DNA of 64,000 nt from an uncultured Chloroflexia bacterium (GCA_963746845.1 CAVVCZ010000004.1:128001-192000), one strand, 5' to 3'. Shown: positions 1 through 64,000, counted from the stretch's first letter. Notes: generated by a model not told the origin, from the letters alone. Numbers and translations: made by a program.

Positions 1-2
1 CC

Positions 3-1088
3 GACGGGCACGTCGACCTGGCAGTTGTGAACGACGGCAGCGACACGGTGAGCATCCTCCTCGGTCAAGGCACCGGCGCGTTCGCCGCTGCGGTCCCGTA
101 TGCCACCGGCCACGTGCCGAAGGGCGCCACGATCGCCGACATCGACGGCGACGGACATCTCGACGTCCTGACCGCCAACACCGGTGGCAACGGGGACGGC
201 GTCACCGGCCGGCCCGGTGGCGACGTGATGAGCCTGCTGCTCGGGAACGGCAATGGCACGTTCCAGTCGCCGACAAGCTACCCCGCCGGTCAGACCTCGT
301 TCTCGATCACGACCGGCCTGCTCAACGCCGACAGCAAACCCGACGTCGTCACCGCCAACTGGGAGGGCAACGGCGCGTCGGTCATGTTGAACACGAGCGG
401 CGGATCCGGCCCGCCGCCTCCGTCCGACACGACCCCACCGACCGTCGACGTCACGGGAGTTTCCTTCCGGACGGCGCTGACGGCGAGCGCCACGGCCCAG
501 CCGGTCCTGGTGCGCTGGACTGCAGGCGACGACGACAGCGGCCTGGCGTCATTCGTCGTCACACGGACGATCGACGGCGGGCCGGTGGCCACGCTCGCGA
601 CGCTCGGCCCCTCCGCGCGCTCCTACGGCACGAGCATCGCGCCGGGCCATACGGCGACGTTCACCGTCCAGGCAAGGGACGTCGCGGGCAATGTCAACGC
701 CTCGGCCGGCTCGGCGCGCCCCGCGATCTACCAGGACGGGACGTCCTACAGCTCGTATCACGGGACCTGGACCACGTCCCGGAGCACCAGCGCGATCGGC
801 GGAACCACGCGGTTCGCGACGAAGACCGGAGCGAGCGCCACCTTCCGGTTCACCGGTCGCGCCGTGGCGCTCGTCGCTCCGCTGAGCCCCATCCGGGGCC
901 GGGTCAAGGTGTACGTGGACAGCGTCTATGTCACGACCGTGACCCTGACGTCGACGTCCGGACATTCCCGTCAGGTCGTGTTCGAGCGAGCGTGGACGAC
1001 GTCAGGCGCTCACACGATGACCCTGATCGCGAACGGTCCCTCGGGCCATCCGCGGGTCGACATCGATGCCTGGATGATCATCCGATAG
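3..1088 (+). CDS. FG-GAP/VCBS repeat surface protein with C-terminal beta-sandwich domains (5' partial)
   Basis: Frame open from window edge (DGHVDLAVVN); repeats DIDGDGHLDVLTAN and LNADSKPDVVTAN; Pro linker; C-terminal ...GHPRVDIDA domain. Confidence 0.85.
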   Translation, partial: DGHVDLAVVNDGSDTVSILLGQGTGAFAAAVPYATGHVPKGATIADIDGDGHLDVLTANTGGNGDGVTGRPGGDVMSLLLGNGNGTFQSPTSYPAGQTSFSITTGLLNADSKPDVVTANWEGNGASVMLNTSGGSGPPPPSDTTPPTVDVTGVSFRTALTASATAQPVLVRWTAGDDDSGLASFVVTRTIDGGPVATLATLGPSARSYGTSIAPGHTATFTVQARDVAGNVNASAGSARPAIYQDGTSYSSYHGTWTTSRSTSAIGGTTRFATKTGASATFRFTGRAVALVAPLSPIRGRVKVYVDSVYVTTVTLTSTSGHSRQVVFERAWTTSGAHTMTLIANGPSGHPRVDIDAWMIIR

Positions 1089-1218
1089 CGAGCCGACCGC
1101 GCTCGCGTCGAGGGCCGCGGCGTGGGTTCCCGCGGCGGCATCCGCTGCCGCCCTCGCCGCCTTGGCCGTCCGGACGGCATACTGCAGACCGAGCCCACGA
1201 CGATCGGATGGAGGATCC

Positions 1219-1836
1219 ATGGCACGCGATGACGAGCGCCGACGGCGCGCGGAACAGGAGCCGATCGTCGGGGGTCTGCCGGACGCCCCGGGGATCCTGG
1301 CGGCGATCCGCCTGACACCGAACCTCGGAGTCCATCTCCGAGGGCTCGCCGACGAGCTGCTCGTCAACGACTTCCCGGGTGCCACGATCAGCCGCCCGCA
1401 GCGAGAGATGCTCGCGACGGCCACGTCCGCGGCGAACGACTGCTTCTACTGCATGGACTCGCACGGCGCGTTCGCGACGGCGCTCCTCGAGACGAACGGT
1501 GCCGACGAGCTCGTGCCGCTGATCGACGAGATCAAGCAGGGGTCGTCCGACGGGCTCGACCCGAAGATGCAGGCCCTGCTCCACATCACCCGGACGGTCC
1601 GGCGCGATCCGCTCGAGCTCACGGACGCCGATGTCGCGGCGGCCCACGCCGAAGGGGCGAGCGACGGCGACGTCCAGCTCGCGGTCCTGATCGCGGCCGC
1701 GTTCTCGATGTACAACCGGATGGTCGACGGGTTCCGGGCACGGACGCCGCCGACGGCCGAGGCCTATCGCGACCGCGCCGGCGAGATCGCGGCGCACGGA
1801 TACAGCGCGCCCCAGGTCCAGTCCGTCCCGCGCTAG
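1219..1836 (+). CDS. Carboxymuconolactone decarboxylase / AhpD-like peroxidase-related protein
   Basis: REMLATATSAANDCFYCMDSH (CxxC-H) motif; GGAGG RBS before ATG 1219. Confidence 0.85.
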   Translation: MARDDERRRRAEQEPIVGGLPDAPGILAAIRLTPNLGVHLRGLADELLVNDFPGATISRPQREMLATATSAANDCFYCMDSHGAFATALLETNGADELVPLIDEIKQGSSDGLDPKMQALLHITRTVRRDPLELTDADVAAAHAEGASDGDVQLAVLIAAAFSMYNRMVDGFRARTPPTAEAYRDRAGEIAAHGYSAPQVQSVPR

Positions 1837-1867
1837 CTCCCGGGCCATCCGCGCGGCGTGCCGCCGT

Positions 1868-2254
1868 TCAACCCTTCGGCTGGACCACCGACAGGACATT
1901 CCGGCTCGGATCGAGGAACCAGGCCGCCCACGAGTGGCCCATGTCGGCGACCCCGTCGACCGTCACCGGGTCCGGCGCGGCGTAGTCCTCGATCCTGACG
2001 CCCATCGCGCGGAGCTCGGCGACGGCAGCGTGGATGTCGGGGACGCGCCACGCCATCTGCGTCTGGGTGTCGGTCGTTCCGACCGTGCTCTCGGTGACCA
2101 CGAGCTGTGTGCCGGCACCGCACCGGAAGACGATCCGGTCCGGGTCCCGGCGGGCGACCTCGAGCCCGAGCAGGTCGCGGTAGAACGTCAGGCTGGCGTC
2201 CAGGTTCGTCGACAGGAGGATGGGGAACACCGGTCCGTCGTTGAGGATGCCCAT
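1868..2254 (-). CDS. VOC (glyoxalase/bleomycin resistance) family protein
   Basis: FYRDLLGL...AWFLDPSRNVL pattern; start refined to MGILND. Confidence 0.85.
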   Translation of the reverse strand: MGILNDGPVFPILLSTNLDASLTFYRDLLGLEVARRDPDRIVFRCGAGTQLVVTESTVGTTDTQTQMAWRVPDIHAAVAELRAMGVRIEDYAAPDPVTVDGVADMGHSWAAWFLDPSRNVLSVVQPKG

Positions 2255-2262
2255 GGAATGCG

Positions 2263-2508
2263 TCAGGCCTTCGCGGCGGCTCCGCTCCCGATCGACTGGC
2301 CGATCGCGGCGATCAGCTGCCGGGCCTGCTCGCGATCCTTCTCGTTGGGGTGGTCGTGGTCGGCCATCATCCCGCAGTACACGCTGTGGATCGCCTGCGT
2401 CATCGTGTCGACGTCGGCCATCCATACGCCGCGTTCGAGGAGGGCGCCCATCGCGTCGTCCACGGTTGCGCGGTGCATCGCATCGTCGAGAGCTTCTCGC
2501 GTCGTCAT
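2263..2508 (-). CDS. Small hypothetical protein
   Basis: 81-aa ORF with GGAGGT RBS; IHSVYCG...DHDHP motif; co-oriented with the VOC gene. Confidence 0.6.
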   Translation of the reverse strand: MTTREALDDAMHRATVDDAMGALLERGVWMADVDTMTQAIHSVYCGMMADHDHPNEKDREQARQLIAAIGQSIGSGAAAKA

Positions 2509-2663
2509 CGGGGACACCTCCGCCGATAGCCTAACGCTGCGAGTGTGCCCACACCATGCGAATGCTGCGTCCCCACCTTGACCCGTGACAGCCGAACGCC
2601 GATGCTGGCGCCGGTCTCCCGAGCCACTGCTGCGTGGCCGGACGCCACTGGAGGGCTCGCCGG

Positions 2664-3674
2664 ATGAAGAACCCACCCATCCTGGTCGCGGTCATCGGCT
2701 TCTTCGGGGCGCTGGCTGGCTTCGGCTACCTGTTCTTCGGGCTGCGCGTGCTCGGCTTTGACTGGTTCGGCGCCCTGGGCGACCTGCCGGCCGTCGAGCA
2801 CGTCGGATTGTGGGGCTGGCTGGCCGTCGCGACCGGGATCGTGTGGATCCTCGCGGCGCTCGGTCTCTGGTCGCTCCAACCATGGGCTCGCCTGTTCGCG
2901 ATGCTCATCGCGGGCTTCGCGCTGTTCGAGGCGGTCCTCGCGTTCTTCAGCGCCCCCGGCAGCGGTATCGGCTTCGGCATGGCGATCATGCCCGCCCTGA
3001 TCCTGTGGTACCTGAGCACGAACGAGGTGAAGGCCGCGTTCGAAGAGGACGTTCCGGCGGAACCCGTCCCATCGGCGGCTCCCGCGGCATTCGCGGCCGC
3101 CGTGCCGGTCGCGACCAGGGCACCGGAGCCCCCTGCGGCTCCCGTGGCCGCCGCCGTGGCTCCGGTGGCGGCCGCCGCGGCCGTGACGCCTGCGGCCCCT
3201 GTCGCGCCCGCGACACCCGCGGCCCCGGTCGCGCCCGCGGCGACGCCCGCCGTGGGATCCGGAGGGTCGACGAAGCTCGTGGACATCGAGGGGATCGGAT
3301 CGTCGCAGGCGGCCACGCTCGCGGCGGCGGGCATCGTCACGACCGACGATCTGCTCCGCGCCGCATCGAGGCGCATCGACCGCGACCGGATCGCCGCGGC
3401 GACCGGGATCAGTGCGGGGCAGCTCCTGGAGTGGGTCAACAAGGCGGACCTCATGCGCCTGCCCGGCGTCGGCCCGGAATACAGCGACCTGCTCGAGGCC
3501 GCGGGCGTCGATTCGCCCGCCGAGCTCGCCCAGCGCAACCCGGCAAACCTGGCGACCACGTTCCAGGAGGTCGTCGCCGCGCGACCCGACATCGTGCGCC
3601 GCGTCCCCGGCGAAGCCGAGGTCGCGGGCTGGATCGAGGAAGCGAAGAGGCTCGACAAGGTCGTCGAGCACTGA
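2664..3674 (+). CDS. Membrane protein with Ala/Pro linker and C-terminal DUF4332 (HhH-like) domain
   Basis: About 4 N-terminal hydrophobic helices; AP-rich linker; DIEGIG...WVNKADLMRLPGVGPEYSDLLEAAGVDS. Confidence 0.8.
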   Translation: MKNPPILVAVIGFFGALAGFGYLFFGLRVLGFDWFGALGDLPAVEHVGLWGWLAVATGIVWILAALGLWSLQPWARLFAMLIAGFALFEAVLAFFSAPGSGIGFGMAIMPALILWYLSTNEVKAAFEEDVPAEPVPSAAPAAFAAAVPVATRAPEPPAAPVAAAVAPVAAAAAVTPAAPVAPATPAAPVAPAATPAVGSGGSTKLVDIEGIGSSQAATLAAAGIVTTDDLLRAASRRIDRDRIAAATGISAGQLLEWVNKADLMRLPGVGPEYSDLLEAAGVDSPAELAQRNPANLATTFQEVVAARPDIVRRVPGEAEVAGWIEEAKRLDKVVEH

Positions 3675-3801
3675 TCGCCGCGCGGTCGGCGGGCGGTCGG
3701 CCTGGCTCGAGGAGCCATTGCGGCCCGCCGACCGCCGAGACGCGCATCGCGGGCACCGCGCCCATCCCGGGTCGTTGATCGGAGTGGCTACGATAGGGTC
3801 C

Positions 3802-5532
3802 ATGCCGGACCCGTCACACCTGCATGTCACCCGGGGCGCGCCGGGGCCGGGCGACCCTGCCGTCCCTCGACGCGACGACGCGCTTCCCGTCATCCTCCTC
3901 GTGGACGACGAGGACGCGTCGCGCTCGGCGCTCCTCGAGGCCGTCGACCGACGATACGGACACGACTACGACGTGACGGCCGAGTCGTCGGCGGCAGAGG
4001 CGATGCGCCGACTGGAGGACCTGCACGAGAACGGTCGGCCGGTCGCGATGGTCGTCGCGGACCATTGGATGGCCGGCGAGACCGGCGCGTCGCTGCTCGC
4101 GCGGTCGCGCCGGCTGCATCCCCAGGCCCAGCGGCTGCTCCTGACCGACTGGTCCGACTTCACCGCCCTCGACGCCACCGTTCAGTCGATCATCCTCGGC
4201 GAGATCGACACCTGGGTCGCTCGGCCGTTCGGACCCTCCGACGAGGAGTTCCATACCGTCCTCACGGCGTCGCTCGCCCGATGGACGCACGAGAGCGATC
4301 GGGCCGGCGTGGCCCTCACGATCGTCGGCGATCCATGGGACACGGCAGCGGGCGCGCTCCGGGACGCATTCGCGCGCCTCCTCGTGCCATTCGCGTTCCG
4401 CGATGCCCAATCGCCGGAGGGCCACGCCATGCTCGAGGCGGCCGGGACCGAGGGCCCACTGCCGGTGGTGGTCCTGGCCGATGGGCGGGCTCTGGCGCAG
4501 CCGGGGTTGGCCGACATCTCGGCTGCGCTCGGCATCCAGAGCTCGGTGAGCGACGGCCGCGTCGACGTCGCCGTGATCGGCGGTGGTCCGGCCGGGCTCG
4601 CGGCGGCGGTCTACGGCGCGTCGGAAGGCCTGACCGTGACCGTGATCGAGTCGACCGCCATCGGGGGTCAGGCGAGCTCGAGCCCGATGATGCGGAACTA
4701 TCTCGGATTCCCGGCCGGGGTCACCGGTGCCGAACTGACGGCGCGTGGGTTCCAGCAGGCCCTGACGTTCGGTGCGAAGTTCGTCTTCGGCAGATCCGCG
4801 ACAGACCTTCGTGCCGAGGGCGAGGACCTGGTGCTCACCCTCGACGATTCGTCGGAGCTGCGGACGGGCGCCGTTGTCGTCGCGACCGGCGTTTCCTACC
4901 GACGGGTTGGCGTCGAACGCCTGGAGGCGCTCGTCGGGCGCGGGGTCTTCTACGGCTCCGGAACGAGCGAGGCGCGCGCGATCGAAGGGGAGCGCGTCTA
5001 CGTCGTCGGCGGCGCCAACTCGGCCGGGTCCGCGGCGATGCACCTGGCGCGGCACGCGGCCCACGTCACGCTCCTCGTCCGCGGCGGATCGATCTCGGAC
5101 ACGATGTCCGACTACCTGATCCGCGAGATCGACAACGCGGCCAACGTCGACGTCCGGCTGAGCACGGAGATCGTGGACGTCCGCGGCGACCTCAGGCTGG
5201 AGGGGCTCGTCCTGCGTGATCGGGTGACCGGAACGACGGACGAGGTGCCCGCGGCCGCGACGTTCATCCTGATCGGCGCGGCCCCGCGGACCGCCTGGCT
5301 CCCGCCGGAGGTCGCCCGCGACGACCACGGGTTCATCCTCACCGGCGAGCAGCGGCCCGATCCCACCGACGGGCTCGGCCTGGCCACGACCATGCCCGGC
5401 GTGTTCGCCGCGGGCGACGTCCGCAACAACCCCGTGAAGCGCGTGGCCGCGGCGGTCGGCGACGGTTCGACCGCCATTCGCCAGATCCACGAGCTCCGCA
5501 TCCAGCGCCGGCATGCCTCGACCCCCGTCTGA
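3802..5532 (+). CDS. Receiver domain-thioredoxin reductase-like FAD oxidoreductase fusion
   Basis: N-terminal VILLVDD...VVADHWM receiver; IGGGPAG, VVGGANSAG and PGVFAAGDVR flavoprotein motifs. Confidence 0.85.
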   Translation: MPDPSHLHVTRGAPGPGDPAVPRRDDALPVILLVDDEDASRSALLEAVDRRYGHDYDVTAESSAAEAMRRLEDLHENGRPVAMVVADHWMAGETGASLLARSRRLHPQAQRLLLTDWSDFTALDATVQSIILGEIDTWVARPFGPSDEEFHTVLTASLARWTHESDRAGVALTIVGDPWDTAAGALRDAFARLLVPFAFRDAQSPEGHAMLEAAGTEGPLPVVVLADGRALAQPGLADISAALGIQSSVSDGRVDVAVIGGGPAGLAAAVYGASEGLTVTVIESTAIGGQASSSPMMRNYLGFPAGVTGAELTARGFQQALTFGAKFVFGRSATDLRAEGEDLVLTLDDSSELRTGAVVVATGVSYRRVGVERLEALVGRGVFYGSGTSEARAIEGERVYVVGGANSAGSAAMHLARHAAHVTLLVRGGSISDTMSDYLIREIDNAANVDVRLSTEIVDVRGDLRLEGLVLRDRVTGTTDEVPAAATFILIGAAPRTAWLPPEVARDDHGFILTGEQRPDPTDGLGLATTMPGVFAAGDVRNNPVKRVAAAVGDGSTAIRQIHELRIQRRHASTPV

Positions 5533-5562
5533 GGGGTCGCGGGGATCGAGGTCGGGATCAGC

Positions 5563-5598
5563 ATGAAAGACGACATTCCGATGAAAGACGACATTCCG
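5563..5598 (+). repeat. Perfect 18-bp tandem duplication ATGAAAGACGACATTCCG x2
   Basis: Directly visible; encodes MKDDIP twice. Confidence 0.95.
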
Positions 5599-6048
5599 CC
5601 GACCGGGACCCATGGCGCGAGGATGCCGCCCGGCCGGATGCTTCGGTTCGGGACGGGCGTCGTCGCGCTGCTCTACCGGGTCACTGGTGGGCTCACTGGT
5701 GGACACCACATGCTGCTGCTCACGACGATCGGCGCCCGTTCGGGAGCCCAGCGGACCGCCTCGCTGCGGCGCTTCGAGGATGGCCCGGGTCGCTGGCTCG
5801 TCGTCGGGTCAGCCGGTGGCGCGGCCAGGCATCCGTCGTGGCTGTTCAACCTCGTCGCCAATCCCGATCAGGCCTCCATCGAAATCGACCGCGACCGGTT
5901 CAAGATCCGACCCGAGATTCTCGGTGGCGATGAACGATCCGTCGCGTGGCGACGGATCGTCGCGGAAGCCCCGCAGTTCGGCAAGTACGAGCACTCGACC
6001 GACCGCGAGATCCCGGTCGTCCGGCTGACCCGCGAGACCTTAGGATGA
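5563..6048 (+). CDS. Deazaflavin (F420)-dependent nitroreductase (DDN) family protein
   Basis: LLLTTIGARSG..R, GSAGGAARHPSWLFNLVANP, TDREIPVVRL. Confidence 0.9.
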   Translation: MKDDIPMKDDIPPTGTHGARMPPGRMLRFGTGVVALLYRVTGGLTGGHHMLLLTTIGARSGAQRTASLRRFEDGPGRWLVVGSAGGAARHPSWLFNLVANPDQASIEIDRDRFKIRPEILGGDERSVAWRRIVAEAPQFGKYEHSTDREIPVVRLTRETLG

Positions 6049-6052
6049 CCCG

Positions 6053-6736
6053 ATGACGACCCAGCTTCGCGTGCTCGTCGAACAGCCCACCCGAGGCAAG
6101 CGCTGAGTGGCCGTCGCGGCGGACTGGCCGGGTCTGGAGCGCGGCGGCAAGACAGAGGACGAGGCGGTCGAGAAGCTCGGCCGCTACGTGCCGCGCTACC
6201 TCCCCGTCGCGAAGCGCGTCCGGTTGGATACGGAGCTCGCGACCCAGACCGACCCGGAGATCATCGGCCGGTACCTTGGCGTCGGCTCGACGACTTCTGG
6301 GGCATCTCGTTCGCGCCCTCGCCGCTCGACCGCGAGCCGTTCGACGCGCCGACCTTCGACCGTCAGGTGGGGCTGCTGCGCGCCGCGGGGCCGAGTTCGA
6401 CGAGACGGCCGCCCGGGTCTCGGCGGAGCTCCGGCCCGGTCCCGGGGCGGCGGCCGCTCCCGCGACCAGATCGTGCGGCATGTCCTGGGGAACGAGGGCG
6501 GCGACTTCGCGAAGCGCGTGAAGGCGAAGACCGAGCTGGATGACCTGCAGACGCCGGGCGAGGTCGCCCAGCACCGCGACCGCTTCGTCGAGGCGATGCG
6601 CACGTGGTACGCGGAGGGCAAGCCGCTCGGCAACTGGACGGTCCCGTACCTGCTCCGCCACACGGCGTACCACGTGCTCGATCACACCTGGGAGATGCAG
6701 GACCGAAATCTGACGGACGACGCCCCCGCTGGATGA
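6053..6736 (+). pseudogene. Conserved hypothetical protein interrupted by an in-frame TGA and about 3 frameshifts (pseudogene or sequencing errors)
   Basis: ATG 6053 MTTQLRVLVEQPTRGKR*VAVAADWPG; alternative frames give TDFWGISFAPS...AEFDETAARVSAELRPG and rejoin GGGRSRDQIVRH...LRHTAYHVLDHTWE. Confidence 0.65.
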
Positions 6737-6777
6737 CTTCAGAGCGGGGCGGCGCAGCCAGTGTCGGGAGGGCGGCG

Positions 6778-7356
6778 ATGCCGGGATTGTTCAACCGGGT
6801 GTTGGGCAGGGGTCCGACTCGAGAGGCCGGAACTCCGCCGTTCACGCTTGAGCTCCCTGACGGGTGGGCGGGCGGCCACGGGAACACGGCCTACATGGAC
6901 GCGCTTCGCGACTACGCACTTGCCCACCCCGAGTGTCGCGATCGCGTGAAGGGGCTCCTGGAGAACGCAAGGGCGGACCATGGGACGCTGCTGTATGCGG
7001 CTGCCGCCGCTTGGGGTCCGGAGGCAAGACTTGTCGTGACCACCGGGGAGCTACCCCGCGACTCGGCGATCGACGATGCTCTCGAAGAATCGGTCGCCAC
7101 GAACCTCGAGGCGATCGTCTCTCGCAAGGATCTTGTCGGGGCACCGACCGCAACACGTGTCGACCGTCCATACCCAGGGCGTGTGGTCCGTTGGAGCTGG
7201 GACCATGAGGGTGCGCCGCCAAGCAGTTTCACGGCGTACGTCTTCGCTGCTGACGGCCGCCTGTGGGAGCTCACATTCGGAGCTCCGACGCGTCCGTTGG
7301 CCGCATCGGACGACGAGACATTCCGGGCAATCGCCTCCTCGTTTCGAGCGACGTAG
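6778..7356 (+). CDS. Hypothetical protein
   Basis: GGAGGG RBS before ATG; 192-aa ORF with somewhat more A/T at third positions than neighbours. Confidence 0.6.
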   Translation: MPGLFNRVLGRGPTREAGTPPFTLELPDGWAGGHGNTAYMDALRDYALAHPECRDRVKGLLENARADHGTLLYAAAAAWGPEARLVVTTGELPRDSAIDDALEESVATNLEAIVSRKDLVGAPTATRVDRPYPGRVVRWSWDHEGAPPSSFTAYVFAADGRLWELTFGAPTRPLAASDDETFRAIASSFRAT

Positions 7357-7358
7357 AG

Positions 7359-7430
7359 CCGTCCAGCGTCACGACGGTCGTGAAGCTGCCCGAGGACTGC
7401 GTGGCATTGCCGCTTCAGTCCGTCGACCAG
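7359..7430 (+). repeat. Degenerate copy C of the msrA 3' end
   Basis: GTGAAGCTGCCCGAGGACTGCGTGGCATTGCCGCTTCAGTCCGTCGAC = VKLPEDCVALPLQSVD versus msrA [16 protein letters not shown]. Confidence 0.75.
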
Positions 7431-7458
7431 CTCGCGAGTCCGCGGAGCCCTTCCCGCC

Positions 7459-7929
7459 TCACTCCGCGGCGGCGGCCAGCGAATAGAAGCTGATGGCGGC
7501 CACGGACAGCTGGATACACAGGGCGAGCGCGTACACGGTGACGGACGCGAAGACCAGAGCATTCAGTCCGAACAGGGCTGTCGCGGTGATCCCGGAGGCG
7601 ACGACGAACTGCGTCCAGCGGACCCAGGGCACGCGCGCCTGGACGAGCTGTCGACTCCGGACGCTGATGACGAAGACCGCATAGACGAAGACCACGGCGC
7701 TCGAGACGACGATCGTCGTTCGTACGTCGCCGAGCGCGGGGAAGAGCACCGCCGGCAGCAGGCTCTCGAACGTCACGTTGAAGCTCGTCGACACGATGCC
7801 GCGGAGCCGGAAGCGCTGGCCAAACGTCCAGCCGGCCCTGTCCGACCCGAGTCCCGGTGCGATCGCCGCGAAACCCGCCACGACCACAGCGATCGTTGCG
7901 ATCCCGATCAGGAGGGCCTCACCGGGCAT
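7459..7929 (-). CDS. Hypothetical integral membrane protein
   Basis: 156 aa, about 5 hydrophobic segments. Confidence 0.7.
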   Translation of the reverse strand: MPGEALLIGIATIAVVVAGFAAIAPGLGSDRAGWTFGQRFRLRGIVSTSFNVTFESLLPAVLFPALGDVRTTIVVSSAVVFVYAVFVISVRSRQLVQARVPWVRWTQFVVASGITATALFGLNALVFASVTVYALALCIQLSVAAISFYSLAAAAE

Positions 7930-8289
7930 TCGTCGCCTGGATCCGCTCGATCTCCTGCTTGCGCGTCACCGCGAACCGCCTTCGACCCAGGACCGTCCCT
8001 CGCCCGGCGAACGATGGAGGCACCGCGGCGAACGATACAGGGCATCCGGGCCAGCGGGTCGGTCGCAGCAGTCGATGGCAGCAATCGGCTGACGCACCCG
8101 GAAGACCGAGCCCGGGAGCCGATTCCCTGAACGCGCCGGGTCGAGCCATGCGCGGCTCGCCGACGCCGGACCTGAACGCCACCATGTCGTCCCGAACCCG
8201 ATCCGCATGACGTGGATCGAGGCGGAAAGCTTCCCCGGTCTGGAAGCTCGTGCAATCGAGCCGGGCCGACGTCCAATGAGCGGGAGGCT

Positions 8290-8550
8290 GACGGAAGGCG
8301 GTGGCGATCGCCAACTCGCGAAGGTCCTGCCGGACGGCGTGTTCTTCGGTGCGTCGGTGCTCGGGCGATCCGGGCGGCACACGTGGCTGGGTCGTCGGGT
8401 CCTCGCCGCGTTCAACCGGCGCGGCGCCTTCGACAACCTCGACGACTCGGAGGACGGGCTGCGTGAGATCCTCGCCGCCTCGTTCGAGAGCGTGGAGCTC
8501 GAGACGTTCAGGTCAGTCGTGGTCTTCTCCGCGTCGAAACCGCGGGCTGG
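8290..8550 (+). pseudogene. C-terminal remnant of a class I SAM-dependent methyltransferase
   Basis: RKAVAIAN (frameshift) KVLPDGVFFGASVLG...FNRRGAFDNLDDSEDGLREILAASFESVEL...VVVFSA resembles a methyltransferase C-terminus; no SAM-binding N-terminus. Confidence 0.55.
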
Positions 8551-8567
8551 AGAACCGACGCCCGGGA

Positions 8568-8645
8568 GCGGATTGCCCGGACCACCGAACGAGCGTAACT
8601 GCCGGATGACTTCGTCGTCACGCCGTTGCAGGGGACGTCGACTGG
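8568..8645 (+). repeat. Degenerate copy B of the msrA 3' end
   Basis: TGCCCGGACCAC...CTGCCGGATGACTTCGTCGTCACGCCGTTGCAG..GTCGAC = CPDH..LPDDFVVTPLQ.VD. Confidence 0.85.
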
Positions 8646-8686
8646 TCAGTTCGGTCCGCTGCGACCATGGATGAGAGGCGCTGCAC

Positions 8687-9052
8687 ATGGAGGCGAAGCG
8701 GTCGGTCCGAGTTCCCCGCAAGTTCTGGCTCGCGGTCGCCCTCGTCGTCGTGGGTGTCCTCCTTCTGGCGCAGAACTCGACCATCGTCGTTCCCGAGATG
8801 AACTCCTACGCGGTGGTCGACCAGCGCGCCATCGCGGTGAAGGTCGGCGTCGCCCCTTGCAGCTGGACGCGAGTCACGAACGTCACCGAGACGGCCACCG
8901 AAGTTCGGGTCAAGGTCGAGACGCTGCCCTGCCCGATTCCGGGACCGGGCACGGCCGAGCTTGCCGTACGTGAGCTGACGGTGTCGCTCGCCGCCGACCT
9001 CGGCGCCCGCGTCGTGGAGGACGCGAACGGGCGGCCGGTTCCTTCGCGGTAG
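8687..9052 (+). CDS. Hypothetical membrane-anchored or secreted protein
   Basis: GAGAGG RBS; N-terminal TM helix; two Cys. Confidence 0.65.
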   Translation: MEAKRSVRVPRKFWLAVALVVVGVLLLAQNSTIVVPEMNSYAVVDQRAIAVKVGVAPCSWTRVTNVTETATEVRVKVETLPCPIPGPGTAELAVRELTVSLAADLGARVVEDANGRPVPSR

Positions 9053-9097
9053 CCGAGACCAGGTCGAACCTGTCGGGGTACTGCCGCTCGGTCGACG

Positions 9098-9694
9098 TCA
9101 GCGCGGCAGCGGGTTGGGGCCGGTCGCCGTGACCAGCCGCTGGGGCACCCAGTCGTCGACGTGGTGGAACCCATCCTCGAACCGGCCACCATCGAGCTCG
9201 ACGGATGCCTGTAGTGAGAGTCGATAGAACTTTACGTGGGTGAAGTCCTCGAACAGGATGTAGACGGGGTCGGGTGTGCTGTTCGGGCCCTGGAACTGCT
9301 GTCCCGTCAGGACGGGCTTGTGGGCTTCGACGAACGGGTCGAACGTGTCGCCGACCACGACACCGAGGTGCTCCAGCCCCATCTTGTAGACGCGCTGGTG
9401 GACGGGCGGGATGAGCTCGATGAGCGGGACGACCTGGCCTTCCAGGACCTCGAGTGGCTTGGCGAGGACGATCAAGGAGATCGGGCGGCCGTTCCAGACG
9501 TTCTCCCAATTCGCGGTCGCGTGGCGCTCGAGGAGCGTCCGGACCTGGACGTAGTGGTCCCACTCGGGCACACGGTATGCGAGGTGGCTGAGCGCGTACG
9601 GGGCGATGTCGATGCCACGCGCCTGCAACCGGTCGCGCTGTTGGGCCGCGAACGATCGGTAGTCGCCGATGATGTCCGCGATCGGGTCGGTCAT
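9098..9694 (-). CDS. YecM-like VOC metalloprotein
   Basis: LSHLAYRV, NVWNGRPISLI, LIELIPP, GLEHLGVV, VKFY. Confidence 0.75.
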   Translation of the reverse strand: MTDPIADIIGDYRSFAAQQRDRLQARGIDIAPYALSHLAYRVPEWDHYVQVRTLLERHATANWENVWNGRPISLIVLAKPLEVLEGQVVPLIELIPPVHQRVYKMGLEHLGVVVGDTFDPFVEAHKPVLTGQQFQGPNSTPDPVYILFEDFTHVKFYRLSLQASVELDGGRFEDGFHHVDDWVPQRLVTATGPNPLPR

Positions 9695-9758
9695 CTCCCG
9701 CCCTCCTCCCGGCATCGTAGACACGCTCCCGGGCCTCGGTTCTCAGGTGGAGAAGTCT

Positions 9759-10199
9759 TCAGCTGAGTTGCTCGGCCAGTCCGACGATGATGCCCTCGGG
9801 GCCGCGGACGTAACAGAGGCGATATTGGTCCTCGTACTCCACCACCTCGCCAACGAGCTCGGCGCCGTGGCGCTGCAGGCGGCCCAGGACGCTCTCGATG
9901 TCGTCGACCGCGAACATGATGCGACGGATGCCCAGCGCGTTCACGGGCGCATCCTCCGGCTCGGCCCTGACCGCCGCCGGTGTGTGGAACTTGTCCAGCT
10001 CGACCCGTCCGTGGCCGTCCGGGGTCCGCATCGAGGCGATGGTGGCTCGGACGCCGTCGAGCCCGATGAGGCGGTCGACCGACTGGCCCTCGACGAGCGT
10101 CTCGCCCTCGAGCTCCAGACCAAGGTGGGCGAAGAACGCCTTGGCAGCTCCGAGGTCGTCGACAACGAGGAGGACGTTGTCCATCCGCAGAACGGTCAT
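9759..10199 (-). CDS. VOC family protein
   Basis: MDNVLLVVDDL..AKAFF, RVELDKF, LCYVRGPEGIIVGLAE. Confidence 0.9.
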   Translation of the reverse strand: MTVLRMDNVLLVVDDLGAAKAFFAHLGLELEGETLVEGQSVDRLIGLDGVRATIASMRTPDGHGRVELDKFHTPAAVRAEPEDAPVNALGIRRIMFAVDDIESVLGRLQRHGAELVGEVVEYEDQYRLCYVRGPEGIIVGLAEQLS

Positions 10200-10242
10200 C
10201 GCCGGACGATCGGTTGGGCCGGCGCCCGTCGCCTGAGGGGAC

Positions 10243-10335
10243 TCAAACGACGTACTGGAGCGGCATCACCACGAAGTCGTCCGGCAGCTTCACGCCGGTC
10301 GAGCGGTTCGGGCAGCAGCCGTTCGGCACCGTCAT
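10243..10335 (-). repeat. Degenerate copy A of the msrA 3' end (direct repeat with the native end)
   Basis: Reverse strand reads ATG ACG GTG CCG AAC GGC TGC TGC CCG AAC CGC TCG ACC GGC GTG AAG CTG CCG GAC GAC TTC GTG GTG ATG CCG CTC CAG TAC GTC GTT TGA; aligns closely with 10969-11045. Confidence 0.92.
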
Positions 10336-10390
10336 CTGCTCAGCGTACCGCCGGCCATGGCGGCAGACTACTCGACGCACGGAGGCGTCG

Positions 10391-10951
10391 ATGGGCAGGC
10401 TCATCTACACACTGAACGTATCGCTCGACGGGTTCATCGAGACCCTGGACCACTCGCTCGACTGGGGGGTCAACGATGACGAGCTCCTCAGCTGGTTCGG
10501 CGACCGGGCGCGCGGCCTGGCCGCCTCCCTCTATGGCCGCAGGTTGTACGAGCTGATGTCGGCGTACTGGCCGACGGCACAGGACGACCCCGCCGCGACC
10601 GAGCCCATGCGCGAGTTCGGGCGCCTCTGGCTGGGCATCCCGAAGATCGTCTTCTCATCGACGCTGACGTCGGTCGACTGGAACAGCCGGCTCGTCCGAG
10701 GCGACGTCGGCGAGGAGCTCGCGCGGCTGCGTACCGAGCTCGACGGTGACTTCGAGGTGGGCGGTCCCACGCTTGCGTCCGCGTTCATCAGGCGGGGCCT
10801 CGTCGACCGGTACGAGCTGGTCGTGCATCCGGTCATCCTCGGGTCCGGGACGCCGTACCTCCCGCCCCTCGACGCGCCGATCCGCCTGCGCCTCACCGAC
10901 ACCCGCACGTTCGCGTCGGGCGTGACGTACCTGGGCTACGCCACCGAGTAG
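10391..10951 (+). CDS. Dihydrofolate reductase family (RibD C-terminal) protein
   Basis: NVSLDGFI, LYGRRLYE, GGPTLA, LVVHPVILGSG; GGAGG RBS. Confidence 0.9.
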   Translation: MGRLIYTLNVSLDGFIETLDHSLDWGVNDDELLSWFGDRARGLAASLYGRRLYELMSAYWPTAQDDPAATEPMREFGRLWLGIPKIVFSSTLTSVDWNSRLVRGDVGEELARLRTELDGDFEVGGPTLASAFIRRGLVDRYELVVHPVILGSGTPYLPPLDAPIRLRLTDTRTFASGVTYLGYATE

Positions 10952-10968
10952 TCGCGTCCCCCGCGACC

Positions 10969-11646
10969 TCAGTCCACGTACTGGAGCGGCGTCACACGAA
11001 GTCGCCGGAAGCTTCACGCCGGTCGCGTGGTTCGGGCAGTAGCCGCTTCGCGGCGCTTCTTGTCGAGGTACTGCTGGTGGTAGTCCTCGGCGAAGTAGAA
11101 CGGCGGCGCCGGTGGGCCGGTGATCTCGGTCGCGATCGTGCCATAGCCGGCGGCCGAGAGCTGCTCCTGGTACATGTCCCGACTCGCCTCGGCCAGGCGA
11201 CGCTGCTCGTCGTCGTGGACGAAGATCGCCGACCGATACTCGGTGCCGCGGTCATTGCCCTGACGCATTTGCTGGGTCGGGTCGTGGCTCTCCCAGAAGA
11301 CCTTCAGGAGTGCCTCGTAGCTCGTCTTTGCGGGGTCGAACACGACCCGCACCGTCTCGGCGTGGCCCGTCCGTCCCGTGCAGGACTCCTCGTAGGTCGG
11401 GTTCGGCGTGAAGCCGCCCTGGTAGCCGACGGCGGTCGTCCAGACGCCGGGCTGCTCCCAGAACGTCTTCTCCTCGCCCCAGAAGCAGCCGAGGGCGAAT
11501 TCGGCGATCTGGAAGCCGTCGGGATACGGCCCCGCGATCGGCGTCCCGAGGACGGTGTGGTTCCGCGGCTGCAGGATCGGGGTCGAGCGGCCGGGGAGCG
11601 CCTCCGAGGCGGTGGGCATGGACGGAGAGCGGAAGAGGAACTGCAT
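10969..11646 (-). CDS. msrA: Peptide-methionine (S)-S-oxide reductase (3' end has indels)
   Basis: [45 protein letters not shown]; true tail [23 protein letters not shown] lies in shifted frames ending at 10969. Confidence 0.93.
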
Positions 11647-11716
11647 GCGCTGATCCTACGCGCGACCCCCCTCGGGGCGATGACGGTGAGGTGACGAATC
11701 GGGGGCGGCGTGACGC

Positions 11717-12964
11717 CTACGCCTCGTCGAACTCGTCGAGCTCGGCCGCCGGCAGGCTGAACCCCACCTCGGCCCCGCCGTCCTCGCGCGGCACCATCCA
11801 GGTCCGCCCGCCCATCGCCTCGATGAGCTGACGGCAGACGAACAGCCCGATCCCGGCCCCGCTCGCGACGCGGCTCGCATCGCGCGTCCGGAAGAACAGC
11901 TCGAACGCCCGCGACGCGGTCTCTGCGTCCAGCCCGATCCCGCGATCGAGCACCCGGACGATCACCTCCGCGTCCGCCCGGACCAGCTCGATCTCGATCG
12001 GCGTCGCCCGCGGGCTGTACTTCGCCGCGTTCGACAGCAGGTTGCGCACGACCTGCTCTACGTACGTCGGCTCGGCCGCCACGAGCTGCAGCTCCGGGGG
12101 TGCGCGGAACACGTATTCGTGATCGGGGTGGCGATCGCTCTCGGTCGCGACGATGTGCCGGACGAGCCGGGCGAGGTTGATCGGCTCGGCCTCGATCTGG
12201 ACCCGCCCGCCCTCGACCCGTGACAGCACGAGCAGGTCCTCGATCAACCTGGTGAGCCGGTCGGCCTCCTCCTCGATGTCGACGATCGCCTGGTCGCGCG
12301 TCTCGGCATCGAGGGCCGCGCCGCGCCGTCGGAGGATCCGCGCCAGACCGAAGATCGTCGTGACCGGGGTCCGCAGCTCGTGGCTGATGACCCCGATGAA
12401 CGCGTCGCGCAGGGCAGCCGCACGTTGCTCCTCGTCGTGGTGGCCGGCGACCTCGACCGCACCCGCGAGCACGCTGACGACCGCGGTCAGGAGCGCCTCG
12501 TCATCGGGCCCGAAGGCATCGACCTCGGTGGAGTCGACCTCGACGAGGCCGATCCCGACGCCGTTGCGGACGATCGGCACGGCGAGCCACGAGTGGACGG
12601 CGGCGCCGGCGGCCGGACCGGCGATCCGGTCGCCGTCCCGGAGGAGGTCGCCGGTCCGATACGGCGCGAGGGTCTCGACGACGCCCCAGCTCCGGCCCTT
12701 CGGGCGGCGGAGCCGCTGACCCATCGCCTCGGCGGCGAACGGCCCGATCGCGGCGCGGATCACGAGGTCCTGTCCGTCGACGAGCGCGATCGAGCCACCG
12801 GTCAGTCGGATCGCGCCGCGCAGGCGGTCGAGCGCCTCGTGGAGGATCTGATCGAGGTCCAGCTCCCCCGAGGCGGCGGCGGCGATCTCGATGATCAGCC
12901 GGGACGACGCGTCGGACCCGATGGCGGGGTCGAGCACGTCGACGGGCAGGGCATCAACGTTCAC
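11717..12964 (-). CDS. GAF-domain sensor histidine kinase
   Basis: GAF region; ISHELRTP H-box; NLLSNAAKYS; DRGIG; GAGIGL. Confidence 0.92.
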   Translation of the reverse strand: MNVDALPVDVLDPAIGSDASSRLIIEIAAAASGELDLDQILHEALDRLRGAIRLTGGSIALVDGQDLVIRAAIGPFAAEAMGQRLRRPKGRSWGVVETLAPYRTGDLLRDGDRIAGPAAGAAVHSWLAVPIVRNGVGIGLVEVDSTEVDAFGPDDEALLTAVVSVLAGAVEVAGHHDEEQRAAALRDAFIGVISHELRTPVTTIFGLARILRRRGAALDAETRDQAIVDIEEEADRLTRLIEDLLVLSRVEGGRVQIEAEPINLARLVRHIVATESDRHPDHEYVFRAPPELQLVAAEPTYVEQVVRNLLSNAAKYSPRATPIEIELVRADAEVIVRVLDRGIGLDAETASRAFELFFRTRDASRVASGAGIGLFVCRQLIEAMGGRTWMVPREDGGAEVGFSLPAAELDEFDEA

Positions 12965-13015
12965 CGGGCCATCGTACCTGCGCCCCCCGCGCCGGGCGTC
13001 TGCCCGATCAGCGAC

Positions 13016-14371
13016 TCACAGCCGGAGGAGGAACTTCGCGATCTCGAAGTAGATGATCAGGCCGGTCCCGTCGACGAGCGTCGTGATCAGCGGCGCGGAC
13101 ACGACCGCGGGGTCGATCCCGAGCCGGCGCAACGTCAGCGGCAGCACGGCGGCAACCGTGGCCGACCAGCAGCAGATCGCGAGGATCGTGACCGACACGA
13201 CGAGCCCGATGTCGACCCCGACCCCGAGCAGCTGGGCCCGGCCGAACGCGACGACGGCCATGATCCCGCCGAGGATCAGCCCGACCCGGAGCTCCTTCCA
13301 GATGATCCACGTGATGTCCCTGAGGGTGACCTCGTTGAGGGCCATCGCCCGGACGATCAGCGTGACCGTCTGGCTGCCGATGTTGCCGCCGGTCCCGATC
13401 AGGAGCGGGATGAAGAAGCTCAGCGCGACGGCGGCCTCCAGCTCGTTCGAGAACGACCGGAGGACCGTCCCGGTGTAGGCCTCCGCGACGAACAGGAGCA
13501 GCAGCCAGCCGACCCGCTTCCGGACGAGGAGCGACACGCTCGAGAGGCGATACGGCACGTTCAACGGCTGCGACCCGCCGAGCCGCTCGATGTCCTCCGT
13601 CGCCTCAGCTTCGAGGACGTCGGCGACGTCGTCCTGGGTGATGATCCCGAGCAGGTGGTCCTCGTCGTCGACCACGGGGATCGCGAGGAGGTTGCGCTCG
13701 GTCAGGAGGTTCGCCGCGGTCTCCCGATCCGCCGACGCGCGGACGCGGACCGTCGTGGGTGCGATCAGATCGGTGACCGGCGTCGCACCCGGGCTCAGCA
13801 TCAGCCGATAGAGGGAGAGCACCCCGATGAGGTGCCGCTCGGCGTCGACGACGTAGACGTAGTCGGCGGTCTCGGCCTGTCCTGCCAGGCTCCGGATCGC
13901 GCCGATCGCCCCGTCCGCCGTTGCGTCTGCCGCGACCGCGACGAACTCCGGGGTCATGATCCCGCCGGCGCTCTCGGGCTCGAAGTCCGACAGGCGCCGG
14001 ATCTCGGCCGCCTCCTCGGGATCCATCCGGACGAGGATCTGCGCGGCCTCGGGCTCGCTGAGGGTCTCGACGACGTCGGCGGCATCGTCCGGGTCCATCT
14101 CGGCGAGGAGCTGGGCCGCCTCCTGCCGGGACAGCGTCCGGAGGATCGCGGCCGCGTCGTGCGGATCGAGCTCCTCGAGGACCTCGGGGATCTCCTCGTC
14201 CGGGAGCCATTGGAGCAGGACGGCGACCTCGGGCGGGTCGAGACGGGGGACGAGCGCGGCCCATTCGGCCGGCCCGACACGTTCGGCGAGACCGGCGACG
14301 CCCTCGCGCTCGCGCTCTCGGATCAGCTCCTGGATCTCCTCCAGGAGGGCATCGGTGGCCGCGGTCGACAT
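13016..14371 (-). CDS. mgtE: Magnesium transporter MgtE
   Basis: MgtE N domain (MDPDDAAD), CBS pair (SAGGIMT), GGNIGSQ, DPAVVSAPLITTLVD. Confidence 0.95.
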   Translation of the reverse strand: MSTAATDALLEEIQELIREREREGVAGLAERVGPAEWAALVPRLDPPEVAVLLQWLPDEEIPEVLEELDPHDAAAILRTLSRQEAAQLLAEMDPDDAADVVETLSEPEAAQILVRMDPEEAAEIRRLSDFEPESAGGIMTPEFVAVAADATADGAIGAIRSLAGQAETADYVYVVDAERHLIGVLSLYRLMLSPGATPVTDLIAPTTVRVRASADRETAANLLTERNLLAIPVVDDEDHLLGIITQDDVADVLEAEATEDIERLGGSQPLNVPYRLSSVSLLVRKRVGWLLLLFVAEAYTGTVLRSFSNELEAAVALSFFIPLLIGTGGNIGSQTVTLIVRAMALNEVTLRDITWIIWKELRVGLILGGIMAVVAFGRAQLLGVGVDIGLVVSVTILAICCWSATVAAVLPLTLRRLGIDPAVVSAPLITTLVDGTGLIIYFEIAKFLLRL

Positions 14372-14779
14372 CGGAGGACCCTCGATGAGGGGTGGGGCCC
14401 GCGGGGCGGGCATGGGTGCGCGGGGGATCGGTTGGCGGACGGCAAATGGCGCTCGACGAGACGGGCCGAGCGTGCCGGGGCATCGTAGCGCTGGACGGGG
14501 CCGCCCGGCGCCGAGGGGCGCCCCACACCTGACGGGCCGGGGGCATCCCATCGGGACTACACCGGACCCTCACGAACGTACCACGCCCCCTGGCCCCCCC
14601 GGTCCCGATCTGCCTATTGATCGCGGCGGCTAGGATTGGGATCGTCGAGATCTCCGCAAGCACGCTCACGCCGGAGATCGCCGATCGTGTCCGACCGCTC
14701 GTCCGTCACCCGCTTCCGTCCGCCCGTCGACCGCGGCGCGCGCCGGATCCCCGGGTCCGTGGAGCGGGGGAGGCCAGCG

Positions 14780-16489
14780 ATGTCCCGTCTCGCCGCCTCG
14801 ATCGTCGCTCTCCTCGTGATCGCGACGATCGCCCCCGCCGCCGCCTCCGCCGCGCCGGCTCCGGCTGTCTGGAGCTCGGCGCCGGCCACGTCGGCGGCCA
14901 CGGCCGCAGTGGTCGAGGGGATCGATGTCAGCCACTGGCAGGGGACGATCGCCTGGTCGAGCGTGGCCGCCGCCGGCAAGAAGTTCGCGATCATCAAGGC
15001 CAGCGAGGACATGGACTTCGTCGACGACCACTACCTGACGAACCGGAGTGCTGCCCAGGCCGTCGGGATCTGGACCGGGGCCTACCACTTCGCCCGCCCG
15101 AGCGCGACGCCGAACGACGCCATCAACGAGGCGGACCACTTCGTCAGCACCGTCCGCCTCGGCGTGCACGACCTGATCCCGGCCCTCGATCTCGAGGACG
15201 CCGGCGGCCTGGGCGTCAGCGCGCTCCAGACGTGGGTCACGACCTGGCTCAACCGGGTCACGACCCGGATCGGGATCCGGCCGATGATCTATACGAGCCC
15301 GGCGTTCTGGGCCAAGTACATGGGCGACACCAGCGCTCTGTCCGATGCCGGCTACCGCGTCTGGATCGCCCACTGGGGCGTCTCCGCCCCGACCGTGGCC
15401 GGGAACAGCTGGGGTGGTCGCGGCTGGACGTTCTGGCAGTACACGAACAGCGGCTCCGTTCCGGGGATCACGGGTCGGGTCGACCTCGACCGGTACAACG
15501 GCACGGACCTGATGGCCGCGGCGTACTCCGTCTTCAGCGTGGTGACGAAGGCCACCGGCCAGGTGAAGCAGGGCCAGACCGCCGCCACGGCCGCGGTCTG
15601 GATCGCCCGGACGAACTTCCTGACTCCGGTTGCGCTGGACGTCAGCGGGCTGCCGCCGGGGGCCGTGGCGACGTTCATCGACAACCCGACGACCGTGTCG
15701 GCCGTGACGATGCAGGTGACGACGACGACCGATACGCCGACGGGGACCTACCCGCTGACCGTCATCGGGAGCGGGCAGGGACTCACGAAGACCGCGCCGG
15801 TCAGCCTCGTCGTCATCGACGGCATCCCGCCGTCGGTCGTCGCGCCCACGATGTGGCTGGAGCCCGGGACGACGCTCGGCTCGACGACGATGCCCGTCTT
15901 TGTGTCGTGGTCGGCGACCGATCCGAGCGGGATCTCGTCGTACGGCGTCCAGCGGAGCTCCAACGGTGGAGCCTGGACCACCGTCGCCCTGGCCAGGCCG
16001 ACCTCGACGAGCGGCTTCCAGTCCCTGCAGAGTGGGGTCGCCCACGTCGAGCGGGCGCGGGCGACCGACCGCCTCGCGAACCTCAGCGGGTGGGCGACCG
16101 GCCGGTCGGTGACCACGCTCCTGACCCAGCAGGTGGCGGGATCGATCAGCTATCACGGGACGTGGACGAACGTGTCCACCAGCGCAGCGTCGGGCGGCAG
16201 CCTCCGGTACGGGCGGTTCGCGGGGGCCTCGGCCACGTACACGTTCACCGGATCGAGCGTCGGCTGGGTGGCCGCACGCGGGCCCGATCGCGGATCGGCC
16301 AAGGTGTACCTGGACGGCGTCTATGCCGGGACCGTCAACCTGCACTCCGGCTCGACCGCCTACCGGTCGATCGTCTTCGCCCGCAACTTCGGGGTCGTCG
16401 GGAGCCACACGCTGCGGATCGTCGTCGACGGGACGTCCGGTCACCCGCGAGTCGACGTCGATGCGTTCGTCCGGCTCGCGATCGGCTAG
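14780..16489 (+). CDS. Secreted GH25 lysozyme/muramidase with C-terminal beta domains
   Basis: Signal peptide; GIDVSHWQG, KASE, GAYHF, LDLE, WTFWQYT, VDLD. Confidence 0.9.
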   Translation: MSRLAASIVALLVIATIAPAAASAAPAPAVWSSAPATSAATAAVVEGIDVSHWQGTIAWSSVAAAGKKFAIIKASEDMDFVDDHYLTNRSAAQAVGIWTGAYHFARPSATPNDAINEADHFVSTVRLGVHDLIPALDLEDAGGLGVSALQTWVTTWLNRVTTRIGIRPMIYTSPAFWAKYMGDTSALSDAGYRVWIAHWGVSAPTVAGNSWGGRGWTFWQYTNSGSVPGITGRVDLDRYNGTDLMAAAYSVFSVVTKATGQVKQGQTAATAAVWIARTNFLTPVALDVSGLPPGAVATFIDNPTTVSAVTMQVTTTTDTPTGTYPLTVIGSGQGLTKTAPVSLVVIDGIPPSVVAPTMWLEPGTTLGSTTMPVFVSWSATDPSGISSYGVQRSSNGGAWTTVALARPTSTSGFQSLQSGVAHVERARATDRLANLSGWATGRSVTTLLTQQVAGSISYHGTWTNVSTSAASGGSLRYGRFAGASATYTFTGSSVGWVAARGPDRGSAKVYLDGVYAGTVNLHSGSTAYRSIVFARNFGVVGSHTLRIVVDGTSGHPRVDVDAFVRLAIG

Positions 16490-16600
16490 GCCGGCTCGCG
16501 CTGCTCGCCGGCTCGGCCGGGTCGTCCGGCTCGCGGGCCCGCCGGCGGCCTATGATGATCGCGCGGTCGGCCCGTGTCGCTGTGCCGGCCGCGGAGCGTG

Positions 16601-17278
16601 ATGACCGAGACTCCCGGCCCGACCGAACGTCCCCTGCGCGTGATGGTCGTCGACGATCACGAGATCGTCCGACAGGGGCTCGTCGCGCTTCTCGATCGCC
16701 GGTCGCGGTTCGAGGTGGTGGCCGAGGCCGGAACCGTCGCCGAGGCGGTCGAGCAGGCGCATCGGTTCGAGCCCGACATCATCGTCATGGACGTCCGCCT
16801 GCCAGACGGCTCCGGGGTGGAGGCGTGCCGCGACATCCGGGCGGACCTGCCCGCGACGCGCGTCGTGATGCTCACGTCGTTCCCGGACGACGAGGCCGTC
16901 CTGTCGGCGATCGTGGCCGGCGCGTCCGGTTACCTGCTCAAGCAGATCCGGGCCCGAGACCTCGTCGCGGCGCTCGAGGCGGTCGGGCGGGGCGAATCGC
17001 TGCTCGATCCCGCGGTCACGGAGAAGGTCCTCGAGCGCGTCCGCCGCCTGAGCGCGGGCGGCGCGACGGACGAGCTGTCCGAGCTGACCACGCAGGAGCG
17101 GAAGATCCTGATGCTCGTCGCCGAGGGCAAGACGAACAAGGAGATCGCCTCGGAGATCTTCCTGTCGGACAAGACGGTGAAGAACTACGTCAGCTCGATC
17201 CTCTCGAAGCTGAACCTCGAGCGCCGGGCCCAGGCCGCCGCGTTCGTCGCCAGCCACCGCATCGACCGCGGCGCCTGA
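16601..17278 (+). CDS. NarL/LuxR family response regulator
   Basis: VVDDHEIVRQG, MDVRLP, LTTQERKIL..GKTNKEIA..LSDKTVKNY. Confidence 0.95.
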   Translation: MTETPGPTERPLRVMVVDDHEIVRQGLVALLDRRSRFEVVAEAGTVAEAVEQAHRFEPDIIVMDVRLPDGSGVEACRDIRADLPATRVVMLTSFPDDEAVLSAIVAGASGYLLKQIRARDLVAALEAVGRGESLLDPAVTEKVLERVRRLSAGGATDELSELTTQERKILMLVAEGKTNKEIASEIFLSDKTVKNYVSSILSKLNLERRAQAAAFVASHRIDRGA

Positions 17279-17285
17279 CCGTTCG

Positions 17286-17966
17286 TTGAGCGGCGGGGAT
17301 CCGGGGCAGGTCCGGCGGGTCCCACTCTCCCATCGCCGATCGGTGATCGCCCGCCACACGCGGCTGACGCCGGTCCCAGGGCTCCCGGGCATCCGGCTCC
17401 ACCTCGCCGCGGACGCGGCCCCGGTCTGGCAGGCGACCGAGGCCGAGCTCGGGGTCACGAGCGCGCCCATCCCGTTCTGGGCGTTCGCGTGGGCGGGCGG
17501 GATCGCCCTCGCCCGGTACCTGGGTGATCATCCCGAGGAGGTCCGCGGACGGCGCGTGCTCGACTTTGCGACCGGGAGCGGGCTCGTCGCGATCGCGGCG
17601 ATGCAGGCCGGAGCGGCCGAGGTGACGGCAGCCGACATCGATCCGTTCGCCGAGGCCGCCGTCGCGCTCAACGCACGGGCGAACCACGTCCGGTTCGGGT
17701 TCATCGCGCGCGACCTGCTCGACGAGCCGCCCCCGGATGTGGACGTGCTTCTCGCTGCCGACACCTGGTACGAGGGCCCGTTGGCGGAACGCGTGCTGCC
17801 GTGGCTCCGGGCCGCGGCGGGGCAGGGGATGCGGGTCCTGGTCGGCGATCCCGGCCGGCGCTACCTGCCGGCGAGCGGTCTCGAGCCGATCGCGTCGTAC
17901 GAGGTGGAGACGACGACACAGCTCGAGGACCGGGCGGTCGTCCGGTCGGGGGTCTTCACGATCTGA
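17286..17966 (+). CDS. Class I SAM methyltransferase (nicotinamide N-methylase/PrmA-like)
   Basis: PFWAFAWAGG.ALARY, VLDFATGSGL, GDPGRRY. Confidence 0.85.
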   Translation: MSGGDPGQVRRVPLSHRRSVIARHTRLTPVPGLPGIRLHLAADAAPVWQATEAELGVTSAPIPFWAFAWAGGIALARYLGDHPEEVRGRRVLDFATGSGLVAIAAMQAGAAEVTAADIDPFAEAAVALNARANHVRFGFIARDLLDEPPPDVDVLLAADTWYEGPLAERVLPWLRAAAGQGMRVLVGDPGRRYLPASGLEPIASYEVETTTQLEDRAVVRSGVFTI

Positions 17967-17971
17967 GGGGA

Positions 17972-18559
17972 TCAGACGGTGGCTTCGGCCGGGCTGTCCG
18001 CGCTCGCTGCAGCCGCCGCATCGGCCGCGGCACTCGCGACGGCCTTGTGCGCCGCCTCGAAGCTCGCGACGGCCTCGTCGAGCTCCCGTGCCGCCTCCTC
18101 GGAGACCTCGGACGAGATCCCGAACCCCCCGAAGATCGCCACGCCCTCGATCTCGAGCCACGGCGCCCCGGCCGGTCGATCGCGACGCTTCCGCCCATCG
18201 CCGATCCCGCCGAGCCCGCGGACATGGGTGACCACCTCCCAGTCGTCGGGCACCACGATCTGACAGCCACCGAACACGGCTCGCACCCGGAGCACCGCCC
18301 CGGATGGGTCGAGAGTCGCTCCTCGGAGGTCGACGATGCCCCCGCCGTACCACGTGTCGAGCGTGCCGCCGCGGAACGCCGACGAGCGCGAGCGGAAGCT
18401 CAACGGCTCGAAGAACGCCGCGAGGTGGACCTCGTCGAGCTCCGGGTCATCCGCGCGCAGGACCCGCTTCCGGGCGAACGCGGCGGCCACGCCGCTGACG
18501 ATCGACGTGGCGACGAACGCGGCCGTCAGGACCGCGACGACGCGCCAGATCACTCTCAT
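17972..18559 (-). CDS. LiaF-like cell-wall-stress response domain protein
   Basis: FRGG...GGGIVDLR.A...AVFGG.QIVVPDDW..GGI. Confidence 0.65.
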   Translation of the reverse strand: MRVIWRVVAVLTAAFVATSIVSGVAAAFARKRVLRADDPELDEVHLAAFFEPLSFRSRSSAFRGGTLDTWYGGGIVDLRGATLDPSGAVLRVRAVFGGCQIVVPDDWEVVTHVRGLGGIGDGRKRRDRPAGAPWLEIEGVAIFGGFGISSEVSEEAARELDEAVASFEAAHKAVASAAADAAAAASADSPAEATV

Positions 18560-18663
18560 CTCACGACTCCTCGTGCCGGGATCTCGCCGGGTGCCAACTC
18601 CACCATCCCACGTCGGCGAGCGCTCCGCAGGGGCGGATGCAGGTCTCTCGCGTCCGGGCGGGC

Positions 18664-18700
18664 AAGAAGAAACCGGCCGCCGGAGCCCCGGCGGCCGGTT
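18664..18700 (-). terminator. Intrinsic terminator
   Basis: AACCGGCCGCCG-loop-CGGCGGCCGGTT followed by TCTTCTT on the minus strand. Confidence 0.7.
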
Positions 18701-18727
18701 CGAGTGGCCTGACGGGTCAGGCGAGGA

Positions 18728-19360
18728 TCACGAGTACCGGTATTGCGATGCCTCCAGCTCACCGAGGACCTGCATCCGGAGCTGGTAGAACGCACCAGCC
18801 ACGGCGAGGGCGATGTACACCAGACCCCACAGGAAGTTGTTGTAGATCACCGCGCCGAGGACGCCGCTCCCGAGCGAGCCGACGGAGATGACCCCGAACG
18901 CGAGCAGCACGCCCCCGATCAGCATCGCCGAGCCGCCCATCGCCGTGAGCACGACCACCAGCACCTTGGGGACCGCGAGGACGATCGCCGCGATCGCGAA
19001 GATCACCGCAAGGATCAGCCCGATGGCCACCGCGAGGAAGCCGGTGATGTTGACCAACGCCATCAACCCGACGCCGAGGGTGTATCCGACACCGCCGGCC
19101 AGGAGGACGACCGCTGCCCAGTACCAGAGGTACGAGATCAGGGCGAACCCGGCGCCGAACACGAACCCGACGACCCAGCCGACGACCGTGGCCAGGAAGC
19201 CGTCACCGAACCACACGCTCATCAGCTGGGCGCCGGCGGCGAATCCCACGAGGAATGCCCAGAGCGGCAGCAGGATCAGGAAGAAGCGGAAGCCGTAGAA
19301 GCAGAACGCCGCCCCGATCGCCAACGCCACCAAGCCGAGCAGAATTCCTTCGAGTGTCAT
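18728..19360 (-). CDS. DUF4203 (TM7S3/TM198-like) membrane protein
   Basis: GAAFCFYGFRFF..LLP.W.F.VGF; about 7 TM segments. Confidence 0.75.
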   Translation of the reverse strand: MTLEGILLGLVALAIGAAFCFYGFRFFLILLPLWAFLVGFAAGAQLMSVWFGDGFLATVVGWVVGFVFGAGFALISYLWYWAAVVLLAGGVGYTLGVGLMALVNITGFLAVAIGLILAVIFAIAAIVLAVPKVLVVVLTAMGGSAMLIGGVLLAFGVISVGSLGSGVLGAVIYNNFLWGLVYIALAVAGAFYQLRMQVLGELEASQYRYS

Positions 19361-19481
19361 CGAACAGCGGCCCTCCCAGACCAGCGGGCCCTCGTCATCA
19401 CGAGGTACAGCCCGAACGGGCGGCACCCTACTCCGGCTTGCGTCGGGATGCAATGGGGGTACGTGTCGTATCCGGCGACGT

Positions 19482-20315
19482 TCACGCGCCTGCGGGATCG
19501 CCCGTGCCGGGGCGATACCCGCGGACCCAGTCCACCTCGAAGGCCTTCGGGTAGCCGGCGGACGGGCGCTCGTCGGGGCCGTCGATGGGGAACTCGTAGA
19601 TCCCGAGCATCAGCTGCATCGGATAGGCCGGGGACTGGCCGACGACGCGGACGAGCCGATCGTCGACGTACCAGGCGACCCGGTCCGACGTCCACGTGGC
19701 CGAGTACGTGTGGAGGGCCCGGGCATCGATGGGCAGCTCGACCGCCTCGAAGTCGTCGTCGAGCGCCGGATCCTCGAAGGGATGGATCCCCATGCCGACC
19801 CGGGTCCGATCCCCCCTGACGTCGCGACCGAAGATCTCGGCGACGCAGATCTCGCCGGATCGCATGGGGTCGTCGCCCACGCCGATCATCCACAGCGCCA
19901 CCATCACGCGCGGATCGTCGAGCGCCCGAGCCCGGAGCTCGATCAGGCCACGTCCCTGCAGGTACAGCCGGCGATCGGTCTGCCCGGTCCGGACGACGGC
20001 GCCGGGGGCGAACCGGTGCCCGCCGATCGAGCTGCCGACCGGGCCGGCGAAGACGGCGGTCTGCAGGGACGACACGCGCAGGTCGCCGTCCAGCTCGGGG
20101 CACCACGGCGGTTGATCGGCCTCGATCAGGAGCCGGAGACGGCTGTCGCGGATCTCGTGGCGCGCGGCCGTCCGATCCGGCGTGCTCCAGTGCGGCAGGT
20201 AGTGGGGGAGCCAGCGCCGCTCGTCGAGACGGTCGGTGTCGAAGTCGTCCTCGAACGCGAGCTCGAACGCCGTTCGGTCGAGGACGGTCGGCGGTCGACC
20301 TGTCCCGCCCGTCAC
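19482..20315 (-). CDS. Glycoside hydrolase family 16 protein
   Basis: FEDDFD..LD..RW, ALWMIG, GEICVAE, HTYSATWT, YPMQLML; GTGA overlap with the upstream stop. Confidence 0.75.
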   Translation of the reverse strand: MTGGTGRPPTVLDRTAFELAFEDDFDTDRLDERRWLPHYLPHWSTPDRTAARHEIRDSRLRLLIEADQPPWCPELDGDLRVSSLQTAVFAGPVGSSIGGHRFAPGAVVRTGQTDRRLYLQGRGLIELRARALDDPRVMVALWMIGVGDDPMRSGEICVAEIFGRDVRGDRTRVGMGIHPFEDPALDDDFEAVELPIDARALHTYSATWTSDRVAWYVDDRLVRVVGQSPAYPMQLMLGIYEFPIDGPDERPSAGYPKAFEVDWVRGYRPGTGDPAGA

Positions 20316-21019
20316 GACGGCGGGTTGTTGAGCACCGGCAGCAGGAACCCGACCGCCGTCGCGGCGCCCGCCAGGGCGCCACCGCGCTCGTACGCGAACG
20401 GCATCAGGGAGTTCGTGAGCATTGCGAGGAGGCCGCCGGCAGCGAGCGCCGCAGCCCGATCGCCCATCGCGTCCACGAGGACCTGCGTCGCGATGTAGCC
20501 GATCGCGGCTGAGAGGCCGCAGGCGAGGACCACGACGCCCCACAGCCGGGCCAGTCGCACGGCGCTCCAGCCCGCCGCCCGCAGGTCGGCGGACGGCGCG
20601 ATCGCCTGCGGGATATTCGACACGAAGACGGCCGTCAGGAACGCCGGGCTGATGACGAGCCCGGCTCCGATCTGGATCCCGAAGATCAGGGACTCCGGCA
20701 CCCCATCGACGACCGAGCCGACCACGATACCCATCGCCCCGCCGGAGCCCTCGGAGCCGAACTTGCGCTCCACCAGCGCGTCGCCGACCAGGAAGATCGT
20801 GACCCCGATCAGCATCCAGAGGGCGAACTCCCAGCCGGGGATGTTGGCCTGGCCCTCGGGAACGAGCTCGAACGCGATCGCGGCGATCATCGCGCCGGCG
20901 CCAAATCCCGCCAGGATCCCCACCACCCGGGTGGGCACCGCGATCCAGCAGACGGCCACGCCCGCCAGGAACAGGGACGACTGGGCGATCACCCCTAGTC
21001 CGAACGCCTCGAACAGCAC
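20312..21019 (-). CDS. ZIP family metal transporter
   Basis: FGAGAMI, VVDGVPES, VSNIPQAI, AAGGLLAMLTNSLMP.A. Confidence 0.85.
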   Translation of the reverse strand: MLFEAFGLGVIAQSSLFLAGVAVCWIAVPTRVVGILAGFGAGAMIAAIAFELVPEGQANIPGWEFALWMLIGVTIFLVGDALVERKFGSEGSGGAMGIVVGSVVDGVPESLIFGIQIGAGLVISPAFLTAVFVSNIPQAIAPSADLRAAGWSAVRLARLWGVVVLACGLSAAIGYIATQVLVDAMGDRAAALAAGGLLAMLTNSLMPFAYERGGALAGAATAVGFLLPVLNNPPS

Positions 21020-21187
21020 CGGCAGCTCCCTGGGCTGGAGTCCTCCCCCCGCGTGGTTCGCCCGACAGTGGCGCGGTTGTCGAGCATAGCCGGGGAGGCA
21101 CCGTGGCGGTCGTCGCTACGTCGGACGGGGGTGGGGGAGCCAGCGTCCGGGTCGTCAATCTCGACGGGCGATGCCCTGCGTCGAGGA

Positions 21188-22636
21188 TCAACCCGCACGA
21201 GGCGGCTGGTGGTGCGACACGCGGAGCAGGGCCGAGCCATGCCGTGGGAGGAGCGCCTGCCATCCGTCGGGCTGATCGACCGACGTTCGTTCCCAGAGGT
21301 TCCGCACGGCCAGAGGCCGGCTCAGGCCGAGCTCTTGCCACTCGATCGAAGCTTGGCGCGGACTCTCTCCGCGGTTGAATACCCCGACCGCGACGGACCC
21401 GTCGGCCAGGTCCCTGAACCACGTCTCGAGCGAGCCGTCCACCCGCATTCGACGGGCCTGACGGCCGAGACCATCCTGGTGAACGGCCAGAATCTCCGGG
21501 TTGCTGATCATCCCCATCACCCCGGGCCCGAGCGACGCGAGGTCGCAGCCAAGCAGGAGCGGCGCGCTGAGCAGGACCCAGAGCCCGAGATGGGAGCGCT
21601 GCTCATCCGCGGTCAGGCGTGTGTCGTGCACCGGCTGGGACCAGGCCCCTCCCACCCGGCCCAGCACCAGCATGTCCGGATCGTTCCAGCCACCCGGTCC
21701 GGCGTACGGCTCCATGCCGGCCTGCCCGAACCCGATCCGATCCACCGACTCCCAGGTGTCCTCGATGTCGCCCGACGTTCGCCACGCGTTCGCGCCTGCC
21801 AGAGCTCGAGCCCAGGTCCAGACCTCACTCCACCCGTACTCGCAGATGTGATAGATGATGTCGCGGTCGACTCGATCCAGCGCGGAGCGCATCCGCGCAA
21901 ACGGTGCCACGAGCTCCTTGATCGGAAGCGCCGCGCCGTGAGGCCCCATAGAACACCAGTCATATTTCAGATAGTCGATGCCCCAGGCCGCAAAGCTCGC
22001 GGCGTCCTCGGTCTCGTGGCCCTGACTCCCCGCGAACCCGGCGCAGGTCGTGGGTCCCGGCGACGAGTAGATGCCGATCTTGAGCCCCGCGGCGTGGAGG
22101 TGGGCCGCGAGGTCGGCGAGATCGCCGAACTTCTCGTTGGGATGGAGCCGGCCTCGTCGATCCCGATCACCCTGCCAGCCATCGTCGATGTTGACGCAGG
22201 TCCACCCGAGGTCCGCAAGGCCGGAGTCCAGGAGAACCGTTGCTGCGCGGCGCACGTCCGCCTCGCTGACCGTCGGTCCGAAGACATTCCAACTGTTCCA
22301 ACCTAGCGGCGGCGTCAGGGAGATGTCATCCCCGACCACCAGCGTGATCGTTTCAGTCCAGGGTCCGTCGGCGTCCTCTCCGGCGATCTCGACCCGATGC
22401 TCGCCGCGGACCTGAGTGCGACCGACGATCGAGCCGGACTGAGGATCGATACGAAGACCGGGAGGTAGCCCGGCGATCCGAACGCCGCGCAGATCGGCGG
22501 CCGTGAACCCCCCGATCCGATGGATGAACGGGCGTCCGGGTCGCAGGCCGACGCGCCGCGGCCCCCCAATGGGCGAGCGGGCGAAGTCGTCATCCAGCGC
22601 GCAGATCTCCGGCGGCGACATCGCCTTTCCAGGCAC
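21188..22636 (-). CDS. Alpha-galactosidase GH27 with N-terminal Ig-like domain
   Basis: GLPPGL.ID..G (He_PIG-like); TPPLGWNSWN, NIDDGWQ, DYLKYDWC, WRTSGDI, WNDPDML. Confidence 0.92.
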   Translation of the reverse strand: MPGKAMSPPEICALDDDFARSPIGGPRRVGLRPGRPFIHRIGGFTAADLRGVRIAGLPPGLRIDPQSGSIVGRTQVRGEHRVEIAGEDADGPWTETITLVVGDDISLTPPLGWNSWNVFGPTVSEADVRRAATVLLDSGLADLGWTCVNIDDGWQGDRDRRGRLHPNEKFGDLADLAAHLHAAGLKIGIYSSPGPTTCAGFAGSQGHETEDAASFAAWGIDYLKYDWCSMGPHGAALPIKELVAPFARMRSALDRVDRDIIYHICEYGWSEVWTWARALAGANAWRTSGDIEDTWESVDRIGFGQAGMEPYAGPGGWNDPDMLVLGRVGGAWSQPVHDTRLTADEQRSHLGLWVLLSAPLLLGCDLASLGPGVMGMISNPEILAVHQDGLGRQARRMRVDGSLETWFRDLADGSVAVGVFNRGESPRQASIEWQELGLSRPLAVRNLWERTSVDQPDGWQALLPRHGSALLRVSHHQPPRAG

Positions 22637-24782
22637 CCGGAGCCTCGGGCAGCCCGCGAGGAGCCGCGCCGCGGACGACGTCGTAGCCGCTCGAGTTCGA
22701 CCCGACGTCGACCTGACCGTCCCGGAAATGGAGGGTCATCGATCCGCGCCCGGCCCGCAGGTTGCTGATCGTGACGTCGGGCAGCCAGTCCGGCAGCGCC
22801 GGGTCGACGTACAGCCTGGACCCGCCGGCGTCGGAACGGGCTTCGATCCCGCACAGAATGGCGATGAAGCGGATGACTGCGCCCGACGCCCACGCTTGCG
22901 GGACGTTGGCGCCGAGGTACTGGACGGGAAAGCTGCCGTCGTCTCTTGGCAAGCCGGCGAACAGCTCGGGAAGTCGGTTGGCCTGGAAGCGCTCAGCGGC
23001 GTCGAACATGCCCCGCGCGATCCGGGCCAATTCGACGTGCAATCCATAGCTCCGGAATCCGTCGGCGATGATCGCGTTGTCGTGCGGCCACACCGATCCC
23101 GTGTGGTAGCTGAAGGGGTTGTAGCCGGGATGGTCGGACGAGAGCGTCCTGATGCCCCATCCCGACCACATGTCGCCGGCCATCAGCCGGCGGGCCACGC
23201 GCGCCGCTCGGTCGGCTGGGACGATCCCGGACGAGAGCAGGTGGCCGGGATTCGACGTGACGGAACGGATCGGCCGCTTGCGTCCATCGAGACCCGTGTA
23301 GTACGTCCCTTCGGCATCCCACCAAAACCGATCGTTGAATCGCTCGTAGAGCTGGCGGGCCTCGCGCCGAAGACGTTCTCCATCCTCCGGTTGCCCCAGG
23401 ATGTCGTAGATCGTCGCGAGACGGATCTTGGCGTCGTAGGCGTAACCCTGGAGTTCGCACACCGCAAGGGGAAGCGGTGCGATGGCGCCGTCCTCATGCT
23501 GGATGGCGTCTTCGGCGTCCTTCCAGCCCTGGTTGTAGTAGCCGTGCGACGAGCGTGTCGCGTATTCCTGGAATCCGTCCCCATCGCGGTCGCCGGCCGA
23601 ATCGATCCAGGCCATCGCGGCCTCGGCATTCGGCAGATAGCGCCGGAGCACGGCCGGGTCACCGAGCCATTGGTACAGGTAGGACAGCACGCTGATGAAC
23701 AGGCTTGTCGCGTCGTGGGTCCCGTAGTACGGCTGGAACGGGAGGATGCCGAGCTGAGCCAGCTCGCCGTGACGGATCTCGTGCGGGATCTTGCCCACCT
23801 CCATGTCCCGTTCCGGATCGTCGGACGTGGCCTGGAGGTTCGAGAGGCGGCGCAGTGCCCCGGCGGCGAACTCCGGGAAGCCTGAGATCGTCTGCATCGA
23901 CACGATGAGCGAATCGCGTCCGAACAGGGTCATGAACCACGGTACGCCTGCCGCCGGGATGAACACGCCCCGCTCGAATGTCGGATCCTCGATCCGCAGG
24001 GCTTCCAGGTCGCGAATGGCCTGGGCCCACGCCCGGTTCACCCCGACGTTCGGTGTCGAGACACTGACCGTCGGGAGTCGGACGGACCGCGCATCGCTCG
24101 GCGTCGTGGCGATCGCGTTGCACGGCAGTGTCGTCGGCCGTCGCGCGGACCGCGTCAGCGGCAGCCATCGAAGGCACGTGTGCCAGACGCCTTTCGCCGG
24201 GACGGTTGCGGCGAACACGAGCCGGCCGTTCGCGAACTGAGCCGGCGAGTCCGATCGGTCGGCGGCGACGATCAGCTCCCGATGGAAGTCGCGGTTCTCG
24301 TACCTGGTCCGGAGCTCTGCCCGTGACCGAAACCAGCGACTGTGCAATGAGCCCCGCCGGACGCGCCGGCCGTCCTTGACATCGAAGATGTCTGCGAAGT
24401 CCGAGGCGATCTGGATCTCGACGGCCAGCTGCACGGTCCGCCGACCGTAATTCGTGATGTCGTAATCCTCGTGGACACCACCCGCGATGGTTCGGTCCAG
24501 ACGAACCGAGATCGTGTGACGCTCGATCGGCCCGTCTTCGTCGATCAGGCCGTCATTGCTGAACTCGAAGCGAGCCGAGAAGAACTGGACCTGCGACGAG
24601 TTGAGGAGGACCGGCTGGCTGCCGTTGATCAACAGGTCGTAGCCCGATACGAACCGGGTGTCCCGCGCGAAGAAGCCATCCTCGGAGCCGCCGACGATCC
24701 GGGCCGTCGGCTGACAGACGAGCACGCGGTCGTCGCGATTGATCGTGACGGCCGAGGGTCCGACCTGGATGGGGAGGGTCAC
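22590..24782 (-). CDS. Amylo-alpha-1,6-glucosidase / glycogen debranching family protein
   Basis: DTRFVS, AGVPWFMTLFGRDS, GKIPHEIR, NQGWKD, YHTGSVWPHDN, PQAWAS. Confidence 0.9.
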   Translation of the reverse strand: MTLPIQVGPSAVTINRDDRVLVCQPTARIVGGSEDGFFARDTRFVSGYDLLINGSQPVLLNSSQVQFFSARFEFSNDGLIDEDGPIERHTISVRLDRTIAGGVHEDYDITNYGRRTVQLAVEIQIASDFADIFDVKDGRRVRRGSLHSRWFRSRAELRTRYENRDFHRELIVAADRSDSPAQFANGRLVFAATVPAKGVWHTCLRWLPLTRSARRPTTLPCNAIATTPSDARSVRLPTVSVSTPNVGVNRAWAQAIRDLEALRIEDPTFERGVFIPAAGVPWFMTLFGRDSLIVSMQTISGFPEFAAGALRRLSNLQATSDDPERDMEVGKIPHEIRHGELAQLGILPFQPYYGTHDATSLFISVLSYLYQWLGDPAVLRRYLPNAEAAMAWIDSAGDRDGDGFQEYATRSSHGYYNQGWKDAEDAIQHEDGAIAPLPLAVCELQGYAYDAKIRLATIYDILGQPEDGERLRREARQLYERFNDRFWWDAEGTYYTGLDGRKRPIRSVTSNPGHLLSSGIVPADRAARVARRLMAGDMWSGWGIRTLSSDHPGYNPFSYHTGSVWPHDNAIIADGFRSYGLHVELARIARGMFDAAERFQANRLPELFAGLPRDDGSFPVQYLGANVPQAWASGAVIRFIAILCGIEARSDAGGSRLYVDPALPDWLPDVTISNLRAGRGSMTLHFRDGQVDVGSNSSGYDVVRGAAPRGLPEAPGAWKGDVAAGDLRAG

Positions 24783-25522
24783 GATCGATCCGGCGAGACC
24801 GTCGGCCCGACCGGTACCGCGACCTCACGTCCAGCGAGCCGCCCCTCCAGGCGATCCGCCGCCGGGAGGACGAAGCGTGCGGCCACGAGAGCCGACAGCG
24901 CCACGGCAAAGGTCAGCAACGCAACGAACGCAATCGTGCTGATCGCGACGACGACGAACAACGTCAGGCCGAGGCCGCCGAGCTTGCGCGGGTAGGCCAA
25001 CAGGAGGAGCGCAGCGAGGCGCAGCCGTTCGCGTACGGGCCGCCCGGCCCGGGCCGGGTCGAGCAGGAGTGGCCAGATCGTCCACGCCAGAAGCCAGCCC
25101 GCGACGAGGCCCCAGAACGCCAGCGTGGCCACTGCCCAGCCGACGGGGCTGTCGGACTGGACACCCGTCGCGACATTGCCGAAGAGGATGGCCCCGCAAC
25201 CAGCGAACGCGACGCCGAGGAGGAGTGTCGACGCGGCCGAATGCCTGATTGCGAGGCCATCCCAGAACGAAATTGGCCGATTCCGGGCAAGGAGCGCGGT
25301 GAGCCGGAAGATCCAGGCCGTCGGGAACGCCAGGAGTGGCGCGAGCACGACGGCGACCGGCGTGATGGTTGCGGCAACGATCAGCGCCAGGAGGGTTCCG
25401 CCCCACAGCACGTTGGCGGCGACGAGCCGCACCGAGTTGAAATAGAAGTCCGTGGCCGACGCCCGGGCGGCAGCGCGGAGTCCGGGTGAGGCGACCGGCC
25501 GATCCTCAGCCCTTGACGCCAC
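24779..25522 (-). CDS. Hypothetical membrane protein of the sugar ABC operon (YesL-like)
   Basis: Multi-TM ORF overlapping both neighbours. Confidence 0.65.
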   Translation of the reverse strand: MASRAEDRPVASPGLRAAARASATDFYFNSVRLVAANVLWGGTLLALIVAATITPVAVVLAPLLAFPTAWIFRLTALLARNRPISFWDGLAIRHSAASTLLLGVAFAGCGAILFGNVATGVQSDSPVGWAVATLAFWGLVAGWLLAWTIWPLLLDPARAGRPVRERLRLAALLLLAYPRKLGGLGLTLFVVVAISTIAFVALLTFAVALSALVAARFVLPAADRLEGRLAGREVAVPVGPTVSPDRS

Positions 25523-26406
25523 TGGCCGCGATCCCTTCGACGAAATACCGCTGGAAGAAGATGTAGAGGATCAGGATCGGGAGGGTCGCCATGACAACGA
25601 CCGCCATGAGCGGCGGCCAGTTCGTGAGGAGCCCACCAGCGGTCCTGAAGAAGGCAAGGCCCAGCGGGATCGTGTAGTGGCCCTGCTCGCGGAGAAAGAT
25701 CAGCGGCCAGAAGAACGCGTTCCACGTTCCCTGGAACGTGAGGATGGCGACCGCCGCGAGGGCCGGCGTCGCCAACGGGAGCATGATCCGCGAGAACGTC
25801 GTGAAGAATCCGGCGCCGTCCATCCTCGCCGCTTCCTCGAGGTCGCGTGGGATCGTCAGGAAGAACTGCCGAAGCAGGAAGATGCTCACGGCGCTGACCG
25901 CGAGCACGAGCACGAGCGCGACGTACTGCCCGACCCCCTCGTCAGGCCGAGCCCGTTGAAGATCAGGTAGACGGGAACGAGCCGGAGCTGGTCGGGAATC
26001 ATCAGGGTCCCCAGCACGACGAGGAAGAGCAGCTCGCGCCCCGGGAACCGCAGCCGCGCGAATGCATAGCCGGCAATGCTTCCGAATACCAGGTTCGTCA
26101 CGGTCACGACGGTCGCGATTCCCGCGCTGTTCATGAACAGGACCACGATCGACGGCTTCAGCGTCGTGAACGTGTACTTCCACGCGTCCAGCGTGAACGG
26201 GTCCGGGATCACCGTCGAGCTTTACGGAGTCCGGCAGGGTCTTGAATGACGTGATGACCGACCAGGCGAACGGCGTGAACATCAGCAGCGCATAGCCGAT
26301 GAGCAGCGTGTAGATCACGATCTTTCGCAGCCGACCCGGTCGACCCGTGCCGTGCTTGCGCTGCGGTGGCCCGCGTGGCGACCACGCTCTGGTCGACCGA
26401 CGTCAT
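25506..26406 (-). CDS. Carbohydrate ABC transporter permease (about 3 frameshifts)
   Basis: Pieces in different frames: SVITSFKT, AGYAFARLRFPGRE, EEAARMDGAG (EAA motif), FFQRYFVEGI. Confidence 0.8.
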
Positions 26407-26416
26407 CGCGTCCTCC

Positions 26417-27364
26417 TCACCAGGAGGGTGCCGATCCGAAGAGGCGGCGCTGGACGAGCGTTGCGCCGAAGATGACGATGAACAGGATGATGCCGACCGC
26501 GGCTGCCTTGCTGAAGTTGAGCTGCGTGAATGCCGCGTTGTAGAGGTACAGGACGACCGTCATGAGCGAGTTCGCGGGATCGCCGCCGAGGCCTCCCGCG
26601 ATGGCCGCCTGGTCGAACAGCTGGAGCGCGCCGATCACGGCGACGGTGGCCACGAAGTAGTGGCCCGGCCTCAACAGCGGGAACGTCACGCCCCAGAACA
26701 TCCGCCAGCTGCCGGCGCCATCGATCGCGGCCGCCTCGTAGACCTCGTGGCTGATCGATTGCAGGGAGGCGAGATAGAACAGCATGAACGTGCCCGACGT
26801 CGTCCACGCGTTCAGGACGATGACGGAGTTGAGGGCCGTCGAGGCGTCGCCCATCCAGTTCTGATGCGGCGGGTACCCGAGGAGTTGAAAGAGCGGGTTC
26901 AGGCCGAGTGCGGCGCGGAGCTCATTGAAGAAACCAAATGGCGCGGCCAGGAAGATCCACAGCATCGTGATCGCCGCCGAGCTCGCGATCGCGGGGAAGT
27001 AATAGGCGGCCCGGAAGAACGTCTGACCGCGGATCTTCTGGTTGACGATGACCGCCAGGAAGAGCCCGACCGCCATCGTCAACGGCACCCAGATGACTGC
27101 GTAGTAGACCGTGTTCTGAATGCCCCGGATGAAGTTGGGATCGCTGAGCGCGCTGGCGTAGTTCTGGAGGCCCACGAATTCCACGGGCCCGGACCGGATG
27201 TTCCACTTCCAGACGCTGATGTACAGCGCATAGGCGATCGCCCCGATCTGCAGGACCAGGAACAGGATCATCGGGATCGCGATGAACGCGTATCCCGCGA
27301 TGGATTCCGATCCCAACCCCCTGCGCCGCCGCGTCGCGCTCTGTTGCGGGGTCGCGACCGCCAC
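26417..27364 (-). CDS. Carbohydrate ABC transporter permease
   Basis: FVGLQNY, FFRAAYYFP, YEAAAIDGA EAA motif. Confidence 0.92.
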   Translation of the reverse strand: MAVATPQQSATRRRRGLGSESIAGYAFIAIPMILFLVLQIGAIAYALYISVWKWNIRSGPVEFVGLQNYASALSDPNFIRGIQNTVYYAVIWVPLTMAVGLFLAVIVNQKIRGQTFFRAAYYFPAIASSAAITMLWIFLAAPFGFFNELRAALGLNPLFQLLGYPPHQNWMGDASTALNSVIVLNAWTTSGTFMLFYLASLQSISHEVYEAAAIDGAGSWRMFWGVTFPLLRPGHYFVATVAVIGALQLFDQAAIAGGLGGDPANSLMTVVLYLYNAAFTQLNFSKAAAVGIILFIVIFGATLVQRRLFGSAPSW

Positions 27365-27443
27365 GTTTGATCCTCCCTAGATCAGCGAATCGCGTTCCCC
27401 GGGTGAGGCGTCCAGCAGGCGCCCCACCCGGGCGTCGTCCGAA

Positions 27444-28724
27444 CTATTGCAGGGCAGCGGTGATCGCCGCGGCCGTCGCCGCGACCACCGGATCGGCGCT
27501 GAAGGTCTTGCCCTGGATCTCCTTGGTCATGGCGTCCTGGAACGCCTTCTGGACGGCGTCCCAATGGGGCATGAAACCGCTTCCCGGCTTCGAATAGGGT
27601 GCTTCGGAGACGAGCACATCGGAGCCCTTCGGCGGGGGGACATCGGTTCGCGACGGCAAGGCCGCGCCGGTACCGGTCCAGGCCGTCATCCCGTCCTTGC
27701 CGGTCAGATACGACAGGAGGGCCCAGCCCTGGTCCTTGTTCTTCGAGTCGGCGCCGATCGAGTAGGACACGGTGAAGTGGATCGTGACCGGGCTGCCGGA
27801 CGTGCCGGTCGGCACGACGCCCCAGGCGTACTTGGTGTCCGGATACGCGCTGGTCATCGCACCGTCGAGCCAGGCCCCTTCGAACGCGATGGCGGCATCG
27901 CCCTTGCCGAGCGCGTCGCCGCACCAGCCGTCGCCCATGTCGCTCGCCGTCATCCCCTGGCCGTTCTTGAACAGGTCGAGGTACCACTGAACCGCCGCTT
28001 TCGAGGCGGGCGTGCTGATCTGCTCGGTCTTGCCGTCTGCCGACAGGAGCGAGCCGCCCTGGGCGTACAGGAAGGCGAGGCCACGATCGAGGCCCGGGTT
28101 GAGGCAGATCGGCGCCTTGAGCTTGCCCGCGCCTTTGAGGCCGCCCGCAGTCGTCACGAGATCCGCCATCGACGCCGGCGCCGCCGTCACCAACGAGCTG
28201 TTGTAGGCCATGCCGATCGTGCTGCCGTCCTTCGGGAACCCGTATGTCTTCCCGTCGGTGCCCTTGAAGATCGAGGCATAGCCCGGAAAGAATGGGCTCG
28301 TGTCGAAATTGGACTTCGCGATGTAGTCGTCCAGCGGCGACAGGAATCCCTGGTCGATCCACTGTTGGGCGTAGTCCGCATTCACGTAGAAGACGTCCGG
28401 GACGTCGTGCGAGGCGAAGTTCGTGGCCATGACCGTCGCGTAGTCACCGGCGATCGGCTGGTAGTCCACCTTGATGTTCGGGTTCGCGGCCTGGAAGTCG
28501 AGCAGCGTCTGGGTCAGCGCGTTGCCCTCGGCCGGCGAGGCCTGCCACCCCGACAGGACGGCCGTCCCGCTGACCGCGGCGGCCTCGGAGCTGGCGCTCG
28601 GAGCTGCTCCCTGGGAGCTCGCTGCTTGTGAAGGGCTGGTCTCCTTAGAGGGAGCACTCGAGCTGCTGCTCGTGCAGGCCGCCACGATGGCGGCGGTCGT
28701 GATGACCGCCACGAAACGACGCAT
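27444..28724 (-). CDS. Sugar ABC transporter substrate-binding lipoprotein
   Basis: Lipobox IVAAC; PDVFYV; GKTYGFPKD; AGGAGG RBS. Confidence 0.9.
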   Translation of the reverse strand: MRRFVAVITTAAIVAACTSSSSSAPSKETSPSQAASSQGAAPSASSEAAAVSGTAVLSGWQASPAEGNALTQTLLDFQAANPNIKVDYQPIAGDYATVMATNFASHDVPDVFYVNADYAQQWIDQGFLSPLDDYIAKSNFDTSPFFPGYASIFKGTDGKTYGFPKDGSTIGMAYNSSLVTAAPASMADLVTTAGGLKGAGKLKAPICLNPGLDRGLAFLYAQGGSLLSADGKTEQISTPASKAAVQWYLDLFKNGQGMTASDMGDGWCGDALGKGDAAIAFEGAWLDGAMTSAYPDTKYAWGVVPTGTSGSPVTIHFTVSYSIGADSKNKDQGWALLSYLTGKDGMTAWTGTGAALPSRTDVPPPKGSDVLVSEAPYSKPGSGFMPHWDAVQKAFQDAMTKEIQGKTFSADPVVAATAAAITAALQ

Positions 28725-28778
28725 TGCCGCGTTCCTCCTTCCGGAAACGCCCGGCGGTCGAGTTGACCACCCGAGCGC

Positions 28779-28794
28779 GTGGTACCGGTTCCAC
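28779..28794. promoter_or_regulatory. LacI-family operator
   Basis: Near-palindrome GTGGTACCGGTTCCAC with a central CG, between the LacI gene and the SBP start. Confidence 0.7.
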
Positions 28795-28886
28795 GGCGCT
28801 TGCAGCGATAGTAGTCGCGTCGTCAATACCCCTGCATCGGCGTCCTGGCGATCCCGGTGGATCGCTCGGTCGAGCGGCCAGTGGCA

Positions 28887-29900
28887 TCAATCCGGCGGCG
28901 GTCCCGCCGTTGCTCGAACCATGAGCTCGACCGGCAGCACCTCGCGCACGGGTCGACCTTCCGCCCCGTCCATCGCGGCGAGCAGCAGGGCGACCCCGCG
29001 ACGCCCGGACTCGAACAGCGGCTGGCGGACAGTGGTGAGGCCGAGGTCTGCCGCGATGTCGATGTCGTCATATCCGATCACCGACAGGCGGTCCGGGACG
29101 GGGATGCCAGCGAGCCGGGCGGCCTCGAGGACGCCGAGGGCTTCGATGTCACTGCCGCAGACGATCGCCGTCGGAGGCGGCGACAGCGTGAGCATCTCGG
29201 CTCCGGCTCGTCGCGCCGTCTCGCGCGGCATGCCGCCCGTGTGGACGTACTCGGGGCGGAGTGCGAGGCCAGCCGAGCGCAGGGCAGAAGCGACACCGAT
29301 TCGTCGCAATCGGCTCGGTGAGAACTTGAAGCGCGTCAACGGATCGTCGCCCAGGAAACCGATCCGGCGATGACCGAGGCCAAGGAGGTAGGTCGCGGCC
29401 AGCCGGCCGCCGGCAACGTCGTCGACCACGACCCGACTCAGGGATCGGTGGTGCCCGTCCACAAGGATCGTCGGGATCCCGGTCCGTTCGATCTGGGCGA
29501 GCTCGCCTGCGTGGGGCGACAGGGACACGATGATCAGGCCGTCCACTCGATCGCGTCGGGCGAGGTGACGGATGACAGTCTCCCGTCGCTCGGGCGTCTC
29601 GATGTTGAAGACGACCAGGTCGTAGGGAGTGTGCGCCAATGCCGACTCGATCCCGAGCAGGCGCTCGACCACCGATGGCCGCGTGAGGAACGGCACGATC
29701 ACGCCGATCGCACCTGTGCGTCCGGTTGACAAGCCGCGGGCGATGGCGCTCGGGACGTAGTCAAGGTCGGCAATCGCCCGGAGCACCCGCCGGCGCGTCT
29801 CGGGATCGACGCGCGGGCTGTCGTTGAGCACTCTGCTGACGGTTCCGACCCCGACATCGGCGAGCCGTGCGACATCCCTGATCGTCGGTCCCGCCTTCAA
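28887..29900 (-). CDS. LacI family transcriptional regulator
   Basis: TIRDVARLADVGVGTVSRVLN; VPDRLSVIGYDD; LTTVRQP. Confidence 0.95.
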   Translation of the reverse strand: MKAGPTIRDVARLADVGVGTVSRVLNDSPRVDPETRRRVLRAIADLDYVPSAIARGLSTGRTGAIGVIVPFLTRPSVVERLLGIESALAHTPYDLVVFNIETPERRETVIRHLARRDRVDGLIIVSLSPHAGELAQIERTGIPTILVDGHHRSLSRVVVDDVAGGRLAATYLLGLGHRRIGFLGDDPLTRFKFSPSRLRRIGVASALRSAGLALRPEYVHTGGMPRETARRAGAEMLTLSPPPTAIVCGSDIEALGVLEAARLAGIPVPDRLSVIGYDDIDIAADLGLTTVRQPLFESGRRGVALLLAAMDGAEGRPVREVLPVELMVRATAGPPPD

Positions 29901-30124
29901 ACCAGCCTCCGCTCTTCCATCGATCTCACGGACTCAGAGTCTAGACGCGGCGGGGCGATCGACACGTCAGGCCACCAGTTCAGCCCTCCCCGGTTGACAG
30001 CAGTGGAGAAGGCAGGGTCGGGGCTCCGGCGTCACGACGAAGGCCTGACGCGACGCCCGGGCCGCGGCCAGATCGGGTCACCGCCCGTCATCCGATCGTC
30101 GCGATCCCGGTGCAGGATTCGGGC

Positions 30125-30610
30125 ATGACACAGACCACCCGAGGACCTGAGATGACCGACGCGAACACCACCCCGACTCCGGCCACGCTGACCGACGACG
30201 ACTGGAAGGACCGGCTCACGCCCGAGCAGTACCGCGTCCTCCGCAAGAAGGGCACCGAGCGCGCGTTCAGCGGAGCGCTCTGGGACGAGCATCGACCGGG
30301 CACCTACCGCTGCGCGGGCTGTGGAACGGAGCTCTTCCGATCCGAGGCGAAGTTCGAGTCGGGGACCGGCTGGCCCAGCTTCTACGCACCGGCGGATCCG
30401 AACGCCGTCGCCATCGAGACGGACCGATCGCTGTTCATGACCCGTACGGAGGCGCTCTGCGCCACCTGCGGCGGGCACCTCGGCCATGTGTTCAACGACG
30501 GCCCGCGACCCACCGGGCTGCGGTACTGCATGAACTCCGCATCGCTGACGCTCGACCCGGACGATGCCCGCGAGGTGACGCCACTGCGGGACCCGACGAA
30601 GGGGTCCTGA
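30125..30610 (+). CDS. msrB: Peptide-methionine (R)-S-oxide reductase
   Basis: [47 protein letters not shown]; alternative start 30152. Confidence 0.95.
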
Positions 30611-30783
30611 CCGGGTTGGGACAGGCGGCGCCTCGGACGCCGCCCACGTCCTCGCAGAGGATGCCGGCACCCTTGCGCGAGTCCGCGAGAATCATCCCGT
30701 CCGGGTGATGTCGCCGGCCGGCGGCGGAATGATGCCGTCTCCCGATAAACTCCGGGAACCAAGGAAATGAAGGGAGTCGCGGT

Positions 30784-31206
30784 ATGGGCCTCGGTCCGCT
30801 CGAGTACATCGCCATCGCCTTTCCGGGGAACCAGTTCTCCGGGGAGATCATCCCGGCCATCAAGGAGCTTCAGGACTCGGGAACGATCCGCGTCCTCGAC
30901 CTCGTGATCATCAGCAAGGACGCGGCGGGTAACGTCACGGCCATCGAGGCGTCGGACGCCAGCCCGGAGCAGGCTGCGGTGCTCGCTGCCCTCGGCCTCC
31001 GGACCCAGAACCTCCTGGGCGAGGAGGACATCGAGGAGATCGGCGGCGCGCTCGACCCGAACAGCACGGCCGGCCTGATGATCTGGGAGAACGTGTGGGC
31101 CGCCAGGTTCGCCGAGTCCCTTCGGAACGCCAAGGGTGAGCTCATCGCCAACGGTCGCATCCCGGCCCAGGTGGTCGAGGACGTCATGGCGGCTTCGGTC
31201 CCCTGA
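30784..31206 (+). CDS. DUF6325/DUF1269-like protein
   Basis: GPLEYIAIAFPGNQFSGEI...IRVLDLVII...WENVWA. Confidence 0.75.
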   Translation: MGLGPLEYIAIAFPGNQFSGEIIPAIKELQDSGTIRVLDLVIISKDAAGNVTAIEASDASPEQAAVLAALGLRTQNLLGEEDIEEIGGALDPNSTAGLMIWENVWAARFAESLRNAKGELIANGRIPAQVVEDVMAASVP

Positions 31207-31252
31207 CCCGACCCGATCACACCAGCGCATAGCGCGAAAGGAGCGACTTCTC

Positions 31253-31549
31253 ATGATGCGACGCAGGGGTGGTCTCATGCGCGCCGCCGCCACGACGGCC
31301 GTGGTGGCCGGAACGGCGGGAGCGGTGAGGCACCATCAAGCCCAGAAGTACCAGTCCCAGGCCGAAGCGCAGGCGTATGAGCAGCAGCAGGCCGCCGCGG
31401 CCTATGCACCGGCTCCCGAGGCAGCTCCCGCGGCTCCCGCCGTGGATCCGCAGACGGCCCAGCTCCAGAATCTCGCTCAGCTCCACGCAACCGGCGTCCT
31501 GACCGACGAGGAGTACGCGGCGGCGAAGGCCAAGGCCCTCGGCATCTGA
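31253..31549 (+). CDS. SHOCT domain protein
   Basis: L..LAQLH..GVLTDEEYAAAKAKAL C-terminus; AAGGAG RBS. Confidence 0.8.
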   Translation: MMRRRGGLMRAAATTAVVAGTAGAVRHHQAQKYQSQAEAQAYEQQQAAAAYAPAPEAAPAAPAVDPQTAQLQNLAQLHATGVLTDEEYAAAKAKALGI

Positions 31550-31617
31550 CGACGTCCTGACGACGCGGGTCCCGGCTCGGAGGGGCGAGCAAGGCCCGCG
31601 TCGATCCATGTCCGGGA

Positions 31618-34155
31618 TCAGGCGACCCAGATCGTCCGCCCGCCCCGGACCGTCCGGGCCACCTCCGCGACGATCGCCGGCGTCCCCGCCACGATGCCGA
31701 CCAGCAGCCAATCGAAGGCATCGAGCGGTGTCGCGTGGAAGGCGGAGGCGAGCGGCGGGATCGCCGGGATGAGCGCCTGGATCGCGACGACGGAGACGCC
31801 GGTGGCGAGCAGGACCGTGTTCCTGCCGAGGCGATGGATCGGCTGCCGGATGCTCCGGTTCCAGTACGCCCGCACGCACTGGCCGACCACGAGCGCGGTG
31901 TACGCCAGCCACGCTGCGTGGTCGAACCCGCCGTCGTGCGTGAGCATGACGACGAGGGCAGCGACCGCGGTGAAGCCGCCGGCGAGCGTGATCCCGACGA
32001 AGATCCGGTCGGTCAGCAACGGGGTCCGGGCCGGTCGCGGCGCTCGCGTCATCAGCGCCGGCTCCGGCGGCTCGCGCTCGAAGGCGACGGACGTCGACAG
32101 GTCGATGAAGAGCTCCATCCAGAGGATCTGGAGGGGCAGCAGGACCTGACGCTCCGCCACGAAGATCGTCGAGATGAGGATGAAGCCCAGGAAGGCGACG
32201 TGGGTCGAGATGATGAACACGAGGCCCTTCTGGACGTTGTCGACGATCCTCCGTCCCTCCGCGAGGCCGAACATCAACGTCGCGAACGAGTCGTCGCCCA
32301 GGACCAGATCGGATGCCTCGCGGGCGACGGCGGTGCCGGACCCCATCGCCACGGCGACGTCCGCGCCGTGGAGGGCGGGCGCGTCGTTCACGCCGTCGCC
32401 GGTGACGGCAACCGTCCGACCGCGGGACCGGGCTGCCCGGACCAGCCGGAGCTTCTGGTCGGGGGTCGAGCGGGCGACCACATGGAGATCCGCCAGGCGG
32501 TCGGCGATCCGGGCGTCGTCCCAGGCCGCGATCTCCTCGCCGGTGACGATCGTGTCCGCCGGGATCCCGGCATCGCGCGCGATGCTCGCGGCCGTGTTCG
32601 GATGGTCGCCCGTCACGACGACGACCTGGATGCCGGCTCCGCGTGCCGACGCGATCGCATCGGGGATCCCTGCCCGGATCGGATCGGCGAAGCCCACGAG
32701 GGCGCGCATCTCCCACGGTCCGTCGTCCACCTGACGCGCGAGCCCGACGAGGCGCTCGCCCGTCGCGGCGGCCGCTTCGAACGCACGGTGCCAGCTCTCG
32801 CGCTCCGGACCCGGATCGCCGTCGACGAAGGTGAGAACGACCTCCGGCGCACCGAGCGCCAGGCTCTCGACGGAGCCTTCGCGCCGGGCGCGGGTGAGGG
32901 TCACCGGTCGGGCATCGGAGACGGGTTCGGCCTCGACGAGCTCGCCCGGATCGAGCTCGCTCTCGCCGCCTGACTCCGCCACGGCAGCCCGCAGGGCACG
33001 GGTGAAGGACGTCGGGGCGACCCCATCCGTCGACCAGGCGTCCTCCTCGGCGCGGAGCGCCTCCTCGAGGTACCGCCGACGGAGCCCGGGATCCTCGACC
33101 GGACCGCGCACGGTCCGCACGGACGAGACGACGAGCCGGTTCTGGGTGAGCGTGCCGGTCTTGTCGGTGACGATCAGGTCGACGGCGCCCAGCGTCTCCT
33201 CGGCGTTCAGGCGACGGACGAGCACGCCGCGCTTCAGCAGCCGGTACGCGCCGAGCCCGAGGATCACGGCGAGGAGAACGGGCGGCTCCTCGGGGATCGC
33301 CGCGATGGCCGCCGAGATCCCCGCCAGGACGTTCTCGCCGAGCGAGTGACCGCGGACGAACCCGATCCCGGTGGTGAACGCGATGAGCCCGATCGCCACC
33401 ACGAGGAGGATCCGGACGAGCCGGTCCAGCTCGCGCTGGAGCGGCGACCGTCGACGCTCCCTGGTGGCGAGCGTGCCTGCGATCTGCCCGAACGCGGTCC
33501 CGCTTCCGATCGCGACCACGAGGCCCTCGCCTCGACCGCCCACGACGCTCGTCCCCGACCAGGCGATCGAGTGCCGGCTCGCGAGCTCCGCATCAGGCGC
33601 ATCCGGCTCGACCCGCCCGTCCTCGGGAATCGACTCCCCGGTCAGCGTGCTCCGATCGAGGAGCAGGCGCTCGGAGCGCGTCAGCCGGATGTCGGCCGGC
33701 ACCACGTCGCCGCCCTGGAGGAGGACCACGTCGCCCGGGACAAGTCCGGCCGCCCGGATTCCCTGCACCGAGCCGTCCCGGCGAACCCGCGCGACCGGGG
33801 CCGACGCGTCGCGGAGGGCCTCGAGAGCCCGCTCGCCACGGTACTCGGTGACCACGTCGGCGACGACGATCGGCAGGAGACCCGCGAGGACCAGCAGCCC
33901 GTCCCGGACCTCGCCGACGACGATCGCCAGGATGCCCGCGACGGCGAGCATGATCACGAACGGTTCGGTCGCCGAGCGCAGGACCATGCGCCAGACGGGC
34001 TCCGTGGCCGCCGTCTCGAGCTCGTTCGGCCCCGCGGCGGCCGCCCGCTCCTCGACCTCCGCCGACGTCAGCCCGATGGCCGGGTCGACGTCGAGCCGGG
34101 CGGCGACGGTCGAGGGATCGAGCGCGTGGGCACGCTCGATGGTGGGCGCGGTCAT
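31618..34155 (-). CDS. Cation-transporting P-type (type II) ATPase
   Basis: TGES, IPEEPP, DKTGTLT, TGDH, GDGVNDAP. Confidence 0.93.
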   Translation of the reverse strand: MTAPTIERAHALDPSTVAARLDVDPAIGLTSAEVEERAAAAGPNELETAATEPVWRMVLRSATEPFVIMLAVAGILAIVVGEVRDGLLVLAGLLPIVVADVVTEYRGERALEALRDASAPVARVRRDGSVQGIRAAGLVPGDVVLLQGGDVVPADIRLTRSERLLLDRSTLTGESIPEDGRVEPDAPDAELASRHSIAWSGTSVVGGRGEGLVVAIGSGTAFGQIAGTLATRERRRSPLQRELDRLVRILLVVAIGLIAFTTGIGFVRGHSLGENVLAGISAAIAAIPEEPPVLLAVILGLGAYRLLKRGVLVRRLNAEETLGAVDLIVTDKTGTLTQNRLVVSSVRTVRGPVEDPGLRRRYLEEALRAEEDAWSTDGVAPTSFTRALRAAVAESGGESELDPGELVEAEPVSDARPVTLTRARREGSVESLALGAPEVVLTFVDGDPGPERESWHRAFEAAAATGERLVGLARQVDDGPWEMRALVGFADPIRAGIPDAIASARGAGIQVVVVTGDHPNTAASIARDAGIPADTIVTGEEIAAWDDARIADRLADLHVVARSTPDQKLRLVRAARSRGRTVAVTGDGVNDAPALHGADVAVAMGSGTAVAREASDLVLGDDSFATLMFGLAEGRRIVDNVQKGLVFIISTHVAFLGFILISTIFVAERQVLLPLQILWMELFIDLSTSVAFEREPPEPALMTRAPRPARTPLLTDRIFVGITLAGGFTAVAALVVMLTHDGGFDHAAWLAYTALVVGQCVRAYWNRSIRQPIHRLGRNTVLLATGVSVVAIQALIPAIPPLASAFHATPLDAFDWLLVGIVAGTPAIVAEVARTVRGGRTIWVA

Positions 34156-34294
34156 TCGATGGTCAGGTTGGCACGCGCGCGCGATGCCTGTGGTGGGCCG
34201 CTTGTCGCGTTCGGGGGGTCGCTTCGGCTCTGGCGCGAACCACCCCGTCGGGGCTTCTCTGTGACTGAGACACCGCACGGAAAGGGGTAGCGCG

Positions 34295-34810
34295 ATGAAC
34301 GCCGCCGTCGTCTACGAATCCCATTGGGGCAACACCGCCGCGATCGCACGGGCCATCGCCGAAGGGATCGGGCAGGGCGCCCGGGCGCTGACGACCGACG
34401 AGGCCTCGGGCGAGGCCCTCGCCGGGGTCGATCTGGTCGTCGCCGGCGCGCCGTTGATGGCCCTCCGCCTCGGGTCCGAGAAGACCCTGAAGGGGATCGT
34501 CGAGAAGGCCGACAAGACCCCAACGCCGGACGTCGCCCATCCGGCGATGCGCACGTGGCTCGAGCAGCTGCCCCGCGGGCAGGGCCGATCGGCCGCCTTC
34601 GAGACGCGGCTCCGATGGTCGCCGGGTGGCGCCACCTCGACCATCGAGAAGGGACTCGCGAGCGCCGGCTACCGGCCACTTGCCAAGGCCCATCGGTTCG
34701 TCGTCAAGGGCAGCTACGGACCGCTCCGCGACGGCGAGCTGGAGCGGGCGCGCCAGTGGGGAGCCGAGCTCGCGGAGACGTTGCGGATCGACGCCGCGAC
34801 GCGGGCGTGA
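34295..34810 (+). CDS. Flavodoxin-like protein
   Basis: VVYESHWGNT..IA.AIA, AAFETR, GELERA..WG. Confidence 0.85.
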   Translation: MNAAVVYESHWGNTAAIARAIAEGIGQGARALTTDEASGEALAGVDLVVAGAPLMALRLGSEKTLKGIVEKADKTPTPDVAHPAMRTWLEQLPRGQGRSAAFETRLRWSPGGATSTIEKGLASAGYRPLAKAHRFVVKGSYGPLRDGELERARQWGAELAETLRIDAATRA

Positions 34811-34811
34811 C

Positions 34812-35027
34812 GTGGAGGCAGGGCGGTTCACGACGAACCGTCACCGGGCACCGGTCCGCACGTACCGACTGCGCCATGGCCCGACCCGGCGGCGTCGGCC
34901 GCCCGTGGCGGGGCCACCGCTCGGGATCGAGCTGGAGCGTGCGGCGCTCCTCCTCGTCCTCGTGATCGTCGCCGTCGTCGTGATCCTGCCGGCCCTGATC
35001 GAGCTCGCCGCCGCGCCGTTCCGGTAG
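34812..35027 (+). CDS. Small hypothetical membrane protein
   Basis: GTG directly after the flavodoxin stop; C-terminal TM helix. Confidence 0.4.
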   Translation: MEAGRFTTNRHRAPVRTYRLRHGPTRRRRPPVAGPPLGIELERAALLLVLVIVAVVVILPALIELAAAPFR

Positions 35028-35131
35028 GGCTTCACGCCCGGTCCCAGCCGGCCCGGAACAAGGTGACATTCGACCCTGTCGTGCTCGGCGGACCGCGGGC
35101 GAAGGTACGTGCGAAGGGACAGGTGATCGCG

Positions 35132-35839
35132 ATGATGACAGTGCTCGATGTGATGACCCATGCCGTCGTCTGGGTCCGCCCGACGACCCCGCTGAAGGGC
35201 GTGGCGGAGACGCTGATCGACAACGGCATCAGCGGCGTCCCCGTGGTGGACGACCAGGGCGCGGTACTCGGCGTCGTCTCCGAGGCCGACCTCCTCGTCA
35301 AGGAGCAGGGCGCCGAGGCGATCCACAGCCGGCACCTCGCCCGGGTCCGCGGCGAGTCGAAGGAGACGCGCGAACAGCGCGCGAAGGTCGAGGCCGTGAC
35401 CGCCGCCCAGGCGATGACGGCGCCCGCGATCACGATCTCCTCGGATCGACCGATCCTCGAGGCGGCCTCGACGATGACGACCCGCCACGTGAACCGGCTG
35501 CCGGTCGTCGATGACGGACGGCTCGTCGGGATCGTCAGCCGAGCGGACCTCGTGCGGGCGTACGTCCGCTCCGACGAGGAGCTCGCGACCACGATCCGCC
35601 AGGACGTGATCCTCCGGATCCTGTGGCTCGACCCGGAGCTCTTCCAGGTCGAGGTTCATGACGGCGTGGCCTCGATCCGCGGACGCGTCGAGCGCCGGAC
35701 GACGGCGGACATGATCGAGCGCGCGGTCCGGATGGTCCCCGGGCTCATCGACGTCCGCGTCTCGGTGGACTGGTCGATGGATGACACCCGGCTCGAGCCG
35801 GTGACCTCCGATCCCGTCTTCCCGTTCAGCCCGAGGTAG
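35132..35839 (+). CDS. CBS-pair plus BON domain protein
   Basis: ISGVPVVD..GVVSEADLL; VNRLPVVD.GRLVGIVSRADL; C-terminal BON-like domain. Confidence 0.88.
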   Translation: MMTVLDVMTHAVVWVRPTTPLKGVAETLIDNGISGVPVVDDQGAVLGVVSEADLLVKEQGAEAIHSRHLARVRGESKETREQRAKVEAVTAAQAMTAPAITISSDRPILEAASTMTTRHVNRLPVVDDGRLVGIVSRADLVRAYVRSDEELATTIRQDVILRILWLDPELFQVEVHDGVASIRGRVERRTTADMIERAVRMVPGLIDVRVSVDWSMDDTRLEPVTSDPVFPFSPR

Positions 35840-35848
35840 GGCCCCGGC

Positions 35849-36754
35849 ATGCCCGACTCACCGTCCGAGCCGCCCGCCTACGACGCGCTCGTTCCGCCCC
35901 AGATGGCGGCGAAGGCCGAGTCCGTCGGCGTCGTCAAGGCGGGCCTCGACGCGGCCACCCTGTTCGCCCTCGCCGTGCTGGCGGGGGCGTTCATCGCCCT
36001 GGGGGCGATCTTCGCGACCACGGTCAGCGCCGGCGCCGCCAACGTGCCGTACGGGTTCGTCCGGCTGGTCGCCGGGCTCGCCTTCTCGCTCGGCCTGATC
36101 CTCGTCATCGTCGGCGGCGCCGAGCTGTTCACCGGCAACACGCTGATCGTCATGGCCTGGGCGAGCCGCAGGGTCAGCACCGCCGGGCTGCTGCGGAACT
36201 GGGCGATCGTCTACGCGGGGAACTTCGTCGGGGCGCTCGGAACCGCCGGCGTGATGTTCGTCTCGGGCCAGTACACCTTCGGCGGAGGGACCGTCGGCAT
36301 CGCGGCGCTCGGCGTCGGCAACGCGAAGGCCGGGCTCGACTTCATCCCGGCGGTGGCCCTGGGCATCCTGTGCAATGCGCTCGTCTGCCTGGCTGTCTGG
36401 CTCACCTTCAGTGCGCGCACGACGACCGACCGGATCCTCGCGATCGTCCCACCGATCGCCGCATTCGTCGCCGCGGGCTTCGAGCACAGCGTGGCGAACA
36501 TGTACTTCATCCCCGAGGCGATCGCCATCCGGACGTGGGCACCCGCGTCGTTCTGGACGTCGATCGGACACGAGCCGGCAGACTATCCCCACCTGACGAT
36601 CGAGGGTCTGGTCGGCAATCTCGTCCCCGTCTCGATCGGGAACATGATCGGCGGGGCGATCCTCGTCGGGGCCGTGTACTGGTTCGTCTACCTGCGAAAT
36701 CGTCGAGGCGCGCCGGTCGAGGAGCCCGGCACGGGGATCTCGGCACGGGCCTGA
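35849..36754 (+). CDS. focA: Formate/nitrite transporter
   Basis: AGAFIALG, GAELFTGN, GILCNALVCLAVW, GFEHSVANMY, GNMIGG. Confidence 0.88.
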   Translation: MPDSPSEPPAYDALVPPQMAAKAESVGVVKAGLDAATLFALAVLAGAFIALGAIFATTVSAGAANVPYGFVRLVAGLAFSLGLILVIVGGAELFTGNTLIVMAWASRRVSTAGLLRNWAIVYAGNFVGALGTAGVMFVSGQYTFGGGTVGIAALGVGNAKAGLDFIPAVALGILCNALVCLAVWLTFSARTTTDRILAIVPPIAAFVAAGFEHSVANMYFIPEAIAIRTWAPASFWTSIGHEPADYPHLTIEGLVGNLVPVSIGNMIGGAILVGAVYWFVYLRNRRGAPVEEPGTGISARA

Positions 36755-36793
36755 TCGGCGCAAGCGGCTCCGGGTCACGTCCCGAGAGAAGCC

Positions 36794-36820
36794 GAACGGC
36801 CGGGCGATGCCCGGCCGTTC
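36794..36820. terminator. Hairpin between convergent genes (bidirectional terminator)
   Basis: GAACGGCCGGGC-GAT-GCCCGGCCGTTC perfect 12-bp stem. Confidence 0.65.
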
Positions 36821-36857
36821 CGCGCTGATGCGATGGACGGGGCGGAGCCCCGAGGTC

Positions 36858-38291
36858 TCAGTGGTCGAGGAACGCGAGGGCCGGCACGAGCTTGTCCGCC
36901 TTCGGCGAGCCGAGGCCCGTCGTGGCGTCCCAGCCCGCCTTGGCCTTGAAGCCCGAGATCGTGACCGGCGTGTCGTCCGCGTTGTACTCGAGGACGCCGT
37001 TCTGGCCGTCACGGATGTCGTGGAAGAACACGTTGCTGGAGCGACCCAGCGCGTACAACGAGTCGTTGATCGCGCCGAGCCGGCCGTGGTTGAGCTGCGC
37101 GGCGATCGCGGTGATGCCCGCCCACTGGGGTGACCCGGCGCTGGTGCCGCCGAAGATCCAGAAGGCACCCTGCCAGGTCACCAGCACGCCGTGGTTGACC
37201 GACCCGGCGTAGGCGACGTCCGGCACGCCGCGGAATTGGCTCCGGATCGCGTGGATCCCGAACTGGAAGCCGGGCCGATGGAACTCATCGCTGTAGCCGC
37301 CGCCCGTGGCGATGTCGCCGCCCGCCTCGGGGCCCGGGACGCCGACCACGGGATCGTCGTCCTTCTCGTCCCAGGCGACCTCCTTCTGGTAGGTCCCCGG
37401 AGCCGGGTCCTGGTTGGCGCAGATGACCGTGTGGCCGCCGGCGTCCGTGCAGAGCTGGTAGGTCGCGGCGTACAGCTGCGTGCCACCGACGGCGGTCACG
37501 AGCGGGTCGTTCGCCGGCGAGCTGGTGTCCTTGACCCAGCCGTCACCGTCGCAGCTCGGCTGGGCCGAGCCCTCGTCCCCGGACGAGGCGAACAGGGTGA
37601 TGCCCTTGCGGGTGGCGTCCTGGAAGACGTCGTGCTGCTTCGCCTCGATCTTCGGGTCGACACATCGCTCGGCCTCGCCGAAGCTCTGGGAGATCACGTC
37701 ACCGAGGTTGTGGTCGACCGCCCACTTCGTGGCGTCGAGGATGTCGGCGTCGTCGCTCGACTTGGCGAGCACGAGGGCGATCTTCGCGCCGGGTGCGACC
37801 GCGTGGGCCCACTCGACGTCGAGCGTGATCTCGCCCGACCAACCTTGATGGTCCTCGTTGTCCGGGTCGAACGGCGTCAGGCCCTGCGGGGCGTACTGCG
37901 TGAGCTGGGCATCCGGAAGGTCGAACGCCTCGTCGAACGTGGCGAGGTCGTCGGGCAGGGTCGGCGACTGGAAGGCGTCGATGATGACGATCGTCCGGCC
38001 GCGTCCATCCAGGTTCTTCGCGATCAGCTTGTCGATGCCGTAGGCCGTCCGGATCTGGTCCGGGCCATAGCAGAAGATGTCGACTCCCTCGGTGCCCGGA
38101 GTCTGGCAGCCGAAGACCGCGGCATGCGGTTTGCCGGCAGGCACCCGGCGGGTCACGCCCGGATGCATCTGGCCGCCGGCCGCGGCCGACGTGGTCGCAC
38201 TCCTGCCGGCTGCGACGACCGGCCCGGCCGAGAGCGCGACGAGCGCTCCGACGGCACCGATCACGGCGAGGCGCTGCAACGTGGATCGCAC
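36858..38291 (-). CDS. Secreted S53 (sedolisin/kumamolisin-like) peptidase
   Basis: EITLDVE, SSGDEG, GGTSAGSP, GWDATTGLG; signal peptide; GGAGAG RBS. Confidence 0.9.
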   Translation of the reverse strand: MRSTLQRLAVIGAVGALVALSAGPVVAAGRSATTSAAAGGQMHPGVTRRVPAGKPHAAVFGCQTPGTEGVDIFCYGPDQIRTAYGIDKLIAKNLDGRGRTIVIIDAFQSPTLPDDLATFDEAFDLPDAQLTQYAPQGLTPFDPDNEDHQGWSGEITLDVEWAHAVAPGAKIALVLAKSSDDADILDATKWAVDHNLGDVISQSFGEAERCVDPKIEAKQHDVFQDATRKGITLFASSGDEGSAQPSCDGDGWVKDTSSPANDPLVTAVGGTQLYAATYQLCTDAGGHTVICANQDPAPGTYQKEVAWDEKDDDPVVGVPGPEAGGDIATGGGYSDEFHRPGFQFGIHAIRSQFRGVPDVAYAGSVNHGVLVTWQGAFWIFGGTSAGSPQWAGITAIAAQLNHGRLGAINDSLYALGRSSNVFFHDIRDGQNGVLEYNADDTPVTISGFKAKAGWDATTGLGSPKADKLVPALAFLDH

Positions 38292-38804
38292 GGACTCTCC
38301 TCCATCATCGAAGGGCAACCGGGCTCTCGCGGGCGTCGGGCCGTGCCCCCGTGCCGACGCCGGTCCGGCCGGAGGCCGCCCGTCTGGGGTCGGGCGCATG
38401 CCGGTCGACGGCGCCCATGTTCGCGCGCCGGGCGGCAGTCTGCATGGCGTGGGCGCGACAGACGGTGCGCCCGGGCACCGCGAAACGGATGGAGTGGTCC
38501 CGATCCCCACCGGACGACGCGCCGCCGAGAGGAACCAGCCGGGTCACGGGCATCGGGTGGGATCGCGACAGGCGACCCCGAGCCCTCCACTGCCCATGTT
38601 GCGTCCGGCGCATGAAGCGACAACCGAACACGGGGTATCCCGCCCGAACCGCCCTGAATCGGCGTCGCCGTCGTCGGACGATGCGTCCACCGCTTCGAAC
38701 GACGTCCGAGCGACCCCCCGGCCGTCGTTTGACGCACTCCGCGCGTGATCGTGCCGAGTGGCGTCGCCCATGCGACAGCCCCGCCGGCGTGCCTGCCGAC
38801 GGGA

Positions 38805-40007
38805 TCAGGCTGGACGCAGCGCGTATGCCTGTGTGGGTTCGACTCGACCCTTGACCGTGACCGGCCCGAGCGGCGAGAGCTCGAACGGTCCGTCGAGCCC
38901 GGCCGCAGTCAGCGGGCCGATCACGACCTCGCCGGCCTTCGCGACGCCGCCGAGCCTCGCGGCGAGATTGGTCGTGTCGCCGATCGCCGTGAAGTTCTGG
39001 TAGGTCTCACTGCCGATGTTGCCGACCAGCGCCGGCCCTGAGTTGACCCCGATGTGGAAGCGCGGGCCAGGACGCGCCCCCGTGGCCAGCGACTCCGTGC
39101 GCTCGAGGATCGCCAGGGCGGCAGCGCACGCGCGCGAACACTGATCGGCCTGGGGCTTCGGGGCTCCGAACACGGCCATGACGGCGTCGCCGGCGAGCTG
39201 CGTCGGCAGCCCACCCTGCTCGAGGATCGCCGGCAGGGCAATGCCGAAGTACTGATTCAGCATGGCGACGACCTCGGATGGCGCCCTCGTCTCGGCGTAG
39301 GTCGAGTAGCTGCTGAGGTCGGCGAAGAGCACCGTCACGAGCGCGATCTCGCCGCCGAGCTCCGCCCGCCGCGGGTCCGTCAACAGGAGGGCGGCGAGGT
39401 CCGGCGAGAAGTAGCGCCGGACGAGCCGACGAACCGAAGTCAGCGAACCCTCACGACCGCCCATGAACAGGGCCACGAGCACCAGGGCGAGGACCGGGAC
39501 TCCTGTGAGATTGAGCGGGAACATGCCGTACCGGAGCCAGGCCGGCAGCGTTGCCGGTGCTGGCGTCGGGACGATCGCGGAGGCCGTCATCAGCGCGGCA
39601 TAGGCCGCCACGAGGACAACGGCCGCTCTGCGGTGGCCGAGCAGGAGGGCGGTGATGGGTCCGAGGCAGGCCCAGACCGCGACGACGCTGCCGGCCACGA
39701 ACCCGCCCAGGATCCACATGAGGACGAACGGGAGGGTCATGTACGGAACGAACTGGCCGATGGCGAACCATCGGTAGCTTCGTGTCAGCCCAAACGAGAT
39801 CAGGCTCGCCACAGAGATGCCGACGTAGAGCCACGGGATGGCAGCTGCATCTGCGGCCCCAACCAGCCAGTAGATCGCTCCCCAGGCCAACGCAAGTGGC
39901 GTGATGATCAGGGCCGCAACGAGGAGGAGCACCTTCCGCAGACGTGTGTCCTCGTCATCGTCGGATCCGGCCCCGACAGCGAGCACCCTGCCTAGGAGTC
40001 CGCTCAC
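38805..40007 (-). CDS. Membrane-bound class III nucleotide cyclase
   Basis: About 6 TM; VLFADLSSYST, GDAVMAVFG, IGVNSG, IGDTTNLAARL. Confidence 0.9.
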   Translation of the reverse strand: MSGLLGRVLAVGAGSDDDEDTRLRKVLLLVAALIITPLALAWGAIYWLVGAADAAAIPWLYVGISVASLISFGLTRSYRWFAIGQFVPYMTLPFVLMWILGGFVAGSVVAVWACLGPITALLLGHRRAAVVLVAAYAALMTASAIVPTPAPATLPAWLRYGMFPLNLTGVPVLALVLVALFMGGREGSLTSVRRLVRRYFSPDLAALLLTDPRRAELGGEIALVTVLFADLSSYSTYAETRAPSEVVAMLNQYFGIALPAILEQGGLPTQLAGDAVMAVFGAPKPQADQCSRACAAALAILERTESLATGARPGPRFHIGVNSGPALVGNIGSETYQNFTAIGDTTNLAARLGGVAKAGEVVIGPLTAAGLDGPFELSPLGPVTVKGRVEPTQAYALRPA

Positions 40008-40163
40008 GACGCGATGCTACGCGGTGCCGACCATCCCGTGCGCACCCGCGGACGACAATCCGGCGCCAAGGGACGGCCGATGAGCCGGGCCACGGGATGG
40101 GTTGGCCGAGGGCCCGCGGTCGTGTCGATGCGATCAGGTGACCGTTCTGATCGGAAGTTGGGC

Positions 40164-40238
40164 TGGCTGGCGAGGAAGGATTCGAACCTTCGATCTCCTG
40201 ATCCAGAGTCAGGCGCCTTACCGCTTGGCCACTCGCCA
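40164..40238 (-). tRNA. tRNA-Gln(CTG)
   Basis: TGGCGAGTGGCCAAGCGGTAAGGCGCCTGACTCTGGATCAGGAGATCGAAGGTTCGAATCCTTCCTCGCCAGCCA; cloverleaf with encoded CCA. Confidence 0.97.
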
Positions 40239-40293
40239 GTGCCGGCCGAGATGATACCGCAGGGCGTTCGTGGGTCCGGGGCCGGCCTCGGGC

Positions 40294-41674
40294 TCAGGGT
40301 CCGAAGCGGAATGACTCGACGATCGGCAACGCCAGGTCGGCGAACGTCTCGCGCTCGGCGGGCTGTGCCGATTCGATGACGACGTACATCGTTTCTCCGC
40401 CCAGGTCGATCAACACGACGCGCGCGCGATCGGGTTGAGTGCCTCCGAGGCCGGTGAACCCGTAGGGATCGGCGCCGGTCGACGCGATCAGCGGGGCCAC
40501 GATGCCGTCGGCGCGATGGCACGGGGCCCTGTAGCCCTGGGCGATGGCGACATCCAGCCACTCGGCCTGGTGACCATCGATCGAGAAGGCGTGCGGAGAT
40601 CCGATCGACAGGGCCGGATCGTCGCGGAAGGCGGATTCGACGCCCCTGATCGAGCCGCCGGTTCCGGGCTTCGGAACCGCCTGGCACGACGCATCGAACG
40701 TGGCGGGCGCGTGGCGAGCCCACAACGAGACGGCATCGATGCCGCCCTGGTCGAACGTCCGCCCGCTCGCGTAGCTCGCGGCCGGGGTCAGGACATACCG
40801 CACGGGCCAGTCCTCCTCGTTCGCCCAGCCGTCGGGGACGGTGTAGGTGATCGCCCCGGGGTTGCCGTCCCACGAGGGCATGCCTGCCGGCAGCCTCGGG
40901 ATGAAGTAGTTGGTCATGTGGGCGCCCGCTTCGAGCTCGCCGAGGCAGTCGTCGTCGGCGATCCCGCGGGCCTGGATGCTGCAGGTCGAGCCCGCCCACG
41001 TGCCGGGCAGGATCTGGACGCGCGCGGCGCAGGCGTCGTTCACCAACGTCAGCGTCAGCTTGGTCGCGCCCGGACTCAGCGAGACGCGATAGGTCCCCGA
41101 GTCACGCAGGTCGCAGTCCCGGCCGATCGGCGTCGCCTGAAACGACCACGTCGAGTCGCCGACGTCGGACACGACGGACTGGAGAGACGCGCTGGTCGGG
41201 CCGGTCCAGTCGACGCTGAAGTTCGCGTCGCCAGGGAAGATCGAGTCGCGAAGGCCGATCCGGAGCGGGGCGGCCTCCCCGATCCGTCCGACCTGCACCG
41301 GCATCGCATACCAGTGATGCCAGAACGCTTCCGGGATCGGCAACGCGACCGCCACCGACGAGGCGGAGGGCGCAGGCGCCGAGGCCGATGGGAGTGCCGG
41401 CGACGGTGACGGGGACGGTCCGCCGACCGTCCCGTTCGAGCGACGGGATCAGGGTGAGACCGGCGAACGCGACGGCGACGGCCACGCCGGCAGCGATCGC
41501 GACCTTTGCGGTGGTGCTCATGGACTGGAACCTCCTCGCCGGACGCACGGACCGGCGCTGCGGGGTCGTCGCGAGCGAGTCGAACACGAGCTCGAGGAGA
41601 CGATCCGCGGACTCGTGGCCGTCCTCGCGTAGCCACGACCGGACGATGCGGGCCGTGTCGCGATCGGTCGTCAT
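40294..41674 (-). CDS. Putative membrane-anchored anti-sigma factor (frameshift near 41445)
   Basis: ATGA overlap with the sigma stop; N-terminal VRSWL...TTPQRR, TM helix, then PS-rich linker and extracellular domain in another frame. Confidence 0.6.
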
Positions 41675-42219
41675 CGGGCAACCTCCCGCGCCGGCGGCTG
41701 CGCGTCGGCCTCGAGGCCCGCGCGCAGGCCGCGCATCGCGTGATGGAGTCGGGAGTGGGCCGTTCCGGCCGGGATGCCGAGGATCTCGGCGACCCGATCG
41801 ATCGGCAGGTCGAGGTAGTGGTGGAGGACCACCACGGTGCGATGATCGAGGGAGAGGCGGCGGAAGCCGATCTCGAGCTGGTTGCGATCGATGACCGAGC
41901 TCAGGTCATCCCTCGCATCCGCCTCGTCGACCGGCAGCAGCCGGAGGTTGGGTGCCCAGCGGCGCCGCTTCCGGCCCTCGGCGTAGCAGGCGCGCACGAG
42001 GAGCCGGTACGACCAGGCGTCGAAGCGCGCCGGGTCACGGAGCTGCGGAAGGTCCTGCCAGATGCTCAGCAGCGCCTGCTGCGTCGCATCCTCGGCGAGG
42101 TCGAGGTCACGCAGGATCCTGCGCGCGACCGCGAGGAACCGGTCGGCGATCGCCTCGGCGATCGCGGCATAAGCCGCCTGATCGCCGTGCTGGGCACGGA
42201 TGACGACGTCGGGTTCCAT
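41671..42219 (-). CDS. ECF RNA polymerase sigma factor
   Basis: LAEDATQQA, FDAWSYRL, VAEILGIPAGTAHSRL. Confidence 0.92.
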   Translation of the reverse strand: MEPDVVIRAQHGDQAAYAAIAEAIADRFLAVARRILRDLDLAEDATQQALLSIWQDLPQLRDPARFDAWSYRLLVRACYAEGRKRRRWAPNLRLLPVDEADARDDLSSVIDRNQLEIGFRRLSLDHRTVVVLHHYLDLPIDRVAEILGIPAGTAHSRLHHAMRGLRAGLEADAQPPAREVAR

Positions 42220-42452
42220 GTCCCTTCCGCCATCGGCAGTGGTCGATTCCCTGCCGCTCACAACGTATGGGCACTGACAACCCCGTGTTTGGTCATCGGC
42301 GTCGACATGTGCGACGCCCGTGCGCGGCGGTTGGGGCTGCACGGCACGCCAGTCCGTGACCTTTGCCACGTGGTCGGGCCGCGCCGAACGCGCAGGCTCG
42401 CACGATCGAACGGTCCGCCCGGACCGGCGAGGCGCACCACGGGAGGTGTGAC

Positions 42453-42854
42453 ATGACTCGGGTCCTCGTGGTCCATCACGACCTCGATCTGGCCGGCCAG
42501 GAGGCGGACTCGCTGCGTCGCTTCGGCTACGAGGTGATCGAATGCGGAGGGCCGACGCGGAACGCCTGTCCGGTGCTGGCCGGCCACGCGTGCGACCTGG
42601 CGGAGCGTGCCGACGTGCTCGTCTACGACGTGTGGGCGAGCGGCGACGCGGAGGGTGCACGGACGCTGATCGAGAACATCCGCGACATCCATCCGGAGAC
42701 GCCGGTCGTGCTGACGTCGCCCGGGCTCCAGCTCGACTGGGAGGAGACGACCGGCCGCCATGCCGTGACCGTGCTTCTCGGCCAGCCCACGGGCGCCCGA
42801 TTGCACGAGGCCATCCAGGCGGCCCTCGCGCCGGAAGCGGTGCCCGGGACTTGA
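42453..42854 (+). CDS. Atypical receiver-like protein with a Cys cluster
   Basis: RVLVVHHD...VLVYDVW...PVVLTS CheY-like topology; CGGPTRNACPVLAGHAC; GGAGGT RBS. Confidence 0.6.
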   Translation: MTRVLVVHHDLDLAGQEADSLRRFGYEVIECGGPTRNACPVLAGHACDLAERADVLVYDVWASGDAEGARTLIENIRDIHPETPVVLTSPGLQLDWEETTGRHAVTVLLGQPTGARLHEAIQAALAPEAVPGT

Positions 42855-42897
42855 CGTTCCGGGGCAGGTCGCGCCGGAGTTGCTATCCTGCGCCACG

Positions 42898-44493
42898 GTG
42901 AACTCCCAGAACGATCGGGAAGCGGCGGCCTCGCAGCCGCGGTGGGGCTCCCGTCATCTCCACGCATTCCTCGACGCCGTCTTCCCCGGCCTCGGCCACC
43001 TCGTGGCGGGCCGGCCGAGACGCGCCGCGCTGTTCGGGCTGCCGGTCATCGCGGTCATCCTCGGGATCGGGATCGCGCTCGCCACCTCGTCGATGTCCAA
43101 CCTGCTGGCCGTCGCCCTGAACCCGGCGACGATCGTCGCGATCTTCATCGGCTCGGGCGCCCTGCTGCTCTGGCGGGCGGTGGCCGCCGGCTCGAGCCTG
43201 GCGGACGGCCGCTATCCACGGCTCGGGCGTCGTGACGTCCTCCCGATCGCGCTGCTCGCCGTCGTCCTGATCGCGCCGCACGCGTACGCGGGCTACGTGA
43301 CCGAGGTCGCACGCGAGGAGGCAGATCGCGTCATCCCCGAGAACCCGACCACGGCCGGGGCGTGGCAACCCGACGCGTCGTCCATTCCGGAGCCGGACGC
43401 ATCCGACTTCGACCTCCCGTCGGCCGAGCCGAGCACCGAGCCCAGCCCATCGCTGAGCCCCTCGGCGACGCCGATCGCCCCCCGCCAGAACGTGCTGATC
43501 ATCGGCGTCGACCAGGGCGTCGGCCGGAACACGTTCCTGACGGACACGATGATCGTCGCCTCGCTCGACCCGGCGACCGAGACCGTCTCGATGGTCTCGA
43601 TCCCGCGCGACATGGTCGATGTCCCGCTGCCGGACGGACGCAAGTACCGGGGCAAGATCAACAGCCTCGTGTCGTTCGCCCGCCACCATCCGAAGCAGTT
43701 CCCGGGCTCGAACGGCGAGGGTGAGGACGTCCTGATGGGCGCCCTCGGCACGCTCCTCGGACTGAGGATCAACTACTTCGCGATGGTCAACCTCCAGGGG
43801 TTCGTCAACGTCGTGAACAAGCTCGGCGGGGTCGACGTCCAGGTCTCCGAGGGGTTCTGCGACCCGACGTATCACGAGTACGGCTACCCGGACGGCTTCG
43901 CGATCACCGCCGGCCGGCACCACCTCAACGGCAACCAGGCGCTCGCCTTCGCCCGGGTCCGGAAGGCCGCCGGCGAGAGCGACTTCACCCGGGCCGGTCG
44001 CCAGCAGGAGCTGCTGTCGGCGGTCCGCGACCGGATCAAGGGGGGCGGGTTCCTGTCCGACCCGATCGGGCTGCTGCGCGCCCTCGGCGACACGGTCTCG
44101 ACGAACGTGCCTCGCTCGCTCGTGCCGGATCTCGCGGAGGTGGCGAGCCGGGTCGGGCGGAAACAGACGTATCGCGCCGTCCTCGGTCACCCGTTCGTGA
44201 AGCCTGGCTACGACGTCCGCGGGTCGATCCAGATCCCCGACCTCAAGGCGATCAAGAAGCTCACGGACGGCCTGTTCCCGACGGGTGGGGAGACGCCCGT
44301 CGACAAGTACCAGGTCCCGGCATCCACCGGGCACGTCGCAGGCTCCGGCGTGAGCAACTGCGCCGATCCGCCGAAGCCACGGCCGAAGCCGACCGCGAAG
44401 CCGACTCCGAAGCCGACACAGAAGGCGACGCCCAAGCCGAGCGTCGCGACCCCGTCGCCTGCGGCGTCTGCGGAGGAGCCGGCTCCGTCCTGA
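42898..44493 (+). CDS. LCP (LytR-CpsA-Psr) family protein
   Basis: NVLIIGVD, TDTMIV, SIPRD, ALAFARVR, SDFTRAGRQQ; N-terminal TMs; PK-rich tail. Confidence 0.92.
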   Translation: MNSQNDREAAASQPRWGSRHLHAFLDAVFPGLGHLVAGRPRRAALFGLPVIAVILGIGIALATSSMSNLLAVALNPATIVAIFIGSGALLLWRAVAAGSSLADGRYPRLGRRDVLPIALLAVVLIAPHAYAGYVTEVAREEADRVIPENPTTAGAWQPDASSIPEPDASDFDLPSAEPSTEPSPSLSPSATPIAPRQNVLIIGVDQGVGRNTFLTDTMIVASLDPATETVSMVSIPRDMVDVPLPDGRKYRGKINSLVSFARHHPKQFPGSNGEGEDVLMGALGTLLGLRINYFAMVNLQGFVNVVNKLGGVDVQVSEGFCDPTYHEYGYPDGFAITAGRHHLNGNQALAFARVRKAAGESDFTRAGRQQELLSAVRDRIKGGGFLSDPIGLLRALGDTVSTNVPRSLVPDLAEVASRVGRKQTYRAVLGHPFVKPGYDVRGSIQIPDLKAIKKLTDGLFPTGGETPVDKYQVPASTGHVAGSGVSNCADPPKPRPKPTAKPTPKPTQKATPKPSVATPSPAASAEEPAPS

Positions 44494-44496
44494 CCG

Positions 44497-47102
<2,606 letters not shown>

Positions 47103-47168
47103 TCAGACCCCATCCTCCACACGGCGGGGCCGCCAGCGCATACACATGGAACGGCGGTTCGTGGTCAT
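47103..47168 (-). CDS. Putative leader peptide MTTNRRSMCMRWRPRRVEDGV
   Basis: 21-codon ORF with ATG-TGT-ATG core, preceded by a TTGACG-18-GAGCAT promoter-like element and followed by a terminator. Confidence 0.65.
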   Translation of the reverse strand: MTTNRRSMCMRWRPRRVEDGV

Positions 47169-47268
47169 CGCCCGGGGATGCTCGCCCGGTCCGGCGCGAT
47201 CCGTCAACCGACGACGCCGAAACGCAACCTTGGCGTCCCGCGGAGCAGGCCCGCGCTAGGCTGGCGCC

Positions 47269-48288
47269 ATGACGGCCCTCCCGACGACCTTCCGGGCGTT
47301 CGTGGCCGAATCCGTCGCCGACGGCGAGCTGGTCGAACGCATCGTCCGCGACTTCGACGCAAACGACCTGCCGCCCGGCGAGGTCGAGGTGCGGATCGAC
47401 TGGTCGAGCGTGAACTACAAGGACGGGCTCGCGACGGTGGCCAATGGCAAGGTCGCCCGGATCAGCCCGCTGATCCCGGGGATCGACATGGCCGGCGTCG
47501 TCGTCGGCTCGACGGGTCCGTCCGTCCCGATCGGGTCGGGCATCCTGGCCCACGGGTACGACCTCGGAGTTGCCCGTCACGGCGGCTTCGGCGAGTACAC
47601 CCGACTGCCGGCCGGCTACGTCGTCCCGCTGCCGGTCGGTCTGACGGCCCGCGAGGCGATGTCCGTGGGGACGGCCGGCTTCACCGCGGCGATGTCGGTC
47701 GCGGCGCTGGAGCGGAACGGGTTGAAGCCCGGCGATGGCCCGGTCATCGTCACGGGGGCCAGCGGCGGGGTCGGCAGCGTGGCCGTCGCGATTCTGGCGG
47801 CCCGTGGCCACGAGGTCTGGGCGGCGACCGGAAAGTCGTCGGAGGAGGGACGGCTCCTGGACCTGGGCGCGACAGGAACCGTCCCGCGGGAGGAGTGCAC
47901 GGCCGAGAGCGGTCGCCCGCTGGAGTCGGCACGCTGGGCGGGCGCCGTCGACACCGTCGGCGCGGCGACGCTGCCATACGTGCTGCGGACGCTCCGACCG
48001 GGCGCCGCGGTGGCGTCGTCGGGGAACGCCGGCGGTGCCGCGCTCACGACGACCGTGCTGCCGTTCATCCTGCGCGGCGTGGCGCTGCTGGGGATGGACT
48101 CGGCGAACCTGGCGATCGAGGAACGGCGGGCGCTGTGGGGCCGGATCGCGACGGACCTGCGCCCGGCCGGGCTCGACGACGGCCGGCTCGGGATCACCGA
48201 GGTGTCCCTCGAGACCCTCGAACCGGCACTCGACGCGATCCTGGCGGGCGAGTCGCGGGGCCGCTGGGTCGTCCGCGTCGCGGGCTGA
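47269..48288 (+). CDS. YhdH/AcuI family acryloyl-CoA reductase (MDR)
   Basis: SSVNYKDG, PGID, GTAGFTA, TGASGGVGS, TVLPFILRGV. Confidence 0.88.
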   Translation: MTALPTTFRAFVAESVADGELVERIVRDFDANDLPPGEVEVRIDWSSVNYKDGLATVANGKVARISPLIPGIDMAGVVVGSTGPSVPIGSGILAHGYDLGVARHGGFGEYTRLPAGYVVPLPVGLTAREAMSVGTAGFTAAMSVAALERNGLKPGDGPVIVTGASGGVGSVAVAILAARGHEVWAATGKSSEEGRLLDLGATGTVPREECTAESGRPLESARWAGAVDTVGAATLPYVLRTLRPGAAVASSGNAGGAALTTTVLPFILRGVALLGMDSANLAIEERRALWGRIATDLRPAGLDDGRLGITEVSLETLEPALDAILAGESRGRWVVRVAG

Positions 48289-48302
48289 GTCCGGCTCCCG
48301 GG

Positions 48303-50024
48303 TCAGGTGGCGTTCCGAACGTCCGTCACCACGAAGACGAGGCGGCATGAGAGGACCGCGAGCGACGGCGGGATCTCGCTCTCGAACGCGACGTCGCCAG
48401 AGGGGCCGACGCCGCGACAGGTCGGCGACACCGGGTCGTCGTAGTGGCCGGTGGCGCGGACCCAGCGGCCGACCCCCTTCGTCGCACCGGTTGCGGTCGG
48501 TGCGCGCTGGGCGTGGAGCCGCGCCGTCTGGTCACCCGTGCCGGGCACCGATGCGGCGAGCTGGTAGTCGGCCAGGACGCACTCCCGGATCCAGGCCGGG
48601 GTGAACGCGGAGCAGGTTCCGCCGTACCCCTCGCCGGGATCGACGACCCAGGCCCGGAACGAGATCGGCTGGTCGGCGAAGCACCCGACTGCCGTCAGGG
48701 GTGGGAGCTCGAGGACGGACCCGACGGTCGTCGGCAGGGCGGGACACGTGGACGGCCGTTCAACGACCGCGGCCAGCGGGTCCGGGATCGCGTCGGCCGG
48801 GGGTTCGACCGGTCCGCCGCCGTCGCCGCCCGACGGCGTCGCGCCCGGCGCGCGGATCAGCCAGGCGACGCGGTCCGCCCATGTCCCGAGCATCGCGACG
48901 ACCACCATCCCGTCGGCGGTCGACGCCGAGCCGAGCACGGACGGACCGGCCTCGTCCAGACACGATCGGTCGTTGTTCGTGCCGGTCAGCGGCTCCCAGG
49001 TGTCCGAGGCGTATCGCCAGGCGGCACTGCACGTCGCGCCCGCGTCGGCGCCCTGAAGCCACACCAGGCCGGCCGGCCCGCCGACCAGCCGGCCCCAGGG
49101 ATCGGGCGGCGCCGCGAGTGGGGCGAAGCCGTCGCCGGCCACCACGCCGACCTCCCGGTTGTCGCTCCCGGACCCGGCTGCACCCCAGGGGCTCGGCTGC
49201 CAGACCTCGATGCTGTTCTCCTGGCTACCGATCGCGGCGGCCAGCCCGGGCGCGACCGACCACGTCCGCCCGTCGTCCGATCGCCACGCGCGGAATGCGT
49301 TGGTCGCGGCGTCCTGGTCGGCCATGCTCATCCCGGTCACGAGCAGGCCGTCGGGAAGCGGGATGAGGGAATAGACGTTGGCGAGCGGCGCCTCGGGGAT
49401 CGGGGCGACGCTCCAGGTGGATCCGTCGGTGGTCGTCGCGACCAGCGCTCCGGCGCCACCGACGTCCAGGGAGGCGGCAGCGCCCCAGGGGGTCGCCGTC
49501 AATGCCGTCACCTCACCCGCGGGGAAGCCCGTCGCGCCGCTCAGGGACCAGGTCGTGCCGTCCTGCGAGGACCAGAGCGCCCGTGCCGCCGAACCGGGCC
49601 GAGGGCTCCAGCCGAGGGCGAGAAAGCCGAACGACCCTCCGATGAGGCGATCGGGCGTGCCGCCGCCGAAGGTCGTGCCGGGCAGCCAGTGGCGGTTCCA
49701 GTCGTCCCCGTCCGCCGAGGTCAGGGCGAGCAACGCGCCGGTCCGGCGGTCATTCCCGAGGATGACGACGCCGCTCGGGCCGCTCGCCAGGCCGGCGACC
49801 GCGACGCCGCGGAGCAGTCCGTCGAGCTGGGGCAGAGGATGGAGGGCCAGGTCGCGCGCCCCGGGAGCCGGCGTGCCGACGGCGGATGGCGCGGCAACCG
49901 GACCCGAGGCCGGGATGACCGATGGGCTCGGGCTCGCGACCGCGGGCTGCGAGGTTGGCGTCGAAGTCGCCGAGCAAGCGGCCAGCCCGACGACGAGGAC
50001 CCCGGCGATCCATCCCTGTCGCAT
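48303..50024 (-). CDS. Hypothetical lipoprotein with propeller-like repeats and a Cys-containing C-terminal domain
   Basis: Lipobox GLAAC; repeated WxSxDGxxW; GGAGGG RBS. Confidence 0.7.
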   Translation of the reverse strand: MRQGWIAGVLVVGLAACSATSTPTSQPAVASPSPSVIPASGPVAAPSAVGTPAPGARDLALHPLPQLDGLLRGVAVAGLASGPSGVVILGNDRRTGALLALTSADGDDWNRHWLPGTTFGGGTPDRLIGGSFGFLALGWSPRPGSAARALWSSQDGTTWSLSGATGFPAGEVTALTATPWGAAASLDVGGAGALVATTTDGSTWSVAPIPEAPLANVYSLIPLPDGLLVTGMSMADQDAATNAFRAWRSDDGRTWSVAPGLAAAIGSQENSIEVWQPSPWGAAGSGSDNREVGVVAGDGFAPLAAPPDPWGRLVGGPAGLVWLQGADAGATCSAAWRYASDTWEPLTGTNNDRSCLDEAGPSVLGSASTADGMVVVAMLGTWADRVAWLIRAPGATPSGGDGGGPVEPPADAIPDPLAAVVERPSTCPALPTTVGSVLELPPLTAVGCFADQPISFRAWVVDPGEGYGGTCSAFTPAWIRECVLADYQLAASVPGTGDQTARLHAQRAPTATGATKGVGRWVRATGHYDDPVSPTCRGVGPSGDVAFESEIPPSLAVLSCRLVFVVTDVRNAT

Positions 50025-50191
50025 GTCGCGCCCTCCGAGAGGATCACGATGCGCGGCGGTGCCGCGAACCGCTGGATCCACTGCTCAGAGGACGCTCGAG
50101 TGCCGGAAGTGTGTCGATCCGCCCACTGTTCCGCAATTCGGCGCGGCAAGCCTCGTAGTCGTCACTCGGCGACGATCTGACAAGTCCGCGA

Positions 50192-51007
50192 TCAGTCGAG
50201 CTCGCCCCGGAGCTGGGCCAGGGCACGCTCCAGTGGCTCGCGCGCGGTGTCGGCCGGGTAGGGAGTCCGGAGGATCGCGGTCGCCAGATCGAGCGTGCCG
50301 TCGTGAACGAGCGACGCCAGCTCGGCGATCGCGCGGATCTCGACCATCGACCGAACGGCGAACCCCTTGTCCCCGACGTCGCCGTGACCGGGCACGACGG
50401 CGCCCGTCACCAGCTCGACCATTCGCTCGACCGTCGCCGGCCACTCCATCGGGTAACCGTCGCCGAAGAACGGCGGCGCCCCTGCCTCGACGAGGTCGCC
50501 CGCGAAGAGGACGCCGGCGTCGGGCACGATGATGACGATGTCGTTGTCCGTGTGACCGCGGCCGAGATACCGGAGCTCGATCCGGCGGCCACCGGCGTCG
50601 AACTCCAGCGTCGCGGCCTCGCCGTCGAACGTCCGGTCCGGCGGGTCGAGGACGACCTCCGCCAGCTCGGCGGCGATGGCCGGGATCGCGGCGGACACCT
50701 TCGCGATCTGCGCCCGGCCCGTCTCGGTGATCATCCGGGCGCATCCCACGTGGCCCCAGATCGGCGCCGGCCGGAACCGGTGGTTGCCGAACGCGTGGTC
50801 GTTGTGGCCGTGGGTGTTGACGACGGCCCGGACCGGCAGCTCGGTCAGCGTCCGGAGGTCCGAGAGGATCTCGTCGGCCTGGCGGTGCGAGATCCGCGTG
50901 TCGACGATCAGCACGCCGTCGTCACCGAGGATCGCCCCGATGTTCTGGTCGTAGAACGCGTAGCGGCGGGTGAAGACCCGGGCGCCGACCTCGGTCCAGA
51001 CGGACAT
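50192..51007 (-). CDS. MBL-fold metallo-hydrolase
   Basis: THGHNDHAFG, GHTDND, FAGDL, VPGHG. Confidence 0.9.
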   Translation of the reverse strand: MSVWTEVGARVFTRRYAFYDQNIGAILGDDGVLIVDTRISHRQADEILSDLRTLTELPVRAVVNTHGHNDHAFGNHRFRPAPIWGHVGCARMITETGRAQIAKVSAAIPAIAAELAEVVLDPPDRTFDGEAATLEFDAGGRRIELRYLGRGHTDNDIVIIVPDAGVLFAGDLVEAGAPPFFGDGYPMEWPATVERMVELVTGAVVPGHGDVGDKGFAVRSMVEIRAIAELASLVHDGTLDLATAILRTPYPADTAREPLERALAQLRGELD

Positions 51008-51045
51008 GCCCGCAGCGTAGCCGCCGGCGACCCTACGATGGGCGC

Positions 51046-51886
51046 ATGTCGAGCACCACCGAGACGGTCGCGTCCCGCGACGGCACGGCGATCGTGGTCC
51101 GTCAGTGGCCCGCCCCGGACCAGCCCTGGGCCCATGTCCTCCTCGTCCACGGGATCCACGAGCACAGCGGCCGCTACGAGCACGTCGGCGACTGGCTGAC
51201 GGCGGCCGGCATCGACGTGACCAGCTACGACCAGCGGGGGTTCGGGCGATCCGGAGGCCGTCGGGCCTATGTCGATCGATGGAGCCAGAACAACGACGAC
51301 CTCGAGGAGCGCCTCGCCGCCGTTCGCGTGGCAGCGGGCGACGGCCCCGTCGTGCTCTACGGGCACTCGCTCGGCGGGCTGCTGAGCCTGGGCTATGTGG
51401 TGGCGGACCCGCCACGACCGTTGCCGGACGTCCTCATCCTGAGCGCGCCGGCGATCGAAATCGACGACGCCGGCCTGGCAGCGCGGGCTCGCGTCCGCAC
51501 TCAACGTCGTCGCCCCCCGCTACGGGCTCAAGAGCGCCTTCGACGGTTCTCTGCTGTCACGCGATCCGGCGGTCGGTGATGCCTACGCCACGGATCCGTT
51601 TGCCTTCCACGTCACGACCGGTCGGCTCGGGACGGAGGCGTTCAAGGAGCAGGCTCGAGTCCGCGATGCGCTAGGCGGGCTGACGCTCCCGACGCTCGTG
51701 TTCCACGGCGAGGCCGATCCGATCGTGCCCGTCGCGAGCAGCGTGCCGCTCGGTGCGATGCCGAACGTCACCCGCCGCACCTGGCCTGACCTCCGCCACG
51801 AGACCCACAACGAGCCCGAGGGCGAGGCCGTCGTGGCCGACGCCGTCGCCTGGCTCCACTCGGTGCTAGATTCGCCGTCCAACTGA
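51046..51886 (+). CDS. Lysophospholipase-like alpha/beta hydrolase (frameshift near 51460)
   Basis: HGIHEHSGRY, DQRGFG, GHSLGG; after an extra A in GAAA continues to HGEADPIV and RHETHNE. Confidence 0.85.
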
Positions 51887-51890
51887 AGAT

Positions 51891-51979
51891 CGCCTCCGGG
51901 GAGCGCGAACGCGCTGAGAGTGTGGCTCGACCACAGACCCGCCGAACCTGATCTGGCTCGTACCAGCGAAGGAAGCAGG
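51891..51979 (+). ncRNA. TPP riboswitch
   Basis: GGGGAGC..GCTGAGAG..ACCC..GAACCTGATCTGGCTCGTACCAGCGAAGGAAG upstream of an NMT1-family gene. Confidence 0.93.
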
Positions 51980-52051
51980 CCCATGCGACTCGAAGCCGTC
52001 CCGGCATCCCCCGGGACGGTCGTTTCGTCTCTCGACCAGGAACGAGTCTGC

Positions 52052-53155
52052 ATGAAGCCCGTCCTCACCGTCCTTCTCGTGGTCGCGATCGTCGCCGGTT
52101 GCGGCAGCACCGCCACGCCGACGCCGCTGGCGAGCCCATCAGCCACCCCGCCGTCCTCGACCCTGCCATCCGCCGTCGTCTCGTCCAGCCCGCCCGCGTC
52201 ACCCTCCATGACCCCCTTCGCCGGCACGCCGACGACCGTCCGACTCGCGCTCGACTGGACCCCGAACACGGACCACACCGGCTTCTTCGTCGCCCGCCAC
52301 GAGGGCTGGTACCGCGACGCCGGGATCGACCTCCAGATCCTGCCATACGCGACCGCGACGCCGGAGACGCTGCTGGCCGCCCACCAGGCGGAGTGCGGGA
52401 TCAGCTTCCAGGACTCGATGACCTTCGCGGTCGCGGCGGGCGCGGACATCGTCAGCGTGGCCGCGATCCTCCAGAAGACCGCGTCCGCGATCGGGGTGCT
52501 CGCGAGCGGCCCGCTTCGGCGGCCGCGCGACCTGGATGGGAAGACCTATGCCGGCTTCGGCTATCCGAACGAGGTACCGACCCTGAAGTCCGTCATCAGG
52601 GCCGACGGGGGGACGGGCGACTTCACGGTCGCGACCCTTGACGCGGCGGCGTACCAGGCGCTCTACCAGAAGCGGGCGGACTTCACGATCCCGTTCACCG
52701 CCTGGGAAGGCGTTGAGGCGACCCAGGAGAACATCGACCTGCGCTACTTCCAGTTCGCGGATTACGGCTTCCCGGAGTTCTACCAGGTCGTCCTCGCCTG
52801 CGATCGGCAATGGCTCGAGAAGGATCCGGACGCCGCCCGGCGGTTCGTCGGCGCGTCCGTCCGCGGCTTCCAGTTCTCCGCCGACCACCCCAACGACGCC
52901 GCGGCGATGCTCGAGGCCGAGAACCCGGGGGCGTTCGACGCGAACCCGGACCTCCCGACGGCCAGCCAGGCCTTCCTGGCGAGCGGCGGCTACCTCGTCG
53001 ACGCGAACGGTGTCGCGGGGACCCAGACCCTCGAGCGCTGGACCGGCTACTCGGCGTTCCTGTTCGCCCAGAAGCTCCTGACCGACGCGAGCGGCAAGCC
53101 CGTGACGACCGCCCCGGACTACGCCCGGCTCTTCACGAACGACTTCCTGCCGTGA
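52052..53155 (+). CDS. thiY: NMT1/THI5 family substrate-binding lipoprotein (thiamine precursor uptake)
   Basis: Lipobox IVAGC; LDWTPNTDHTG; FTNDFLP; TPP riboswitch upstream. Confidence 0.82.
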   Translation: MKPVLTVLLVVAIVAGCGSTATPTPLASPSATPPSSTLPSAVVSSSPPASPSMTPFAGTPTTVRLALDWTPNTDHTGFFVARHEGWYRDAGIDLQILPYATATPETLLAAHQAECGISFQDSMTFAVAAGADIVSVAAILQKTASAIGVLASGPLRRPRDLDGKTYAGFGYPNEVPTLKSVIRADGGTGDFTVATLDAAAYQALYQKRADFTIPFTAWEGVEATQENIDLRYFQFADYGFPEFYQVVLACDRQWLEKDPDAARRFVGASVRGFQFSADHPNDAAAMLEAENPGAFDANPDLPTASQAFLASGGYLVDANGVAGTQTLERWTGYSAFLFAQKLLTDASGKPVTTAPDYARLFTNDFLP

Positions 53156-53958
53156 CGGTTGCCGGCGCGGACCGGCGACGGCGGCTCGTGCCACCGCTCG
53201 TCCTCGTCGGGCTGCTGCTGGTTGCGTGGGAGGTGTACGCGCGGACGTCCGGCGTCAGCCCGTTCGTCCTCCCGGCACCGAGCCAGGTGCTCGCCGCGCT
53301 CTGGGACTTCCGCGACCAGGCGATCCGCCATGCGATCCCGACGATCGTCGAGACCCTCGTCGGCTTCTCGATCTCGATCGCGGCCGCGACGGCCACCGCC
53401 GTCGCCCTCGACCGGGTCGCCTGGGTCCGCAGCGCCGTGGAGCCGCTCCTCGTCGGCTCCCAGACGATCCCGATCGTCGCGATCGCGCCGCTCGTCGTCG
53501 TGTGGTTCGGGTTCGGGCTGCTGCCGAAGGTGCTCGTCGTCGTCCTCGTCACGTTCTTCCCGATCACCGTCGCCCTGCTCGACGGGTTCGCGACGACCCC
53601 GCCCGACGCCACCGACCTCCTCCGCTCGGTCGGCGCTTCCCCGGGGCAGGTGTTCCGGAAGCTCCGCTGGCCATCGGGCCTGCCCGGCTTCTTCACGGGC
53701 CTCCGGATCTCGGCGAGCTACGCGGTCGTCGCCGCCGTCATCGGGGAGTACGTCGGCGCCACCGAGGGGCTCGGGATCTGGATGCAGCTCAGCCAGCGCT
53801 CGTTCCGGACGGACCTCGTCTTCGCCGCGGTGGTCCTCACGGCTGTCCTGAGCATCGCCCTGTATGGCCTCGTCGCCGTGGCCGAGCGAGCCGTGATCCC
53901 GTGGCACGCCACGTCCCGTGGGGCGCGCCAGTCGGAACGCAGGCCCGGACCGGCGTAA
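53152..53958 (+). CDS. thiX: ABC transporter permease (ThiX/SsuC type)
   Basis: LPAPSQV, QTIPIVAIAPL, FFTGLRI..AVIGEYVG; GTGA overlap. Confidence 0.8.
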   Translation: MTVAGADRRRRLVPPLVLVGLLLVAWEVYARTSGVSPFVLPAPSQVLAALWDFRDQAIRHAIPTIVETLVGFSISIAAATATAVALDRVAWVRSAVEPLLVGSQTIPIVAIAPLVVVWFGFGLLPKVLVVVLVTFFPITVALLDGFATTPPDATDLLRSVGASPGQVFRKLRWPSGLPGFFTGLRISASYAVVAAVIGEYVGATEGLGIWMQLSQRSFRTDLVFAAVVLTAVLSIALYGLVAVAERAVIPWHATSRGARQSERRPGPA

Positions 53959-54032
53959 CGTAGGCGGACATTCCGGACGGACGATCGCGCGCGGGCAGGG
54001 GTGGCCGCCCGGCGCGCAGAGGAGGCATCCCG

Positions 54033-55484
54033 ATGACCGACACGCTCGAGCGGGTCAAGACCTATCAGCAGCTCATCGGCGGCGACTTCGTCGACGCGGC
54101 ATCCGGCGAGACGCAGGAAGTCGTCAACCCGGCCAACGACCAGGTCATCGCGAACGTCCCGAAGAGCGCGTCGGAGGACGTCGATCGCGCGGTGAATGCC
54201 GCCGCGACCGCCTTCGAGACGTACCGGACGACCACGCCACAGGACCGCTCGCTGATGCTCCTGAAGCTCGCCGACCTCCTCGAGGCGAAGGGCGAGGAGC
54301 TCGGCCGGCTCGAGAGCCAGAACGCCGGCAAGCCGGTCGGTGCCGCAATCGACGAGATGGCCGTGTGCGCGGACCTGTTCCGGTTCTTCGCCGGGGCGGC
54401 GCGGGTGATGGACGGCCTGGCGGCAAACGAGTTCCTCGCCGGGCACACCTCGATCATCCGGCGCGACCCGATCGGCGTCGTCGCCTCGATCGCGCCCTGG
54501 AACTACCCGCTCTACATGGCGAGCTGGAAGCTGGGGCCGGCGCTCGCTACGGGCAACACCGTCGTCCTCAAGCCGTCGGCGCGGACGCCGCTCACCGCGC
54601 TCGCCTTCGGCGAGATCCTCGCCGAGGTGTTCCCGCCCGGCGTCGTCAACGTGCTGTCCGGGTCCGGCTCGGACATCGGCGATGCGCTCGTGGGCCACCC
54701 GAAGGTCCGGATGGTGTCGATCACCGGTGACACGGTCACCGGCAAGCGCGTCGCGAAGATCGCGGCGGACACCGTCAAGCGGCTCCACCTCGAGCTCGGC
54801 GGCAAGGCTCCCGTCATCATCTTCGACGACGCGGACCTCGACCTCGCGGCGGAGACCCTGAAGGCCGCTGGCTACTGGAACAGCGGCCAGGACTGCACCG
54901 CCGCCACCCGGGTCATCGCGGGGCCGGCCGTCTACGACTCCTTCGTCTCGAAGCTGTCCGACCAGGTCCGTTCGATCAAGTGGGGCGACCCGGCCGAGGC
55001 CGACGACCTCGACATGGGCTCGCTGATCGCCCACGCCCAGGTCGACAAGGTCGCGGGGATGGTCGATCGGGCCCGGGGGTCCGCAGAGGTCGTCGTCGGC
55101 GGGGTCAAGCCGGACCGGGCGGGCTCGTACTACGCGCCGACGGTCATCGCCGGCCCGGACCAGAAGTCCGAGATCATCCAGGACGAGATCTTCGGCCCGG
55201 TCGTCACGGTCCAGCGCTTCGCGGACGAGGGGCAGGCGGTGGCCTGGGCGAACGACACGCCGTACGGCCTCGCATCATCCGTGTTCACGTCGGACATCGG
55301 AAAGGCCATGCGGGTCGCCAAGGCGCTCGAGTTCGGGCACGTCTGGATCAACGAGCACTTCACGCTGGCGTCCGAGACGCCGCATGGCGGTGTGAAGCAG
55401 TCCGGCTACGGCAAGGACGGCAGCAAGTATGCGTTGGAGGATTACACCTTCATCAAACACGTGATGATCAACACCGGCGACTGA
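54033..55484 (+). CDS. Aldehyde dehydrogenase (gamma-aminobutyraldehyde dehydrogenase-like)
   Basis: [37 protein letters not shown]. Confidence 0.9.
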
Positions 55485-55495
55485 GCCCCGCCGTC

Positions 55496-55624
55496 CGGCT
55501 GTCGCGCCTGGACGACGCTGGACTTCGTTGGCCGCTCCGCTCCGCGCTCACGGGCCTTCAGGCCCGCTCGCTTACGGTGCTCCCGGCCGCCTTGCCAGCC
55601 TCGCCCATCCGCGACGAACGCAGT
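55496..55624. repeat. ~128-bp structured intergenic repeat, copy 1
   Basis: Starts CGGCTGTCGCGCC, ends GCGACGAACGCAGT; long interrupted hairpin. Confidence 0.75.
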
Positions 55625-55874
55625 CGTCGTCCTGAGGGCGCTCCAAGCGCCGATTGCGCCTGGGGCACACGTCGAGCAGGCGCGAGCGGTTGACCGGCCA
55701 GATTGGCCCTGGATCCGGGCGGAATCAGCAGCTCTTGTGCACTCCGCGCACGGAACCGGCAACGCGGCTGAGAAGCGCGTCGGACGCAAGCACCCGGCGC
55801 AAGAGAGGGTGCTCGCGGCGGGGACCACGTATCGCACGTGTGCACCCGGTGCAAGGATCGGGTGCCCGCCGGCA

Positions 55875-56819
55875 TCAGGACCGAGCGGCCAGGGCGTCCC
55901 GGATCGCGCCGAGGGAGTCGATCGTTTCGAGGTCCCACGGCGAGCGGAAGATCACGATCGGGTGGCGGATGCCGACCGCCGCGTAGCCGGCGAGCGCAGC
56001 GGCGACCCGCTCGACCGGGCCGCCGACGAGCAGCCGGCCCTCGCCCTCGCGGGGGTGATGGGTCGCGACCCAGCCGGCCCACGCCCGCTCCGCCTCCTCC
56101 GCCGTCGGGCGGACGACGACGTTGAGGTTGACGCTGCGCTCGATCTCGTCCGGGTCGCGACCGATCGCCACGCACCGCTCGCGCAGGATCGCGTCGCTGG
56201 CGGCGATGCTCGACGGTGACCCGTAGGCGTTCCACAGGTCGGCGTGACGGGCGACGAGCGGCAGCGTCTTCGTCGGGCCGGAGCCGCCGATCAGGAGCGG
56301 GATCCGTGGCTGAACGGGCCGTGGCGCCGCGACGGCGTCGGTGAACGTGTAGAACCGGCCGGTGGCCGTGACACGCTCGCCGTCCAGCAGACGGCGGATC
56401 AGCGGCACCGCCTCCGCCAGTCGGTCCAGGCGCTCGCCGAACCCGCTCCCGAAGTCAATCCCGAACGCCCGGTGCTCGGCCTCGAACCAGCCGCCGCCGA
56501 GCCCGAGGATCGAGCGCCCGCCGCTGACGTGATCGACGGTGACCGCCAGCTTGGCCGTGAGCCCGGGGTTGCGGAGCGTGTTCGCGGCGACGAGGAGACC
56601 GACTCGGGCCCGATGCGTGACGGCGGCGACGGCCGACAGCGTCGCCCAGCCCTCGAGCTTGCCGTCGTCGGGATCGCCCTCGTCGGCCAGCAGATGGTCG
56701 TCGATCCAGAGGTCGTCGGCGCCCGCGGCCTCGGCCGCGAGGACGGCATCCCGGAGCGACGGCCAGTCGGTCCGCTGGACCCAGAACGCGGCACCGATCC
56801 GGATCGGGTGGCGGGGCAT
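55875..56819 (-). CDS. LLM class (probably F420-dependent) oxidoreductase
   Basis: LWIDDHL, RNPGLTAK, SGGRSILGLGGGWFE.EH, IGGSG. Confidence 0.9.
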   Translation of the reverse strand: MPRHPIRIGAAFWVQRTDWPSLRDAVLAAEAAGADDLWIDDHLLADEGDPDDGKLEGWATLSAVAAVTHRARVGLLVAANTLRNPGLTAKLAVTVDHVSGGRSILGLGGGWFEAEHRAFGIDFGSGFGERLDRLAEAVPLIRRLLDGERVTATGRFYTFTDAVAAPRPVQPRIPLLIGGSGPTKTLPLVARHADLWNAYGSPSSIAASDAILRERCVAIGRDPDEIERSVNLNVVVRPTAEEAERAWAGWVATHHPREGEGRLLVGGPVERVAAALAGYAAVGIRHPIVIFRSPWDLETIDSLGAIRDALAARS

Positions 56820-56825
56820 CGAGCG

Positions 56826-56835
56826 ATGGTACGCT
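56826..56835. promoter_or_regulatory. Overlapping divergent -10 boxes (TACCAT minus, TACGCT plus) for two leaderless genes
   Basis: Each hexamer lies 6-7 nt before a start codon in a 23-bp intergenic gap. Confidence 0.65.
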
Positions 56836-56842
56836 CGGCCCG

Positions 56843-57745
56843 ATGGCCTCCGCCCTGCCCGCCGACGCGCGTGCCGCCGTCCTCGCCTGGTACGACGCGA
56901 ACGGGCGATCGCTGGCCTTCCGGGCCAGCCGCGACCCCTGGGCGATCCTCGTGTCGGAGGTCATGGCTCAGCAGACCCAGATCGGGCGCGTCGTCGAGGC
57001 GTGGGAGCGGTTCATGGCTCGCTTCCCGACGGTGGACGCCCTCGCGGCGGCGTCCCCGGCCGATGTCCTCCGGGCCTGGCAGGGGATGGGCTACGACCGC
57101 CGGGCGCTGAACCTCCGCCGCGCCGCTCAGCGGATCCGGGACGAGCACGGCGGTCACGTCCCCGACGACATCGCCGCCCTCGAGCGGCTGCCGGGTGTCG
57201 GGCCGTACACCGCGCGCGCCGTCGCGTCGATCGCCTTCGGCCGGCCGGTCGGCGCCGTGGACACGAACGTCCGGCGGGTCCTGGAGCGAGCGCTTCTCGG
57301 GACGAAGACGCCACCCGGGGCCTCCTGGACTCAGGCTGCCGCGGATGCCTCGGTGGCTCCGGCCCGCCCCGGCGACTGGACGCATGCCGTCATGGACGTC
57401 GGAGCGACCCTCTGCCGGCCCGGGAGGCCGCGCTGCGGGGCGTGCCCACTCGAGGCGTGGTGCCGCTGGGCGCAGGCGGACGCGCGTGGCACGCCCCGGA
57501 TCATTCGAACCAGGCAGGCCCCGGCCGGCCCGGCGCCGTCGTTCGCCTCGACGACCCGCTGGCTCCGCGGCCGGATCGTCGATCGGCTCCGCGCGGCGGA
57601 CGACGGCGCGTGGACCACGCTCGACGGATCGATCGGCGACCACGACCCGGCGGCGGTCGCGCGTGCGCTTCAAGCGCTCGCGCGGGACGGCGTCGTGGAG
57701 CTCGATCCCGCCAACGGGCGACGCGCGCGTCTCGCCACGGCCTGA
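56843..57745 (+). CDS. mutY: A/G-specific adenine glycosylase
   Basis: VSEVMAQQT, LPGVGPYTA, VDTNVRRV, CRPGRPRCGACPL...C Fe-S motif. Confidence 0.9.
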   Translation: MASALPADARAAVLAWYDANGRSLAFRASRDPWAILVSEVMAQQTQIGRVVEAWERFMARFPTVDALAAASPADVLRAWQGMGYDRRALNLRRAAQRIRDEHGGHVPDDIAALERLPGVGPYTARAVASIAFGRPVGAVDTNVRRVLERALLGTKTPPGASWTQAAADASVAPARPGDWTHAVMDVGATLCRPGRPRCGACPLEAWCRWAQADARGTPRIIRTRQAPAGPAPSFASTTRWLRGRIVDRLRAADDGAWTTLDGSIGDHDPAAVARALQALARDGVVELDPANGRRARLATA

Positions 57746-57784
57746 GCGATCCGCCGCGGGGGGCATCCGCGCTACGCTTCGGCC

Positions 57785-58603
57785 GTGATGCCCACCGTCC
57801 CGAGAACCCGACCCGTGACCGCCGTTTCCGGCGAGCGCCTGCCCGCCGACGACCCGGAGCTGTTCGAGCTGGACCTGCGCGGCCTGCGGGCCCACTGGGC
57901 GGCGGCCGCCTCCCGGCCACCGATCGGGGCCGCGGCAATGACCGGCGCCGACCGCCGGGCGCAGGCCGTCGGCGTCACCGGGGAGTGGCTGATGGAGCAC
58001 GCCGGCGCCGCCGTCGCGGCCGCGGCGCACGCGCTCGCGCTCGACACCGACCGCTGGGGCCACGGACCGATCGTCATCCTGTGCGGACCCGGCAACAACG
58101 GCGGTGACGGCCTGGTCGCGGCCCGGCGCCTTGCGTCGGCCGGGGCGAAGGTGGTGGTCGCGCTCATCGCGACGGGGGCCCGCCCCTCGACCCCGGATGC
58201 CGCGCGGAACTGGGACCGCATTGTGCGCGACGAGCGGATCACGATCGTCCACGCCCCGGTCGCGCGCGACGTCCAGGTCCTCGGTCAGGGGATCGAGAAG
58301 GCGGCGATCGTCGTGGACGCGCTGCTCGGCACGGGGGTCAGTGGTCCGCTGCGCGAGCCGATCCGGTCGGCGGTCGACCTCGTCAACCGGGCCCGTGCGT
58401 CGCTTGTCCCGGTCCTCGCGGTCGACACGCCGACCGCGGTGGACCTCACCTCCGGCGACCCGTCCGACCCCGCCGTCCGGGCGGACCTGACGATCACCTT
58501 CCACCGGCCCAAGACCGGGCTCCTCACCCGGAACGGCAAGGCCCTCGCCGGCCGCGTCCTCGTCGCCCCGATCGGGATCCCCGCGGAGGCGGATCGTGCC
58601 TGA
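57785..58603 (+). CDS. nnrE: NAD(P)H-hydrate epimerase (stand-alone YjeF N domain)
   Basis: LMEHAG, CGPGNNGGDG, VDALLGTG, AVDTPT, TITFH..K.G. Confidence 0.88.
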   Translation: MMPTVPRTRPVTAVSGERLPADDPELFELDLRGLRAHWAAAASRPPIGAAAMTGADRRAQAVGVTGEWLMEHAGAAVAAAAHALALDTDRWGHGPIVILCGPGNNGGDGLVAARRLASAGAKVVVALIATGARPSTPDAARNWDRIVRDERITIVHAPVARDVQVLGQGIEKAAIVVDALLGTGVSGPLREPIRSAVDLVNRARASLVPVLAVDTPTAVDLTSGDPSDPAVRADLTITFHRPKTGLLTRNGKALAGRVLVAPIGIPAEADRA

Positions 58604-58823
58604 CGGTGGGGAGACACGTGCACCCGGACTGCGTGACGCGCTCTTGATCGGAGGGCTGATCGTCATCGTCGTCCTGGCCGCGGCGGTCGTCACGTTCCTG
58701 CTCCCGTCGGACGCGCAGGACGTCGTCTTCCGCACCCCGCTCCTGATCCTCGTCCTCATCGTGGGCACGGCCGGCGTCCTCTGGCGGATCACGCGTCCGG
58801 GGTCCGGCAGCGGAACTCGATGA
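58596..58823 (+). CDS. Small two-TM membrane protein
   Basis: Overlaps both neighbours; two hydrophobic helices. Confidence 0.65.
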   Translation: MPDGGETRAPGLRDALLIGGLIVIVVLAAAVVTFLLPSDAQDVVFRTPLLILVLIVGTAGVLWRITRPGSGSGTR

Positions 58824-60449
58824 CGGCGGAGCCCCTCGAGGGACGTCGACGCGACCTGGCCGCCCTGGCGAACGACCCGCTGGACGTCCTCGTGATCGGT
58901 GGTGGGATCGTCGGCGCGGGATCCGCGCTGGACGCCGCGACCCGTGGGCTTCGTGTCGGCCTCGTCGAGCAGGACGACATCGCGAGCGGGACATCGTCGC
59001 GCTCGTCGCGGTTGATCCACGGCGGACTGCGCTACCTGGAGCAGTACCGGTTCGGGCTCGTCCGTGAGGCGCTCCGCGAGCGGTCGCGGGTCCTCCACCT
59101 CGCCCCGCACCTCGTCACGATCCAGCCGCTGCTGTTCCCGCTCTTCGGCTGGCCCGTCGTGACCCGGGTCTTCTACCAGACCGGGATGACCCTGTACGAC
59201 GTCCTGGGTGCGCGGCACGACGGCGGCTGGCACCGCCACGTCTCGGTCCACGAGGTCCTCGCCCATGCCCCGCGGATGCGGAGAGAGGGCCTGCGCGGCG
59301 GCCTGATCTTCCATGACGGGATGGAGGACGACGCCCGGTACACCCTCAACGTCGCCCGGACCGCCCAGGCCGACGGGGCGACGGTCGTGACGCGGACGCG
59401 CGTCGGCGGGCTCGTCGAGGCGGCTGGACGGGTCGTCGGTGCGCGCATCCGGGACGTACTGGGCGGGGACGACCTCGAGGTCCGCGCGCGCGTCGTCATC
59501 GACGCGACCGGCGTGTGGGGCGCCGATCCGGCCTCGCCGCTCTCGGGCGGGACGCGCCTGCTCCCATCGCGGGGCGCGCACCTGGTCGTGGCGCGCGACC
59601 GGATCCCGAGCGATGTGGGCCTCACGATCCGCGTCCCGGGCAAGGTCGTGTTCTTCGTCCCGTGGCCGCACTTCTGGCTGATCGGCACGACGGACGCGCC
59701 GTACGACGGACCGATCGATCGCCCGACCGCCGGCCACGACGAGGTCGACGAGCTCCTCGCGGCAGTCAACCGGGTGCTCGATGTGGACCTGACGCGTGCC
59801 GACGTCGTCGGCACGTACGCCGGCCTCCGGCCGCTGATCGCCCCGTCCGGCGCCGAGGCGTCGACGATCCGGGCGTCGCGCGAGCACCGCGTCGTCGTGG
59901 AGCGCAACGGCCTCGTCCGCGTGAGCGGCGGCAAGTACACGACGTATCGCGCGATGGCCGAGCAGACCGTCGACGCCGCCCTGGGCGTCCTCGGCGAGCG
60001 TCCCGCGGATCGACCGACCGGGACGGTCACCCGCCGACTCGTCGGGGCGGCGGATCGCCCCGAGCTCGACGCGCTGGCCGCCGGTCTCGCGGCGGAGTCC
60101 GGGCTGGACCGCGCCGTCGCGGATCGCCTGGTGGCGCGCCACGGAACCGAGGCACCCGACGTCGTCGCGCTCGGTCGGGAGTGCGGGCTGCTCGGTCGGA
60201 TCGTGGACGGCGAGGAGTTCCTCGAGGCCGAGATCGCCTGGGCGGCGCGGCACGAGCTCGCCCTCTCGGTGGACGACGCACTGGCCCGCCGGACGCGCCT
60301 TGTTCAGGAGCTGCCGGATCGCGGCGCGGCGATCGCCCCGCGGGTCGCTGCGATCCTCGGGCGCGGAGCTCGGCTGGGACGATGCCCGACGAGCGACGGA
60401 GGTGTCGACCTACCTGGAACGGGCGTCGCGCGAGTTCGCGGTCGTGTGA
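58820..60449 (+). CDS. glpD: Glycerol-3-phosphate dehydrogenase (frameshift near 60360)
   Basis: IGGGIVG, GTSSRSSRLIHGGLRYL, AGLRPL, GGKYTTYR; natural tail AELGWD...REFAVV* ends at TGA 60447-60449. Confidence 0.9.
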
Positions 60450-61957
60450 TGGCGGCCGATCTGGTCCTCGCCCTCGACGAGGGGACGACGAGCGCCCGGT
60501 CGATCGTGTTCGATCGATCCGGGTCGATCGTCGCGTCGGCCCAGCGCGAGTTCGCGCAGCGCTTCCCGTCGCCGGGTGACGTCCGCCACGACCCGGAGGC
60601 GATCTGGGACGCGCAGCTGACCACGGCGCGGGAAGCGATCGCGGCCGCCGGCGGCGCGGAGCGGATCGCGGCGATCGGGGTCACGAACCAGCGCGAGACG
60701 ACGGTCGTCTGGGATCGCGCGACCGGTCGCCCGGTCGCCGACGCGATCGTGTGGCAGAGCCGGGTCACGGCGCGGTACTGCGAGACGCTCCGCGCGGCCG
60801 GCCACGAATCGCTCGTCCGCGAGCGGACCGGCCTGCCGATCGACGCCTACTTCAGTGGCCCGAAGATCCGCCAGATCCTGCTCGAGGACCCGACACTCCG
60901 ACCGCGCGCCGAGCGGGGCGAGCTCGCCGCGGGCACGGTGGAGTCGTTCCTGATCTGGCGGCTCACCGGTGGGCGGGTCCACGTGTCGGACGCGTCGAAC
61001 GCATCGCGGACGCTGCTGCTCGACATCCGGAGCGGGGCGTGGGACGACGAGCTGTGCGAGCTGATGGAGGTCCCGCGCGCGCTCCTGCCCGAGGTCCGGA
61101 GCTCGTCCGAGGTCTACGGCACGACCGACCCGGAGCTGTTCGGCCGGCCGATCCCGATCGCCGGCGCCGCCGGCGACCAGCAGGCGGCGACCTTCGGCCA
61201 GGCGTGCCTTGCCCCGGGCGAGGCAAAGGTGACGCTCGGGACCGGCGCCTTCCTGCTCGTCAACACCGGCACGACCGTCGTGCGCTCGGCCCACGGCCTC
61301 CTCTCGACGATCGCCTGGCGACTCGGGCCGGATGCGCCGATCACCCACGCCCTCGAGGGCTCGGTCTTCGTGACCGGCGCCGCGGTCCAGTGGCTTCGCG
61401 ACGGCCTCGGGCTGTTCGCGTCCTCGTCGGAGGTGGAGGGGCTGGCCGCGTCCGTCGCGGACAGCGGTGGGGTGGTCGTGGTCCCCGCGTTCGTGGGGCT
61501 GGGTGCGCCGTACTGGGATCCCGACGCACGCGGCGCGATCCTCGGGCTCACCCGCGGGAGCGCCGGCGCGCACCTGGCTCGCGCCACCCTCGAGTCGATC
61601 GCCTTCCAGGTCCGCGACGTCGTCGAGGCGATGGACGCCGACCTGGGCCGCCCGCTGTCGGAGCTCCGGATCGACGGTGGCGGTGCCGGGGACCTCGTCT
61701 GCGCGATGGTCGCCGACCAGGTCGATCGGCCGGTCGATCGGCCGGTCAACCGGGAGACGACGGCGTTCGGGGCGGCTGCGCTCGCGGGACTGGCCGTCGG
61801 CGTGTGGGGTGATCCGGTCGAGATCGCCTCGGTGCGCAGATCCGAGCGGCGGTTCGAGCCGGTCGTTTCGGCGGGTTCCGCGGCCCGCCGGGAGGCCGCC
61901 TATCGAGCGTGGCAGCGGGGCGTCGAGCGGGCCCGCGGCTGGGCCGCCGAGCCCTGA
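60449..61957 (+). CDS. glpK: Glycerol kinase
   Basis: LDEGTTS.R, TNQRETT, AIVWQ, YFSGPK, GDQQAA, GAPYWD; TGATG coupling to glpD. Confidence 0.93.
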   Translation: MAADLVLALDEGTTSARSIVFDRSGSIVASAQREFAQRFPSPGDVRHDPEAIWDAQLTTAREAIAAAGGAERIAAIGVTNQRETTVVWDRATGRPVADAIVWQSRVTARYCETLRAAGHESLVRERTGLPIDAYFSGPKIRQILLEDPTLRPRAERGELAAGTVESFLIWRLTGGRVHVSDASNASRTLLLDIRSGAWDDELCELMEVPRALLPEVRSSSEVYGTTDPELFGRPIPIAGAAGDQQAATFGQACLAPGEAKVTLGTGAFLLVNTGTTVVRSAHGLLSTIAWRLGPDAPITHALEGSVFVTGAAVQWLRDGLGLFASSSEVEGLAASVADSGGVVVVPAFVGLGAPYWDPDARGAILGLTRGSAGAHLARATLESIAFQVRDVVEAMDADLGRPLSELRIDGGGAGDLVCAMVADQVDRPVDRPVNRETTAFGAAALAGLAVGVWGDPVEIASVRRSERRFEPVVSAGSAARREAAYRAWQRGVERARGWAAEP

Positions 61958-62165
61958 TCGAACGCTCGGCGGCACGATCGGCCCGGATCGACGAAAATAC
62001 CCTCTGTACAAGTCCGTCGTCGGTCGTCTAGACTCCCGCGCGGAAGCGCCGTGGAAGCGTCCACGGCAAGAACAGACGTAGCTCGACGACGACTCGGACT
62101 CCTCTCACGGCTGACGCGAGAAAACCCGGAGGGATCGCGCGGCTACCGAGAGGAGTTTTCGTTTC

Positions 62166-62588
62166 GTGTACAACGACAAGAACCTGACCTGCGCAGACTG
62201 CGGCCAGGAGTTCGTGTTCACCGCGAGTGAGCAGGATTTCTACGCACAGCGTGGGTTCACCGAGCCGCGACGTTGCCCGTCGTGCCGCGCCAGCCGCAAG
62301 GCCGCGCGGAACGCGACCGGCGGCGGCGGGGCCGGAAGCAGCTATGGCAGCTACGGCGCCAGTGGCGGCTATTCGGCCGGTGGCAGCAGCTACGGTGGCA
62401 GCAGCAGCGGTGGATACAACGGCGGCGGCAGTGGCGGTGGGTACCGCGACCGCGGACCGCGCGAGATGTTCAGCGCCACCTGCTCCAGCTGCGGTCGCGA
62501 GGCCCAGGTCCCCTTCCGCCCGACCAGCGGCAAGCCCGTCTACTGCTCTGACTGCTTCCGCAGCCAGCGCGGCGGGAGCGCCTACTAG
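62166..62588 (+). CDS. Double zinc-ribbon protein (CxxC-x17-CxxC) with a Gly/Ser/Tyr-rich linker
   Basis: DKNLTCADCGQEFVFTASEQDFY..RGF..P.RCPSCR; CSSCG..AQVPFRP..KPVYCSDCF. Confidence 0.9.
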   Translation: MYNDKNLTCADCGQEFVFTASEQDFYAQRGFTEPRRCPSCRASRKAARNATGGGGAGSSYGSYGASGGYSAGGSSYGGSSSGGYNGGGSGGGYRDRGPREMFSATCSSCGREAQVPFRPTSGKPVYCSDCFRSQRGGSAY

Positions 62589-62643
62589 ACCCATCCTCTC
62601 GGTGCGGGCCTGCCCAGGGCCCGCCGAACCAGCCGTCGATTCC

Positions 62644-62676
62644 ACGACCCGAGTTGTCAGCCGACTCGGGTCGTTT
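62644..62676 (+). terminator. Intrinsic terminator
   Basis: ACGACCCGAGTTG-loop-CGACTCGGGTCGT-TT. Confidence 0.65.
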
Positions 62677-62696
62677 GATTCCCGTGCCGGGATCAT

Positions 62697-62823
62697 CGGC
62701 TGTCACGCCGGGGCGGCCATGCGTGCGTTGCCCCCTGTGGTGCTCGCTCACGCACCTTGAAGTGCGCTCGCTCCGCTCCTCGGGGTCGCCTTCGCCTGAC
62801 CGCCCGGGCGCGACGAACGCAGT
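62697..62823. repeat. ~128-bp structured intergenic repeat, copy 2
   Basis: Starts CGGCTGTCACGCC, ends GCGACGAACGCAGT; same internal motifs as 55496-55624. Confidence 0.75.
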
Positions 62824-63175
62824 TCGGGCTGTCGCGGGCGTTCGCGCGGGCGCGCCTCGCAACCGCGGCCGACATGCGCCGGGGTGCTATCCGGGGGGTT
62901 GAGCGACCCATTGGGTCGGCCGGCGTCGCGGACTGCGGGGAATCCACGCTGGCTTGAGCGTGGGATGGCGCCGCGTCGAGGGCAAACCGGCTCGCAATGA
63001 CTCGTTCAGCCTCCAATCAAGCACTGGGATGCATATCGGACCCGGGAGGAGACCCACGAGGCTCGACCAGGGGCTGTCGGGACTGGACGACGCTGACGGC
63101 GTTCCCGGCTGCGTAAGGGGCCGGTGCCGGCGCGCACCCTCCGCCGCACGGAGTACGGGCGCGACCGGGACGACT

Positions 63176-64000
63176 GTGGGGGATGACGAATCGGCCCGGC
63201 GCGGCGACGATTCCCGGGCACCGGAGGGTCCCGTCATCGGTCGTCTGCCGATCCTTGCCGCCGTCGCCTTGATCGTTGCCGTCGGCGCAGCCGCGCCGTC
63301 GGCCCAGCCGGTCCGCGCGGCCGGCTCGCTCCCGGCGCTGCCCGCGTCGTGGCCCTCCGACCGGATGGAGCTCGGTCTGGCCGACGCTCCGGGCGGTGCC
63401 GCCGCGCTGCACGCCTCGGCCCCGTTCAAGTTCCGCTACCAGTACCTCGCGGGCGGCGTGAACACGGGCAACGGCTGGTCGACCTGGAACACGAACGGCC
63501 AGTTCGTGAGCTGGTACATCCAGGACTCCGTCGACCACGGCTTCGTCCCGGTCTTCCCGTACTACATGCTCCTCCAGTCGACTCCCGCCGCCGGCGCCGA
63601 CGAGAAGGCGAAGGACCTGTCGAACCTGGCCAACCCGTCGACCATGGCGGCCTGGTATGCCGATCTGCGGCTGTTCTTCCAGCGGGCTGCGGGGTCGGCG
63701 CCGGTCATCCTCCATGTCGAGCCGGACCTGTGGGGGTACATCGAGCAGGCCACCGGCACGAACGACGACGCCACGCAGATCCCGGCATCGGTCGCGAGCT
63801 CGGGCGACGCAGCCCTCGCGGGTCTCCCGAACACGGCAGCCGGGTTCGCCCGGGCGATCGTCCGGTTGCGCGACCAGCTCGCGCCGAACGTCCTGCTCGC
63901 CTATCACCTGTCCGTGTGGGGCACGAACTGGGACATCGCGTACTCGAACAGCCCCGACTCGCAGGTCGACGCCCTGGCGAATCGGGCCGGCGCGTTCTAC
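63176..64000 (+). CDS. Secreted protein, probably glycoside-hydrolase-like TIM barrel (3' partial; start uncertain)
   Basis: Signal-like ILAAVALIVAVGAAA; FRYQYLAGG..GWSTWN; ILHVEPDLWGY; frame open to the window end. Confidence 0.65.
   Translation, partial: MGDDESARRGDDSRAPEGPVIGRLPILAAVALIVAVGAAAPSAQPVRAAGSLPALPASWPSDRMELGLADAPGGAAALHASAPFKFRYQYLAGGVNTGNGWSTWNTNGQFVSWYIQDSVDHGFVPVFPYYMLLQSTPAAGADEKAKDLSNLANPSTMAAWYADLRLFFQRAAGSAPVILHVEPDLWGYIEQATGTNDDATQIPASVASSGDAALAGLPNTAAGFARAIVRLRDQLAPNVLLAYHLSVWGTNWDIAYSNSPDSQVDALANRAGAFY

Follow-up and report, generated by a model that had tools for sequence, protein, structure and literature searches.

Copies of the msrA 3' end in a soil Chloroflexia genome

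The window, a stretch of 64,000 nucleotides, belongs to the metagenome-assembled genome (MAG) of an uncultured soil bacterium of the Chloroflexia (G000; 12 contigs, 3.56 Mb, 92% complete). The 3' tail of msrA is present in it four times, each copy spanning about 80-95 bp and lying among small accessory genes [Table 1]. Read outward from msrA, the array consists of a tail, the RibD_C gene, tail A, the VOC gene and the YecM gene, followed by an inverted segment carrying tails B and C on the strand opposite to msrA; the array is rearranged, B and C being inverted and the first tail frameshifted. Beyond the four copies, two further remnants were recognized, a partial tail and an arm devoid of tail. 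The block common to the four copies in a MAFFT alignment is GGCTACTGCCCGAACCAC..GGCGTGAAGCTGCC..GACTTCGT.GT.AC.CCGCT.CAGTACGT.GAC.

Table 1. Genes, tails and arms of the msrA array, with positions counted from the first nucleotide of the window
Feature	Position	Strand	Remarks
msrA ORF as assembled, 210 aa	11014..11646	-	ends early, tail frameshifted
First ("native") msrA tail, degenerate	10967..11049	-	12-for-7 nt replacement and two 1-nt deletions
RibD_C (DHFR-like reductase) cassette gene, convergent with msrA	10391..10951	+	PF01872, 2.8e-19
Arm ahead of copy A (GGCGGTACGCTGAG...GCCGAAC), cassette-linked left extension of the repeat	10321..10352	-	
Tail copy A, reading frame intact	10240..10326	-	
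VOC/glyoxalase family cassette gene	9759..10199	-	PF00903
Remnant of a "type 2" tail, left end (CTGAGAACCGAGGCCCGGGAGCGT), behind the VOC gene	9723..9746	-	
YecM family cassette gene	9098..9724	-	PF06185
Arm of the YecM cassette (GAGCGGCAGTACCCCGACAGGTTCGA), tail missing; junction with inverted segment	9064..9089	-	
Gene of a small membrane or secreted protein (cluster c26), within inverted segment	8687..9052	+	no Pfam match
Tail copy B, frameshifted, of the "type 2" allele; inverted with respect to msrA	8562..8648	+	
Truncated methyltransferase, with only the C-terminal ~75 aa homologous to full-length cassette gene	8207..8560	+	
Membrane protein cassette gene, cluster c15	7459..7929	-	85-92% identity to counterparts in other genera
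Tail copy C, most degenerate, inverted relative to msrA	7362..7432	+	
Hypothetical gene ending right before copy C; start uncertain	6604..7356	+	no Pfam match
Variable-region gene, cluster c9, recurrent	6107..6736	+	no Pfam match; C-terminus DinB-like by eye

A sequence-only reading of the window had claimed the four tail copies, and an nhmmer profile built from them and searched against all 12 contigs of the genome agreed, returning exactly four significant matches (E=1e-22, 2e-19, 1e-16 and 5e-16). No significant match was found beyond the msrA locus in the whole of G000 (next best, E=0.07), so that the copies are confined to the region behind msrA and not scattered over the genome; scattered copies were what that reading had held to be contrary to its proposal. 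The placement of the extra copies at gene boundaries was likewise as described: copy C opens a few bases past the TAG of the upstream gene (7354-7356), the C-terminal half of a methyltransferase gene precedes copy B, which ends about 40 bp short of the ATG at 8687, and 43 bp separate the stop codon of copy A (10243) from the VOC start (10199). Divergence also grows with distance from msrA, copies A, B and C scoring 80.6, 44.3 and 29.7 bits, respectively.

The same reading erred in taking the native tail for an intact copy. Compared to the tails of relatives, the first tail of G000 carries 12 nt in place of 7 nt at the junction between KN and P.GYC and lacks two single bases, and because it is frameshifted the msrA ORF ends early at 11014, about 27 codons short of the msrA of relatives. 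A metagenome contig of about 94% identity has an extra base at both single-base sites, and these differences may therefore represent genuine decay or long-read indel errors.

Arrays behind msrA in related genomes

By blastn against 401 genomes of the order, the tail was matched in 323 of the 358 that belong to the family; about 60 genomes show at least two matches by a hand count, for which only two candidates were scored per genome. We compared 59 msrA loci of relatives, 60 with that of G000; as 40 of them had been picked partly for their several matches, the frequency of arrays, found at 37 of the 59 loci with up to six copies per locus, is overstated. The region downstream of msrA, whose comparison among relatives had been proposed and whose invariance would have told against the proposal, is thus occupied by tail arrays in other genomes as well. 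All 77 extra copies in relatives are in direct orientation, and the spacers between tails have a median of 701 bp (IQR 484-1065) and mostly hold no or one ORF. Cassette genes show a weak orientation bias relative to msrA (36 co-directional, 22 opposite). Over 119 copies, conservation amounts to 1-1.9 bits inside the tail, 0.5 at position +1 and at most 0.3 beyond, the right end of the repeat being exactly the msrA stop codon; as in integrative elements, the units are flanked by direct repeats of the 3' end of the target gene that stop at the gene end.

The tails decay outward from msrA. Their score falls with rank (97.8, 68.6, 57.9, 49.7 and 46.6 bits; Spearman -0.35, p=0.005), and in 16 of 22 arrays the last extra copy scores below the first, which supports insertion at the msrA-proximal end as the probable direction of growth. 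Frameshifts affect 14 of 55 extra copies vs 4 of 59 native tails. The extra copies have nonetheless kept a variation biased to third codon positions, with a uniform decay on top, and these features together suggest that they are former functional tails of several alleles.

Accessory genes found in the units include those for VOC/glyoxalase, YecM, RibD_C, methyltransferase, ABM, MarR and membrane proteins, and identical cassette types occupy differing array positions in different genera. The RibD_C cassette of G000 recurs between the third and fourth tails of G057 (93-94% identity), the VOC cassette directly follows the native tail of G054, among other genomes (90-94% vs 72-75% for msrA), and the YecM gene is 88-96% identical to copies adjoining msrA in other genera. 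Full type-2 tails stand behind the VOC cassette in one relative (L118), and in three (L084, L103, L119) a tail follows the same arm that closes the YecM cassette. The methyltransferase measures 220-237 aa at full length in relatives; the cluster c26 gene sits between tails at two loci (L120, L122), and the cluster c9 gene occurs in either orientation. By a hand tally of the 14 genomes for which both positions were listed, 13 have YecM-cassette matches of at least 88% identity at most 5 kb from the msrA tail. Among 358 shared segments (at least 300 nt long, at most 4.5 kb from msrA), the cassette is more closely matched than msrA in 79%, and by over 10 points of identity in 40%. That cassettes are usually more alike than msrA points to their horizontal exchange between genera, and cassette phylogenies incongruent with that of the hosts are indicated. 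The closest relative (G016), whose msrA is 96% identical to that of G000 at both the protein and nucleotide levels, has no tail-bounded cassette in common with it.

Arms, crossovers and the means of insertion

Taken together, the comparisons with relatives strongly support the first half of the sequence-only reading, that of repeated insertion of small units at the msrA tail, and such cassette accretion is well supported. The second half, in which the coding sequence serves as attachment site, did not fare as well in that neither a dedicated recombinase (at the loci or, in most genomes, anywhere), a fixed crossover point nor a conserved hairpin came to light. On balance, we favor the view that, throughout a whole family of soil-dwelling Chloroflexota allied to Ca. 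Limnocylindria, the final ~31 codons (~95 bp) of msrA are a recurrent site of insertion and recombination. Incoming units, about 0.5-1 kb in size and in most cases bearing one accessory gene, would enter right behind the msrA stop codon, each bringing a 3'-end arm and then a tail copy; newer insertions would displace older tails outward, where they decay, while units would be traded between species and genera and be lost or reshuffled through recombination between tails. As to strand exchange, we favor, at about even odds, a site-specific recombinase that is supplied in trans and acts close to the tail's 3' edge, the linkage having since been blurred by homologous recombination between tails.

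The arm is a short conserved sequence at the 3' end of units (about GGCAGTAsGCTGAC..CTGAGAAY), followed by the tail. It is common to unrelated cassettes: a strict pattern recovers it in 25 of the 63 anchored copies, and inspection by eye in about 38. Its left boundary is variable, with long and short forms as well as cases in which the arm is absent. On the downstream side, the tail is linked to the neighboring cassette over no more than its final ~20 nt, which fits an exchange near the tail 3' edge; the tail core is linked to neither the upstream nor the downstream cassette, and three different tail alleles stand behind the MarR cassette. A crossover point shared by all copies had been anticipated. 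No fixed or single point could be mapped across them: half copies break at varied positions of the tail, and some cassettes begin tens to hundreds of bases past it.

The sequence-only reading had seen no recombinase in the window, and this held on a wider scale, a family-specific tyrosine-recombinase profile giving no match at E<=1 when run against the 60 loci translated in six frames. The search it had proposed for a co-occurring tyrosine or serine recombinase came down to Xer-type enzymes in G000 and most genomes of the genus. PF00589 matches in G000 are XerC, XerD and two fragments, none near msrA, and no serine recombinase, Y1 transposase (PF01797) or Cas1 (PF01867) was found in this 92% complete genome. 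Four array-bearing genomes (G041, G049, G016, G045) have two PF00589 matches each, with none on the msrA contig of the first three; the nearest match in G052 is about 70 kb from msrA, and five array-rich genomes hold little beyond Xer. No cognate integrase was found in any unit or genome searched, these genomes being 59-93% complete and a rare or plasmid-borne enzyme being possible, nor was a phage, plasmid or viral contig bearing the tail as attP. The repeat matches no Rfam family and shows neither a conserved hairpin nor covariation (RNAalifold consensus -3.4 kcal/mol, 0 compensatory pairs); two candidate stems pair in the consensus with a covariation not above that of shuffles (53/500 and 42/500).

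Three known kinds of mobility were considered and set aside. Xer-dependent modules (IMEX, pdif) would call for a dif-like XerC/XerD motif, absent by inspection from the arm and tail consensus; a short dif-type motif, ATAA-N6-TTAT, has one exact match in G000, at C4:720651. Duplicative integration of the CRISPR or casposon type finds no PF01867 in G000 and a first extra tail at most 0.91 identical to the resident one, and IS200/IS605 or REP/RAYT-type elements find no PF01797 in G000 and copies only behind msrA. As regards excised circles and empty sites, low-depth Logan contigs show joints 11046>10250, 10321>11057 and 7455<>10270, which may stem from related strains.

Homologous recombination between tails is a serious rival. 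Here, no dedicated enzyme would be needed: tails would act as portable homology for the RecA-dependent uptake of DNA from relatives (msrA or a tail, then cassette, arm and tail) or of circles excised through tail-tail recombination, with one crossover in msrA or a tail and the other in a tail, gene conversion and deletions scrambling the arrays and the arms being common by descent from one ancestral duplication. The lack of a recombinase at the loci and in most genomes, the unlinked tail core, the varied half-copy breakpoints and arm left boundaries and the absence of conserved structure all suit this explanation, as do the often host-like extra tails (7 of 55 match the native tail of their own host best, its median rank being 15 of 59) and signs that msrA itself has been exchanged, G000 and G057 being 88% identical in the upstream kinase gene and only 70-75% in msrA. 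However, about 95 bp of homology at about 80-85% identity make a poor substrate, and hotspots driven by flanking homology normally leave the flank unduplicated. Uniform crossovers predict a mid-tail identity of ~0.84 ahead of shared cassettes by a hand estimate, whereas the observed 0.78 equals background. In addition, the common arm of many unrelated cassettes starts at the same place, and the first extra tail is never near-identical to the resident tail, even beside cassettes 95-97% identical between genera. We see homologous recombination alone as a possible but less likely source of the arrays.

Alternatively, the units may be what is left of prophages, integrative plasmids or ICE/IME for which the msrA 3' end served as attB and which have since lost integrases and backbones. 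The pattern is the textbook one of integration into a gene 3' end, and G000 offers instances elsewhere: att-type partial-tRNA repeats occur at four tRNA genes, with an integrase remnant beside one (tRNA-Gly) and a second integrase fragment at C4:~295.6-295.9 kb, so that integrase-driven accretion does occur in this lineage, a point that speaks for the favored reading as well. The tycheposon preprint describes partial tRNAs and fragmented integrases across genomic islands. Yet 60 loci holding 80 extra copies bear no integrase trace, units with a median of 701 bp are in most cases too small for an integrase plus cargo, and the same sub-kb units are found intact in many genomes, all of which makes decayed elements very improbable.

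Less credible still are purely local events, with tandem duplication and rearrangement of the msrA end and no horizontal transfer, or else a functional regulatory element (terminator, RNA): adjacent tandem tails do exist at three loci (L113, L088, L084) and the arm looks like what an in-frame tandem duplication would leave at its junction (..LQYVD joined to LAKNP..), but cross-genus cassette identity exceeds that of msrA, many extra tails are foreign alleles, an Rfam match and conserved structure are lacking, and the copies are frameshifted in part and decay with rank. Least probable of all is an assembly artefact in a repeat-rich region of the G000 MAG, for while the 12 contigs, the indel-type differences of the native tail, the split xer genes suggestive of indel errors in long-read assemblies of relatives and the finding of only low-depth short contigs fitting the region, none spanning the 9053-9064 junction, are in line with it, the same kind of array is seen in 37 other independent assemblies and short contigs from a public run, possibly the source sample, match 7046-7504 (gene end, copy C and membrane gene) with 3 differences.

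Likeness to integrons and other accretion systems

If accretion at the msrA tail is correct, a soil lineage that is widespread and for the most part uncultured maintains a small, fast-turnover toolbox of stress or detoxification type behind one housekeeping gene, its units passing between genera although the usual mobility genes are absent. The locus then offers a sequence-defined place for asking how mobile-element-poor genomes acquire genes and bears on whether cassette arrays can arise without integron integrases. The repeat being easily recognized, arrays can be mined from metagenomes for their cassette content.

The arrays resemble integrons in their sub-kb and mostly single-gene units, each closing with a repeated site of ~100 bp, in their growth at the anchor-nearest end with decayed distal units, in the horizontal sharing of cassettes and in accessory functions (VOC/glyoxalase, reductases, small unknown proteins). 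They differ from them in having no intI alongside or, in most genomes, anywhere; in a repeat made up of a housekeeping gene's coding 3' end, with no imperfect palindrome or conserved hairpin; and in gene orientation (36:22) and a repeat not firmly linked to the upstream cassette. The adjacent IntI-type recombinase and the folding inverted repeats of attC type by which integrons are recognized are missing from the msrA arrays. A distinct gene-capture system of soil Chloroflexota, in which the msrA coding 3' end would be the analogue of attI, arm plus tail that of attC, and the enzyme an unrecognized recombinase or a recruited host enzyme, strikes us as a doubtful proposition; on this reading, the arrays may be an independently evolved, integrase-less "integron" in effect.

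Gene-end replacement, with homology stopping at the gene end, is shared with phage 21 and e14, which insert into E. coli icd carrying a replacement 3' end and displace the old end as a pseudo-copy, although there one large prophage with its own integrase is involved instead of an array of small cassettes. Accretion at the 3' end of a protein gene is known from ICESt1/ICESt3 at fda of Streptococcus thermophilus, and integrase-less units at gene 3' ends can persist or be mobilized in trans. The msrA arrays share with ICE/CIME accretion the protein-gene target and the direct repeats of its end that bound the units; ICE/CIME units, however, measure kb to tens of kb and include at least one member with an integrase, whereas msrA units are of about 0.7 kb, with no integrase in 60 loci. 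PAISt, reported at bacA in Streptomyces (PMC4057263), is a further example of 3'-end accretion. Tycheposons of Prochlorococcus integrate repeatedly at one site, pushing older elements inward and leaving partial target copies through the variable island, and most cells lack obvious transfer machinery. One-site accretion, scattered partial target copies and little visible transfer machinery are common to both systems; tycheposons differ in targeting tRNA/tmRNA genes, in carrying tyrosine or serine recombinases and replication modules, and in the fragmented integrases of their islands, none of which was seen at the msrA arrays, where the target is the end of a protein-coding gene.

Tail copies beside msrA in the G000 genome

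The four copies of the msrA tail, which correspond to the last ~25-30 codons of the gene, align with one another, and a profile built from them finds just these four sites in the 12-contig, 3.56 Mb genome that contains the window (G000, C4:128001-192000), with E-values of 1e-22 to 5e-16, the next best match in the genome having an E-value of 0.07. The four copies claimed in the sequence-only reading are thereby confirmed far beyond chance, and their proposed placement at gene boundaries is borne out; rather than being scattered through the genome, the tails of G000 lie at this locus alone.

Features of the msrA region and of four tRNA loci in G000 (window positions unless a contig is named)
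Feature	Position	Strand	Remark
msrA	11014-11646	-	region 6.1-11.7 kb, beside a run of small genes
native tail	10967-11049	-	attached to msrA
RibD_C gene	10391-10951	+	Pfam family
tail copy A	10240-10326	-	extra tail
VOC/glyoxalase gene	9759-10199	-	Pfam family
YecM gene	9098-9724	-	Pfam family
small secreted protein gene	8687-9052	+	
tail copy B	8562-8648	+	extra tail
methyltransferase, C-terminal half	8207-8560	+	
membrane protein gene	7459-7929	-	
tail copy C	7362-7432	+	extra tail
partial tRNA-Thr(CGT) copies	C2:78093-92010		
partial tRNA-Leu(TAA) copies	C4:908683-911614		908.7/911.5 kb
partial tRNA-Gly(TCC) copies	C5:41613-47042		41.6/47.0 kb; integrase remnant beside, C5:~41.8 kb
partial tRNA-Arg(CCG) copies	C1:369494-376890		

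Two further genes of the 6.1-11.7 kb region have no Pfam match, and an Rfam scan of positions 5000-13000 returned no match. The plus-strand copies B and C belong to a segment whose orientation is the reverse of that in G057, a genome of the same genus. Two remnants accompany the four copies: the left part of a tail (9723-9746) after the VOC gene, and a tail-less arm (9064-9089), an arm being the short cassette-linked sequence to the left of an extra tail, which follows yecM and is the exact meeting point of the two opposed segments.

The tail called native in the sequence-only reading is attached to msrA but is frameshifted in G000, where 12 nt replace 7 at the KN|P.GYC junction and two single bases are absent, as a result of which the msrA ORF ends 27 codons early. 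Of the 19 loci of the genus in which msrA runs to its stop codon, 16 have one shared C-terminus or a close variant of it, the exceptions being G016, the closest relative (96% MsrA protein identity), with a +1 shift at the same tail junction, and G004 and G005, with a different tail allele. Public runs supplied only short, low-depth contigs, the best run containing 30% of the sampled words; uncovered stretches and habitat labels were given no weight. A ~94% identical contig from a public run carries one base more at each of the two single-base sites. In the few-contig assemblies of G299, G344 and G057, xer genes are split into two partial matches lying side by side, which suggests frameshift errors and bears on the trust to be placed in single-base indels of MAGs. 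Given these split genes in long-read assemblies of relatives, the native-tail changes may be either real decay or assembly indels.

Arrays and mobile gene units in relatives

The nearest named relatives of the G000 MsrA belong to MAGs labelled Candidatus Limnocylindrales or Limnocylindria (Chloroflexota). In a blastn search of the 43 genomes of the genus with copy A, many proved to have further copies grouped behind msrA and pointing the same way (copy counts of five in G057 and G041, and three each in G049, G016 and G048). A blastn search of 401 genomes of the order with an intact tail gave matches in 323 of the 358 genomes of the family and in none of the 42 genomes of its sister family; by our own count, with two candidates scored per genome, about 60 genomes have at least two tail matches. 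The loci of 59 relatives were then fetched and oriented on msrA, and tails were mapped by nhmmer; the loci, 20 from the genus and 40 from the family, were chosen by hand with a preference for long contigs and in many cases for genomes with multiple matches, from MAGs 59-93% complete. The region downstream of msrA, proposed earlier to have been built by repeated insertion, proved variable among relatives, with tail arrays in 37 of the 59 loci, a frequency biased upward by the partial selection of loci for several matches. All 77 extra copies in relatives (77/77) are in direct orientation, and a locus has no more than six copies. Spacers have a median length of 701 bp (IQR 484-1065, range 6-3367) and mostly hold 0-1 ORF as predicted by a crude GC3-filtered caller, 36 genes being co-directional with msrA vs 22 opposed.

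On its upstream side msrA has conserved neighbors (magnesium transporter, histidine kinase, msrA); its downstream side is a mosaic of recurrent small gene families. Pfam assigns VOC, YecM and RibD_C to these cassettes, and likenesses recognized by eye include ABM, MarR, methyltransferase, nucleoside deoxyribosyltransferase, cupins, SnoaL-like proteins, ArsR with SRPBCC, alcohol dehydrogenases, MsrB and membrane proteins. In the loci of G143 (L087) and G338 (L090), ~3.6-4.5 kb after msrA, what by eye is an msrB-like gene (methionine-R-sulfoxide reductase) is followed by an isoprenylcysteine-methyltransferase-like gene. In a long ORF (3412-5532, plus strand), a response-regulator receiver domain is joined to a thioredoxin-reductase-like pyridine nucleotide-disulphide oxidoreductase; this ORF is conserved in G057, where it lies beyond the variable region.

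The units occupy different ranks in different genomes: that of RibD_C lies behind the first tail in G000 and behind the third in G057, and that of VOC behind the second in G000 and G041 and behind the first in G054 and others. Cassette identity exceeds msrA identity in 79% of 358 shared segments (>=300 nt, <=4.5 kb from msrA), the margin being above 10 points in 40% of the segments; in one example, identity is 95% for YecM against 70-74% for msrA. The YecM unit is present in 74 of the 358 family genomes and in 16 of 43 genera. By hand tally, 13 of the 14 genomes with both positions listed have their YecM matches of at least 88% identity no more than 5 kb from the msrA tail, and weaker matches lie mostly elsewhere (~10 of 31 near msrA). 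The msrA of G016 is 96% identical to that of G000, yet the two genomes have none of the tail-bounded cassettes in common. G057 (L060) and G000 (11014-12964) share 88% identity in the histidine-kinase gene upstream of msrA and only 70-75% in msrA itself, which a foreign allele may have replaced in one of the two lineages.

Anatomy of the repeat and position of exchange

Across 119 tail copies, each position as far as the stop codon is conserved at 1-1.9 bits, position +1 at 0.5 and those further out at 0.3 at most, and the copies are followed by 116 different 12-mers. Native genes carry at least three tail alleles, all three of which also occur among extra copies. The latter retain the third-codon-position bias of functional tails with uniform decay on top (diversity at codon positions 1/2/3 of 0.145/0.153/0.333 vs 0.075/0.079/0.244 in natives), and 14 of 55 are frameshifted vs 4 of 59 natives. 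Scores drop with rank (97.8, 68.6, 57.9, 49.7 and 46.6 bits; Spearman -0.35, p=0.005), and in 16 of 22 arrays the last extra copy scores below the first. Across the family, the loci show polar arrays of horizontally exchanged sub-kb units with former functional msrA tails between them.

Non-native copies have a long left arm, ~GGCAGTAsGCTGAC..CTGAGAAY followed by GGCTACTGCC, or a short form, GGCAGCAGTCTCGCTGAGAAY; among 63 anchored copies, the long arm is found on 25 by strict pattern and ~38 by eye and the short one on eight, the rest having another arm or none. Arms are linked to the upstream cassette, and in the MarR unit the stop codon of the gene lies inside the arm. The VOC cassette gene and its homologues contain an internal CAGTACGAGGAC (9800-9830 in the window) similar to the tail-end motif; in G041 this gene is cut off shortly after that motif and is followed by a duplicated arm and a tail. 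A 13-mer common to arm and tail end (GCAGTACG..GAC) was considered as the true site, also separating tail-less genes, and rejected because its remaining matches lie inside genes and the native QQYLD codons fit the pattern too. Neither a consensus structure nor covariation indicative of attC-like folding was detected in the repeat, nor was any conserved hairpin. An inverted repeat between arm and GYC (stem >=7) occurs in 43% of extra copies vs 17% of shuffled arms and was dropped as evidence, compensatory changes being few.

Linkage between tails and cassettes was compared over 114 near-full copies, pairs of which are not independent. Where the downstream cassette is shared and the upstream one is not (n=31), tail likeness equals background except over the last ~20 nt, where it rises slightly (0.86-0.90 vs 0.81-0.86); where the upstream cassette is shared (n=12), copies are alike across the arm and at background within ~15 nt of it. 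Three different tail alleles stand behind the MarR unit, in many cases of the type native to the host, and in three genomes the VOC unit is followed by the same type 2 tail or its remnants. The host's native tail is the best match of 7 of 55 extra copies (median rank 15 of 59), many being closer to natives of other genomes. A crossover point shared by all copies, which the sequence-only reading had proposed to seek by alignment, did not emerge from the 114 copies, and no simple single-site model fits them all.

The linkage data are fitted best by exchange near the 3' edge of the tail and later tail-tail recombination. Units would enter at the msrA-proximal tail and shove older ones outward. 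We give roughly even chances to a site-specific recombinase supplied in trans and acting near this edge. That purely homologous recombination lies behind the arrays appears rather doubtful: uniform crossovers fit less well, a mid-tail identity of ~0.84 being expected by hand estimate vs 0.78 observed. The small probability left is divided among remains of conventional elements, local duplication and artefact. A duplicative (CRISPR-like) model was rejected in view of the first extra tail, whose identity to the resident one never exceeds 0.91, and of the lack of PF01867 matches in G000.

Recombinases, known systems and other islets

In line with the earlier statement that no recombinase is visible in the window, the search for a co-occurring enzyme came back empty at all 60 loci: a profile of 18 tyrosine recombinases of the family, which recovered XerC, XerD and two remnants in G000 as a control, matched nothing (E<=1) in six-frame translations of 944,750 nt. 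G000 (92% complete) has no PF00239 or PF01797 match and four PF00589 matches, none near the array: two full-length genes in the positions usual for xerD (following recN) and xerC (following topA), and two fragments far from msrA. The 43 genus genomes mostly have two PF00589 matches, exactly two in the array-bearing G041, G049, G016 and G045. In five array-rich genomes these are mostly two xer genes, often split, plus fragments, with one further full-length integrase (in G344) and a sole, weak PF00239 match. The dif-type motif ATAA-N6-TTAT has a lone exact match in G000 (C4:720651, context CCGATAAGAGAAGTTATGTC), which we take to be a candidate chromosomal dif site; inspection found none in arm or tail, and Xer/dif-bounded modules were rejected on this basis. 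Searches of phages and plasmids with the tail found ordinary msrA genes only and two pattern scans of viral contigs nothing, leaving no phage, plasmid or viral contig with a tail as candidate attP.

In topology the msrA array works like an integron, but the lack of intI and of an attC-type structure places it outside that family. Its nearest kin are integrase-less element accretion at gene 3' ends and tycheposon-shaped islands, from which the arrays differ in unit size and in the total absence of integrase traces. Our literature search, incomplete in coverage and so no proof of absence, found no published case of integration at msrA and no description of such arrays from the lineage.

Self-comparison of G000 revealed classical att-type repeats at four tRNA genes, partial copies of which flank units of 2-5.5 kb. 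These islets look like classical att-site accretion, and the integrase remnant at tRNA-Gly indicates that integrase-type accretion occurs in the lineage and leaves integrase traces; the tRNA islets have one such trace, whereas the msrA arrays have none. A further repeat in G000 (C1:315701-317925), made up of 266-bp units of 88% identity at a spacing of 255/483 bp, is probably a repetitive protein gene.
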